A stretch of 38,095 nucleotides of DNA from Streptococcaceae bacterium. Its GTDB lineage: Bacteria; Bacillota; Bacilli; Lactobacillales; Streptococcaceae. The position numbers were made by a program, and so were the translations under genes. Under the pieces are notes generated by a model. That model had not been told where the DNA came from. It did no database searches and was given only the letters and a program-made list of their open reading frames with translations. Below are positions 1-38,095 of this stretch, piece after piece (position 1 is the first letter of the stretch; the number at the start of each line of letters is the position of its first letter). The stretch lies in assembly GCA_009779335.1 (NCBI GenBank), contig WREM01000001.1, positions 1-38,095 of the forward strand. The letters run 5' to 3'.

Positions 1-1136
1 ACTGCTCCAAGAGTCATAGAAGGTTGAACAGTAATATTGTTTGAAATTTTTGTTGTTTTATTAAGACCGTTTGTCCATGATAATGTTGCAGTCCCTGAAA
101 TTGTTCCATCTGCATTAGTAGCTGTAGGTGTCCAATCGAGTTGAACATTAGCACCTAAGTAAGCCGCATTATCCCAATGAAGGTCGTTATTGGCATAACC
201 ACCACCTTGAGGTCCGAGAGAAACTCCCTGAGAATCTTTATTGAAGCTCCCGTTTGCATCCGTACTCATGATTGTGATTTGGTTCAATGAACTTGTTGCA
301 GAATAACCATCTGGGGAGTTCCCAACTAACGGAAGTTTATTTGGCAAACTTCCTGCACTGCTATAATTCATTGGAGATTGGTCATATTGAGTTAAGTTAG
401 TACCAAAATAGAATGTATTAGGTAATCCATTATAAGTGTTTCCTTGTCCAGGAACTCCAGCTGGCATTACTGTACCATTTGTTCCACCAATACCGAGCAA
501 AGGTCCACTACCATTTAATTTTACATCTTTAGGGGCTGTAGGGGTAAGGATGAATCCCATACCATCAGCCATCCCTTGTTGTTGAGTACCAACCATGATA
601 AGCGGTCCATTTGTCCCTTGAGCAAATGTACCTTGAACAGTTGCTGCTTGCGTCATGTCAATCTGACGTGTTAATTGCATACCACCAACTTGTGTTTGCC
701 CACCATTTAACGCATTATTCCCTGGATCAAGCGTCAACTGTGCAGTTGGTACTTTTTGACCAAACATATTCACACTATTGAGCCATTGAGTAGATCCTTG
801 AGAAAGCCAGTTTGTTCCGTTAGTAATACCATCAGTTGATGCCAAAGGTCCATAAGGAAGCCCTGCGGCTTGGTCGGCATTGCTAACTGTGTCAATCGTT
901 TGGCTAAATGTTGCTGCACTAGCTTTGATTGAAGCATTGGCTGCCGCAGCACTGTCGGCTTGCATAACTTTTGAGACAGATGGTGCTACTGCACCACCCA
1001 CAAGTGCTGAAAGCACGGTTGCTGAGTAAAGCCAAGATTTCCCTGACTTCCACGTACGATAGTTTGTGCGATTAGCTTCAGAACGATTCAATCTTGGGTT
1101 CTTGCTAGCGACATGTTTGTTTGATTTGTTTTTCAC
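1..1136 (-). CDS. Cell-surface protein with KxYKxGKxW-type signal peptide and L-type lectin-like domain (partial; runs off the window's left end)
   Basis: Not in the ORF track because its stop is outside the window. GTG at 1136 follows RBS AAAAGGAGA. Translation VKNKSNKHVASKNPRLNRSEANRTNYRTWKSGKSWLYSATVLSALVGGAVAP..., with later ADGMGFIL (lectin-like). The frame is open to base 1. Confidence 0.8.
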   Translation of the reverse strand, partial: MKNKSNKHVASKNPRLNRSEANRTNYRTWKSGKSWLYSATVLSALVGGAVAPSVSKVMQADSAAAANASIKASAATFSQTIDTVSNADQAAGLPYGPLASTDGITNGTNWLSQGSTQWLNSVNMFGQKVPTAQLTLDPGNNALNGGQTQVGGMQLTRQIDMTQAATVQGTFAQGTNGPLIMVGTQQQGMADGMGFILTPTAPKDVKLNGSGPLLGIGGTNGTVMPAGVPGQGNTYNGLPNTFYFGTNLTQYDQSPMNYSSAGSLPNKLPLVGNSPDGYSATSSLNQITIMSTDANGSFNKDSQGVSLGPQGGGYANNDLHWDNAAYLGANVQLDWTPTATNADGTISGTATLSWTNGLNKTTKISNNITVQPSMTLGA

Positions 1137-1250
1137 AAATTCTCCTTTTCTTTCTTTGTATAAATTTTTACAATTACCTTTACTTAACTTAAATGTAATT
1201 GTTTCTTAATTTTAACATAAATAATGAAAAATTTGTGAAATTAAAAATAT

Positions 1251-1277
1251 AAAAAACATTACCCGAAGAGGCAATGT
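1251..1277 (-). terminator. Intrinsic terminator
   Basis: Minus strand ACATTGCC-TCTTCG-GGTAATGT followed by a T-run. Confidence 0.65.
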
Positions 1278-1451
1278 CTCAGTGGTTTTTTTAGAATTTA
1301 TGTCCTAAAAAAACAGAAAGAAGGAATTGGTTTATGACAGTTGACATGTCGGTTATTTTTATTAGCTGGATATAAATAAGTCGAATGAAAAAGTCATAAT
1401 CCATTTATATTTTACCACTAAAATAAAAAAATACCGTCACCAAGAAATAAT

Positions 1452-1545
1452 AAAAAAAGCTCTCCAGGTAACCGTTGTTGGAGAGCCTAAGCGTTCTCTT
1501 CTTTACAATTTTACGAATTAAGAAAAACTATATTAGTGAGGAACG
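1452..1545 (-). ncRNA. Putative small RNA (unit 2 of a tandem array)
   Basis: Extended -10 TGATATAAT (1551-1559), a 5' stem CGTTC...GAACG, and terminator GCTCTCCA...TGGAGAGC+T7 (1452-1486). No convincing ORF. Confidence 0.5.
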
Positions 1546-1576
1546 ATTCTATTATATCATATATCAAAATAATAAT

Positions 1577-1653
1577 AAAAAAAGACCTCACCATGTAGGC
1601 AAGGTCTTAAAAATTATGAAAAAAATCTAACTATCGCTGTATCGCTAGATACA
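1577..1653 (-). ncRNA. Putative small RNA (unit 1 of a tandem array)
   Basis: Extended -10 TGATATAAT (1660-1668), 5' stem ATCTAGC...GTTAGAT, single-stranded TTTTTCATAATTT, and terminator AAGACCT...AGGTCTT+T-run (1577-1608). Confidence 0.55.
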
Positions 1654-1698
1654 TTTATTATTATATCACATATTAAATTAAATACCTTATGAAATGTA

Positions 1699-2643
1699 TT
1701 ATCTGACTCTCAACCGTTGTCCAATTTGTATAACATTAGGATTTGACAGATTATTGAGCCGTTGGAGGTTTTGCCAAGTTGTACCATATCTTGAAGCAAT
1801 TCCTGAAAGTGTTTCGCCACGTTGAACCACATGAAACTGTTGAGCAGGGGCTGGAGCAGTTCCTTGGTTGATTATCTCCTGGATTCGATTAAAATACGTA
1901 CCGAGCAGACGCTGTCGGTCAGCTCCATTGCCAAAACGCCCTGCACGAGTTTCATTGGCTAAAATCTGATGGGTTTGTGCGGCACTATTTACCTTTGCAC
2001 GTTCATTAACAATAGCTTGAACGCCAGTGAATAAGCTACCAAGAGCTTGTTGACGTGCTGTTCCTGAGCCCCATTTGCCTTGTTGAACTTCTGTCGCTAA
2101 TTGCTCGAGCGTTTTTCCAGAAGGCGATTGTGGGGCAGGCTGTGGAGCAGATGTTTGTTGTCCCATATATTTTCTGATTTCCTGAATAAAGTAATCTTTT
2201 ACTCGATTCACGTCTCGGCCATGAAGTTCCCAAGAGCGATGTGGGCAAGCGGTAGCAGAAAATTCACGGTGTAATCGGACAGTGTCACGATTGGGCTGAA
2301 GATTATATTTTTTCATAAAATCAGCCACATCACGAAAAACAGCTTGTTCATTGGCACGGAAAGTCGCTTCATTTCCCATAGATTGGCAAACTTCCCAAGA
2401 AACTCCCCAAGTATTTGCATTGGTATTTCCTGCATGCCACGCCATATTATTATAAGATTCTGCTTGCCATCTGCCATCAGAGGCAATATAGACATGGGCA
2501 AATCCTAAAGTCGCCTGACGTGTCGGCAACCACCCTCGATAAAAAGCAGTGGTTGCGTTTTGGCTTCCTGCATCATTATGTATTACAACAAATCGAGGTG
2601 CTCCTGGTCGAGCACCCACAATTCCTGGTCTAAAATTACTCAT
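1699..2643 (-). CDS. Endolysin: N-acetylmuramoyl-L-alanine amidase (Amidase_2) with Cpl-7/CW_7-like repeats and C-terminal LysM
   Basis: VVIHNDAG, AWHAGN, SWEVCQ and LHREFSATACP amidase motifs; repeats LATEVQQGKWGSG..RQQALG and LANETRAGRFGNGADRQRLLG; LysM HVVQRGETLSGIASRYG...IQIGQRLRV. Confidence 0.92.
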   Translation of the reverse strand: MSNFRPGIVGARPGAPRFVVIHNDAGSQNATTAFYRGWLPTRQATLGFAHVYIASDGRWQAESYNNMAWHAGNTNANTWGVSWEVCQSMGNEATFRANEQAVFRDVADFMKKYNLQPNRDTVRLHREFSATACPHRSWELHGRDVNRVKDYFIQEIRKYMGQQTSAPQPAPQSPSGKTLEQLATEVQQGKWGSGTARQQALGSLFTGVQAIVNERAKVNSAAQTHQILANETRAGRFGNGADRQRLLGTYFNRIQEIINQGTAPAPAQQFHVVQRGETLSGIASRYGTTWQNLQRLNNLSNPNVIQIGQRLRVR

Positions 2644-3037
2644 AGTCTTTCTCCTTTGTTTTATTTATTACTTCTTTTTGTAATTTACTATCGATCCATT
2701 GCTCGATGCCGTTTGGAATCCAACCGCCCATCTTCTTCCAGTTAATCAATATACTTGAGAGATAACTCAAGGAAAGCATGATAAGGAAGCCATCAACGGC
2801 AAAGTGTAAGGCTTTGGCTTGCAAAAATGGATAAACCAATGTCACACATAAGACCAAAAGTCCGTGCATGACAAGCCCTTCACGAAATTTCCTACTGTTG
2901 TAGTCGTTTTGAGCCCAAGCTCGACCCACACCAAGAATGATGTCAAAGGTCACAGCGACAATCAGGCCAAGATAGACCAGATTGTCTGTAATGTTAAAAA
3001 AATAAAAGCCTCTATAAATTTCTAGTAATTCGTTCAT
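2636..3037 (-). CDS. Phage holin
   Basis: Hydrophobic segments, FDIILGVGRAW...NSRKFREGL and SILINWKKMGGWIP holin-type motifs; directly upstream of the lysin. Start reassigned to ATG 3037 after RBS GAGAGGA. Confidence 0.85.
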   Translation of the reverse strand: MNELLEIYRGFYFFNITDNLVYLGLIVAVTFDIILGVGRAWAQNDYNSRKFREGLVMHGLLVLCVTLVYPFLQAKALHFAVDGFLIMLSLSYLSSILINWKKMGGWIPNGIEQWIDSKLQKEVINKTKEKDYE

Positions 3038-3048
3038 ATTTATCCTCT

Positions 3049-4275
3049 CTAGTCCACACGATACATAATATCTGACCATATATTTCCAGACTTCCCGTAA
3101 AAATGTAATTGAAGAAGCCCCCAGGCTCTTATTTGTATAGCGATTGTTTCGGTAGTTCCCATTATATTAGCGACCCACATCGTTCCCCATTCAGTGATTG
3201 GACGTGATGGTTTTGCTTCTTCTGGTAGCTCAATATCGCCTTGCCAAGCAGTATATTGTGTATTTATTTGTAAATTACAAAGCCCATTTACAATCCGATA
3301 AGACACATTTGCATTAACGGTTTTCCAGCCTGTATCACTTTTCTTGATATACTGGCTGTCGTCTGTCAACTTATCAGCTTTCAAAGCGTGCTCTATCGAT
3401 CCTTTAAGTGGTTCAGATAGCTCTAAAATGTCTGCTGTGACCTTTTTCTTGTTGTCAGGTGTCATAGCCATAAATTGACTAATAAACGCTGTACGCTCCA
3501 AATCTCGAGCTTCTCGTACCCCTTCAGCTGCGGCTCTTGAACTTTCTGAATTTGCTCGATTAAATTCAGCGGTGACTCTCAATGCTTCAGCATTTGACCG
3601 CTGATTCTCAGCGTTTTTGCGGTCTTGTTCTGATGTAAGCCGTGTATTTTCAGATGACTGCCTCAAATCCTCAGCAGATATACGACCAACTTCACCCAAA
3701 ATTCGCTCATTTTCAGAGATTATCCTTTGGTTTTCAGATGTTTTGCGATTAGCTTCTGCACTTAAACGCTCATTTTCTGAACTTACTCGAATAGCTTCTG
3801 CTTTTTCAAAATCTTCCCACTGTGCCTCAGCTAGTTCTTGGAAGCTCAAAAAGTTTTGTTTAATGATTTCATAAGTTGAAATATAGTAATCTGATTGGCT
3901 TACGGTCAAATCTGCATTTTCAACTACTCTTAAAACAAAGTTGACAGTAGTAATGGTCTTCTTGTTTTCATCTTGGATTTCAAAATAAGCCAAATTGAAA
4001 ATCCCATCGACTGAAAAGTTATCTGATCCAAAATTATACTCAAATAAGCCGTCATTAGCTCTTAAAATTGTTCCTTTACCGTCGGTGTATTCACCTTTTG
4101 CATTGATTCCTTTGAAAAACAAAGTGCAGCCCTTGATGTTACAGGGCTTTCCTCCTTTTATAACATAGACATGAATAAATCTTCCTGTTTCTCCGACTCG
4201 TCCCACAATCGGCGTTTCAGGACTTTGCCTCGATTTGTCAAGATCGACACTTATCGTTTGAACTGCTTCTTCCAT
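3049..4275 (-). CDS. Baseplate upper protein (BppU-like N-terminus) with coiled-coil stalk and putative receptor-binding head
   Basis: BppU-like N-terminus (IVGRVGETGR...GLFEYNF...AYFEI...TTVNFVLRV), ExxR heptad repeats, and DTGWKTV...YRIVNG fibre-head motif. Confidence 0.75.
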   Translation of the reverse strand: MEEAVQTISVDLDKSRQSPETPIVGRVGETGRFIHVYVIKGGKPCNIKGCTLFFKGINAKGEYTDGKGTILRANDGLFEYNFGSDNFSVDGIFNLAYFEIQDENKKTITTVNFVLRVVENADLTVSQSDYYISTYEIIKQNFLSFQELAEAQWEDFEKAEAIRVSSENERLSAEANRKTSENQRIISENERILGEVGRISAEDLRQSSENTRLTSEQDRKNAENQRSNAEALRVTAEFNRANSESSRAAAEGVREARDLERTAFISQFMAMTPDNKKKVTADILELSEPLKGSIEHALKADKLTDDSQYIKKSDTGWKTVNANVSYRIVNGLCNLQINTQYTAWQGDIELPEEAKPSRPITEWGTMWVANIMGTTETIAIQIRAWGLLQLHFYGKSGNIWSDIMYRVD

Positions 4276-4689
4276 CTAGCCCCTTTCTAATTTTTCACAA
4301 ATAAGGTCAAACACTTCCGCTTCTTTCCCTGAAAATGTTTCACTGTAATTATTGAGTGCTTCTAAAAGACTTTGAACTTGCAAGCTATACTCGCTTAAAT
4401 TCACAGATAAAAGCTCGCCATAAAGTTCATTAAAAGCCATTAAAAAAGCACCTTCTTTTTCTTTATCGGAAAAAACAAAGTGCCCATCTTCTTGTTTAGG
4501 TTGACCATCACTATCTAAATCAGCGTATTTTTGAATAAGCTCCAAACGGTCCGTATCATATTCTTGGAATTTATCCTTGAATTGATTGACAATTTTCGTA
4601 CGGTGTCGGCTGACTGCTCCTGAAAGTTTTAATCCAAAAATCAGTTCCGTAGTCTCAAGAAGTTCCTGAGGATATAATTTGATTATCAT
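4276..4689 (-). CDS. Phage tail-region protein (DUF1617-like)
   Basis: LKLSGAVSRHRTK...ELIQKYADLD motif; position between Tal and BppU. Confidence 0.6.
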   Translation of the reverse strand: MIIKLYPQELLETTELIFGLKLSGAVSRHRTKIVNQFKDKFQEYDTDRLELIQKYADLDSDGQPKQEDGHFVFSDKEKEGAFLMAFNELYGELLSVNLSEYSLQVQSLLEALNNYSETFSGKEAEVFDLICEKLERG

Positions 4690-4704
4690 TTGTTGTCTCC
4701 TTTT

Positions 4705-6660
4705 TTATGCTATTTTTGTCCTTGCACCAGTTGCTGAAATTGCATATAGTCCATCTTTTCCGAATCCAATTCCCCAGCCGTTCCCACTGGAAACATCACG
4801 AATTATTGGGCATGTTACACCAGACCCAGTGCCAAGAGCATAGGTTGTAAAACTAAGGACATGATCCTTATGACCACAAGCAACAGGCTGGTTAAAATGT
4901 ACCCTGTCAAAGAAAGTAAATCCTGCCGAAACATTCGTCCAAGAAGGTGCAGTCCTGCTCCACAGAAGTCTTGGAGTGTCATTGGTACTTCCAGAATTTC
5001 TTGCAGTAATCGCAAAAATATTTGTGCTTTCATACAGTCTGATTGACGGCCCTGGTCCGTAAGAGGTAAGCGTTGTATAAACCATCGTCGCTTTCAGGAG
5101 AGCATCTCCATAAAAGTTCAATCCACTACTATCTAATGATGTGATGAGTGAAGTTCCACTATAAAAGTTAATAGCTGTCGGCGTTATTCGGACTGTACTG
5201 TTCCAAGAAGCCAATCCGACCTGAACCGCATTAGTTGCAAGTTTATCTGATGTGATACTATTCGCACCAATACGGGCAGCATTGAGTGTTCCTGTCGTAA
5301 TATTAGCGGCATTGATATTAGTAATATTCACATTTGAAGCATTAATTGTGCCTGTGGTGATATTTGAAGCATCAAGAGGAACATCAGCCAAAAGATTAAC
5401 CCACGAGCCATTTATATATTTGAAAATATTTGACACGTCGCCGTCTTGTTGGAAATATAAATCTCCACCTGATGCGTTTTCTGGAAATCCAGCACTTGCG
5501 TTTCCGTAAAAGTTTGTACTTTTTCCGTCAGCTCCTAAAATGGCATTTAATGCCTGCTGTTGCAAACTTGATGTCGCTGCCCTGACTTCGGCCAAAGAGC
5601 TGTTTACAATGCTCGAGAGCGTTGCTTTTTTAGCTCCTAGGCGGTAATTCTTATAAGTTTCTCCGAGAACATCCCAAGTTGTTTCCATGACCCGAGCTTC
5701 AGTTTCAATATCAAATTCCGTGAAAAAGACCTTGACTGTATCTGCAAGGTCTAAAATTTCAGGTGCTGTTTTATCAATCATTTTGGAGAAATCCAACGTT
5801 GAAATATTCATACTGACTTTTGGCACACCGACTTCATTTTCAATAATATAACGCTGCGCACGAGTTCGGAGCTTAGATTCACTAAATGGCTCATCCAATT
5901 CAAACTCATCTGAAAAATCTACTAAAAGCGTACGCCTGTTTGGATATTTATTGATATAGTCACTATCAACCACAAGCTCTGGCAATGTATAAACTTTTTC
6001 ATCCATTACAACCACAGGATAAATACTGGTGTAGGTGTTCAAAATACTTTCTTCTTGCTCGAAATTAGTCAAGTTGCGACCGTAAGCCAATAGTGTATTT
6101 GAATAACGCCCACGCTGTGTATGTAATCTGATGTGATAATTATCGAACTCATACTCACCGCCCCAATAATCAAGAATTGACCCACGACGACCAGCCAAAA
6201 CTTGACGTGGATTTTCAAAGTCTGGCACTTTCCATTCACTGGTTGAAACAGTATTGTTAGATGACCAAAACGTGAACGGGTGGGGTTCTAAAATAGATTG
6301 ACCCCATGCTTGTAATGCTTGCAATCCATCACAATTCAGTGCCGTAGTTTGCGGTTTGAGTGTCAGTTCTTGGGTTAAATAACTGATGTGTTCTGCATGG
6401 ACTTTCAGATTGCCTTTCAAATCTTTTGTGACTTGTGCAATCCTAAAGCGTTGTTTTTTCAGTACGTTCCCAGCGTCTGCCAAAATAATATTATTGATTT
6501 TAAGGTGATTGGAGTAAGCCCCACCTTTTTTGTAGGTCAAATCAAGCTCAAACTTATCATTTAAGCCTTCAGTAACCACACAAGTCAGGCTGTCTGTTAA
6601 TATTCCAATCCCTAGATTTTCAAAATTTTCTGTGCTTGCACTATAAATTCTTGGTGTCAT
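4705..6660 (-). CDS. Tail-associated protein / phage tail endopeptidase-like (Tal) with C-terminal fibre-like extension
   Basis: GIGILTDSLTCVVTE, GSILDYWGGEYEFDNY, AYGRNLT; ITTGT repeats. Start ATG 6660 after GGAGG, overlapping the Dit stop. Confidence 0.82.
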   Translation of the reverse strand: MTPRIYSASTENFENLGIGILTDSLTCVVTEGLNDKFELDLTYKKGGAYSNHLKINNIILADAGNVLKKQRFRIAQVTKDLKGNLKVHAEHISYLTQELTLKPQTTALNCDGLQALQAWGQSILEPHPFTFWSSNNTVSTSEWKVPDFENPRQVLAGRRGSILDYWGGEYEFDNYHIRLHTQRGRYSNTLLAYGRNLTNFEQEESILNTYTSIYPVVVMDEKVYTLPELVVDSDYINKYPNRRTLLVDFSDEFELDEPFSESKLRTRAQRYIIENEVGVPKVSMNISTLDFSKMIDKTAPEILDLADTVKVFFTEFDIETEARVMETTWDVLGETYKNYRLGAKKATLSSIVNSSLAEVRAATSSLQQQALNAILGADGKSTNFYGNASAGFPENASGGDLYFQQDGDVSNIFKYINGSWVNLLADVPLDASNITTGTINASNVNITNINAANITTGTLNAARIGANSITSDKLATNAVQVGLASWNSTVRITPTAINFYSGTSLITSLDSSGLNFYGDALLKATMVYTTLTSYGPGPSIRLYESTNIFAITARNSGSTNDTPRLLWSRTAPSWTNVSAGFTFFDRVHFNQPVACGHKDHVLSFTTYALGTGSGVTCPIIRDVSSGNGWGIGFGKDGLYAISATGARTKIA

Positions 6661-7385
6661 ACTCTTAGCCTCCATTTCGGTATGATCGAGACAGAAAAGT
6701 TAGGCTGTGTGTTCCACTCAACCACACTCGTCCCGAGTGGTATTGACGGGAAAGGGTAAGTATTGACTAATTGCATAACACTTTCTGTCCCTGAAAGATT
6801 GGTCACAGTTTGATTTTCACAATCAATCACTGCTCCATCAGTTAGATTTTTCAAGACAAAATCTTTTTCTCCGATGTTTAATGTAATATTTCCTGTCCCT
6901 GTAATCCGAATAATAGGGAGGGCTGGTAATCGTCCAGCATTGACCACCGATTCGCCATTGAATAAAGTTCTTTCAGCGAGCCCTGTTTTAACAAACTTAT
7001 TCGGTTGAAACTGGAAAGGCACTTCAAAAAAAGCAACACGTGGATTTCTACGAGTGATAGACGTTTGACCGACAATGCGTGCCAAATATTGATTTTCTAT
7101 ATCTCCTGCCCACTCAAAAGGCCTAAAACCTGTCATGTTAGAAAGCCAGTCTTTGGCTTCATAAATCTGCTTTTCAATGTTTGAATAATTTCTCGGATTA
7201 AAAGTCATCAAAAAAGAAAGTGGAAAATCAATCGATTCAAGACGGTCACGGTCAAGTAAGACTAAGCCATCACGACCTGCAACTTTTACTTCTTCAATTT
7301 GTTTTTGTGCACTTAAAAATTTAATTTCAGACCTCAAAGCGAGGCCGAAATCCGTTAAGTTTTTATTATTAAATTTAACACTCAA
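6657..7385 (-). CDS. Distal tail protein (Dit)
   Basis: Follows the TMP; VAGRDG, FQFQPNKF, NAGRLPALPIIRITGTG, IIPKWR motifs. Confidence 0.8.
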   Translation of the reverse strand: MSVKFNNKNLTDFGLALRSEIKFLSAQKQIEEVKVAGRDGLVLLDRDRLESIDFPLSFLMTFNPRNYSNIEKQIYEAKDWLSNMTGFRPFEWAGDIENQYLARIVGQTSITRRNPRVAFFEVPFQFQPNKFVKTGLAERTLFNGESVVNAGRLPALPIIRITGTGNITLNIGEKDFVLKNLTDGAVIDCENQTVTNLSGTESVMQLVNTYPFPSIPLGTSVVEWNTQPNFSVSIIPKWRLRV

Positions 7386-9655
7386 AAGCTACCCCTCTCA
7401 TCTTTTAGCATACGGTCTGCAATTTTCTCAAGTGTCTCGACAATGTCCTCTTCACCTGACCATTCCACGTTAAACTGATTATGATTGACGACCGTGCGAT
7501 TACTTGTGTTTGTTGTTCCAAGGCCAATATCACCAGAAACACCTGCAATGGCAAGTTCTGGCGATAGAGCTTTGCCTAAAATAATATTGTTCATCTCATC
7601 CATTGCTTGCTGAACACCTTTGATATTGGTTGAAATACCAATCGCCAATCCTTCAGGGATCATCTTACCGATTTGGTCACGGAAAACACTTGAAGGCGAT
7701 TTGATACCGAGGAAGCCCTTCACGCCATCAAGCATAGCACCACCTATGTTTTTAACGGCATTTACTGCATTGTTAAACATTGAACCAACACCGTTAATTA
7801 AACCTTGAATGATGTCTTTTCCGATTTGAAAGAGGTCAATATTTCTTACAACGTTCAAAACGGCATTTTTCATTTCATTAAACTTATCAAGAGCTCTGCC
7901 AGGCAGCGACGCAAACCAGTTAATGATTCCATCGATAATTTCTTTTGCTTTTCTAAGCAAATCATCTTTTGTAGTTCCAAAGAATCGCAAAATAAAGTCG
8001 ATGGCGTTTGAAAAAGTCTTTTTAATGTACTCCCAAACAGCACCGAAAATATCTTTAATTCCATTCCACACCATGGTCCAGTCGCCGTTAATGATTCCAG
8101 TTACAACCTTTATAATACCCATAATGATATTGATGGCGGTCTCGACAATGTTTTTTATCTGATTCCACACGGGTTCTAAAATAAATACCAGAGCCATAAA
8201 GACTTGGCCGATAACCTCGCAAATTTTTCCAACAGCTTGCATGATCTGAGTCCCATTTTCGTCCCAGAATTTTTTAATGCTTGAAATGATTGAATTAAAC
8301 CACCCTATCAAAGCATCAATAGCTGGTTGTATAAATTGCAGAAATTCATGGACTTTATTTCTGAAAGTTTCAGAACTTGCATAAGCCACCGCAAAAGCGG
8401 TCACTAAAAGATAAATAATTCCTATAACCATACCGACAGGATTTGAAAATAGGGTTAAGAAAGACCCTGCCTTTTCTATCATTGTTCCCATTGTGAAGAA
8501 GGAAACTCCAACGGCTAAAACAGCAGGTATAATTGGCAATATCTTTTCAATGACTGGCCACCATTTTTCAATAGCTGTGACAATATTCGTGATAATTGGT
8601 CCGACTTGTTTTCCAAGATTATCGAAAACAGTAATTAGACTCTTCATAATATCTTTAATTTTGTCCTCACCGATTGATTCGATGATCGATTCACCGAAAC
8701 GAGCAAAGGCGGATTTGATATTTCCGATAATTCCTTCAAAGGTCACACCAGTAGCGGCCATAACTCCGCCCATGTTAGACCATTCAGCGTCAATTTTAGA
8801 AGCACCTTTTGAGAGAATTTCCTCAAATTGTGCCCATGACATTGAACCGCCTTCCATGTTCTTTCTGACTTCATCCATTGACCAACCTGTGGCATCAGAG
8901 ACCATTTTCATGGCATTAGGTACAGCAAGTTTGAACTGGTCAAAGGTTCGGAGTGTCACACGACCATCAGCGGCCATTTTAGCAAGAGCATCTCCTGCCT
9001 GTGCCAATCCTTCTTCAGTTGCATTTCCGACACCTGCAAGGATTTTGGACATATCCTTGAATACATCCACTGACCTATGCAGGTCCATTCCAGTTGCATT
9101 AAATGCGGCCACTGCTTTGGAAGCCGTAGGCATGGAGATAGATGTCCCACGTACAAAGGCGTTGACTGAAGCCGTTGCAACAGCGGCAGCCTCAGGATAA
9201 CCTTTGGCCAAGTATTTATCTACAACTTGCCCAAATTCAGATAAAGACATCTGTGTACCTTTTGTCATACGTTCGGCGGCTGTTTTTACATCACCGAAAG
9301 ATTTGTCAGCGTCTGCTCCCATAGATTTGAAAGTCATGTTTGCCTTTGTCATGGCATCCATACGTTCCATACCACTTTGTACGGCTTTTACGACACCAGC
9401 GACTGAAATCCCAACTGTGGCGAGTGTTGTAGCTGCACCACCACCAAAGGCTTTCATTGTTCCGCCGACTTCTTGGAGTTGACCACCGAACTTACCAAGA
9501 CCAGCCATAGCGGCATTGAACATTCCGCCCATACCAGTACCTGTTTTATTAGAATTTCTTTCTAAACCATCAAGTTGGTTACGAGTCTGTGCAATTTGCT
9601 GATTGACGTTTCCGCTGTCGAGGTCAATTTGTATTAAGACTTTACCATCAGCCAT
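7382..9655 (-). CDS. Tail tape measure protein (757 aa)
   Basis: MADGKVLIQIDLD start after GAGGAGGTG; Ala/Gly-rich helical body, Trp-periodic repeats, LGIKSPSSVF motif. Confidence 0.92.
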   Translation of the reverse strand: MADGKVLIQIDLDSGNVNQQIAQTRNQLDGLERNSNKTGTGMGGMFNAAMAGLGKFGGQLQEVGGTMKAFGGGAATTLATVGISVAGVVKAVQSGMERMDAMTKANMTFKSMGADADKSFGDVKTAAERMTKGTQMSLSEFGQVVDKYLAKGYPEAAAVATASVNAFVRGTSISMPTASKAVAAFNATGMDLHRSVDVFKDMSKILAGVGNATEEGLAQAGDALAKMAADGRVTLRTFDQFKLAVPNAMKMVSDATGWSMDEVRKNMEGGSMSWAQFEEILSKGASKIDAEWSNMGGVMAATGVTFEGIIGNIKSAFARFGESIIESIGEDKIKDIMKSLITVFDNLGKQVGPIITNIVTAIEKWWPVIEKILPIIPAVLAVGVSFFTMGTMIEKAGSFLTLFSNPVGMVIGIIYLLVTAFAVAYASSETFRNKVHEFLQFIQPAIDALIGWFNSIISSIKKFWDENGTQIMQAVGKICEVIGQVFMALVFILEPVWNQIKNIVETAINIIMGIIKVVTGIINGDWTMVWNGIKDIFGAVWEYIKKTFSNAIDFILRFFGTTKDDLLRKAKEIIDGIINWFASLPGRALDKFNEMKNAVLNVVRNIDLFQIGKDIIQGLINGVGSMFNNAVNAVKNIGGAMLDGVKGFLGIKSPSSVFRDQIGKMIPEGLAIGISTNIKGVQQAMDEMNNIILGKALSPELAIAGVSGDIGLGTTNTSNRTVVNHNQFNVEWSGEEDIVETLEKIADRMLKDERGSF

Positions 9656-9684
9656 GTTCCACCTCCTCTCATTTCTAGGCATAC

Positions 9685-9710
9685 AAAAAACTCAGTCAAA
9701 TTTGACTGAG
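9685..9710 (-). terminator. Intrinsic terminator of the tail-operon moron
   Basis: Perfect palindrome CTCAGTCAAATTTGACTGAG followed by T6 on the minus strand. Confidence 0.7.
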
Positions 9711-9735
9711 CATCGTTATTTTTTTAAGTTAGATA

Positions 9736-10185
9736 TTATTTAATCCAACGATCAACGCTGTAATCTTTACCGCAACTTTGGCAAACCATCATAATCCGTG
9801 TTTGTTGTACTCCAAATATTGAAATAGGTTTTTGTCCCATTCTGATGACATCTTTACTATGACATTTCGGACAAATTGCACCTGATTTGATAAGATTATT
9901 TTGTACTTGTTTTTTAGCATTTTCAGATTTTATTTTATCGTTATCAGCTCTTAGTTTAATAATTCTAGCTTTTTCGATTTTTTCGTCTTCAGAAAGTAAG
10001 TGCTCATCTTTAGACAGCAAAGCCTGTTCTTTCTTGTTTTTGTCAGTTCCCCTAGCAATTAGCCATATCAACACAAGTATTATTATACCAACACCTGATG
10101 TCGAAACACTAAACGCAATAGCAAGAACAATAACAAGCACCTTAAACCAGTTCGACTTTTTCCATAATTCCTTAAATTTTTCCAT
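9736..10185 (-). CDS. Membrane protein with C-terminal zinc ribbon (moron)
   Basis: Two N-terminal hydrophobic helices, CPKC...CQSC, AT-rich sequence, RBS AGGAGG, own terminator. Confidence 0.75.
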   Translation of the reverse strand: MEKFKELWKKSNWFKVLVIVLAIAFSVSTSGVGIIILVLIWLIARGTDKNKKEQALLSKDEHLLSEDEKIEKARIIKLRADNDKIKSENAKKQVQNNLIKSGAICPKCHSKDVIRMGQKPISIFGVQQTRIMMVCQSCGKDYSVDRWIK

Positions 10186-10262
10186 TCTCTACCTCCTGAA
10201 ACTGCTTTGTGTTTAATAGTATTACACAAAACGAAACATTTTAATAGAGCAATGCAAAAAAA

Positions 10263-10820
10263 TCAATCAGGAAGCTCATAGATTTCTTGGAGTTCCATCA
10301 TACGTTGTTTTTCTTCTGTACTTGTATTTTTTTTAGGTTTCCAAGTACGTATTTCTAGTACCTGTTTGAACTTGGTATCATCAGGTAGGTGCTTGAAAAG
10401 CATCTGAAACTTTTTCCAAGACAGATGCCCAATCTGCTCATGTAAGTCCATGTGATAGGCTTGCATAAAGCTCACAAAGATAATTTCTGCATCAAAGGCA
10501 AAAGAAAAGAGCCTCTCTTGAGGCTCTGATTCTCTCCTTGGCATGACGTTTCCTTTAAGGTCATAGACCTCTTTGATTTCTTCTTTTTGAATATATTCCG
10601 AAAAAATAGTCTGGAAAAGTCTTGCTTTTTTCTCAAATGGTACATCTTTACCACTGATTAGGAACTCCAAAGCAATATCGACTTTTTGAAAATTATTGAG
10701 CGTTTTATCCTCTAAAATTTCATAGACATCGAGCACATTATCAAAGCTCAAGTTCAAAGGATAAGTGACAGCCTCAAACTCAATCGAAGCCGTCAAAGGT
10801 TCGTTAAGTTTGAACATCAC
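10263..10820 (-). CDS. Tail assembly protein, A118 Gp15 family
   Basis: LNLSFDNVL, FSFAFDAEIIFVSFMQAYHMDL, LSWKKF..LF..LPDDTKF motifs. Confidence 0.85.
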   Translation of the reverse strand: MMFKLNEPLTASIEFEAVTYPLNLSFDNVLDVYEILEDKTLNNFQKVDIALEFLISGKDVPFEKKARLFQTIFSEYIQKEEIKEVYDLKGNVMPRRESEPQERLFSFAFDAEIIFVSFMQAYHMDLHEQIGHLSWKKFQMLFKHLPDDTKFKQVLEIRTWKPKKNTSTEEKQRMMELQEIYELPD

Positions 10821-10828
10821 GAGTCCTC

Positions 10829-11272
10829 CTATTTATTTTTGCGTTTTTCTTTGAGGTATTTCTTTTTGAATTTCTCTTGGTCTTTTATCTGACTTTCAAA
10901 ACGCTTCCCAACTTCTAAACCAAGTGATTCAGAGACTTGTGGTAATACAGTATATAGCAGTGTTCCGACGTCGCTATATACTTTATAAATTTTGTTAAAA
11001 GAACCTTTACCTAATAGCAAATCAAAACTTTCACGTGCGATTTTTACTTCTAAATCAGACATACGAGAAAATTTTGAGACTTTTGAATTTTCGTCATTTT
11101 CAAGCTCTGCGACTTCCTTTTTGAATTTTGTTTTTAGCGATTTTTCAAACTTTTCAGGGTTATCGTAAATATCGAACAATTTCGCCACATTCTCACGTGT
11201 CGCTTCAAATTCAAATTCAACCTCTCCGACTCGGACAGGAATGACGTCTTTTTTTATATCAATTTGTATCAT
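10829..11272 (-). CDS. Tail assembly chaperone
   Basis: Position after the major tail gene; FDLLLGKGSFNKIY motif. Confidence 0.7.
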   Translation of the reverse strand: MIQIDIKKDVIPVRVGEVEFEFEATRENVAKLFDIYDNPEKFEKSLKTKFKKEVAELENDENSKVSKFSRMSDLEVKIARESFDLLLGKGSFNKIYKVYSDVGTLLYTVLPQVSESLGLEVGKRFESQIKDQEKFKKKYLKEKRKNK

Positions 11273-11285
11273 GATTTCTCCTTAA

Positions 11286-11735
11286 TTAAGCACCAGGCGT
11301 GATTGTTGGTGTTTCTGCATAGATAAGTGAACACTTAAAGTCTTCATAAGCTGCGGCATCTCCTGACCCTGCAACAATATTGAGTGCTTTTGCAACCCCC
11401 AAGACAACTGTTCCGTCATTTTCAGTAATACGAAACCAAACTTTACGATCATCATCGTTTTGTGAGCGTTTCTTCTCTGCAATCAATTTCTGAGCTGGAT
11501 TGGTTGGATTCCAAGTTCCTTCAAAATCCCACTTTTCAGCACGACCAACTAAATAATCAATCTCATTTCCATCTCCTGCATAATCTGCAAAAGTTTCAGT
11601 TTTTTCTTCTGAATTGTCATTGACCGTAGTAATAAATTCAGCTAGTGCTAAAAATCCAGTCGTTGGTGCAGCCGTGTCAGAAGATGACCAAGGTGCAATT
11701 TCATGTAATCGTAGGGCATTTTTTTTACGTGCCAT
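11286..11735 (-). CDS. Major tail (tube) protein
   Basis: MARKKNALRLHEIAP, DYAGDG, GSGDAAAYEDFKC; A118-like gene order. Confidence 0.85.
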   Translation of the reverse strand: MARKKNALRLHEIAPWSSSDTAAPTTGFLALAEFITTVNDNSEEKTETFADYAGDGNEIDYLVGRAEKWDFEGTWNPTNPAQKLIAEKKRSQNDDDRKVWFRITENDGTVVLGVAKALNIVAGSGDAAAYEDFKCSLIYAETPTITPGA

Positions 11736-11736
11736 T

Positions 11737-12144
11737 TCAAGATTCCTCCGTTTTTTTAATAATTAAATTGGCGGTCACATCGAGTAAATAAATGTACCAG
11801 CCGTCTTTCTCCACTTCACGCAGTGAAGGGGTGGACACTTCTAAACCCTCAAACTCATACGAATCATTATTTGAGGGGATAGAGATGTCAAAATCAGAAA
11901 GCCAAGCGTGAATCTTCCACATTGTATCGCTTGCTACTGTTTGATTTTTTGTCTTTATGCCGATAGCATAAGGCAGTTTCATTTCACAATCCCCATTCAT
12001 CCAACGGGTGACTTCTTTGCCACCTGATAATGGATAAACACGCAGTGATTCATGAAATCCAATAAAACCGATTTTAGCTTTAAGGCCTAGGTCTTGGATG
12101 ACATTGATTTCATCCGTTAAACAGTTTATAAAATCATTTGTCAT
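11737..12144 (-). CDS. Tail terminator-like protein (A118 gp11 / Minor_capsid_3-like)
   Basis: IPSNNDSYEF motif, 135 aa, immediately before the major tail gene. Confidence 0.75.
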   Translation of the reverse strand: MTNDFINCLTDEINVIQDLGLKAKIGFIGFHESLRVYPLSGGKEVTRWMNGDCEMKLPYAIGIKTKNQTVASDTMWKIHAWLSDFDISIPSNNDSYEFEGLEVSTPSLREVEKDGWYIYLLDVTANLIIKKTEES

Positions 12145-12476
12145 TTCACACCTAATCCTTTCACAAATGCTTGTTTCCAGTTATCGCTATACGCATTTTT
12201 TGCACTATCCAGCCATTTCGGACCAGTTCCAGGTGTGGTATATTTCCAACCCTTTGGAGCGAAATATTGACGCCGTGCGTAAGATGCAGAATATTCCACA
12301 TCTGAATTTCTTGTCACATGTCCACTGGCTCGCAAATCACCCTCTTTTTTAGGGACGAATCGCTCCATGTCCATCAGCATTTGATTAGCCATAGCGTGCT
12401 TTGCATAATTCGAATTTTCATTACTGAGCTTATGATCAATACCTGAAAGGTCAATGGACACACGAACGTTTACCAT
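12141..12476 (-). CDS. Neck protein (A118 gp10 / Minor_capsid_2-like)
   Basis: DMERFVPKKEGDLRAS, YARRQYF, YTTPGTGPKW. Confidence 0.8.
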   Translation of the reverse strand: MVNVRVSIDLSGIDHKLSNENSNYAKHAMANQMLMDMERFVPKKEGDLRASGHVTRNSDVEYSASYARRQYFAPKGWKYTTPGTGPKWLDSAKNAYSDNWKQAFVKGLGVK

Positions 12477-12820
12477 TACTTCACCCCAATCTTTCGGCTG
12501 AGTAATCCTGTACCCAAAAGCATGACATAAACTTCTGAAGCAATGTTTTTCAGTGGGGTACTTTCTGTTACGTTATCGAACTGGTCATCAGACATGAGCC
12601 CCGTTTTATACATCCATTCTATTTGCAAAGCCATTGCTTGCTTGAATTTTTGTTTTCTGTACTCATGGTCTTCTTCCAGGTTATGATGCCTATAAAAATC
12701 ACGAGTCAATGCATCCAGCAAAAGAGAAGCACGGCGTTCTAATTGTGTAAATCGGACATTGTCTAAAATCTCAATCGAACAATACGTGTTATTAAATTCA
12801 TTGATTGTTAAATAGGCCAT
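12476..12820 (-). CDS. Head-tail connector/adaptor (A118 gp8-like)
   Basis: MAYLTINEF...RASLLLDALTRDFY...FKQAMALQIE...GTGLL. Confidence 0.75.
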   Translation of the reverse strand: MAYLTINEFNNTYCSIEILDNVRFTQLERRASLLLDALTRDFYRHHNLEEDHEYRKQKFKQAMALQIEWMYKTGLMSDDQFDNVTESTPLKNIASEVYVMLLGTGLLSRKIGVK

Positions 12821-12847
12821 AAGCCCCCCTTATACAATAAAAAGGGG

Positions 12848-13033
12848 CTATTTTTCAGCCCCTTTAACTTCTTCTATAATTGCTCTACCTTTAAGAGCCG
12901 ATGCACGACCCTCGCTTTCAGTGGCAAGCAATTCCTTTAGTCGTTTTTTAGATGTATTCTCTGGGAACACATCTCCTTTTTTATAGATTTTCTGTGACTG
13001 TTTGTCATAGAAATCAACTAAAACAGTATAGAT
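12848..13033 (-). CDS. Small phage head-region protein with non-canonical start (ATC or ATT)
   Basis: Not in the ORF track. IYTVLVDFYDKQSQKIYKKGDVFPENTSKKRLKELLATESEGRASALKGRAIIEEVKGAEK*; strong SD AAAGCAGGTGATCC; fills the operon gap. Confidence 0.6.
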   Translation of the reverse strand: MYTVLVDFYDKQSQKIYKKGDVFPENTSKKRLKELLATESEGRASALKGRAIIEEVKGAEK

Positions 13034-13050
13034 AATGGATCACCTGCTTT

Positions 13051-13260
13051 CTATTCTGACTGCTCTTTCAACTTTTTAAGTTCAGTCTTGAGCTTTTTAT
13101 TTTCAGCTTGTAATTTTTCAAGCTGTACATCTTCAGTAGAACCTGCTTTTTCAAGCACTTTACCTGTTTTTTCATGAATGACAGACCAGCCATCTTTGAG
13201 ATAGCTGGCTTTATCTGATTCATGGATTTGTAAAACACGGTTTAATTTTTTTACTAACAT
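13051..13260 (-). CDS. Small phage head-region protein with coiled-coil tail
   Basis: RBS AAGGAGGT; VKKLNRVLQI...YLKDGWSVI motif. Confidence 0.7.
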   Translation of the reverse strand: MLVKKLNRVLQIHESDKASYLKDGWSVIHEKTGKVLEKAGSTEDVQLEKLQAENKKLKTELKKLKEQSE

Positions 13261-13272
13261 TGTGTACCTCCT

Positions 13273-13809
13273 TTATTGAAATACGGTGGCTTTTCCGTCT
13301 GCTAAAATGAATAGGTTTTGGAAAGAGCCTTTTGCTTGTGTTGCATTTCCCATAGCCAAACCTGGCGGAAAACTAGCTGAACTAAAGGTCAGTGTTTTTG
13401 AATTAAGGGATAATACCTGCATTCCTGAGGGCGTTGAATTTACTGAGGCATCAGCCATCATTGGTACTGATACATTTACTTGACCCACAAAACGTTCAAG
13501 AAGCGGTGAAAGTGACTCAATGTTCACAGACTGTGTCGCAAATGTACCAGTTACATTTGTATCTGGCGTATAGTCTATGTCTCCCCATACACTAAGAAGA
13601 GCGATATTTTCTGAAATCTCCCAAGCTAAAACGTTGATGTCCACATCTAAGACAGCATTATGTGTTCCGCTTTTAGTACGTGCAAAATGCAAGCCTTCAG
13701 TTACACGTAATCCGCCTTCAAGGCGTTCATTACTTGTTCCATCAATCAATGTCGCCCATAATCGACCGAATATATTGCGACCTGCTTTTGATTTTCTCAA
13801 ATCGTTCAT
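13273..13809 (-). CDS. Hypothetical protein, possible capsid decoration protein
   Basis: RBS AGGAGGTG directly after the capsid stop; beta-rich composition. Confidence 0.6.
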   Translation of the reverse strand: MNDLRKSKAGRNIFGRLWATLIDGTSNERLEGGLRVTEGLHFARTKSGTHNAVLDVDINVLAWEISENIALLSVWGDIDYTPDTNVTGTFATQSVNIESLSPLLERFVGQVNVSVPMMADASVNSTPSGMQVLSLNSKTLTFSSASFPPGLAMGNATQAKGSFQNLFILADGKATVFQ

Positions 13810-13819
13810 GTTGCACCTC

Positions 13820-14719
13820 CTATTTCACAGCAAATGCGATTCCGTCTTCTTTTCCTTCAAATACGAGTACATCATCGTAACATTGCTCGTAGTAGTGGTA
13901 ATTTCCAGACGTTGCCGCTGATGGTTCATCTAAACCAGCGAATGTATATTTTTGAGGTGCAGCCATTGAAGGAATATGAATAAGCATCATTTGGATTTGT
14001 TTTGATCCTGGTGCTTCAACAGCTCCTTCAGTGAAATCATAAGCTGTTTTGAAACGGTTAGATGGTACGTCAATCAACTCAATATTATCCAAACGTGAGA
14101 TGATACGGCTCACGTCTTCACGACGGTCACCAACGTTTAATGTACGCATCAAACCTTCAGCATTTTTCAAGATTTTCTTCACTTGAGGTGTCACGTAAAG
14201 GACACGGTTTGCTGGCACACTTTGCTCATCCATTTCAGTCATCATTGTGTCGAAAGTATCGAGAATATTGTCTGTTTCAATTTCTACATCGTAGATATTG
14301 TCAGGCACTGCCGCTTCTGTTTTAGCAAATAAGCTAGAGAACATTTGGGCATCCATTTCTGGTACTTTTTCTTGGTCATTAAATGAGCGAGTAATGTTCG
14401 CAATAGTCGTTGTCCAGTTGTTTTCATCAATATCTGAAGGATCAACCAATGTTTGCCAGAAACGCTCATTTGTAAGTTCATACGTGATCCATTCATTTGA
14501 GTAGTTTGCTGTTACATCCTTGGCTACAACTGTACGACGTGCACGGTCTTTACGTCCCTCAGTGATTGTGAGTTTCGGAACTTTAACTGTCTTTTGTCCA
14601 ATCCATTTGAGTAAATTGTTAGACGGTGAGCTCCATAAGCGTTGCGAATAAAGCACCCCATTTTCTGAAAAGTGTTTTTGTAATCCTTGTTGGTAAGATT
14701 CTGCATAGTTAATAGTCAT
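13820..14719 (-). CDS. Major capsid protein
   Basis: MTINYAESYQQGL, KTVKVPKL, LVDPSDIDE, VPEMDAQMFS, RVLYVTP, VPSNRFKTAYDFTEG; 299 aa after the scaffold gene. Confidence 0.9.
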   Translation of the reverse strand: MTINYAESYQQGLQKHFSENGVLYSQRLWSSPSNNLLKWIGQKTVKVPKLTITEGRKDRARRTVVAKDVTANYSNEWITYELTNERFWQTLVDPSDIDENNWTTTIANITRSFNDQEKVPEMDAQMFSSLFAKTEAAVPDNIYDVEIETDNILDTFDTMMTEMDEQSVPANRVLYVTPQVKKILKNAEGLMRTLNVGDRREDVSRIISRLDNIELIDVPSNRFKTAYDFTEGAVEAPGSKQIQMMLIHIPSMAAPQKYTFAGLDEPSAATSGNYHYYEQCYDDVLVFEGKEDGIAFAVK

Positions 14720-14738
14720 TAGTTAATTCTCCTTAAAA

Positions 14739-15299
14739 TTATTTTAGAGACCAAGCGTCAGCAAAGGCTTGAGCTTGATCCACTGGTGGTGTATTTGGTT
14801 CAGGATTCCCTGGGTTAGTGATTGTTGGTTTGGCTGGTTCAGCTTTAGTTCCAAAAAGGTAAGTATTTTCTTTTTGTACTGTTTCAAGCTGTGCAGTTAG
14901 ACCATTTAACACCCCCTTGTCATCCAATGAGATATTTTCACGATTGAGCAAAGGCAAAACTGTTTTGAAATTTTTAGCACCTGCGGCTTGCAAGGCGAGC
15001 TGAATTTCATAATCTGTTTTACTATCCAATAGAGCAGTAGCCGCCGCTTCATCTTTAGACTTGATTTCTTCTTGCAAGTCTTTCAGTTGATTGTGTAGCT
15101 CCTCATTGTCTTTATTAGATTCTGTGAGTGTCGTAATTTTTTCGTCACGTTCTTCAATTTGTGATTTGTAACCATCACGTTCGCTTTCTGCACTATGTAA
15201 TTGTGCTTTAAGACCATTGACTTCTTTGTCACTTGCAGACATGATTTTATCAATCACATCATCTGCAAGCTCTAAGCCTTTTAGAAATTCACGTTTCAT
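14739..15299 (-). CDS. Capsid scaffolding protein (Phage GP20-like)
   Basis: MKREFLKGLEL start after GGAGG; coiled coil; AGAKNFK...YLF. Confidence 0.85.
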   Translation of the reverse strand: MKREFLKGLELADDVIDKIMSASDKEVNGLKAQLHSAESERDGYKSQIEERDEKITTLTESNKDNEELHNQLKDLQEEIKSKDEAAATALLDSKTDYEIQLALQAAGAKNFKTVLPLLNRENISLDDKGVLNGLTAQLETVQKENTYLFGTKAEPAKPTITNPGNPEPNTPPVDQAQAFADAWSLK

Positions 15300-15400
15300 A
15301 GTTCCTCCACATTTTTTTATATTTGCCTTTTTTTCATTGTCTTGCCTAGGACAACAAAAAACGCCAAACAATCTGCTCAGCGTTTTCTTACTATAAATAT

Positions 15401-15451
15401 TATATCAACTTTTTTGGTGTTTTTTTCCTTGATTTTAAGCAATTTGTTGCA
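15401..15451 (-). promoter_or_regulatory. Late promoter copy 2 (upstream of scaffold/capsid) with putative activator boxes
   Basis: TGCAACAAATT-N10-AAGGAAAAA...TGATATAAT, with the same spacing as the copy at 23904-23954. Confidence 0.6.
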
Positions 15452-15453
15452 GG

Positions 15454-16593
15454 TTATGCGAAAAATCTTTCTCTTGCATAATTTCTGACTAAGAAATCAT
15501 GTTCATCTATTAAATCACGCAAGCCAGAACGCAGGCCATTCAATCTTGTCTGATATTTCAAAATAGAATCTTGGTCTTGTAGCTTTTTGGCTGCTTCAAG
15601 ATTTTTCTTCGACAATCTGATTTCACGTTCATAAGTACGTTGTCTGACTTGCTCTTTTGCATTTCCCATCGCTTGTTCAGGTGTAATGTCACGATTAGGA
15701 TCATCAGGTAATTTATTGATACCAATGACAAAAGGGGTAAGCGTATGGGAGCAGTTTATTCCAAATGTCCCACTCGGTTCACCCCAGCCATAATCGTGCA
15801 AACTAGGAACATACCCAATCGCAGGGTCACCTGATTCAAAACCTTGTGCCTGCTTTGTGACCACTCCACCCTGAATCGGTGCACAAGCAGGACGTGCGGC
15901 AGCATGAGAACTCATATAAAAGGTATCAACACCGAACGCTTCAGATGCCATGACTCGCATTTCATTATAGACCCGATAAACCGTTGATTGTGTGACCGTT
16001 CTTGCATAATTGGCAATAGACCACACGTTGCCACCTTTATCTATAAATTCAGATGGGATGCCTTTATTCAGCCATTCCATGACCACATCCTTTATAGCTT
16101 TATCTTTGGATTTTAGCCCTGCGGTTACTTCAGCAACAATTTGCTCAAGCATGGATTGATATTGTTTCATGGCTGCATTACTGCCAAAATGAGTGGTCAA
16201 GAGTGTCTGATTGATAAAATTATCGATCTCACGAAAAGTCTGATTGAAATAAGCGTCCAACATATTTTTAATTGGGGCATAGGCTGGAGTCATTAGCGTT
16301 GCTTTTGCTAATTCTTTCCACGTGTCGTCATATAAATTTTGAGCATCTTTGACGAGTATTTTATAAAGCAAATCTTCAGCTTTGCCTGTCTGACTTGCTA
16401 TATATTTTATTCTGTCACTTCCCAATTTTTCAAATTCTTTATATTTTTCAAGTTGCCACATGAAAGGATTTTGTTCTAACTCATAAGCACTAGCTTTAGT
16501 TAGTGCCTCAATCATATCTAAATATAAATCTTGTTGGATTTGTGCATAAATCTCACCAATTCGTGCACTCTGCATAGTTGCTGGTATATACAT
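15454..16593 (-). CDS. Minor capsid protein (Phage_min_cap2 family)
   Basis: MSSHAAARPACAPIQG, GTFGINCSH, QRTYEREIR, RNYARE. Confidence 0.88.
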   Translation of the reverse strand: MYIPATMQSARIGEIYAQIQQDLYLDMIEALTKASAYELEQNPFMWQLEKYKEFEKLGSDRIKYIASQTGKAEDLLYKILVKDAQNLYDDTWKELAKATLMTPAYAPIKNMLDAYFNQTFREIDNFINQTLLTTHFGSNAAMKQYQSMLEQIVAEVTAGLKSKDKAIKDVVMEWLNKGIPSEFIDKGGNVWSIANYARTVTQSTVYRVYNEMRVMASEAFGVDTFYMSSHAAARPACAPIQGGVVTKQAQGFESGDPAIGYVPSLHDYGWGEPSGTFGINCSHTLTPFVIGINKLPDDPNRDITPEQAMGNAKEQVRQRTYEREIRLSKKNLEAAKKLQDQDSILKYQTRLNGLRSGLRDLIDEHDFLVRNYARERFFA

Positions 16594-18083
16594 TAAACAC
16601 CACCTTCAAATATTGCACGGTCAGACCCTCTTATCTTTGTGTCGAGTGATGCTGCTTGCTCTTCTTTGAGTTCAGTAAGCATTTCATCAATTTCCTCTTC
16701 AGACACGTTCCATAATTTTTTCATGGCATGACGACGACTGACTAACCCTGAAACCATAGCCTTACTTAAAAAATCAAGCTCACTTTTACGGTCTAAAAAG
16801 ACTCCGTCATCAAAATCAATTTTAATATCTTCAAGTGTAGGGATATTGCCACCATATAAACCATACGACTTAGCCAGTTCAAGACATGAAATAATCAATT
16901 CTTTAATCGTACGCTCAACACTCGTCAAGTGGCTGTTTCTTGTTTGATAGGTCATTGAATTTTCAGAGACCACTTCTGTGGCTGTTTTCATACCCATAGC
17001 GTCAAAAGTAAATGTCCCAGTTGAAAGTCCAATTTCCACCTCAAGTGTACGCATGAAGTGATTGAGTGAACGGATATATGAATCCGAACGGATTGGCGTT
17101 GTGACATCCAAAATCTTATTATCATCAATACCACCTCCATATTTCAAAAAGACGTTTTGGTTTGTATCAAAATATTGCTTTGGTTTTTCGCCTTCACTGG
17201 CAACCGTAGTCAATCCATCAGGAATAAGCACACGGCGTTGACCCATTTTGATTTCCCAGCGGTACTGGTCATACGTCGTGTTAATCTGCCTGAGCGTTGT
17301 TGTAGCATTATCATAGACTGATAACCCCAAAGGACTTGTAATGTTCTTATTATTAAATCCAAACGGCTTCATATAAGTAAACAAGGGACGAGAAAAGTCT
17401 TTGAGTATGCTTTCTTTTTCTAAGTTCTCGAAATAGTCTGTAAGCGGCACTTGTATGCCTACTCTATCTGATATTTCCGAGCGATAGAGTTCATTCGTAA
17501 TGACATACTTGTCGCCGTCCCATTCGTGAAACTCCAGCAAAGTATAATAAAGGACACGACTGCCATCTTTTTTCTGCATGTGTGTTGCAATCGCTGCCTC
17601 ATTTATATCATTGGTATTAGAACGCAGAGGGAAGAAGCTCGGAGCTTGTGCATAGGCAATTTTAATTTGACCATCATCATGATAAGGCTTCATTGCCAAT
17701 CCACCTAATGCAAGGCCACTTTCCAAGTATCGCTCAAAATTTTTTGCAAAATCATTATTGTTAAAAATTTCTTTTGCATACTCTTGAGCTGTTTCGTCCT
17801 CAATCGTGAAATCCATCTGCTCATTGAAAATAAGGGAAGCTAATCGACGGCAGACGACTTTTGCCATGTTCAGGCTTATAAAATCACGCTTTACCGCATC
17901 TCCACTTGTGTTTTTATATGTTATTTGAGGGAATTTCCCATTGAAAAATTTGAGGTTATCTTGAATACGATCGTATTCTTCTGAACTTACTCCTATTTTT
18001 GGATGATCCGTGATTTTTGCTAATTCATTACCGCTCACTTTTGCCACCCCTTTCTGTATAAAATTTCTTAGTCGTTGCCACAT
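16593..18083 (-). CDS. Portal protein (A118/SPP1 Gp6-like)
   Basis: SLNMAKVVCRRLASLIFNEQ, YYTLLEFHEW, SPLGLSVY, GMKTATEVVSENS. Confidence 0.92.
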   Translation of the reverse strand: MWQRLRNFIQKGVAKVSGNELAKITDHPKIGVSSEEYDRIQDNLKFFNGKFPQITYKNTSGDAVKRDFISLNMAKVVCRRLASLIFNEQMDFTIEDETAQEYAKEIFNNNDFAKNFERYLESGLALGGLAMKPYHDDGQIKIAYAQAPSFFPLRSNTNDINEAAIATHMQKKDGSRVLYYTLLEFHEWDGDKYVITNELYRSEISDRVGIQVPLTDYFENLEKESILKDFSRPLFTYMKPFGFNNKNITSPLGLSVYDNATTTLRQINTTYDQYRWEIKMGQRRVLIPDGLTTVASEGEKPKQYFDTNQNVFLKYGGGIDDNKILDVTTPIRSDSYIRSLNHFMRTLEVEIGLSTGTFTFDAMGMKTATEVVSENSMTYQTRNSHLTSVERTIKELIISCLELAKSYGLYGGNIPTLEDIKIDFDDGVFLDRKSELDFLSKAMVSGLVSRRHAMKKLWNVSEEEIDEMLTELKEEQAASLDTKIRGSDRAIFEGGV

Positions 18084-18096
18084 TCATGTCATCTCC

Positions 18097-18303
18097 TTAC
18101 TTTACATATTTTTGAATTTTATTATCAAATTTTCCTATGTATTTTCCGACATCGCTCTTTTTGTCAAAATATTGTTTGACGAAATTGACTTCATGTACAT
18201 AAGAGTATCGTGGATATATTTTTCCACCTTTTTGAAAAAACGGTCCTTTACAGCCTAATTTTTTTCTATAAAATGTTTTACTGCTTGATCCACGTCCGCC
18301 CAT
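18097..18303 (-). CDS. Small basic protein with N-terminal MGGRGSSS motif
   Basis: Overlaps the DUF4417 3' end; RBS GAGGTG; Lys-rich. Confidence 0.65.
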   Translation of the reverse strand: MGGRGSSSKTFYRKKLGCKGPFFQKGGKIYPRYSYVHEVNFVKQYFDKKSDVGKYIGKFDNKIQKYVK

Positions 18304-18919
18304 TTTTCAACACCTCGAAACGTTTTATATTTTCATTATCAAAATAAATGACTTCGATATTTTTGAAATCATAGTCTATTGGTTTGCCATAAAGTAAAAT
18401 TTTTTCAGGTTGGATGCGTCGAATCAGTTCGTCCATTCCTGCACGCCATAACTGCTGTGCTTTTGCATTACGAACGCAACCGACAGTGCTGACTGTCACA
18501 ATACTTCCTTCAGGTATGCCCTCAAAACAAAAGGAAAAACTTCTCTCATCTGACCAAGAGAGTGTAGGGATAACATTGATCCCTTCCGATTGCCAGTAAG
18601 CCCCTAAACATCGACTGCGGTAGATATTATAAATTTGCAAGGCGAGAGGCATATCAACATAAAGGCTAAAATCTGGAGAGAAGACACAGTCAAATTTTTT
18701 GAGCAATTTTATATATTTCTCTGGATTCGCCCAAACTCTCTCAAACTGATAATCATCTAAGTAAAAATGGACGCCTTTGTGATAATCCTTTCTTGATTTT
18801 GCATAGTTAAATCCCAAAAGCTCCTTTGGAACTTTCAAACTTTTTTCAATGCTGGGGATTTCAAAATCATTGTCGCCATACTCTGCAATATGCAAATTGT
18901 ATTTTTTAACTGTTCGCAT
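18278..18919 (-). CDS. DUF4417 family protein
   Basis: VHFYLDDYQFERVW, SPDFSLYVDMP, GAYWQSEGINVIPTLSW, FCFEGIP, VSTVG. Confidence 0.85.
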   Translation of the reverse strand: MRTVKKYNLHIAEYGDNDFEIPSIEKSLKVPKELLGFNYAKSRKDYHKGVHFYLDDYQFERVWANPEKYIKLLKKFDCVFSPDFSLYVDMPLALQIYNIYRSRCLGAYWQSEGINVIPTLSWSDERSFSFCFEGIPEGSIVTVSTVGCVRNAKAQQLWRAGMDELIRRIQPEKILLYGKPIDYDFKNIEVIYFDNENIKRFEVLKNGRTWIKQ

Positions 18920-18929
18920 GACAAACTCC

Positions 18930-20360
18930 TTATAATTTTTTAGCTATTTCATAAATAACAGGTACAGTCACGCTGTTTCCTGCTTGCTTATAGAGTTGAG
19001 AGTTACTGTTCACTGCTTCAGCTTTCTCAAAAGTAGAGTCAGGAAAGCCTTGAAGCCTCCAACATTCACGAGGCGTCAGTTTTCTCACTCTCATGTCTTG
19101 TAATACGGCATCAGGTTGTGTGGCAACTGTTCCACTATATCCACTTCTGACTGAACCTCTTGCTTTTGGCTGTAAGCTGATGTTGTCGCCATTATTAGCC
19201 TCTAAGCAAGGTTTGTGGGGGCTGTTGTTTTTGATTAAAACACCTGCATCTGATTTATTTGCTTTTAGCGTTCTACTCAAACCGTTTAATACGCCCCTGT
19301 GATGATTTTGCGAATCGTTGGTATAAAGGCCACCAACCACTACACCGTGTCTATCTTGACCTGTTAAAGTAAACATTGGCTCGCCATTTTCTTTGAATCG
19401 TCTGCCATTTTGACGTTTTTCTGATCGATCAGGAGTAAGAACTGGGATAGCAATTTTAGGCATGCGATTGCCACCGTTGCAGGTGTCGAGTGTTGGGCTG
19501 ATTCCGTCAGTGTCAAAAATTCTTCCAGCTTGTGAGTTGTGACTATTGTTGTAAATATTACCTATTATTTTCGGTATGTTCCCTGAACCACCACCTGCTT
19601 TTACTGTTCGAGTTAATCCTTCAGGATCATAAACATTTTGCTCAAAGTGCCAGCCGTTTTTGGTTTTTCCCTTTAGTGGATTGAGAATTTTCAGACCCTC
19701 GCCTTTATTGGTTGTGAGTGTTGGACTCAATCCATCTGAAGCATAAACGTTCCCATTCATGCCTTTACCACTGGGATTGATATTTCCTATTGCCTGTACA
19801 TGAGCTTTTGTGTCTGTTGCTTCGAGAGGAAAAATTTCTCGTCCACATTCTCCTCTAAGATGTCCAATAATGAACACACGCTCTCGGTTCTGTGGGACGC
19901 CGAAGTTTTTACTGTTAAGCACTTGCCACTCTGCATCGTACCCGAGTTCATCCAACGTAAAGAGAATGGACTCAAATGTTCTGCCTTTGTCGTGAGATAA
20001 AAGCCCCTTGACGTTCTCAAGCAATAATAGGCGTGGTTGGATTTGTTTGGCCGCTCTGGCAATCTCGAAAAAGAGAGTTCCTCGAGTGTCTTCAAATCCA
20101 AGCCGATTTCCTGCAACTGAAAAGGCTTGACAAGGGAAGCCACCTGTGATGACGTCAATTTCTCCCTTGAACTTTGCCCATTCTTTGTCTGTAACTGTTG
20201 TGATGTCATGGTATTCATGTTCTCCTTCTGTGTTATGTATGGCTTTATATGAGGCTCTTGCGAATTTATCAATTTCACAAAAGCCCACACATTCATGTCC
20301 TGTTGCTTCCATTCCTAAGCGAAAACCGCCTATTCCTGCAAATAAATCAAGAAATTTCAT
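18930..20360 (-). CDS. dcm: DNA cytosine-5 methyltransferase with tandem TRD-like modules
   Basis: Motif I FAGIGG, IV GFPCQ, VI ENVKG, VIII PQNRER, IX RKLTPRECWRLQGF, X QAGNSV. Confidence 0.93.
   Translation of the reverse strand: MKFLDLFAGIGGFRLGMEATGHECVGFCEIDKFARASYKAIHNTEGEHEYHDITTVTDKEWAKFKGEIDVITGGFPCQAFSVAGNRLGFEDTRGTLFFEIARAAKQIQPRLLLLENVKGLLSHDKGRTFESILFTLDELGYDAEWQVLNSKNFGVPQNRERVFIIGHLRGECGREIFPLEATDTKAHVQAIGNINPSGKGMNGNVYASDGLSPTLTTNKGEGLKILNPLKGKTKNGWHFEQNVYDPEGLTRTVKAGGGSGNIPKIIGNIYNNSHNSQAGRIFDTDGISPTLDTCNGGNRMPKIAIPVLTPDRSEKRQNGRRFKENGEPMFTLTGQDRHGVVVGGLYTNDSQNHHRGVLNGLSRTLKANKSDAGVLIKNNSPHKPCLEANNGDNISLQPKARGSVRSGYSGTVATQPDAVLQDMRVRKLTPRECWRLQGFPDSTFEKAEAVNSNSQLYKQAGNSVTVPVIYEIAKKL
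19787..20218 (-). CDS. Out-of-frame ORF nested in the C5-MTase gene (beta-polypeptide-like)
   Basis: Long open alternative frame ending ...CSLLDILEENVDEKFFLSKQQTQKL; AAGGAG upstream of ATGs at 20218 and 20209. Confidence 0.5.
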   Translation of the reverse strand: MNTMTSQQLQTKNGQSSREKLTSSQVASLVKPFQLQEIGLDLKTLEELSFSRLPERPNKSNHAYYCLRTSRGFYLTTKAEHLSPFSLRWMNSGTMQSGKCLTVKTSASHRTESVCSLLDILEENVDEKFFLSKQQTQKLMYRQ

Positions 20361-20536
20361 ACTTTCCCTCCAATCAGAGCAGAGGCTTTAATCTCTGCTT
20401 TATTTATAATTTTTGATGGTGGCATGCAGCCTTTGTGTGCAGGGATAAGGATATAAACCTTACATTTTGGACATTTCTGACCATAATGAGCCTGACCTTT
20501 TTTGACCATTTCATGTGGGTCTGTTAATTGAACCAT
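20357..20536 (-). CDS. Small hypothetical protein with CxxC
   Basis: Not in the ORF track. MVQLTDPHEMVKKGQAHYGQKCPKCKVY...GGKV*; overlaps the upstream stop and has an ATGA overlap with the MTase start. Confidence 0.5.
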   Translation of the reverse strand: MVQLTDPHEMVKKGQAHYGQKCPKCKVYILIPAHKGCMPPSKIINKAEIKASALIGGKV

Positions 20537-21114
20537 TTGAGCCTTGTTTCTCCTTTATAGAATTTTTTCCAAACGAACCAAGCGTAAGAAATTGCACTGC
20601 CTTTCATGCTTTCAAAATCGCCATTCATTGCACATTTAAGGCGACTACTTGAGACATAGATGTTTTTAGGTGGATATTGTGAAAATAATTTCTTGCGTGC
20701 TTTGCCCTCCAGATAGCGAATGGGCAAAAATAAAGCGAGCTTTCGCTCGTTTTGTAATAGTCGCATTGCCTGTTCAATAAACTGATTGGCGTATTTATAA
20801 GGTGGATTGGTTAAAATGTCGCCGTGCCACTGCCCTTGATATTCTAAGAAATCAATTTGCTCAAGTGATCGATAGCCACGAGTGACAATATCTGACGACT
20901 TTCCGAGTATGCCATATCTTTTCAAGACACTAACCAAATGACCACCACCTGCTGCACACTCCCAAACATTATTGAAGTCTTCTAATTCAAGTAATAGCTC
21001 AAGTGCTTTTGGTTCAGTTGCATAATAATCTAGGTTATCTCTTTCGTATTCTCTGATATTAGCAAAGCCATTCGTTGCAATATGAGTGACGCTGTTTCCT
21101 GTCCAGTCTTTCAT
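20524..21114 (-). CDS. Small amino (N6-adenine/N4-cytosine) DNA methyltransferase
   Basis: DYYATEP, SAM-binding WECAAGGGHL, catalytic ILTNPPY. Confidence 0.8.
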   Translation of the reverse strand: MKDWTGNSVTHIATNGFANIREYERDNLDYYATEPKALELLLELEDFNNVWECAAGGGHLVSVLKRYGILGKSSDIVTRGYRSLEQIDFLEYQGQWHGDILTNPPYKYANQFIEQAMRLLQNERKLALFLPIRYLEGKARKKLFSQYPPKNIYVSSSRLKCAMNGDFESMKGSAISYAWFVWKKFYKGETRLKWFN

Positions 21115-21395
21115 AGTTTTTTTCTTTTTAACTCCTTATACATGGTTTGATTTCGGGTTTCTGCTCGTTTGAGTTCAGTTTTTAGGGTGACTAATTTTGC
21201 CTTTTTCTGACTTAGAGCTTTCTTGGTTAGTACACCTTTTCGTCTGCTGTTGCCAAAAAAAGTACCTAAAAACTGACTATGGTTAATCTGATGTTCCAAA
21301 TCGCCTATTTTGGAGTGTAAAGATAGCACTTTTTTATTTTGCCGCTTTAATTGTGTCATGCTCACTCCCTTGCTCTTACTGCCACGTCCACCCAC
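21111..21395 (-). CDS. Small basic protein with N-terminal (M)GGRGSKS motif
   Basis: Start reassigned to GTG 21395 after RBS AAAGGAGTGA just past the terL stop; 94 aa, Lys/Arg-rich. Confidence 0.7.
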   Translation of the reverse strand: MGGRGSKSKGVSMTQLKRQNKKVLSLHSKIGDLEHQINHSQFLGTFFGNSRRKGVLTKKALSQKKAKLVTLKTELKRAETRNQTMYKELKRKKL

Positions 21396-21409
21396 ATCTT
21401 TCACTCCTT

Positions 21410-22717
21410 TTAAGCCTTGAGGCGTAATAATTTTGCGTTGTCCATACAGAAATACTGGAATAAATCGCACGTGTGGTCATCTACTTTGACTACTTCAGGC
21501 TTACTGGTACGGATTGTCTTCTCGTCCCACTGATAACGCTTGTGTTCGTCAATGAAGATTGCATTTTCTGGTATGTCCATATAATAAAAACGCCCCTCGC
21601 AGATGAGCGATTGGACGTTGTCGATAAGATTGATTTTGTTTGTTTTCTTGACTGGACTCCATCGGATGTTGAAGTCTCTGTGATACTGATTTCGCAGTGC
21701 AGCCTCTGCACTATCTATGGTACGCCGTAAAATAGGCACTTTCTCATAAGCCTCGCCTGTGGTCTTGATGAAGTTATAAACCATTTGACTGAGCTGTGAC
21801 GGTGCGAGCTTGTTGACCTTACCTGCTGGGCTGTAATAGAGCGTATTGAGCAGTATTACTTTACCGCTTTGTGTAATGCCAAAATGCCCACATGCTGTTG
21901 CTGATTGAGCATGACCACCGTCTAACGCATAACAGCGATTAGTGATAGGGTCATCCTTAAACAGCTCATTGAGTGGTTGGAAGTGCTTCATGTTATAAAC
22001 ATTCGTACCAAGACCAACCACTTCACCCAAGTACATCCACCTATAATAGTCGAGGTCATGCTCTTTGTATCGTGAGATTTTTCGGAGCATTTGGTCACTG
22101 TTAAATCCTCTGACGTCATCTTTGTATGTGCTGTGGTGGATATAATAGTCAGGGTCTTCTTCTCGCTCTGTGACCCACTCATTGATCCAGTCATACGGAT
22201 TCTTCGGTGGATTCCATGAAGCATATACTTCAACTGACCTTCCACCATCGAGCTTCTGTCTGATGTACGTGTCAACGATAGTGTCATATTCTTCTTTGTC
22301 AGAGAACTCAGCCAATTCCTCAAGCCATACTCTTCCAACGTAACCAACGGCTATCTTCTGACCTTTGAGCTTCTGTGCATCATCTACTCCAAAGAAATAA
22401 AAAGCCGTACCAGTGGCACGGTGTACTATCTTCATAGGCGACGTATAGAAATCAAATTGCGAATATTGTCCAAGTTCAATAATTGCCCATTTAACCTGCT
22501 CATATACTGATGTTCTCAGTGTACTTGCTACCTTACGCAAGCAGACCACGTTCATATCAAAGTCACTCAGAAAGTCAATCACGAGCTTAATAGAAATGGC
22601 CGAGGATTTTGTCCCCGACCGACCGCCTTTGAATAATTTATAAGGTTTACCACTTACAAACGCACCCTTGAAAGTGGGATTAAGCAGTCTTGCTATGTTT
22701 ATTGTTCGTTTCTCCAT
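21410..22717 (-). CDS. terL: Terminase large subunit (PBSX/SPP1-like)
   Basis: Walker A KGGRSGTKS, Walker B VWLEE, SWNPP, nuclease ALDGG and DDHTCD. Start ATG 22717. Confidence 0.92.
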   Translation of the reverse strand: MEKRTINIARLLNPTFKGAFVSGKPYKLFKGGRSGTKSSAISIKLVIDFLSDFDMNVVCLRKVASTLRTSVYEQVKWAIIELGQYSQFDFYTSPMKIVHRATGTAFYFFGVDDAQKLKGQKIAVGYVGRVWLEELAEFSDKEEYDTIVDTYIRQKLDGGRSVEVYASWNPPKNPYDWINEWVTEREEDPDYYIHHSTYKDDVRGFNSDQMLRKISRYKEHDLDYYRWMYLGEVVGLGTNVYNMKHFQPLNELFKDDPITNRCYALDGGHAQSATACGHFGITQSGKVILLNTLYYSPAGKVNKLAPSQLSQMVYNFIKTTGEAYEKVPILRRTIDSAEAALRNQYHRDFNIRWSPVKKTNKINLIDNVQSLICEGRFYYMDIPENAIFIDEHKRYQWDEKTIRTSKPEVVKVDDHTCDLFQYFCMDNAKLLRLKA

Positions 22718-23279
22718 TCTCCTCACTCTCTATTTGTCGCTTAATACGCTGTAATGTTGACTGGGATAGCCCTGTCATTTCTTCTGTTTCTTTGTATGAA
22801 TGGCTTTGTAAGAACTCATAGGCTTTTTTATGCCTGTCAGTAATTGTACGTTTAGGGCGACCTTCCTTGTAATTAGGATTATGAGCTTTAGCGTAAGCCT
22901 TACCTTCTTGCGTACGCTCTACAATCATATCTCTTTCAAATTCTGCGAATGATAAAAAGATGTTTCTCATGAGCTTCCCACTTGGTGTATTGTCCAATTT
23001 ACCAAAGGCTAGGATATTTACTGCTATATCTTCAGCAAGTAACTCATCTATAAGTGCAGCCCCTTGTACAACTGAACGTGAAAATCTGTCTAGTTTCGTG
23101 ACAATAAGCTCATCACCAAAACGCAAGAGTTTACGCATTTTATCAAACTCTGGACGGTCATTCTTAGTTCCTGTGTACTTATCGGAGAAGATTTTTTCAG
23201 CTCCTGCTTTTTTCAGCATTTCAATTTGTGTGTCTAAATCCTGTGTTATTGTTGACACTCTCGCATATCCAATTCTCAT
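22680..23279 (-). CDS. Small serine recombinase (resolvase/invertase family)
   Basis: MRIGYARVST, VTKLDRFSRS, FAEFERDMIVERTQEG, GRP, C-terminal HTH. Start ATG 23279 after GGAGG. Confidence 0.92.
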   Translation of the reverse strand: MRIGYARVSTITQDLDTQIEMLKKAGAEKIFSDKYTGTKNDRPEFDKMRKLLRFGDELIVTKLDRFSRSVVQGAALIDELLAEDIAVNILAFGKLDNTPSGKLMRNIFLSFAEFERDMIVERTQEGKAYAKAHNPNYKEGRPKRTITDRHKKAYEFLQSHSYKETEEMTGLSQSTLQRIKRQIESEENGETNNKHSKTA

Positions 23280-23307
23280 GATACATCCTCCATATTTTCT
23301 GAACATA

Positions 23308-23380
23308 AGTTTTTGACTTATTATATAATCAGATTATATCAGAGTTTCTTGAGATAGTCAAATAATACACAGTTTTTGAC
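23308..23380 (-). promoter_or_regulatory. SigA promoter and putative resolvase binding sites
   Basis: TTGACT-17 bp-TATAAT (23333-23361); AGTTTTTGAC occurs twice (23308, 23371); TATAATCAGATTATA dyad. Confidence 0.6.
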
Positions 23381-23832
23381 TACTTCTCTTCAGCTTCTCC
23401 CCAGTCCACTTTGAGTTCAACTTTTTCAGTTTGCTCAACTTTTTTCTTATCAGTGAACAAGCCGTAACGTTTACCCAAAAGCTCAGCCGCTTTTAATCTG
23501 TCACGTCCTGGGATTTGTTTGTCGTTGCTGACAACTTTAGATTTTCCATCTCCAGCAAAAACAGTAACCAAGACTTCCTCAGTCACCTCGCCTTTCATGG
23601 ATTTCGTCAGAAATTCCTCCACTTGTTGAGCTGTTGCTATGTTTTGAGTATCTATAATCTCCCGTTTTTTCTTAATCGCATTGCGGATGGCCTCTTTTGC
23701 CAACAGACGACTACCTTGATTACTTGCACCCCTTTTGCTGTAACCAGCACGTATTGCTGCCTGTGTACCGTTATAATCGACCATATATTCACTCACAAAT
23801 GCCTTTTGCTTGGGACTTAGCTTCTCTTTCAT
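23380..23832 (-). CDS. terS: Terminase small subunit
   Basis: LSPKQKAFVSEY..DYNGTQAAIRAGYS, DRLKAAELLGKRYGLFTDK. Confidence 0.92.
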   Translation of the reverse strand: MKEKLSPKQKAFVSEYMVDYNGTQAAIRAGYSKRGASNQGSRLLAKEAIRNAIKKKREIIDTQNIATAQQVEEFLTKSMKGEVTEEVLVTVFAGDGKSKVVSNDKQIPGRDRLKAAELLGKRYGLFTDKKKVEQTEKVELKVDWGEAEEK

Positions 23833-23903
23833 ATCTACATCCTTTCCAAAAAAATGCTAACAAAAAGCGACATTTGCTAATGTCACTTTTCTCATAATAC
23901 AAG

Positions 23904-23954
23904 TATATCAGCTTTTTTCTGTTATTTTTCCTTAAAAAAGATGAATTTGTTGCA
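23904..23954 (-). promoter_or_regulatory. Late promoter copy 1 (upstream of terS)
   Basis: TGCAACAAATT-N10-AAGGAAAAA...TGATATACT; duplicated at 15401-15451. Confidence 0.6.
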
Positions 23955-23957
23955 AAT

Positions 23958-24056
23958 AAAAAATGATACCACCTCGGGCATCACTTTTCAGGTAAAATAA
24001 AAATTTATAAAAGAAAGAAGGAGGGTGCTTTTATATCGTCATCCCAAGACGAGTTT
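23958..24056 (-). ncRNA. Putative ~100 nt small RNA with anti-SD motif
   Basis: TGGTATAAT overlaps the activator stop; hairpin TCGTC..GACGA; CCCTCCTTCTTTC; terminator TGATGCC..GGTATCA+T6. Confidence 0.45.
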
Positions 24057-24063
24057 ATTTACA

Positions 24064-24525
24064 TTATACCATAGAAACTTTCATTGAGAATTTTCCAGCT
24101 ACCGATAATTCAAATACCGTTTCTTCAAAGCGACGGAAGAAGGGCCAGATGATATTATCATACGCATAATTCTTGCTACGGTCGAGGTATTTATAAGCGG
24201 CACCTTCCACGGTCATACTCTTGTTGATATACACATCACGAATAAGTGACCACTCGGCTTGACTTATACCTGCTTTGACCATATCCACAGCCTCACGCAT
24301 CAGTTCATATTTATGCAAGGTCTTATCTGATTCTTTTTTCATCAAATCCAGTAAGGCTTTTGGCGTATGCACTGGATTTTTCCCTTTAATGATATGATTG
24401 GCATCACTGGGACGCCACGGGCACTCAATCTCTTCGAGACGATTCTTGATTTGTTCATTGAAAGGGTACTGCTTCAGTTTATGTACCCAATAACCGTATT
24501 CTTTAGAAAAATTTACTCTACTCAT
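24064..24525 (-). CDS. Late transcriptional activator (RinA/ArpU-like)
   Basis: Last early gene before terS; 153 aa; LKQYP...IKNRLEEI and C-terminal sigma4-like helical region. Confidence 0.7.
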   Translation of the reverse strand: MSRVNFSKEYGYWVHKLKQYPFNEQIKNRLEEIECPWRPSDANHIIKGKNPVHTPKALLDLMKKESDKTLHKYELMREAVDMVKAGISQAEWSLIRDVYINKSMTVEGAAYKYLDRSKNYAYDNIIWPFFRRFEETVFELSVAGKFSMKVSMV

Positions 24526-24640
24526 TGTCGTTAAACACCTCTTTAATTTTTGTAACCACTGTGGCTACGATTGAAAACACACCAGCTAATAAAATCATGG
24601 CTAGCACAGCTAGACATAAAATAATCATTAAACCAAACAT
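24518..24640 (-). CDS. Small membrane protein (40 aa)
   Basis: RBS AGGAG; MFGLMIILCLAVLAMILLAGVFSIVATVVTKIKEVFNDNE*. Confidence 0.55.
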   Translation of the reverse strand: MFGLMIILCLAVLAMILLAGVFSIVATVVTKIKEVFNDNE

Positions 24641-25014
24641 GCCGTCTCCTCGATATTTGCAACCATCTGTTCACGTTGTGCTCTTTTCAAGGCTCTATAC
24701 TCCTGTACCCACTCGGCATCCATATCCATGTCACAAATGAGCTCATATTCTTCAGACGTTGGATCTTGCGAACATGCTCGGTGCATAACATATTTATTGA
24801 TCGTATATTGTGAGAAAAATCCTTCAAACTGTCGGATAATTGCAATTTGTGTGGTGCGTTTACCATCAAGACATGACGCATAGATACCACCGATTTGCCC
24901 TTTGCTGATTTTCAATTTATGATAATCACAGAAGTTATACAGCGACGTGAACCCTTGTTCTTTTGTATATTGAATCACAAGTGATGCAAAATTCTGTTCT
25001 AATTTAATTAGCAT
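24628..25014 (-). CDS. Hypothetical phage protein (possible HTH)
   Basis: RBS GGAGG; operonic. Confidence 0.6.
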   Translation of the reverse strand: MLIKLEQNFASLVIQYTKEQGFTSLYNFCDYHKLKISKGQIGGIYASCLDGKRTTQIAIIRQFEGFFSQYTINKYVMHRACSQDPTSEEYELICDMDMDAEWVQEYRALKRAQREQMVANIEETACLV

Positions 25015-25180
25015 TGACTTCCTCCAGTTTTCTCATGACTCTAAATTCCCATCCTTTTTTCATTGAGACTTTGACATATCCGATGGTCTCGTTAAATTGT
25101 TCATCTAAGACGTTTACTTCTTCCTCGGTTTGTGCTTTTTCTAGTTTCGTACACAGGTACTTAAAAATATCTACTGACAT
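25004..25180 (-). CDS. Hypothetical phage protein (58 aa)
   Basis: Not in the ORF track. MSVDIFKYLCTKLEKAQTEEEVNVLDEQFNETIGYVKVSMKKGW...; overlaps the next start. Confidence 0.55.
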   Translation of the reverse strand: MSVDIFKYLCTKLEKAQTEEEVNVLDEQFNETIGYVKVSMKKGWEFRVMRKLEEVNAN

Positions 25181-25209
25181 GCTCTCTCATTTCTTTGTTA
25201 ATTTCCGAC

Positions 25210-25490
25210 GTTTATTCTAACAAAATTTTAATAATATCAAAGCGATATGATTATTGTCCCATGGTTCATCCCCATTACTTTTCTATATAGATACTATAAG
25301 ACCCTTTTTACAAACGGCTCTGTTAAGCCATTTTATACTTGAATATATTTTTATATACTATTTTGATGATTGGATGCGACATAGAGGTTATAAATATAGA
25401 TATTATGAGGGTTTAGAGGTGTCGCATCGGATTTTTTAGAATGTGTACAGAATGGGTTTCGATGATTATAAAAGGGGTCTGGAAGCCCCC
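25210..25490. other. Putative phage replication origin region
   Basis: AT-rich non-coding gap after VirE with inverted repeat GATGCGACA (25373-25381) / TGTCGCATC (25420-25428). The position is typical for prim-pol/VirE phages (inference). Confidence 0.4.
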
Positions 25491-25492
25491 CT

Positions 25493-26821
25493 TTATTTCT
25501 CTCTGATGAATCCACGGTATTTTTTTCCGTTTCTTCTAAATTCTTTTTTGAGCCAATCTTTTTTATTTTTCATTAAATATCCGACTTTATTGACAAGTGC
25601 TCCACGTATATCATTTGATCCCAAGGCGTCAGACACAAAGTCCAAGGTGGCTACTTTTTCCATTCTTTTCACAGCAACAGCTTGATTGGGTCTGTCGTTG
25701 AGGTAATTCTGCGTATAATAGCGACGCTTGAGGGGATCTAAGGTTTCCCAGTCGGCAGGGACTCTCATATCCAGATAGATATTGAGGAGATTCTCGACCT
25801 CGTCGATATGACGGAAATCCTTGCGATAATCATCGATGGTTTCTTCCTCTTCTCGAGTAAAGACCGTTGGAAAACCGCCACGATATAAGGACATGGCTTC
25901 ACCCCAAATTTGGGCAATATCTTCTTCTATAAGGTCATCGAATATCGAGGCTTTTTCTTCGCCCTTACGGCAAATGACAGGGAGAAAACGACGCTCGCCT
26001 GTTTTGTCTTTGAGATAATCCTCTTCATTGGTGGTTCTTGCAATAACGAATTTTTTCGGATAACCTTCTGAACGTCGGCCGTAAGACTTACGGAAACGGA
26101 AAGAGGTTTTAGTAATGAAGGATTTAAGTGATTGAAAGGTGGTCATGTCACTTATGGCCATTTCATCGTCATTGACAATCAGAGCACGCAGCATGATTTC
26201 AATATTATCTTTGTCTTTGAAATCCGTGATAGCATCGGTATAAAATTCACCGCCCAACTTCTGCAAGAGGGTGGTTTTCCCAATCCCTTGGCCTCCGACC
26301 AAATCCAAGACATAATCAAATTTACTGTATGGCTCAAATACTTTCTTTACTGCACCAACAAGCCAAATTAAAGCAATAGATGACACGATAGCATTATCAT
26401 TCGCTCCGAGGTAAGTTTGAAAAAGCTGACCAATCCGATCTTTTCCGTCCCAATTACTGTGTGCTTGTTCCATATAATCTTGGACAGGGTTATATCGGTT
26501 TTGTCTGAAGAATACATCAAGCCCTGATTTTAGAGCGTTTTGTGTGAAGACCACCTGAAGCTCTTGCTCAAAGTAAATGAGGAGGGCAGACTCAAAATCG
26601 CTGGTCATTTCGCCGACGTCGTATTTTGTTCCTCGCAAATTCAGAGCCCGTGTGATTTCCCAATCTTCCGTAAATTCATTATATTTTAGTGAATGTTTGA
26701 GCTGATTATCATGCTGTAAGGCTATAAGCACGTTTTGGCTTGAGTTGACCTTGATGGTATCATTTTCTGTCAGTTGGAACTGCGGTGGCAGTTGTATGAC
26801 TTGATTTTTAATGCGATTCAC
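25493..26821 (-). CDS. VirE/VapE-like P-loop helicase
   Basis: KFDYVLDLVGGQGIGKTT, IVNDDEM, FVIARTTN, KDKTGERRFLPV. Confidence 0.9.
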   Translation of the reverse strand: MNRIKNQVIQLPPQFQLTENDTIKVNSSQNVLIALQHDNQLKHSLKYNEFTEDWEITRALNLRGTKYDVGEMTSDFESALLIYFEQELQVVFTQNALKSGLDVFFRQNRYNPVQDYMEQAHSNWDGKDRIGQLFQTYLGANDNAIVSSIALIWLVGAVKKVFEPYSKFDYVLDLVGGQGIGKTTLLQKLGGEFYTDAITDFKDKDNIEIMLRALIVNDDEMAISDMTTFQSLKSFITKTSFRFRKSYGRRSEGYPKKFVIARTTNEEDYLKDKTGERRFLPVICRKGEEKASIFDDLIEEDIAQIWGEAMSLYRGGFPTVFTREEEETIDDYRKDFRHIDEVENLLNIYLDMRVPADWETLDPLKRRYYTQNYLNDRPNQAVAVKRMEKVATLDFVSDALGSNDIRGALVNKVGYLMKNKKDWLKKEFRRNGKKYRGFIREK

Positions 26822-27627
26822 CTTCCTTTGTATTTTCTAATTATGGACTCCACTGTCCGTTCAAATTCTTTGATGGATAATGGTTCAAGACTGTTTTCAT
26901 TGGCGATTTTAGCCAGTTCATAGGCTTCAAGTGGTTCTACTTTTCGCAGTAAAAGCCCACCAACAAACTTGGCGAGCCCTTGATTTCGTCCACCCACATC
27001 GCCAAAGCCGTGGACAATGGTTTCAAAAAGAGCTGTGGTTTTGTTCTTACTTTTATTTGCATGAACGCTTTGATAATAGATTTCTTGTAAGCCTGAGCCT
27101 GTTTCACGGTTACTGTTTATGGCAGCAACTAACTCACGGCTTGCAGTCATCATTGTGCCTTTATGAGGACTTTTTTCCATGTCCCACTCATACGACCCTT
27201 TATCTGTGGCACTTGGAGCAACTAAAACATAATTGTTATTATGAGCTTTAATATCCACGCCTGGTAACATGCCGATTTGTTGAGAAAGGGTCATGTCGTC
27301 ACGCTTCAGATAAAATAGATGCTTTCCACCTGAAGCTGTTTTCGCTTGAAGTGTAGGAGTGATTAAACTCACGTGTTCCCATGCTTTAAGGCTATCAAAT
27401 CCATTCACTTCATCGCCGTGTCCCACGTCAATATCAATCACGAAAAACCTGTCTGTCTTCAGAGCAATATTAGCAGTAGGGAACTCATCCCATACTTTTC
27501 GCACTTCTTTTTCCGTCATCGGTGGCTTATCAGCAAATGTCATCAGAGGACGCTTGCTTGTTGGACTTATCGGAATAACCGACAAGCCCAATCGTGCATA
27601 TTTAACGGCAAAATCAACCATTTCCAT
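26818..27627 (-). CDS. Bifunctional DNA primase/polymerase (Prim-Pol + PriCT-1)
   Basis: SVIPISP..KRP, FVIDID, TASGGKHLFY, GVDIK, YVLVAPS, GGRN. Confidence 0.9.
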   Translation of the reverse strand: MEMVDFAVKYARLGLSVIPISPTSKRPLMTFADKPPMTEKEVRKVWDEFPTANIALKTDRFFVIDIDVGHGDEVNGFDSLKAWEHVSLITPTLQAKTASGGKHLFYLKRDDMTLSQQIGMLPGVDIKAHNNNYVLVAPSATDKGSYEWDMEKSPHKGTMMTASRELVAAINSNRETGSGLQEIYYQSVHANKSKNKTTALFETIVHGFGDVGGRNQGLAKFVGGLLLRKVEPLEAYELAKIANENSLEPLSIKEFERTVESIIRKYKGR

Positions 27628-27630
27628 AAT

Positions 27631-27810
27631 CTAACCCAACCCTAACAAGCGAACGACTAAAGCCGTGACAAAAACAGCTCCAACAAACGTGCACCACGTC
27701 GCCACAGCTGGAGAAATAGGCTCACGCTTTCTACCCACAGTGGCAATCGTGGCAAAAACACCTGCTATGTAAAGCACAGCAAAAGTCCAAAGTATAAAAG
27801 TAACCATCAT
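27631..27810 (-). CDS. Small two-helix membrane protein (59 aa)
   Basis: RBS AGGGAG; MMVTFILWTFAVLYIAGVFATIATVGRKREPISPAVATW...; not in the ORF track. Confidence 0.55.
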   Translation of the reverse strand: MMVTFILWTFAVLYIAGVFATIATVGRKREPISPAVATWCTFVGAVFVTALVVRLLGLG

Positions 27811-27829
27811 TTTTCACTCTCCCTTATTT

Positions 27830-28354
27830 TTAGAATGGCAAATCTTCATCTTTGATTTCCATAGGACTCCCACCAGGAGCCACCAGTTCTTCTGGTGCTT
27901 CCATAAGGTCATAATTACGATAAACCTTACCGTTTTTACCTGTATTTTCAGTAATAATCAGCGTGTACATTGAGCCAACCGCTTTACGATTCAAAGCATC
28001 ACACAGGGACTGACCGTCTTCAAAATCTGAGTTGAGGAGTTCATCCTCTGCCAGAATGACTGCTTTTTGGAAGAACTTTACCGTGCGTTCCAAAGCCCAC
28101 GACAGGTCTTTTCCGTTCCATTGGTCCACTGTTCCAAAATTGGCACGTTCTTCTTTTTCGTCAAATTCTCCACCAATCACTCTGAAGACATATCGGAGCA
28201 TTTCCCATCCGCTGTCTGATACATTAAATGACGCATTGTAGAGCATGACTGGATATTCTCCTGCTGGGATAGATTCAAATGAACCATTTGCTGAGTCTTT
28301 ACGAGCGTCAAATCCGCTCTCTTTGATTTCTTTTGCAATGTTTAATAGTGACAT
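27830..28354 (-). CDS. DUF669-like single-stranded DNA-binding protein
   Basis: IPAGEYPV, SDSGWEM, YRNYD, acidic C-terminus DEDLPF. Confidence 0.8.
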   Translation of the reverse strand: MSLLNIAKEIKESGFDARKDSANGSFESIPAGEYPVMLYNASFNVSDSGWEMLRYVFRVIGGEFDEKEERANFGTVDQWNGKDLSWALERTVKFFQKAVILAEDELLNSDFEDGQSLCDALNRKAVGSMYTLIITENTGKNGKVYRNYDLMEAPEELVAPGGSPMEIKDEDLPF

Positions 28355-28365
28355 GTTAGTCCTCC

Positions 28366-29079
28366 TTAAAATTTATCTTTTGTTTTTGGTGAATCGATTG
28401 CTCCACGAATGGTCGATAAGATTTTCAAAATATCCTTATCATCCACTTGGTCTGCTTTATAGACCTTACGCTTACGCTCGACTTTGCGATAATAGTTGTT
28501 ACCGATTTTCTCTGTTTGAACCATAAGATCGGAGTTTCCATTGACCAAATTGACAAACTTATCTTTGAGACTTGGTCGTGCTTTTGTGGCATTACCGTTT
28601 TCGTCATATTCGTTGACTTGGCGACTGATATAGATGACATTCATAGGCAGAGCCTTGAGGTCTAGCACTAATTCCGTAGTGGCTTGATTGAAATAGTCAT
28701 AGGCTTTGCCGTAAGGTACTTCAGACAATGATTTCACATTGAACTCATTACATACGGCAATACGGATCATCTCGAGGACGTCGTCAATAACATCGACGAC
28801 TACTGTTTTGTAGGTATGCTTTTGTGTTTGTAAGGCCAATAGAATTTCACCCACTTGTTCAATGATTGAGTGTGTGATTTTCCCTGTTTGGTCTTTTTCA
28901 TTGCGTAACTGAATCGCTGGCACAGTATTTGCTTCTGCATTTCCATCAGTGTTAAGCACTAATGGAGCGGGAAACTCATTGGCTAAGTAAGACTTACCGC
29001 TCATGGTTTCTCCATAGATGAAGAAATTGCGTGGCGTGTCTTTGGGTGTCATTGGTTTGTTATCAGGTAATTTGTACAT
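28366..29079 (-). CDS. AAA_24 / Sak4-like NTP-binding recombination protein
   Basis: FFIYGETMSGKS, LNTDGN, TVVVDVIDD. Confidence 0.8.
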   Translation of the reverse strand: MYKLPDNKPMTPKDTPRNFFIYGETMSGKSYLANEFPAPLVLNTDGNAEANTVPAIQLRNEKDQTGKITHSIIEQVGEILLALQTQKHTYKTVVVDVIDDVLEMIRIAVCNEFNVKSLSEVPYGKAYDYFNQATTELVLDLKALPMNVIYISRQVNEYDENGNATKARPSLKDKFVNLVNGNSDLMVQTEKIGNNYYRKVERKRKVYKADQVDDKDILKILSTIRGAIDSPKTKDKF

Positions 29080-29175
29080 TTTTCATGTCTCCTTTAATTT
29101 TTTTCGCAAATACAGTCCGATTTCTCGCAGTATTCGCAGATTTCGTATTTTTCCATTTCCATTTGGTAATACATA

Positions 29176-30378
29176 TCATTTGTGTCTTCCCAGTGCATGT
29201 AACCTCGTTTCTAAGTAGATTTTTTCATTAAAATCTTTCTTGTGCTCGAGTGCTTGCCAGACGGCCAACTCAATCGTTGCTTTTGTCTCGAATTGATAGA
29301 CCGTGACTTTTTGTGTTTGGCCATTGCGGTAAGCACGACCAAGACTCTGAGCATAATCTTGATAGCTGTATGTTGGGGTGTGATAAATAACAATAGTGGC
29401 GTACTGAAGTTCAATTCCTGCACCTCCTGCTTGATATTGGACGAAAGTGACTGAGTTTTTTAATCGATCACGTTCGTCATAAGATGGGAGCTTGACCGCT
29501 TTGCCGTGGACTTCAAAAATGGTTTTGTCTTTGATTTTTGACTTGAGATATTCCAGTTCTTTCGTGAACTGATAGAAAACAATAATGTTGTCTGTTGTCC
29601 CTTCAGCTAATTCCTTGATATACTCTGCTTTATCTTTGATATTGGCGTAATATCTGAACCCTGCTGCTAATTTTGGAGACGTATCAAAAGCCACATCATC
29701 AAGCACCTGGTCTTTTTCAATGATTTTGTACTCTTTAGATTTTTTGAAATTAATCTTTTGGAAAGTGATTTCTGGTAAATCCAAGGCATCATGTTTGCTG
29801 ATAGATGTACTGAAAGACGTGAACATTTGATTGAGCTCACTCTTTCTTCTGAAATCCACTACTTTTTTAATCACTCGTGATCCAAAGTGTAAGTTTTCAT
29901 AAATGGCATACCGAGCTAAAAACTGTGTCTTGTTTTTCGTCAATCCGAAAATCTTGAAGTAATTGATGGCATCTATCCAACCATTGCTGAGTAACGTGGC
30001 AGAGATTAGAACTGTTTCGGTTGATGTTTTAGAGAGCTGAAATCCTGCTTTCCCACGTTGACTGGTTGGATTTTTAATATAGTGAGCCTCATCAAATATC
30101 ACAAAATAATCAACAAACTCTTTCCAGCTCTTAGCTAGCTTTCCGTAAGATAAAAGAGTGTAGGTAATCTCAGGGTCTAACCGCTCAATTTCTCTTTGCC
30201 ATCCGCCACCTTTGATAACAGCAGGTGGGCAGACCACAAGTAATGGCTTGCCTTTGCCGTACAACTTATAATGGTGTAGGCTGACGAGTGTCTTCCCAGT
30301 CCCCGTGTCCATACCATAAGCCCAAGAGGGTTCTGCATTAGCAAGGGCTTGCTTTTGAAATTCATATAATTCGACCAA
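29176..30378 (-). CDS. SF2 (SNF2-like) helicase
   Basis: DTGTGKT, FDEAH, SAT, GAGIELQ, QSLGRAYRNGQ. Confidence 0.9.
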   Translation of the reverse strand: MVELYEFQKQALANAEPSWAYGMDTGTGKTLVSLHHYKLYGKGKPLLVVCPPAVIKGGGWQREIERLDPEITYTLLSYGKLAKSWKEFVDYFVIFDEAHYIKNPTSQRGKAGFQLSKTSTETVLISATLLSNGWIDAINYFKIFGLTKNKTQFLARYAIYENLHFGSRVIKKVVDFRRKSELNQMFTSFSTSISKHDALDLPEITFQKINFKKSKEYKIIEKDQVLDDVAFDTSPKLAAGFRYYANIKDKAEYIKELAEGTTDNIIVFYQFTKELEYLKSKIKDKTIFEVHGKAVKLPSYDERDRLKNSVTFVQYQAGGAGIELQYATIVIYHTPTYSYQDYAQSLGRAYRNGQTQKVTVYQFETKATIELAVWQALEHKKDFNEKIYLETRLHALGRHK

Positions 30379-30655
30379 TCAAATCCTCCACCTCTTCCAA
30401 ACTTTGAACCACATGGGCTTCACCTCCTGCACTACGGATTTTCAAAATATGATGTATTTGCAATTTGCTCACCCGTCCTTTATCATCTGGACGCTTGACT
30501 TCAAAGGCGACAAATTTTCCAGATATACAAGCGAGAATGTCAGGTGTCCCATTTGGCGTTCCAGGCGTACCTCCAAGTGTTTTAATAAAGTACGCCCCTT
30601 TACTTTTCAGGTACTTTTTAATTTTGTTTTCAAGTGCTTTTTCAGGACCTGCCAT
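30362..30655 (-). CDS. VRR-NUC domain nuclease
   Basis: EKALENKIKKYL, GTPDIL, AFEVKRP, SKLQ. Confidence 0.85.
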   Translation of the reverse strand: MAGPEKALENKIKKYLKSKGAYFIKTLGGTPGTPNGTPDILACISGKFVAFEVKRPDDKGRVSKLQIHHILKIRSAGGEAHVVQSLEEVEDLIGRII

Positions 30656-31140
30656 TATCGAATCCTCAAACTTTCACCTTGCTCCAAGTGGCAACCTGGG
30701 ACTACTTTACCTATCTTCAAATCTTCAAGTAGTTTTTTCTTATCGAGCTTACGGATTGTTTCTTCACTGAAATAATCAGAGAAGATTTTCTTTTCATCCG
30801 TCACTGCTACTTTCTGAGGATTGTTTTGAAGATTGAAGCTGTTTTTTAAGGTCTTAAATTTCGGCTTGTCAATAGCTCTCATTGCACTATGTAGGTATTC
30901 TCTGAGTGATAACCGACGATTTTGAAGTGAATTTTTGCGATTCTTCATGCGTTCAATTTCTTTCTCCAAGCCGTCCTCGTCATTTTGTAAAGACCGCATC
31001 AGTGCTGCGATATTGTCTGCTTTATCTTCAAATGCACCTTCAATGGCTTCTAAAGTATCGTGTATGACCTCTTGGTCAAACTCGTCCATCTGAAGCACTT
31101 TGAGATAATCATCTGTGAGTTGAAATAAGGTTTGTGTCAT
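30655..31140 (-). CDS. Siphovirus Gp157 family protein
   Basis: TLFQLTDDY, DTLEAIEGAFEDKADN, KLDKKKL..DLK.G..VPGCHL....LRIR. Confidence 0.85.
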   Translation of the reverse strand: MTQTLFQLTDDYLKVLQMDEFDQEVIHDTLEAIEGAFEDKADNIAALMRSLQNDEDGLEKEIERMKNRKNSLQNRRLSLREYLHSAMRAIDKPKFKTLKNSFNLQNNPQKVAVTDEKKIFSDYFSEETIRKLDKKKLLEDLKIGKVVPGCHLEQGESLRIR

Positions 31141-31288
31141 GATGTTCCTCCTTTGGGGTTTCTTTTAATTTAACCCCTGCTATTTGGGCTAAAATGCGAT
31201 AAAACTGCTCTGTGTCTTTGTTATACGGCAACTCGCCGTCTAGTGATTCTCTTGTCTTGCCACTTTTCATAACATGAACAATCTTCAC
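31109..31288 (-). CDS. Small early phage protein (59 aa)
   Basis: GTG right after the cro stop, RBS GGAGG; VKIVHVMKSGKTRESLDGELPYNKDTEQFYRILAQIAG...; not in the ORF track. Confidence 0.6.
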   Translation of the reverse strand: MKIVHVMKSGKTRESLDGELPYNKDTEQFYRILAQIAGVKLKETPKEEHHDTNLISTHR

Positions 31289-31555
31289 TTAAAATCCTCC
31301 CTTTCGACGCATAAGTTCATTAAAAGCGGACTCATCGCCGAAAAAAATCTGCTCAGTGCTCACACTGTATGTTTGTGCTATGAATTGAGCTTGATAGTGT
31401 TTCATATTGCTGCTGTCCTTCTCCCAGGTGGCAAGTGTAGTTGAACTAATGCCTAACTTGTCCGCCACTTCTTCCTGCGTCACATTGAGCCGCTTTCGCA
31501 AACTAGACAGCGTATGCAGGCGTTCAGGTCTCACAATTTCATTGACATTTAACAT
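31289..31555 (-). CDS. Cro-like XRE HTH regulator
   Basis: LRKRLNVTQEEVADKLGISSTTLATWEKD; divergent from CI. Alternative start TTG at 31591. Confidence 0.85.
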   Translation of the reverse strand: MLNVNEIVRPERLHTLSSLRKRLNVTQEEVADKLGISSTTLATWEKDSSNMKHYQAQFIAQTYSVSTEQIFFGDESAFNELMRRKGGF

Positions 31556-31627
31556 CTTTGACCTCCTTCTTGTTTTATTCATATCCTCCAAGGGTTTTCA
31601 CCTCTCCTTCCAATTTTTTACATTTTC

Positions 31628-31753
31628 ATTATAATTCACTTAAAGTTAATCTCCAAATAATCTAAGAAAATCCTAAGAAAATAATTGCTTTTTTCTTTTT
31701 TCTGTGTCTCACCATAAGTTCCCATTGACTAAAGTTTACTTTCCGTGTATTCT
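31628..31753. promoter_or_regulatory. Divergent lysis/lysogeny switch promoters with operator-like dyad
   Basis: Minus: TTGGAG-17-TATAAT (31628-31656), whose spacer ATTCACTTAAAGTTAAT is a near-palindrome. Plus: TTGACT-17-TATTCT (31725-31753). Confidence 0.6.
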
Positions 31754-31773
31754 AAAAATAGGGTGGTGAGAAT

Positions 31774-32109
31774 ATGAGCGTTGACTTAATTAAAATCGTC
31801 GCTGAAAATTTGACCTATTTGAAAGAAAAAAATAACGTGACCAACGTAGAAATCGCTGATAAGCTAGGCGTTTCAAAATCCGCAGTGTCCGAGTGGATCA
31901 ATCAAAAAAAGATGCCTCGACGTGGGGCAATCTTAGAGTTGGCCAATTTTTTTAAGGTGACGACAAATGAAATCCTAACGCCTTTAGGTGAACAAAATCA
32001 GAGAGACCTTAATCGATTCATTGACATTGCTAAAACATATAAAGGCAATGAACTGACCCCAAGAGACAAAAAATTCATCAAAAAATTACTAGACGGTATT
32101 TTTGAATAA
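31774..32109 (+). CDS. CI-like XRE repressor (no peptidase domain)
   Basis: IADKLGVSKSAVSEWINQKKMPR HTH; 111 aa; upstream of the integrase. Confidence 0.85.
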   Translation: MSVDLIKIVAENLTYLKEKNNVTNVEIADKLGVSKSAVSEWINQKKMPRRGAILELANFFKVTTNEILTPLGEQNQRDLNRFIDIAKTYKGNELTPRDKKFIKKLLDGIFE

Positions 32110-32125
32110 AGGAGAGTGATGAAGC

Positions 32126-33556
32126 GTGAAAAAAATGGCGGGTTATACCCGTGTCAGCACGCTTGAACAAAAAGAAGAGGGTTATTCCCTCGAAATGCAA
32201 CAAGAACGCATGGACGGCTTCTGCAAAGCCAAAGGCTGGAAGCTCGTCAAAATCTTTGAAGACGGTGGCAATTCAGGTAAAGACCTCAATCGTCCAGAAA
32301 TGCAAAAACTAATTAGCGATTGCGAGGCTGGGCGATATGATGCCGTGATTGTTTATAAACTCGACCGACTCAGTCGAAGCCAAAAAGACACCCTCTATCT
32401 CATCGAGGATGTCTTTCTAAAAAACAATATTGAGTTTGTCAGTGTCCAAGAATCCATTGATACCAGTACACCTGTTGGACGTGCCATGATTGGTATATTA
32501 TCTGCTTTCGCTCAGTTAGAGCGAGAACAAATCAAGGAACGGATGCAGATGGGGAAGATTGGACGCATGAAAAAAGGTAAGCCAGCCTGTTGGGCAACGC
32601 CGCCTTTTGGATATACTTACACTAAGGGAGACGACGCTTTGCGATTGACAGAATACGCACCCATCGTCAAAAAAATGTATGAAGACTATTTGGCAGGTCA
32701 ACCTCAAGCTAAAATACTTGAACAATTAAACGCCGAGGGACACATCGGCAAAAAACAACCGTGGGCTTATAAGGTTATTAGAGACGTCTTATCGTGCATC
32801 ACATATACTGGGGTGGTTACATATCGAGGGGAGGTATTCAAGGGCAACCACGAGGCTATTATTGACAAGGAGACGTTTGATAAGACACAGATAGAAATGG
32901 AACGCCGTCAAAAAGAAGCCTATGCCAAGTACAATATGACACGACCTTTTCAATCCAAATATTTATTATCAGGACTTCTCTATTGTGGACTTTGTGATTC
33001 GAGTTTCACTATTGGCTTACGCAGTTTACACAAAGACGGCACACGTAAGAAATTTTATTTTTGTACCAACTCTAAAAAGAGTGTGCACGGTAGTTGGAGA
33101 AAAACCAATGATTGTCAGGCTAAAAAATACGACCTTTATGAACTGGAAGAAAATATCCTCCAGCAACTTGAAGCCATTCGGACAAAAAAGGTGGACTTTG
33201 GAGCAGACCAGGAACGCAAGGATGAAAAAGAAAGAATCAAACTACTTGAGAAACAAAAAAAGAAGCTGGATAACCAGCTCAAGCGATTGGTAGATTTGTA
33301 CGTGGACGATAAAATCAGATTGGATGTGCTCGATGCCAAACGTGACAAAATCGATCAGGAAATGGCCATTATTGATAAGCAGTTGCAACCGACAAAGCGA
33401 ATTGATAAATCAGAAGTCTTGGCCAAAATAACCACACTCAAGCAGGACGTTCGCAAGATGGACTATGACGAATTGAAGAAATTACTGCGTTCTCTCATTA
33501 AAAAAATCACCTTGAAAGGCGATGAAATGAAGATCCAGTGGGTTTTTGACTTATAG
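32126..33556 (+). CDS. int: Large serine integrase (TP901-1/A118-like)
   Basis: YTRVST, VYKLDRLSRS, AFAQLEREQIKER, PPFGY, zinc ribbon LLSGLLYCGLC...YFC...C, coiled coil. Confidence 0.95.
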   Translation: MKKMAGYTRVSTLEQKEEGYSLEMQQERMDGFCKAKGWKLVKIFEDGGNSGKDLNRPEMQKLISDCEAGRYDAVIVYKLDRLSRSQKDTLYLIEDVFLKNNIEFVSVQESIDTSTPVGRAMIGILSAFAQLEREQIKERMQMGKIGRMKKGKPACWATPPFGYTYTKGDDALRLTEYAPIVKKMYEDYLAGQPQAKILEQLNAEGHIGKKQPWAYKVIRDVLSCITYTGVVTYRGEVFKGNHEAIIDKETFDKTQIEMERRQKEAYAKYNMTRPFQSKYLLSGLLYCGLCDSSFTIGLRSLHKDGTRKKFYFCTNSKKSVHGSWRKTNDCQAKKYDLYELEENILQQLEAIRTKKVDFGADQERKDEKERIKLLEKQKKKLDNQLKRLVDLYVDDKIRLDVLDAKRDKIDQEMAIIDKQLQPTKRIDKSEVLAKITTLKQDVRKMDYDELKKLLRSLIKKITLKGDEMKIQWVFDL

Positions 33557-33597
33557 GGTAAATCCAATGACAACCATTGATATGACTGTCAGTAAAT

Positions 33598-33831
33598 TTA
33601 CTGTTTTTCTTCTTCTATCTTGTCTATCAGTTCTAAAGCCATTTGAGCTGTAATTCTCGCCTTACTATCTGTTGTTTCGTCCAAAATTTTTCTCAGACTA
33701 GCAATGGCTATGGAATATTTTTTGTATAAATCTTCATCTGTTTTGAGAGGTTTCCCATTCAGCTCTTTAGATATGACTACTTCTAGTGCTCTATATTTCA
33801 TAATAGGCGTAGAATATTCTCTATCACTCAT
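33598..33831 (-). CDS. Hypothetical protein
   Basis: RBS AAGGA; operonic with the upstream gene. Confidence 0.55.
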   Translation of the reverse strand: MSDREYSTPIMKYRALEVVISKELNGKPLKTDEDLYKKYSIAIASLRKILDETTDSKARITAQMALELIDKIEEEKQ

Positions 33832-33835
33832 TGTT

Positions 33836-34240
33836 TTAGTATTCCTTTTTCTTCAACTGCTCAACGATACTTTCCAACTCTGCTGTTACAAAGGCTTCAT
33901 CTTTGTAAGTGCTAAGGAAAGACTCCCGACCTATTCTTTCTCCCACCCTATCAAGAGATGCTGGAACAATATCCGTAGCATGGCCGCAGTCAAAGCCTAT
34001 CCATGTACCCTTAAAATCTAAAAGCTCACCTTCAAAAGTGATTCCACCATGGCAGTCAATGATGTCATTTGTATAAAAGTAATTCTTTTTCCATTGTTGT
34101 TTGAGCTGTACGTAACCACAAAGATGACCCAATGTTGGTATTCTATGTATAGCGACATTATAGCCGTCAATTTCAAATATTTTTAAGGACTTACCATCTA
34201 GTTCTTCGTCCATGATGGATTTTAGTTCTTCATATTTCAT
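33836..34240 (-). CDS. Hypothetical protein of a phage/plasmid family (GHLCGYV...HGGITF...WIGFDCGH)
   Basis: Conserved-looking Cys/His motifs; probably leaderless. Confidence 0.7.
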   Translation of the reverse strand: MKYEELKSIMDEELDGKSLKIFEIDGYNVAIHRIPTLGHLCGYVQLKQQWKKNYFYTNDIIDCHGGITFEGELLDFKGTWIGFDCGHATDIVPASLDRVGERIGRESFLSTYKDEAFVTAELESIVEQLKKKEY

Positions 34241-34268
34241 AGCTCTATTTTAACATAAAAATTACTCT

Positions 34269-34309
34269 TGACATTCATTTGCATATACTATAAAATAAAG
34301 TTACGTAAC
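34269..34309 (+). promoter_or_regulatory. TA operon promoter with operator palindrome
   Basis: TTGACA-17-TAAAAT; palindrome GTTACGTAAC at 34300-34309. Confidence 0.7.
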
Positions 34310-34340
34310 ACTTTACTTAAAATATATGGAGGACAAATAT

Positions 34341-34592
34341 ATGGAAAATACAGCACCAGTTTCAGATTTGAGATCATATAATCAAACCTTAAGCGACGTT
34401 AGGGAAGGTTCACACCTTGTTTTAACAAAAAACGGTAAGGCCAAGTACGCTGTACTTGATATTGATGAGTACAAAAAAACACAAGCTACAATACAATTTT
34501 TCAAGGAAATGCAAAAAGGCTATGACTCCTTAAAAAATGAGCCATTAGTGGATCATGATGAATTGATGCAAGAGTTGAGAAGTTTAGCATGA
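34341..34592 (+). CDS. Phd/YefM family antitoxin
   Basis: PVSDLRSYNQTL...LTKNGKAKYAVLDIDEY; start ATG 34341 after GGAGG. Confidence 0.85.
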   Translation: MENTAPVSDLRSYNQTLSDVREGSHLVLTKNGKAKYAVLDIDEYKKTQATIQFFKEMQKGYDSLKNEPLVDHDELMQELRSLA

Positions 34593-34906
34593 GTTACATT
34601 GTACATGAGTCTCAACAATTCAGAAGAGACACTAGAGAAGCTGTTTATTATAAAAAAATAAATGGTACATTCAAAAGAAATATTGATAAATTTATTGACT
34701 CTATTGATAAAACCGTTTTAGAGCGATTAAAAGAAAGTCCTGGAAGTGGCTCAAATGTAGCTGCAAGGATAGACTTAGAAACAAAATTAAAATATATACC
34801 GATTGATGATTACTTACTCTTTTATGAAATTAAATCAAAAAATACGGTAGAAATCGTCAGATTCTTGCCAGGCAAAAGCGATTGGATAAATACACTTTTT
34901 AACTAA
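34589..34906 (+). CDS. RelE/ParE family toxin
   Basis: ATGA overlap with the antitoxin; LKESPGSG, YLLFYEI...VEIVRFL. Confidence 0.8.
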   Translation: MSYIVHESQQFRRDTREAVYYKKINGTFKRNIDKFIDSIDKTVLERLKESPGSGSNVAARIDLETKLKYIPIDDYLLFYEIKSKNTVEIVRFLPGKSDWINTLFN

Positions 34907-34915
34907 AAAGAGCTA

Positions 34916-35044
34916 TTACAGCTCTTTTTCTTCTCCCTTACAATCTTCACACTTTCGAGGGTAACCACCGACTTCTGAATCTATAAATGAGCCACATCTT
35001 TCGCACAAATACCCTTCGATAACTAAATCAACTACTTCGTCCAT
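34916..35044 (-). CDS. Small zinc-ribbon protein (42 aa)
   Basis: Start reassigned to ATG 35044 after AGGAG; CERC...CEDC. Confidence 0.6.
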   Translation of the reverse strand: MDEVVDLVIEGYLCERCGSFIDSEVGGYPRKCEDCKGEEKEL

Positions 35045-35054
35045 TTTTATTCTC

Positions 35055-35519
35055 CTATTCTCCAAAAAGTCGAGCAAAGAATCCTTTGCTTTTTTGATGC
35101 TCGAGCTCTTCATAATCTAGCTGTAATTGCTCATTTTTTTCAAGTGCTTTATTAAAATTTGCATTAGCCGTGGCAACATTGAAATTAGCTTGCTCTATAA
35201 GTTCTACAAATTTAGCACTTTCTTCATGTGCTTTAATTTGGTAGTTTTCAATCTGCTTTTCAAGTAGTGCATTTCTATCTTTTAATTCCTGTATAACATC
35301 ATTTGAGTTCATACGTTCATAGGTACTTTGATAAGTAGCCTGCTTTTCTATAAACATAGATTTTAATTGATCTTGCTCGCTATCTGAAAAGTATCTGATT
35401 CCATCTTGAATAGTACCTAATTCAGTACCTTTACGTCTCAGATAATATACTTTATTTTCAAGTGCACGTTTTTCAATCCCAATTTCTCGAGATAGTTCTA
35501 ATAGTGTTTTATTTGCCAT
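35055..35519 (-). CDS. RocS/DUF536-like DNA- and membrane-binding segregation protein
   Basis: N-terminal HTH (KTLLELSREIGIEK), coiled coil, C-terminal amphipathic helix KSKGFFARLFGE. Confidence 0.75.
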   Translation of the reverse strand: MANKTLLELSREIGIEKRALENKVYYLRRKGTELGTIQDGIRYFSDSEQDQLKSMFIEKQATYQSTYERMNSNDVIQELKDRNALLEKQIENYQIKAHEESAKFVELIEQANFNVATANANFNKALEKNEQLQLDYEELEHQKSKGFFARLFGE

Positions 35520-35535
35520 ACTTTAATTTTATCAA

Positions 35536-35568
35536 AAAAGTACATGAAAAGCACATGATAAGCACTTT
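35536..35568. repeat. Three imperfect 11 bp direct repeats in the promoter of the RocS-like gene
   Basis: AAAAGTACATG AAAAGCACATG ATAAGCACTTT. Confidence 0.55.
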
Positions 35569-35584
35569 ACAATAATTAAAATTA

Positions 35585-36065
35585 TGTAAAATAAAAGTTT
35601 TTGTCTATGTGAAGTCTTTCACAATATGATACCAATCGGTAACTGATTTCGGAGCTTGAAGCGAGTCTCCACCCTAAGTCTCTTAAAAAATTAAAAAACT
35701 CAGGCGAGTGTTCAATCGTATAACTCGATACGTCACTCTTGCTCGTCTTGATTTTACGCTCACGTTTCCCTTGCAACCTTTTGATAGGTAATCAAGCCTC
35801 TCCACCTATTGGTGGAACGCTTCCGTCCCAGACCTTTTTGTATATCAACGAGGATGTCTTCTCCATACCAGAGGTGAAACTTAACATAGTACAAAATAGC
35901 TTGTATTCACGAGATAGCAGCACAACTAACTGAAACGCCCCCATTCTAGGCGTATGATGCTACTATACGGGCAAGTTTCTGTGATTGCTAGGCTTTCCTT
36001 ACCTCTATCGTGTTATTCCTCTATCAGTGATCACCATTACATAGACTCATCAACATATTCAATTT
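35585..36065 (-). ncRNA. Large structured ncRNA, ROOL-like
   Basis: Terminal helix GTCTATGT (36039-36046) / ACATAGAC (35603-35610); many internal hairpins; GC higher than flanks; no credible ORF. The family call is from recalled resemblance to ROOL RNAs. Confidence 0.65.
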
Positions 36066-36130
36066 TAAGCGTCAAAAAAATCAAGGAAGCAGTCCCTTGA
36101 TTGTTATATATTTTGCTTAATATTCAATAT

Positions 36131-36220
36131 TTGACATTATATCTTTTTTTGATATAATAAAGGTACAAATAAAGAAATATTAAGCAACAACAATCTTGGC
36201 GGAGGGTAGTTGCTTTTTCT
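36131..36220 (+). ncRNA. Promoter plus short countertranscript-like RNA
   Basis: TTGACA-16-TATAAT with extended TG (36131-36158); hairpin AAGCAAC...TCTTGGCGGA...GTTGCTT+T-run. Confidence 0.5.
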
Positions 36221-36292
36221 TTTGTATTATTTTTTAACCTTTCCTATTATAACAAAATTTTCCCAAAAAAGAAATAATAAGAATATTATTAT

Positions 36293-36378
36293 AAAAAAAC
36301 ACCCATCGAGCATAAGCAGGTGGGTGTTTTGCTGTCTATTCTACATACAAAAACCAAGCGATTATACTTGGTTTCTTT
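36293..36378. terminator. Two terminator-like hairpins downstream of the ParM operon
   Basis: AAAACACCCA...TGGGTGTTTT and AAACCAAG...CTTGGTTT. Confidence 0.55.
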
Positions 36379-36810
36379 TTATTTCATAATCTGTGTAAGT
36401 CTTTCATTTAACGCAATCAGATCATTACGATATTTTTCAACCTTAGAATTAAGCTCTGATATTTTTTTCTGTGCCTCGACTATTTGATTTTCAGACCCTG
36501 AAACTTTCTTTTTCTGAAGATCTAATATTAGCTTTGTTTGCTCATATTTTTTATTCAATATATCCTTTTCGGATTGTAGTTCTTTAATTTCTTTTTCTTT
36601 ATTATCAAGTTTTATTTTATCTTGATTGTTTGTGTTTTTTATATCCTTAATTTGTTGCTCCTGTTTCGCAACTTCTGCTCTTAAATCTTGATTTTTTACA
36701 CGATAGCCTAAAAGAATAAATAGTGTCATTAAAAAATAAACTACAAAGAACCAGAATAAAAAAGTATTACTTGTAAGTAGATTTACCATGATTTTGTTAA
36801 TTTTCCTCAT
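36379..36810 (-). CDS. Membrane-anchored coiled-coil protein
   Basis: N-terminal TM helix followed by a Lys/Glu/Gln coiled coil; overlaps the ParM-like stop. Confidence 0.7.
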   Translation of the reverse strand: MRKINKIMVNLLTSNTFLFWFFVVYFLMTLFILLGYRVKNQDLRAEVAKQEQQIKDIKNTNNQDKIKLDNKEKEIKELQSEKDILNKKYEQTKLILDLQKKKVSGSENQIVEAQKKISELNSKVEKYRNDLIALNERLTQIMK

Positions 36811-38095
36811 TTGTCTCTTTTATTAGTTTCCCAAGATCTTCTTTTATTTTTTTCAATTCCTTTTCACGCTCTACGTTTGCCTGTGATTCCGATTCAAAAT
36901 CAGATTCAGAAACTAGAGATTCTGAAGCACTCATCACTTCTTCCTGTGATTCAATAGCTTTTTCTTCGATCACGACTGTTTCTTGAACGTCAGAAGCCGT
37001 ATCATTTTGTTCGGAAACAAGACTTTTATCTGAAGAGTCTTCATAAATTTCTGATGAAACTGCTTCTTGTTCTGTTTTCTCTTCAGACGTTACAGAAGTA
37101 TTCTCAGGCACAGCTATGGAGTTTTTAGAGTTGTTTTTTCTTGCAAATAATATTTTTCCGTATTTATAAAAACCACGTGCATTTGCAAGCTCAGATTCAT
37201 CAGTAAAAATCAATCGTCCAAAATATTCTTCTCCGATTTCCTCTAGCAGAACTTCCAAGCTCTCTTTTACAAGTAAATTTGAACCTCCACCAGTCATTAT
37301 AATATAATCAATTTCCTCAAGATTTGGGAATTTTTCAGTGATGATGGGTGCAACTGTAAAACGAGTGTATTTTTCAATTTCTTGAACAACAATCTTGGTA
37401 ATATCTTTACTGTTAGCAGGATTATTATTAGGACGATAAATATAGCCTTCATCTTCCGAATCTCCTGACCGCAAAATTTCTTCAATAATGGAAGATTTTG
37501 CTGAATTTATTTGACGTCCGATTTCATTGATTATCGTTTGAATACCATAAAAACGCTCATAATCTAAAGGAGATGGGGCCATATTTTCTACTTCATTAAT
37601 CAAAATAGATCCACCACCAATATCAACAATTCCCACTCTACCTTTTGTAAATGTGTTAATTGGATTAAGATATTTATCAAACGACATTTCAATCATCGCC
37701 CCCATATATTGTGGACGTAATGTTAAATACTCCTCTGACTTAATTTCAATTATATATTCTTCGCCGTTAATAAAAACAGTGTGTCGCCCAATTAAAAATT
37801 CTTTCAAAAATTGTATGGTTTTACCATCTTTATTCATTTCACTTGTAGATAGTCCAAGAAGTAAATGAACTTCTAAAGCTCTGTTTTTTTCGACTCTATA
37901 ATCCATTGCCAATCGTCCTAGAGCAAATTTCAAAATTCTTTGAACTTTCTTTTGCTCCATACGAGTTGTATACCCATAAGTATCGATTATTTTTTCAGAT
38001 AATGATCGATAGGCATTTAATTCAGAACCCCAAATAAATTTGTCTTCTTCATCTGATAATTGATAAATATCATTTTTATGTACTTGGAGATCTCC
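36797..38095 (-). CDS. ParM/StbA-like actin ATPase with acidic C-terminal extension (5' end outside window)
   Basis: LLLGL, RPQYMGA, VGIVDIGGGS, IIMTGGGSN, ANARGFYKYG. The frame stays open from 37960 to the window end. Confidence 0.8.
   Translation of the reverse strand, partial: GDLQVHKNDIYQLSDEEDKFIWGSELNAYRSLSEKIIDTYGYTTRMEQKKVQRILKFALGRLAMDYRVEKNRALEVHLLLGLSTSEMNKDGKTIQFLKEFLIGRHTVFINGEEYIIEIKSEEYLTLRPQYMGAMIEMSFDKYLNPINTFTKGRVGIVDIGGGSILINEVENMAPSPLDYERFYGIQTIINEIGRQINSAKSSIIEEILRSGDSEDEGYIYRPNNNPANSKDITKIVVQEIEKYTRFTVAPIITEKFPNLEEIDYIIMTGGGSNLLVKESLEVLLEEIGEEYFGRLIFTDESELANARGFYKYGKILFARKNNSKNSIAVPENTSVTSEEKTEQEAVSSEIYEDSSDKSLVSEQNDTASDVQETVVIEEKAIESQEEVMSASESLVSESDFESESQANVEREKELKKIKEDLGKLIKETNEEN

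Follow-up and report, generated by a model that had tools for sequence, protein, structure and literature searches.

We propose that a temperate phage in the window, i.e., the whole 38,095-nt stretch of DNA analysed, carries a stand-alone accessory gene whose product would be an uncatalogued non-coding RNA of about 455 nt, with ends predicted to be locked by a helix and a putative role in trans as a scaffold or decoy. We assign this reading, whose functional part is argued by analogy, a probability of slightly more than 0.5. It is probable that the region truly specifies some kind of large structured RNA, and the reading as a large structured non-coding RNA is moderately supported; the odds that the RNA represents an uncatalogued family are even. 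The earlier note had taken the region for a compact ROOL RNA, with a new large RNA as the fallback. The fallback is the better reading. The candidate matches no Rfam family and has a closing helix and a strongly folding 3′ domain; the fold of its whole length is borderline.

Extent, composition and predicted fold

The GC content of the candidate is 40-45%, compared with 20-29% in the flanks; the earlier note had described the region as richer in GC than its flanks. Among the 18 ORF-free gaps of at least 400 nt in the assembly, which is 71% complete and in which the window is the entire contig C1, the candidate is the richest in GC (43%) and the tmRNA is second (41.5%). The top of the ten next GC-rich gaps outside C1 is this tmRNA, and one other holds a tRNA and an L17 element; since 8 of the 10 have no Rfam match, GC richness is a loose marker only. 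Stop codons number 7-12 per frame in all six frames, against about 11 expected by arithmetic for a random sequence of the same composition, and the only ORFs inside the candidate are two of 64 aa, which bears out the earlier description of short spurious ORFs. On the minus strand, the candidate also contains two exact 8-nt purine-rich direct repeats (35666-35673 / 35799-35806 and 36002-36009 / 36018-36025).

Table 1. Positions of the candidate RNA, its predicted helices and the neighbouring elements in the window
Feature	Position	Strand	Basis or remark
Proposed non-coding RNA gene, about 457 nt (~455), putative ends	35598..36054	-	GC step, six-frame stops, closing helix, no Rfam match
Closing helix, 8 bp Watson-Crick, 5′ strand	36039..36046	-	Present in MFE and centroid structures
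Closing helix, 3′ strand, then A-run and U-rich tail	35603..35610	-	Sequence and helix list
Stem ACGCC / GGCGT	35953 / 35939	-	
Stem TCCACC / GGTGGA	35816 / 35806	-	Part of a 7-bp hairpin (35800..35817), AATA loop, pair probability ~0.9
Stem CTTGATT / AATCAAG	35796 / 35753	-	
Stem ACCT / AGGT	35789 / 35779	-	
Stem GGAG / CTCC	35670 / 35654	-	
Stem ATCAGTT / GATTGGT	35647 / 35637	-	
Stem TGTGAA / TTCACA	35623 / 35613	-	Last hairpin, 3-nt overlap with closing helix
Predicted four-way junction, the best-defined domain; hairpins at 35738-35706, 35704-35673 and 35671-35657	35652..35744	-	MFE = centroid
14-bp hairpin, three G-U pairs, no U tail	35673..35704	-	1/600 shuffles; absent from the stem list of the earlier note
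Candidate 10-bp helix 35966-35957 / 35923-35914 around the ACGCC / GGCGT hairpin	35914..35966	-	Pair probability only 0.3-0.5
Alternative 10-bp long-range helix 35941-35932 / 35823-35814, then ACCA	35810..35941	-	Competes with two local hairpins
TAAAAT, putative -10-like hexamer, 7 nt ahead of the proposed start and with no recognisable -35	36062..36067	-	Read from sequence
Intrinsic-terminator-like hairpin and U tail, ending about 25 nt upstream of the RNA	36072..36102	-	Terminator scan
Downstream 154-aa ORF, like lactococcal plasmid hypothetical proteins	35055..35519	-	Own extended -10-like element just before ATG, read from sequence
Large serine integrase of the prophage	32126..33556	+	
Phd/YefM antitoxin and ParE/RelE toxin pair, same accessory region	34326..34906	+	
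Likely left attachment core, 7 bp, directly before the RBS of the gene for the KxYKxGKxW surface protein	1155..1161		
Likely right attachment core, same 7 bp as the left core	36221..36227		
ParM-like actin gene	36797-38095	-	

All eight stem pairs named in the earlier note were found on the minus strand. The closing helix goes beyond chance, whereas most of the others, with 4-7 bp, do not, and several are mutually exclusive. Helices equivalent to the closing helix occurred in 0.65% of 2000 dinucleotide shuffles when the ends were informed by the helix, and in 2.2-4.1% of shuffles when the ends were set independently of it, from the terminator and the junction in a relative. Additionally, the position of this helix matches the GC edges of the candidate. 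The 14-bp hairpin exists on the minus strand only (the plus-strand maximum is 7 bp) and, with its G-U pairs, favours the minus strand; it has no U tail and is therefore not a terminator.

The last 148 nt of the candidate fold with a z of -3.41, none of 200 shuffles being as good and the MFE structure coinciding with the centroid, in a domain that was picked after a sliding scan whose windows there gave z -3.05 and -2.36. In the 5′ two-thirds of the minus strand, no sliding window fell below z -1.1, and the ensemble is diffuse, with many competing helices. The MFE of the whole region is borderline on the minus strand, with z -1.68 (6/100 shuffles as good) and z -1.87 (4/100). On the plus strand it gave z -2.49 (1/100), so whole-length folding alone cannot pick the strand. 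Overall helix counts of the candidate equalled those of the shuffles; the same measure also failed to separate true ROOLs from shuffles, which makes it uninformative here. Among the calibration folds, three enterococcal-type ROOLs (z -3.3 to -4.7) and RNase P RNA (z -3.1) were all stronger than the candidate, while the cryo-EM-validated L. salivarius ROOL reached only z -0.30; a modest whole-length z thus does not exclude a real ornate RNA. Folding energy neither proves nor refutes a structured RNA here. An 8-nt palindrome (36034-36027) was considered as a dimer site and rejected, since 82% of shuffles contain one.

The promoter scan called no canonical promoter for the candidate, the TAAAAT hexamer not being called, and no intrinsic terminator was found at its 3′ end. 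Three terminator-like hairpins were found in the region, against 0.6 expected. In the mechanism that we propose, transcription would start near 36054 from the TAAAAT element, and the upstream terminator would insulate the RNA gene from host-side read-through. Pairing of the ends could guard the RNA from exonucleases and so allow its accumulation in the lysogen or on induction. The folded RNA may then serve in trans as a scaffold or decoy that is stable and free of protein, by analogy with the proposals for ROOL and GOLLD.

Comparison with known RNA families and search for relatives

With Rfam 15, no match was obtained in the whole window at gathering scores, and only six unrelated weak matches appeared at E<=10 in the 901 nt around the candidate. 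The ROOL model (RF03087) had 0 matches in the genome at E<=10, which places the candidate below the ROOL gathering threshold of 99.1 bits; as positive controls, ten ROOLs scored 200-246 bits and the short, divergent 520-nt L. salivarius ROOL scored 130 bits in an 851-nt search. The GOLLD model (RF02032), including its conserved 3′ domain, likewise gave no match at E<=10 in the genome or the region, so that both of the covariance-model searches proposed in the earlier note came back empty. Neither the candidate nor a profile of ten ROOLs gave any match with nhmmer. Pairwise comparison of the candidate with four ROOLs gave z values of -0.1 to 1.1, against 6.7-21 between ROOLs. Of 155 14-column blocks derived from five diverse ROOLs, two matched at p<0.05, where about 8 were expected, and they were not collinear. 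In a long-gap profile alignment, the candidate reached z 0.9 and the held-out L. salivarius ROOL 4.5, in a test whose control had power in one of three gap settings and failed in the other two. Based on these sequence comparisons, ROOL membership is not supported, and the earlier assignment to a compact ROOL is not upheld.

The candidate resembles ROOL as a large, GC-enriched, ORF-free gene of low-GC Gram-positives and their prophages, and in its predicted ends, which are paired in a closing helix (P1 in ROOL; 8 bp here) with a small hairpin just before the 3′ strand. An end-closing helix is a generic feature of many stable RNAs. The defining traits of ROOL also include a pseudoknotted multi-junction fold (P1-P16) backed by covariation and an abundant, stable transcript that assembles into RNA-only hexamers or octamers. 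The candidate differs from ROOL in that the 16-helix architecture and the pseudoknots are not recoverable, and in that no tRNA genes lie near it, whereas ROOL and GOLLD are often near tRNA genes; ARAGORN called no tRNA gene in the window. Between its putative ends, the candidate (~457 nt) is also below the size of ROOL, about 510-660 nt. Published work gives an average ROOL length of 581 (PMC5737381) and a length of 507-526 for the L. salivarius ROOL (PMC5643018), places ROOL and GOLLD in prophages (PMC5737381; PMC12286853) and describes them as forming RNA-only cages of unknown purpose (PMC12286853; PMC12990946). A remote relationship to ROOL is conceivable, and more divergent members may sit in the published expanded alignment (PMC12286853). 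An order-wide search found ROOL in 10 of the 134 genomes that came from one family (L002-L011), and in 0 of the 19 genomes sampled from the host's family.

GOLLD shares with the candidate the niche of a large prophage-associated RNA of Lactobacillales, but the candidate is about half as long and has no tRNA cluster. RNase P type B (RF00011) is of a similar size class and shares some short look-alike stretches towards the 5′ end, and in pairwise comparisons two of the five RNase P RNAs taken from relatives gave z values as high as 2.4. This family was nevertheless rejected: there was no model or HMM match, whereas controls score 288-355 bits, and the motifs of the universally conserved regions of RNase P are absent from the candidate. 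Group I and II introns were also discarded, with no Rfam match and no match to short catalytic-core motifs. ORF-less group IIC introns (HYER type) are comparable in size and in position just 3′ of an intrinsic terminator, and group IIC introns prefer insertion just downstream of intrinsic terminators; no intron 5′ motif was found on either strand, and there was no Rfam group II match.

The candidate is a singleton in all phage, plasmid, genome, viral and metagenome data searched. No blastn match was obtained at E<=1 among 50,697 phage and 72,556 plasmid records, and at E<=10 the two halves of the candidate each matched two phage records, over 27-42 nt inside genes. Genome samples came from six families of the order. 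DNA searches returned 0 of 100 relatives' genomes at E<=0.001; 30 of 400 same-family genomes had 19-48-nt matches, none extendable, and three other families gave 1/51, 0/140 and 0/401 genomes. A sequence-only model (R1), which covers 397 of the 457 nt, matched 18 of 150 relatives at E<=0.1, with about 15 expected; 14 of its 19 match places were in open frames (8 viewed as alignments). Further samples searched with R1 yielded 2/26 and 4/134, the latter being two IleRS genes and two AT-rich upstream regions.

Exact-pattern scans returned 0, 36, 7, 23 and 3 loci in viral data, at least 119 in the metagenome collection (39 of 64 parts covered) and 11 in genomes, none of them similar beyond the pattern. 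The regions beside 11 integrase and 62 lysin loci gave a best nhmmer E of 4.6, and nine regions around ParM-like genes contained no homologue of the candidate. Relatives of less than roughly 70% identity escape blastn and exact patterns, and these negatives refer to the collections searched. The phage itself is isolated, its portal protein being at most 52% identical to that of any phage record. Among sequencing runs, the only ones that contain this DNA in full are five termite-gut metagenomes, all of them possible sources of it; no RNA run was listed as containing it, which says nothing about expression.

Alternative explanations and significance

The region could instead hold no functional large RNA, being decayed or scrambled acquired DNA in the accessory region, of which no more than a small 3′ part would be structured. 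We consider this rather unlikely. The singleton status and the borderline whole-length folding are compatible with it, as is a base composition equal to that of coding genes of the same phage, which is also similar to that of ROOL; moreover, three other hairpins of at least 14 bp occur in the 38-kb window. Nevertheless, 7-12 stops per frame leave no residual reading frame, the closing helix coincides with the GC edges, and the flanking signals are sharp. A very divergent compact ROOL, which would lack the 5′ P2-P3 domain, have acquired an internal insertion and assemble into a ROOL-type cage, is doubtful. Over 8 kb, a core model built from seven ROOLs, run with filters off, scores best at 35957-36007, within the candidate (11 bits, E 0.035 on a rough calibration), short segment look-alikes can be placed in ROOL order by eye, and the 3′ layout is similar, with three hairpins, the last hairpin and the closing strand. 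The core match nonetheless consists of two short motifs with 158 model positions skipped, and the absence of an Rfam match, against 130 bits for the L. salivarius ROOL, the empty nhmmer searches and the chance-level pairwise, block and long-gap profile tests all count against such a relationship.

A cis-acting leader (riboswitch or attenuator) of the 154-aa gene is very unlikely. The candidate is on the strand of this gene, 80 nt upstream of it, some of its helices exclude each other, and it lacks a terminator of its own, as a leader might. The gene, however, has its own promoter-like element, and one 178-nt contig of a relative (runs X6 and X7, possibly one data set; low depth, 3.5) retains the start of the gene and its promoter region with sequence unlike that of the window from 35590, both of which make a leader role less likely. 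The two runs have no coverage of the RNA stretch, which proves nothing by itself. Additionally, 457 nt is long for a leader, and no T-box motif was found in the candidate. Two relatives of the 154-aa protein were found, and it had 0 loci in the viral and metagenome collections. Still less probable is the precursor of a tRNA-acceptor mimic, from which an internal 132-nt piece ending in ACCA would be excised as a tRNA/tmRNA decoy. This idea comes from the alternative long-range helix, noticed by eye, which resembles a tRNA acceptor stem with a G-U third pair, followed by ACCA; a third-pair G-U is an alanine identity element. Against it, there is no T-arm motif and no ARAGORN or Rfam call, which also led us to reject tRNA and tmRNA as such, the helix has to compete with a hairpin whose pair probability is ~0.9, and the host has its own tmRNA, encoded elsewhere in the assembly.

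The reading as a stand-alone phage RNA gene has a more ambitious form, in which the candidate would found a new class of large ornate RNAs of phages, distinct from ROOL, GOLLD and OLE, that fold without protein and self-assemble into a defined multimer at a size well below ROOL; we regard this form as unlikely. If it were true, the location of the RNA in a small temperate phage, as a cassette that can be separated, would permit a clean deletion test of the role of such RNAs. Among the papers covered by the literature search, no description was found of a comparable RNA, neither ROOL nor GOLLD, in a lactococcal prophage. What large ornate RNAs do in bacteria and phages is an open question in recent work (PMC12286853; PMC12990946). 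If the stand-alone reading is true, a shorter, unrelated example in a 35-kb temperate phage would mean that phages reached the large-ornate-RNA solution more than once. It would also provide a compact structural target. This value is limited for now because the candidate is a single sequence from an uncultured host.

Probable position within the prophage and neighbouring elements

A tailed temperate phage occupies 1.7-33.5 kb of the window, with lysin, holin, tail, head, terminase, replication, repressor and large serine integrase genes. Past the integrase, the order is small phage-type ORFs, the Phd/ParE pair, the 154-aa ORF, the candidate, a coiled-coil ORF and the ParM-like gene. The host is probably a Lactococcus-like member of the Streptococcaceae, to judge from the family structure and from the Lactococcus plasmid matches of a neighbouring protein. 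Large serine integrases use an imperfectly symmetric phage site. When the proposed attachment cores, which are about 2.7 kb from the integrase gene, are joined, the phage-side arms have 11/24 symmetric positions at 2 of 7 candidate centres, including a 7-of-8 block, compared with 3-6/24 for the host-side arms. The host-side join would put a TATAAT element before the RBS of the KxYKxGKxW surface-protein gene; insertion would thus separate this gene from its promoter-like element, and excision could switch the gene on.

In same-genus genomes, a ParM-like gene 45-51% identical to that of the window lies amid chromosomal genes (G005, G010, G019; L026-L030). These genes adjoin cell-surface protein genes rather than plasmid functions, and they are split in some genomes; in G010, the ParM-like gene precedes a KxYKxGKxW gene. 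Because of the attachment cores, the arm symmetry and this chromosomal context, the candidate likely lies ~170 bp inside the prophage end, in the accessory region, whereas the ParM-like gene outside the prophage probably belongs to the host. Of the segregation and stability setting described in the earlier note, the Phd/ParE pair thus shares the accessory region with the candidate, whereas the ParM-like gene probably does not belong to it. Contig breaks near 36223-36252 were considered as a prophage end and are explained by a promoter-like stretch common to other contigs. The 143-aa ORF showed no similarity to a 180-aa gene at a comparable position in G010.

Several further elements were observed in the window. 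Short direct repeats with 11-nt spacing (35525-35570) overlap the promoter-like region of the 154-aa ORF and are a possible operator; this gene may be leaderless. On the plus strand, 36131-36222 contains a perfect sigma-70 promoter (12/12, with TG) firing towards the prophage end, followed by a hairpin and a U run, and is likely a small RNA of ~65 nt divergent from the candidate. Downstream of the lysin gene, on the minus strand, a promoter-like element, a short GC-richer stretch and a terminator-like hairpin (1570-1690) form a possible small RNA. At 18278-23306, two DNA methyltransferase genes and a nuclease-like gene separate the gene for the terminase large subunit from that for the portal protein, and a resolvase/invertase is located between the two terminase subunit genes.
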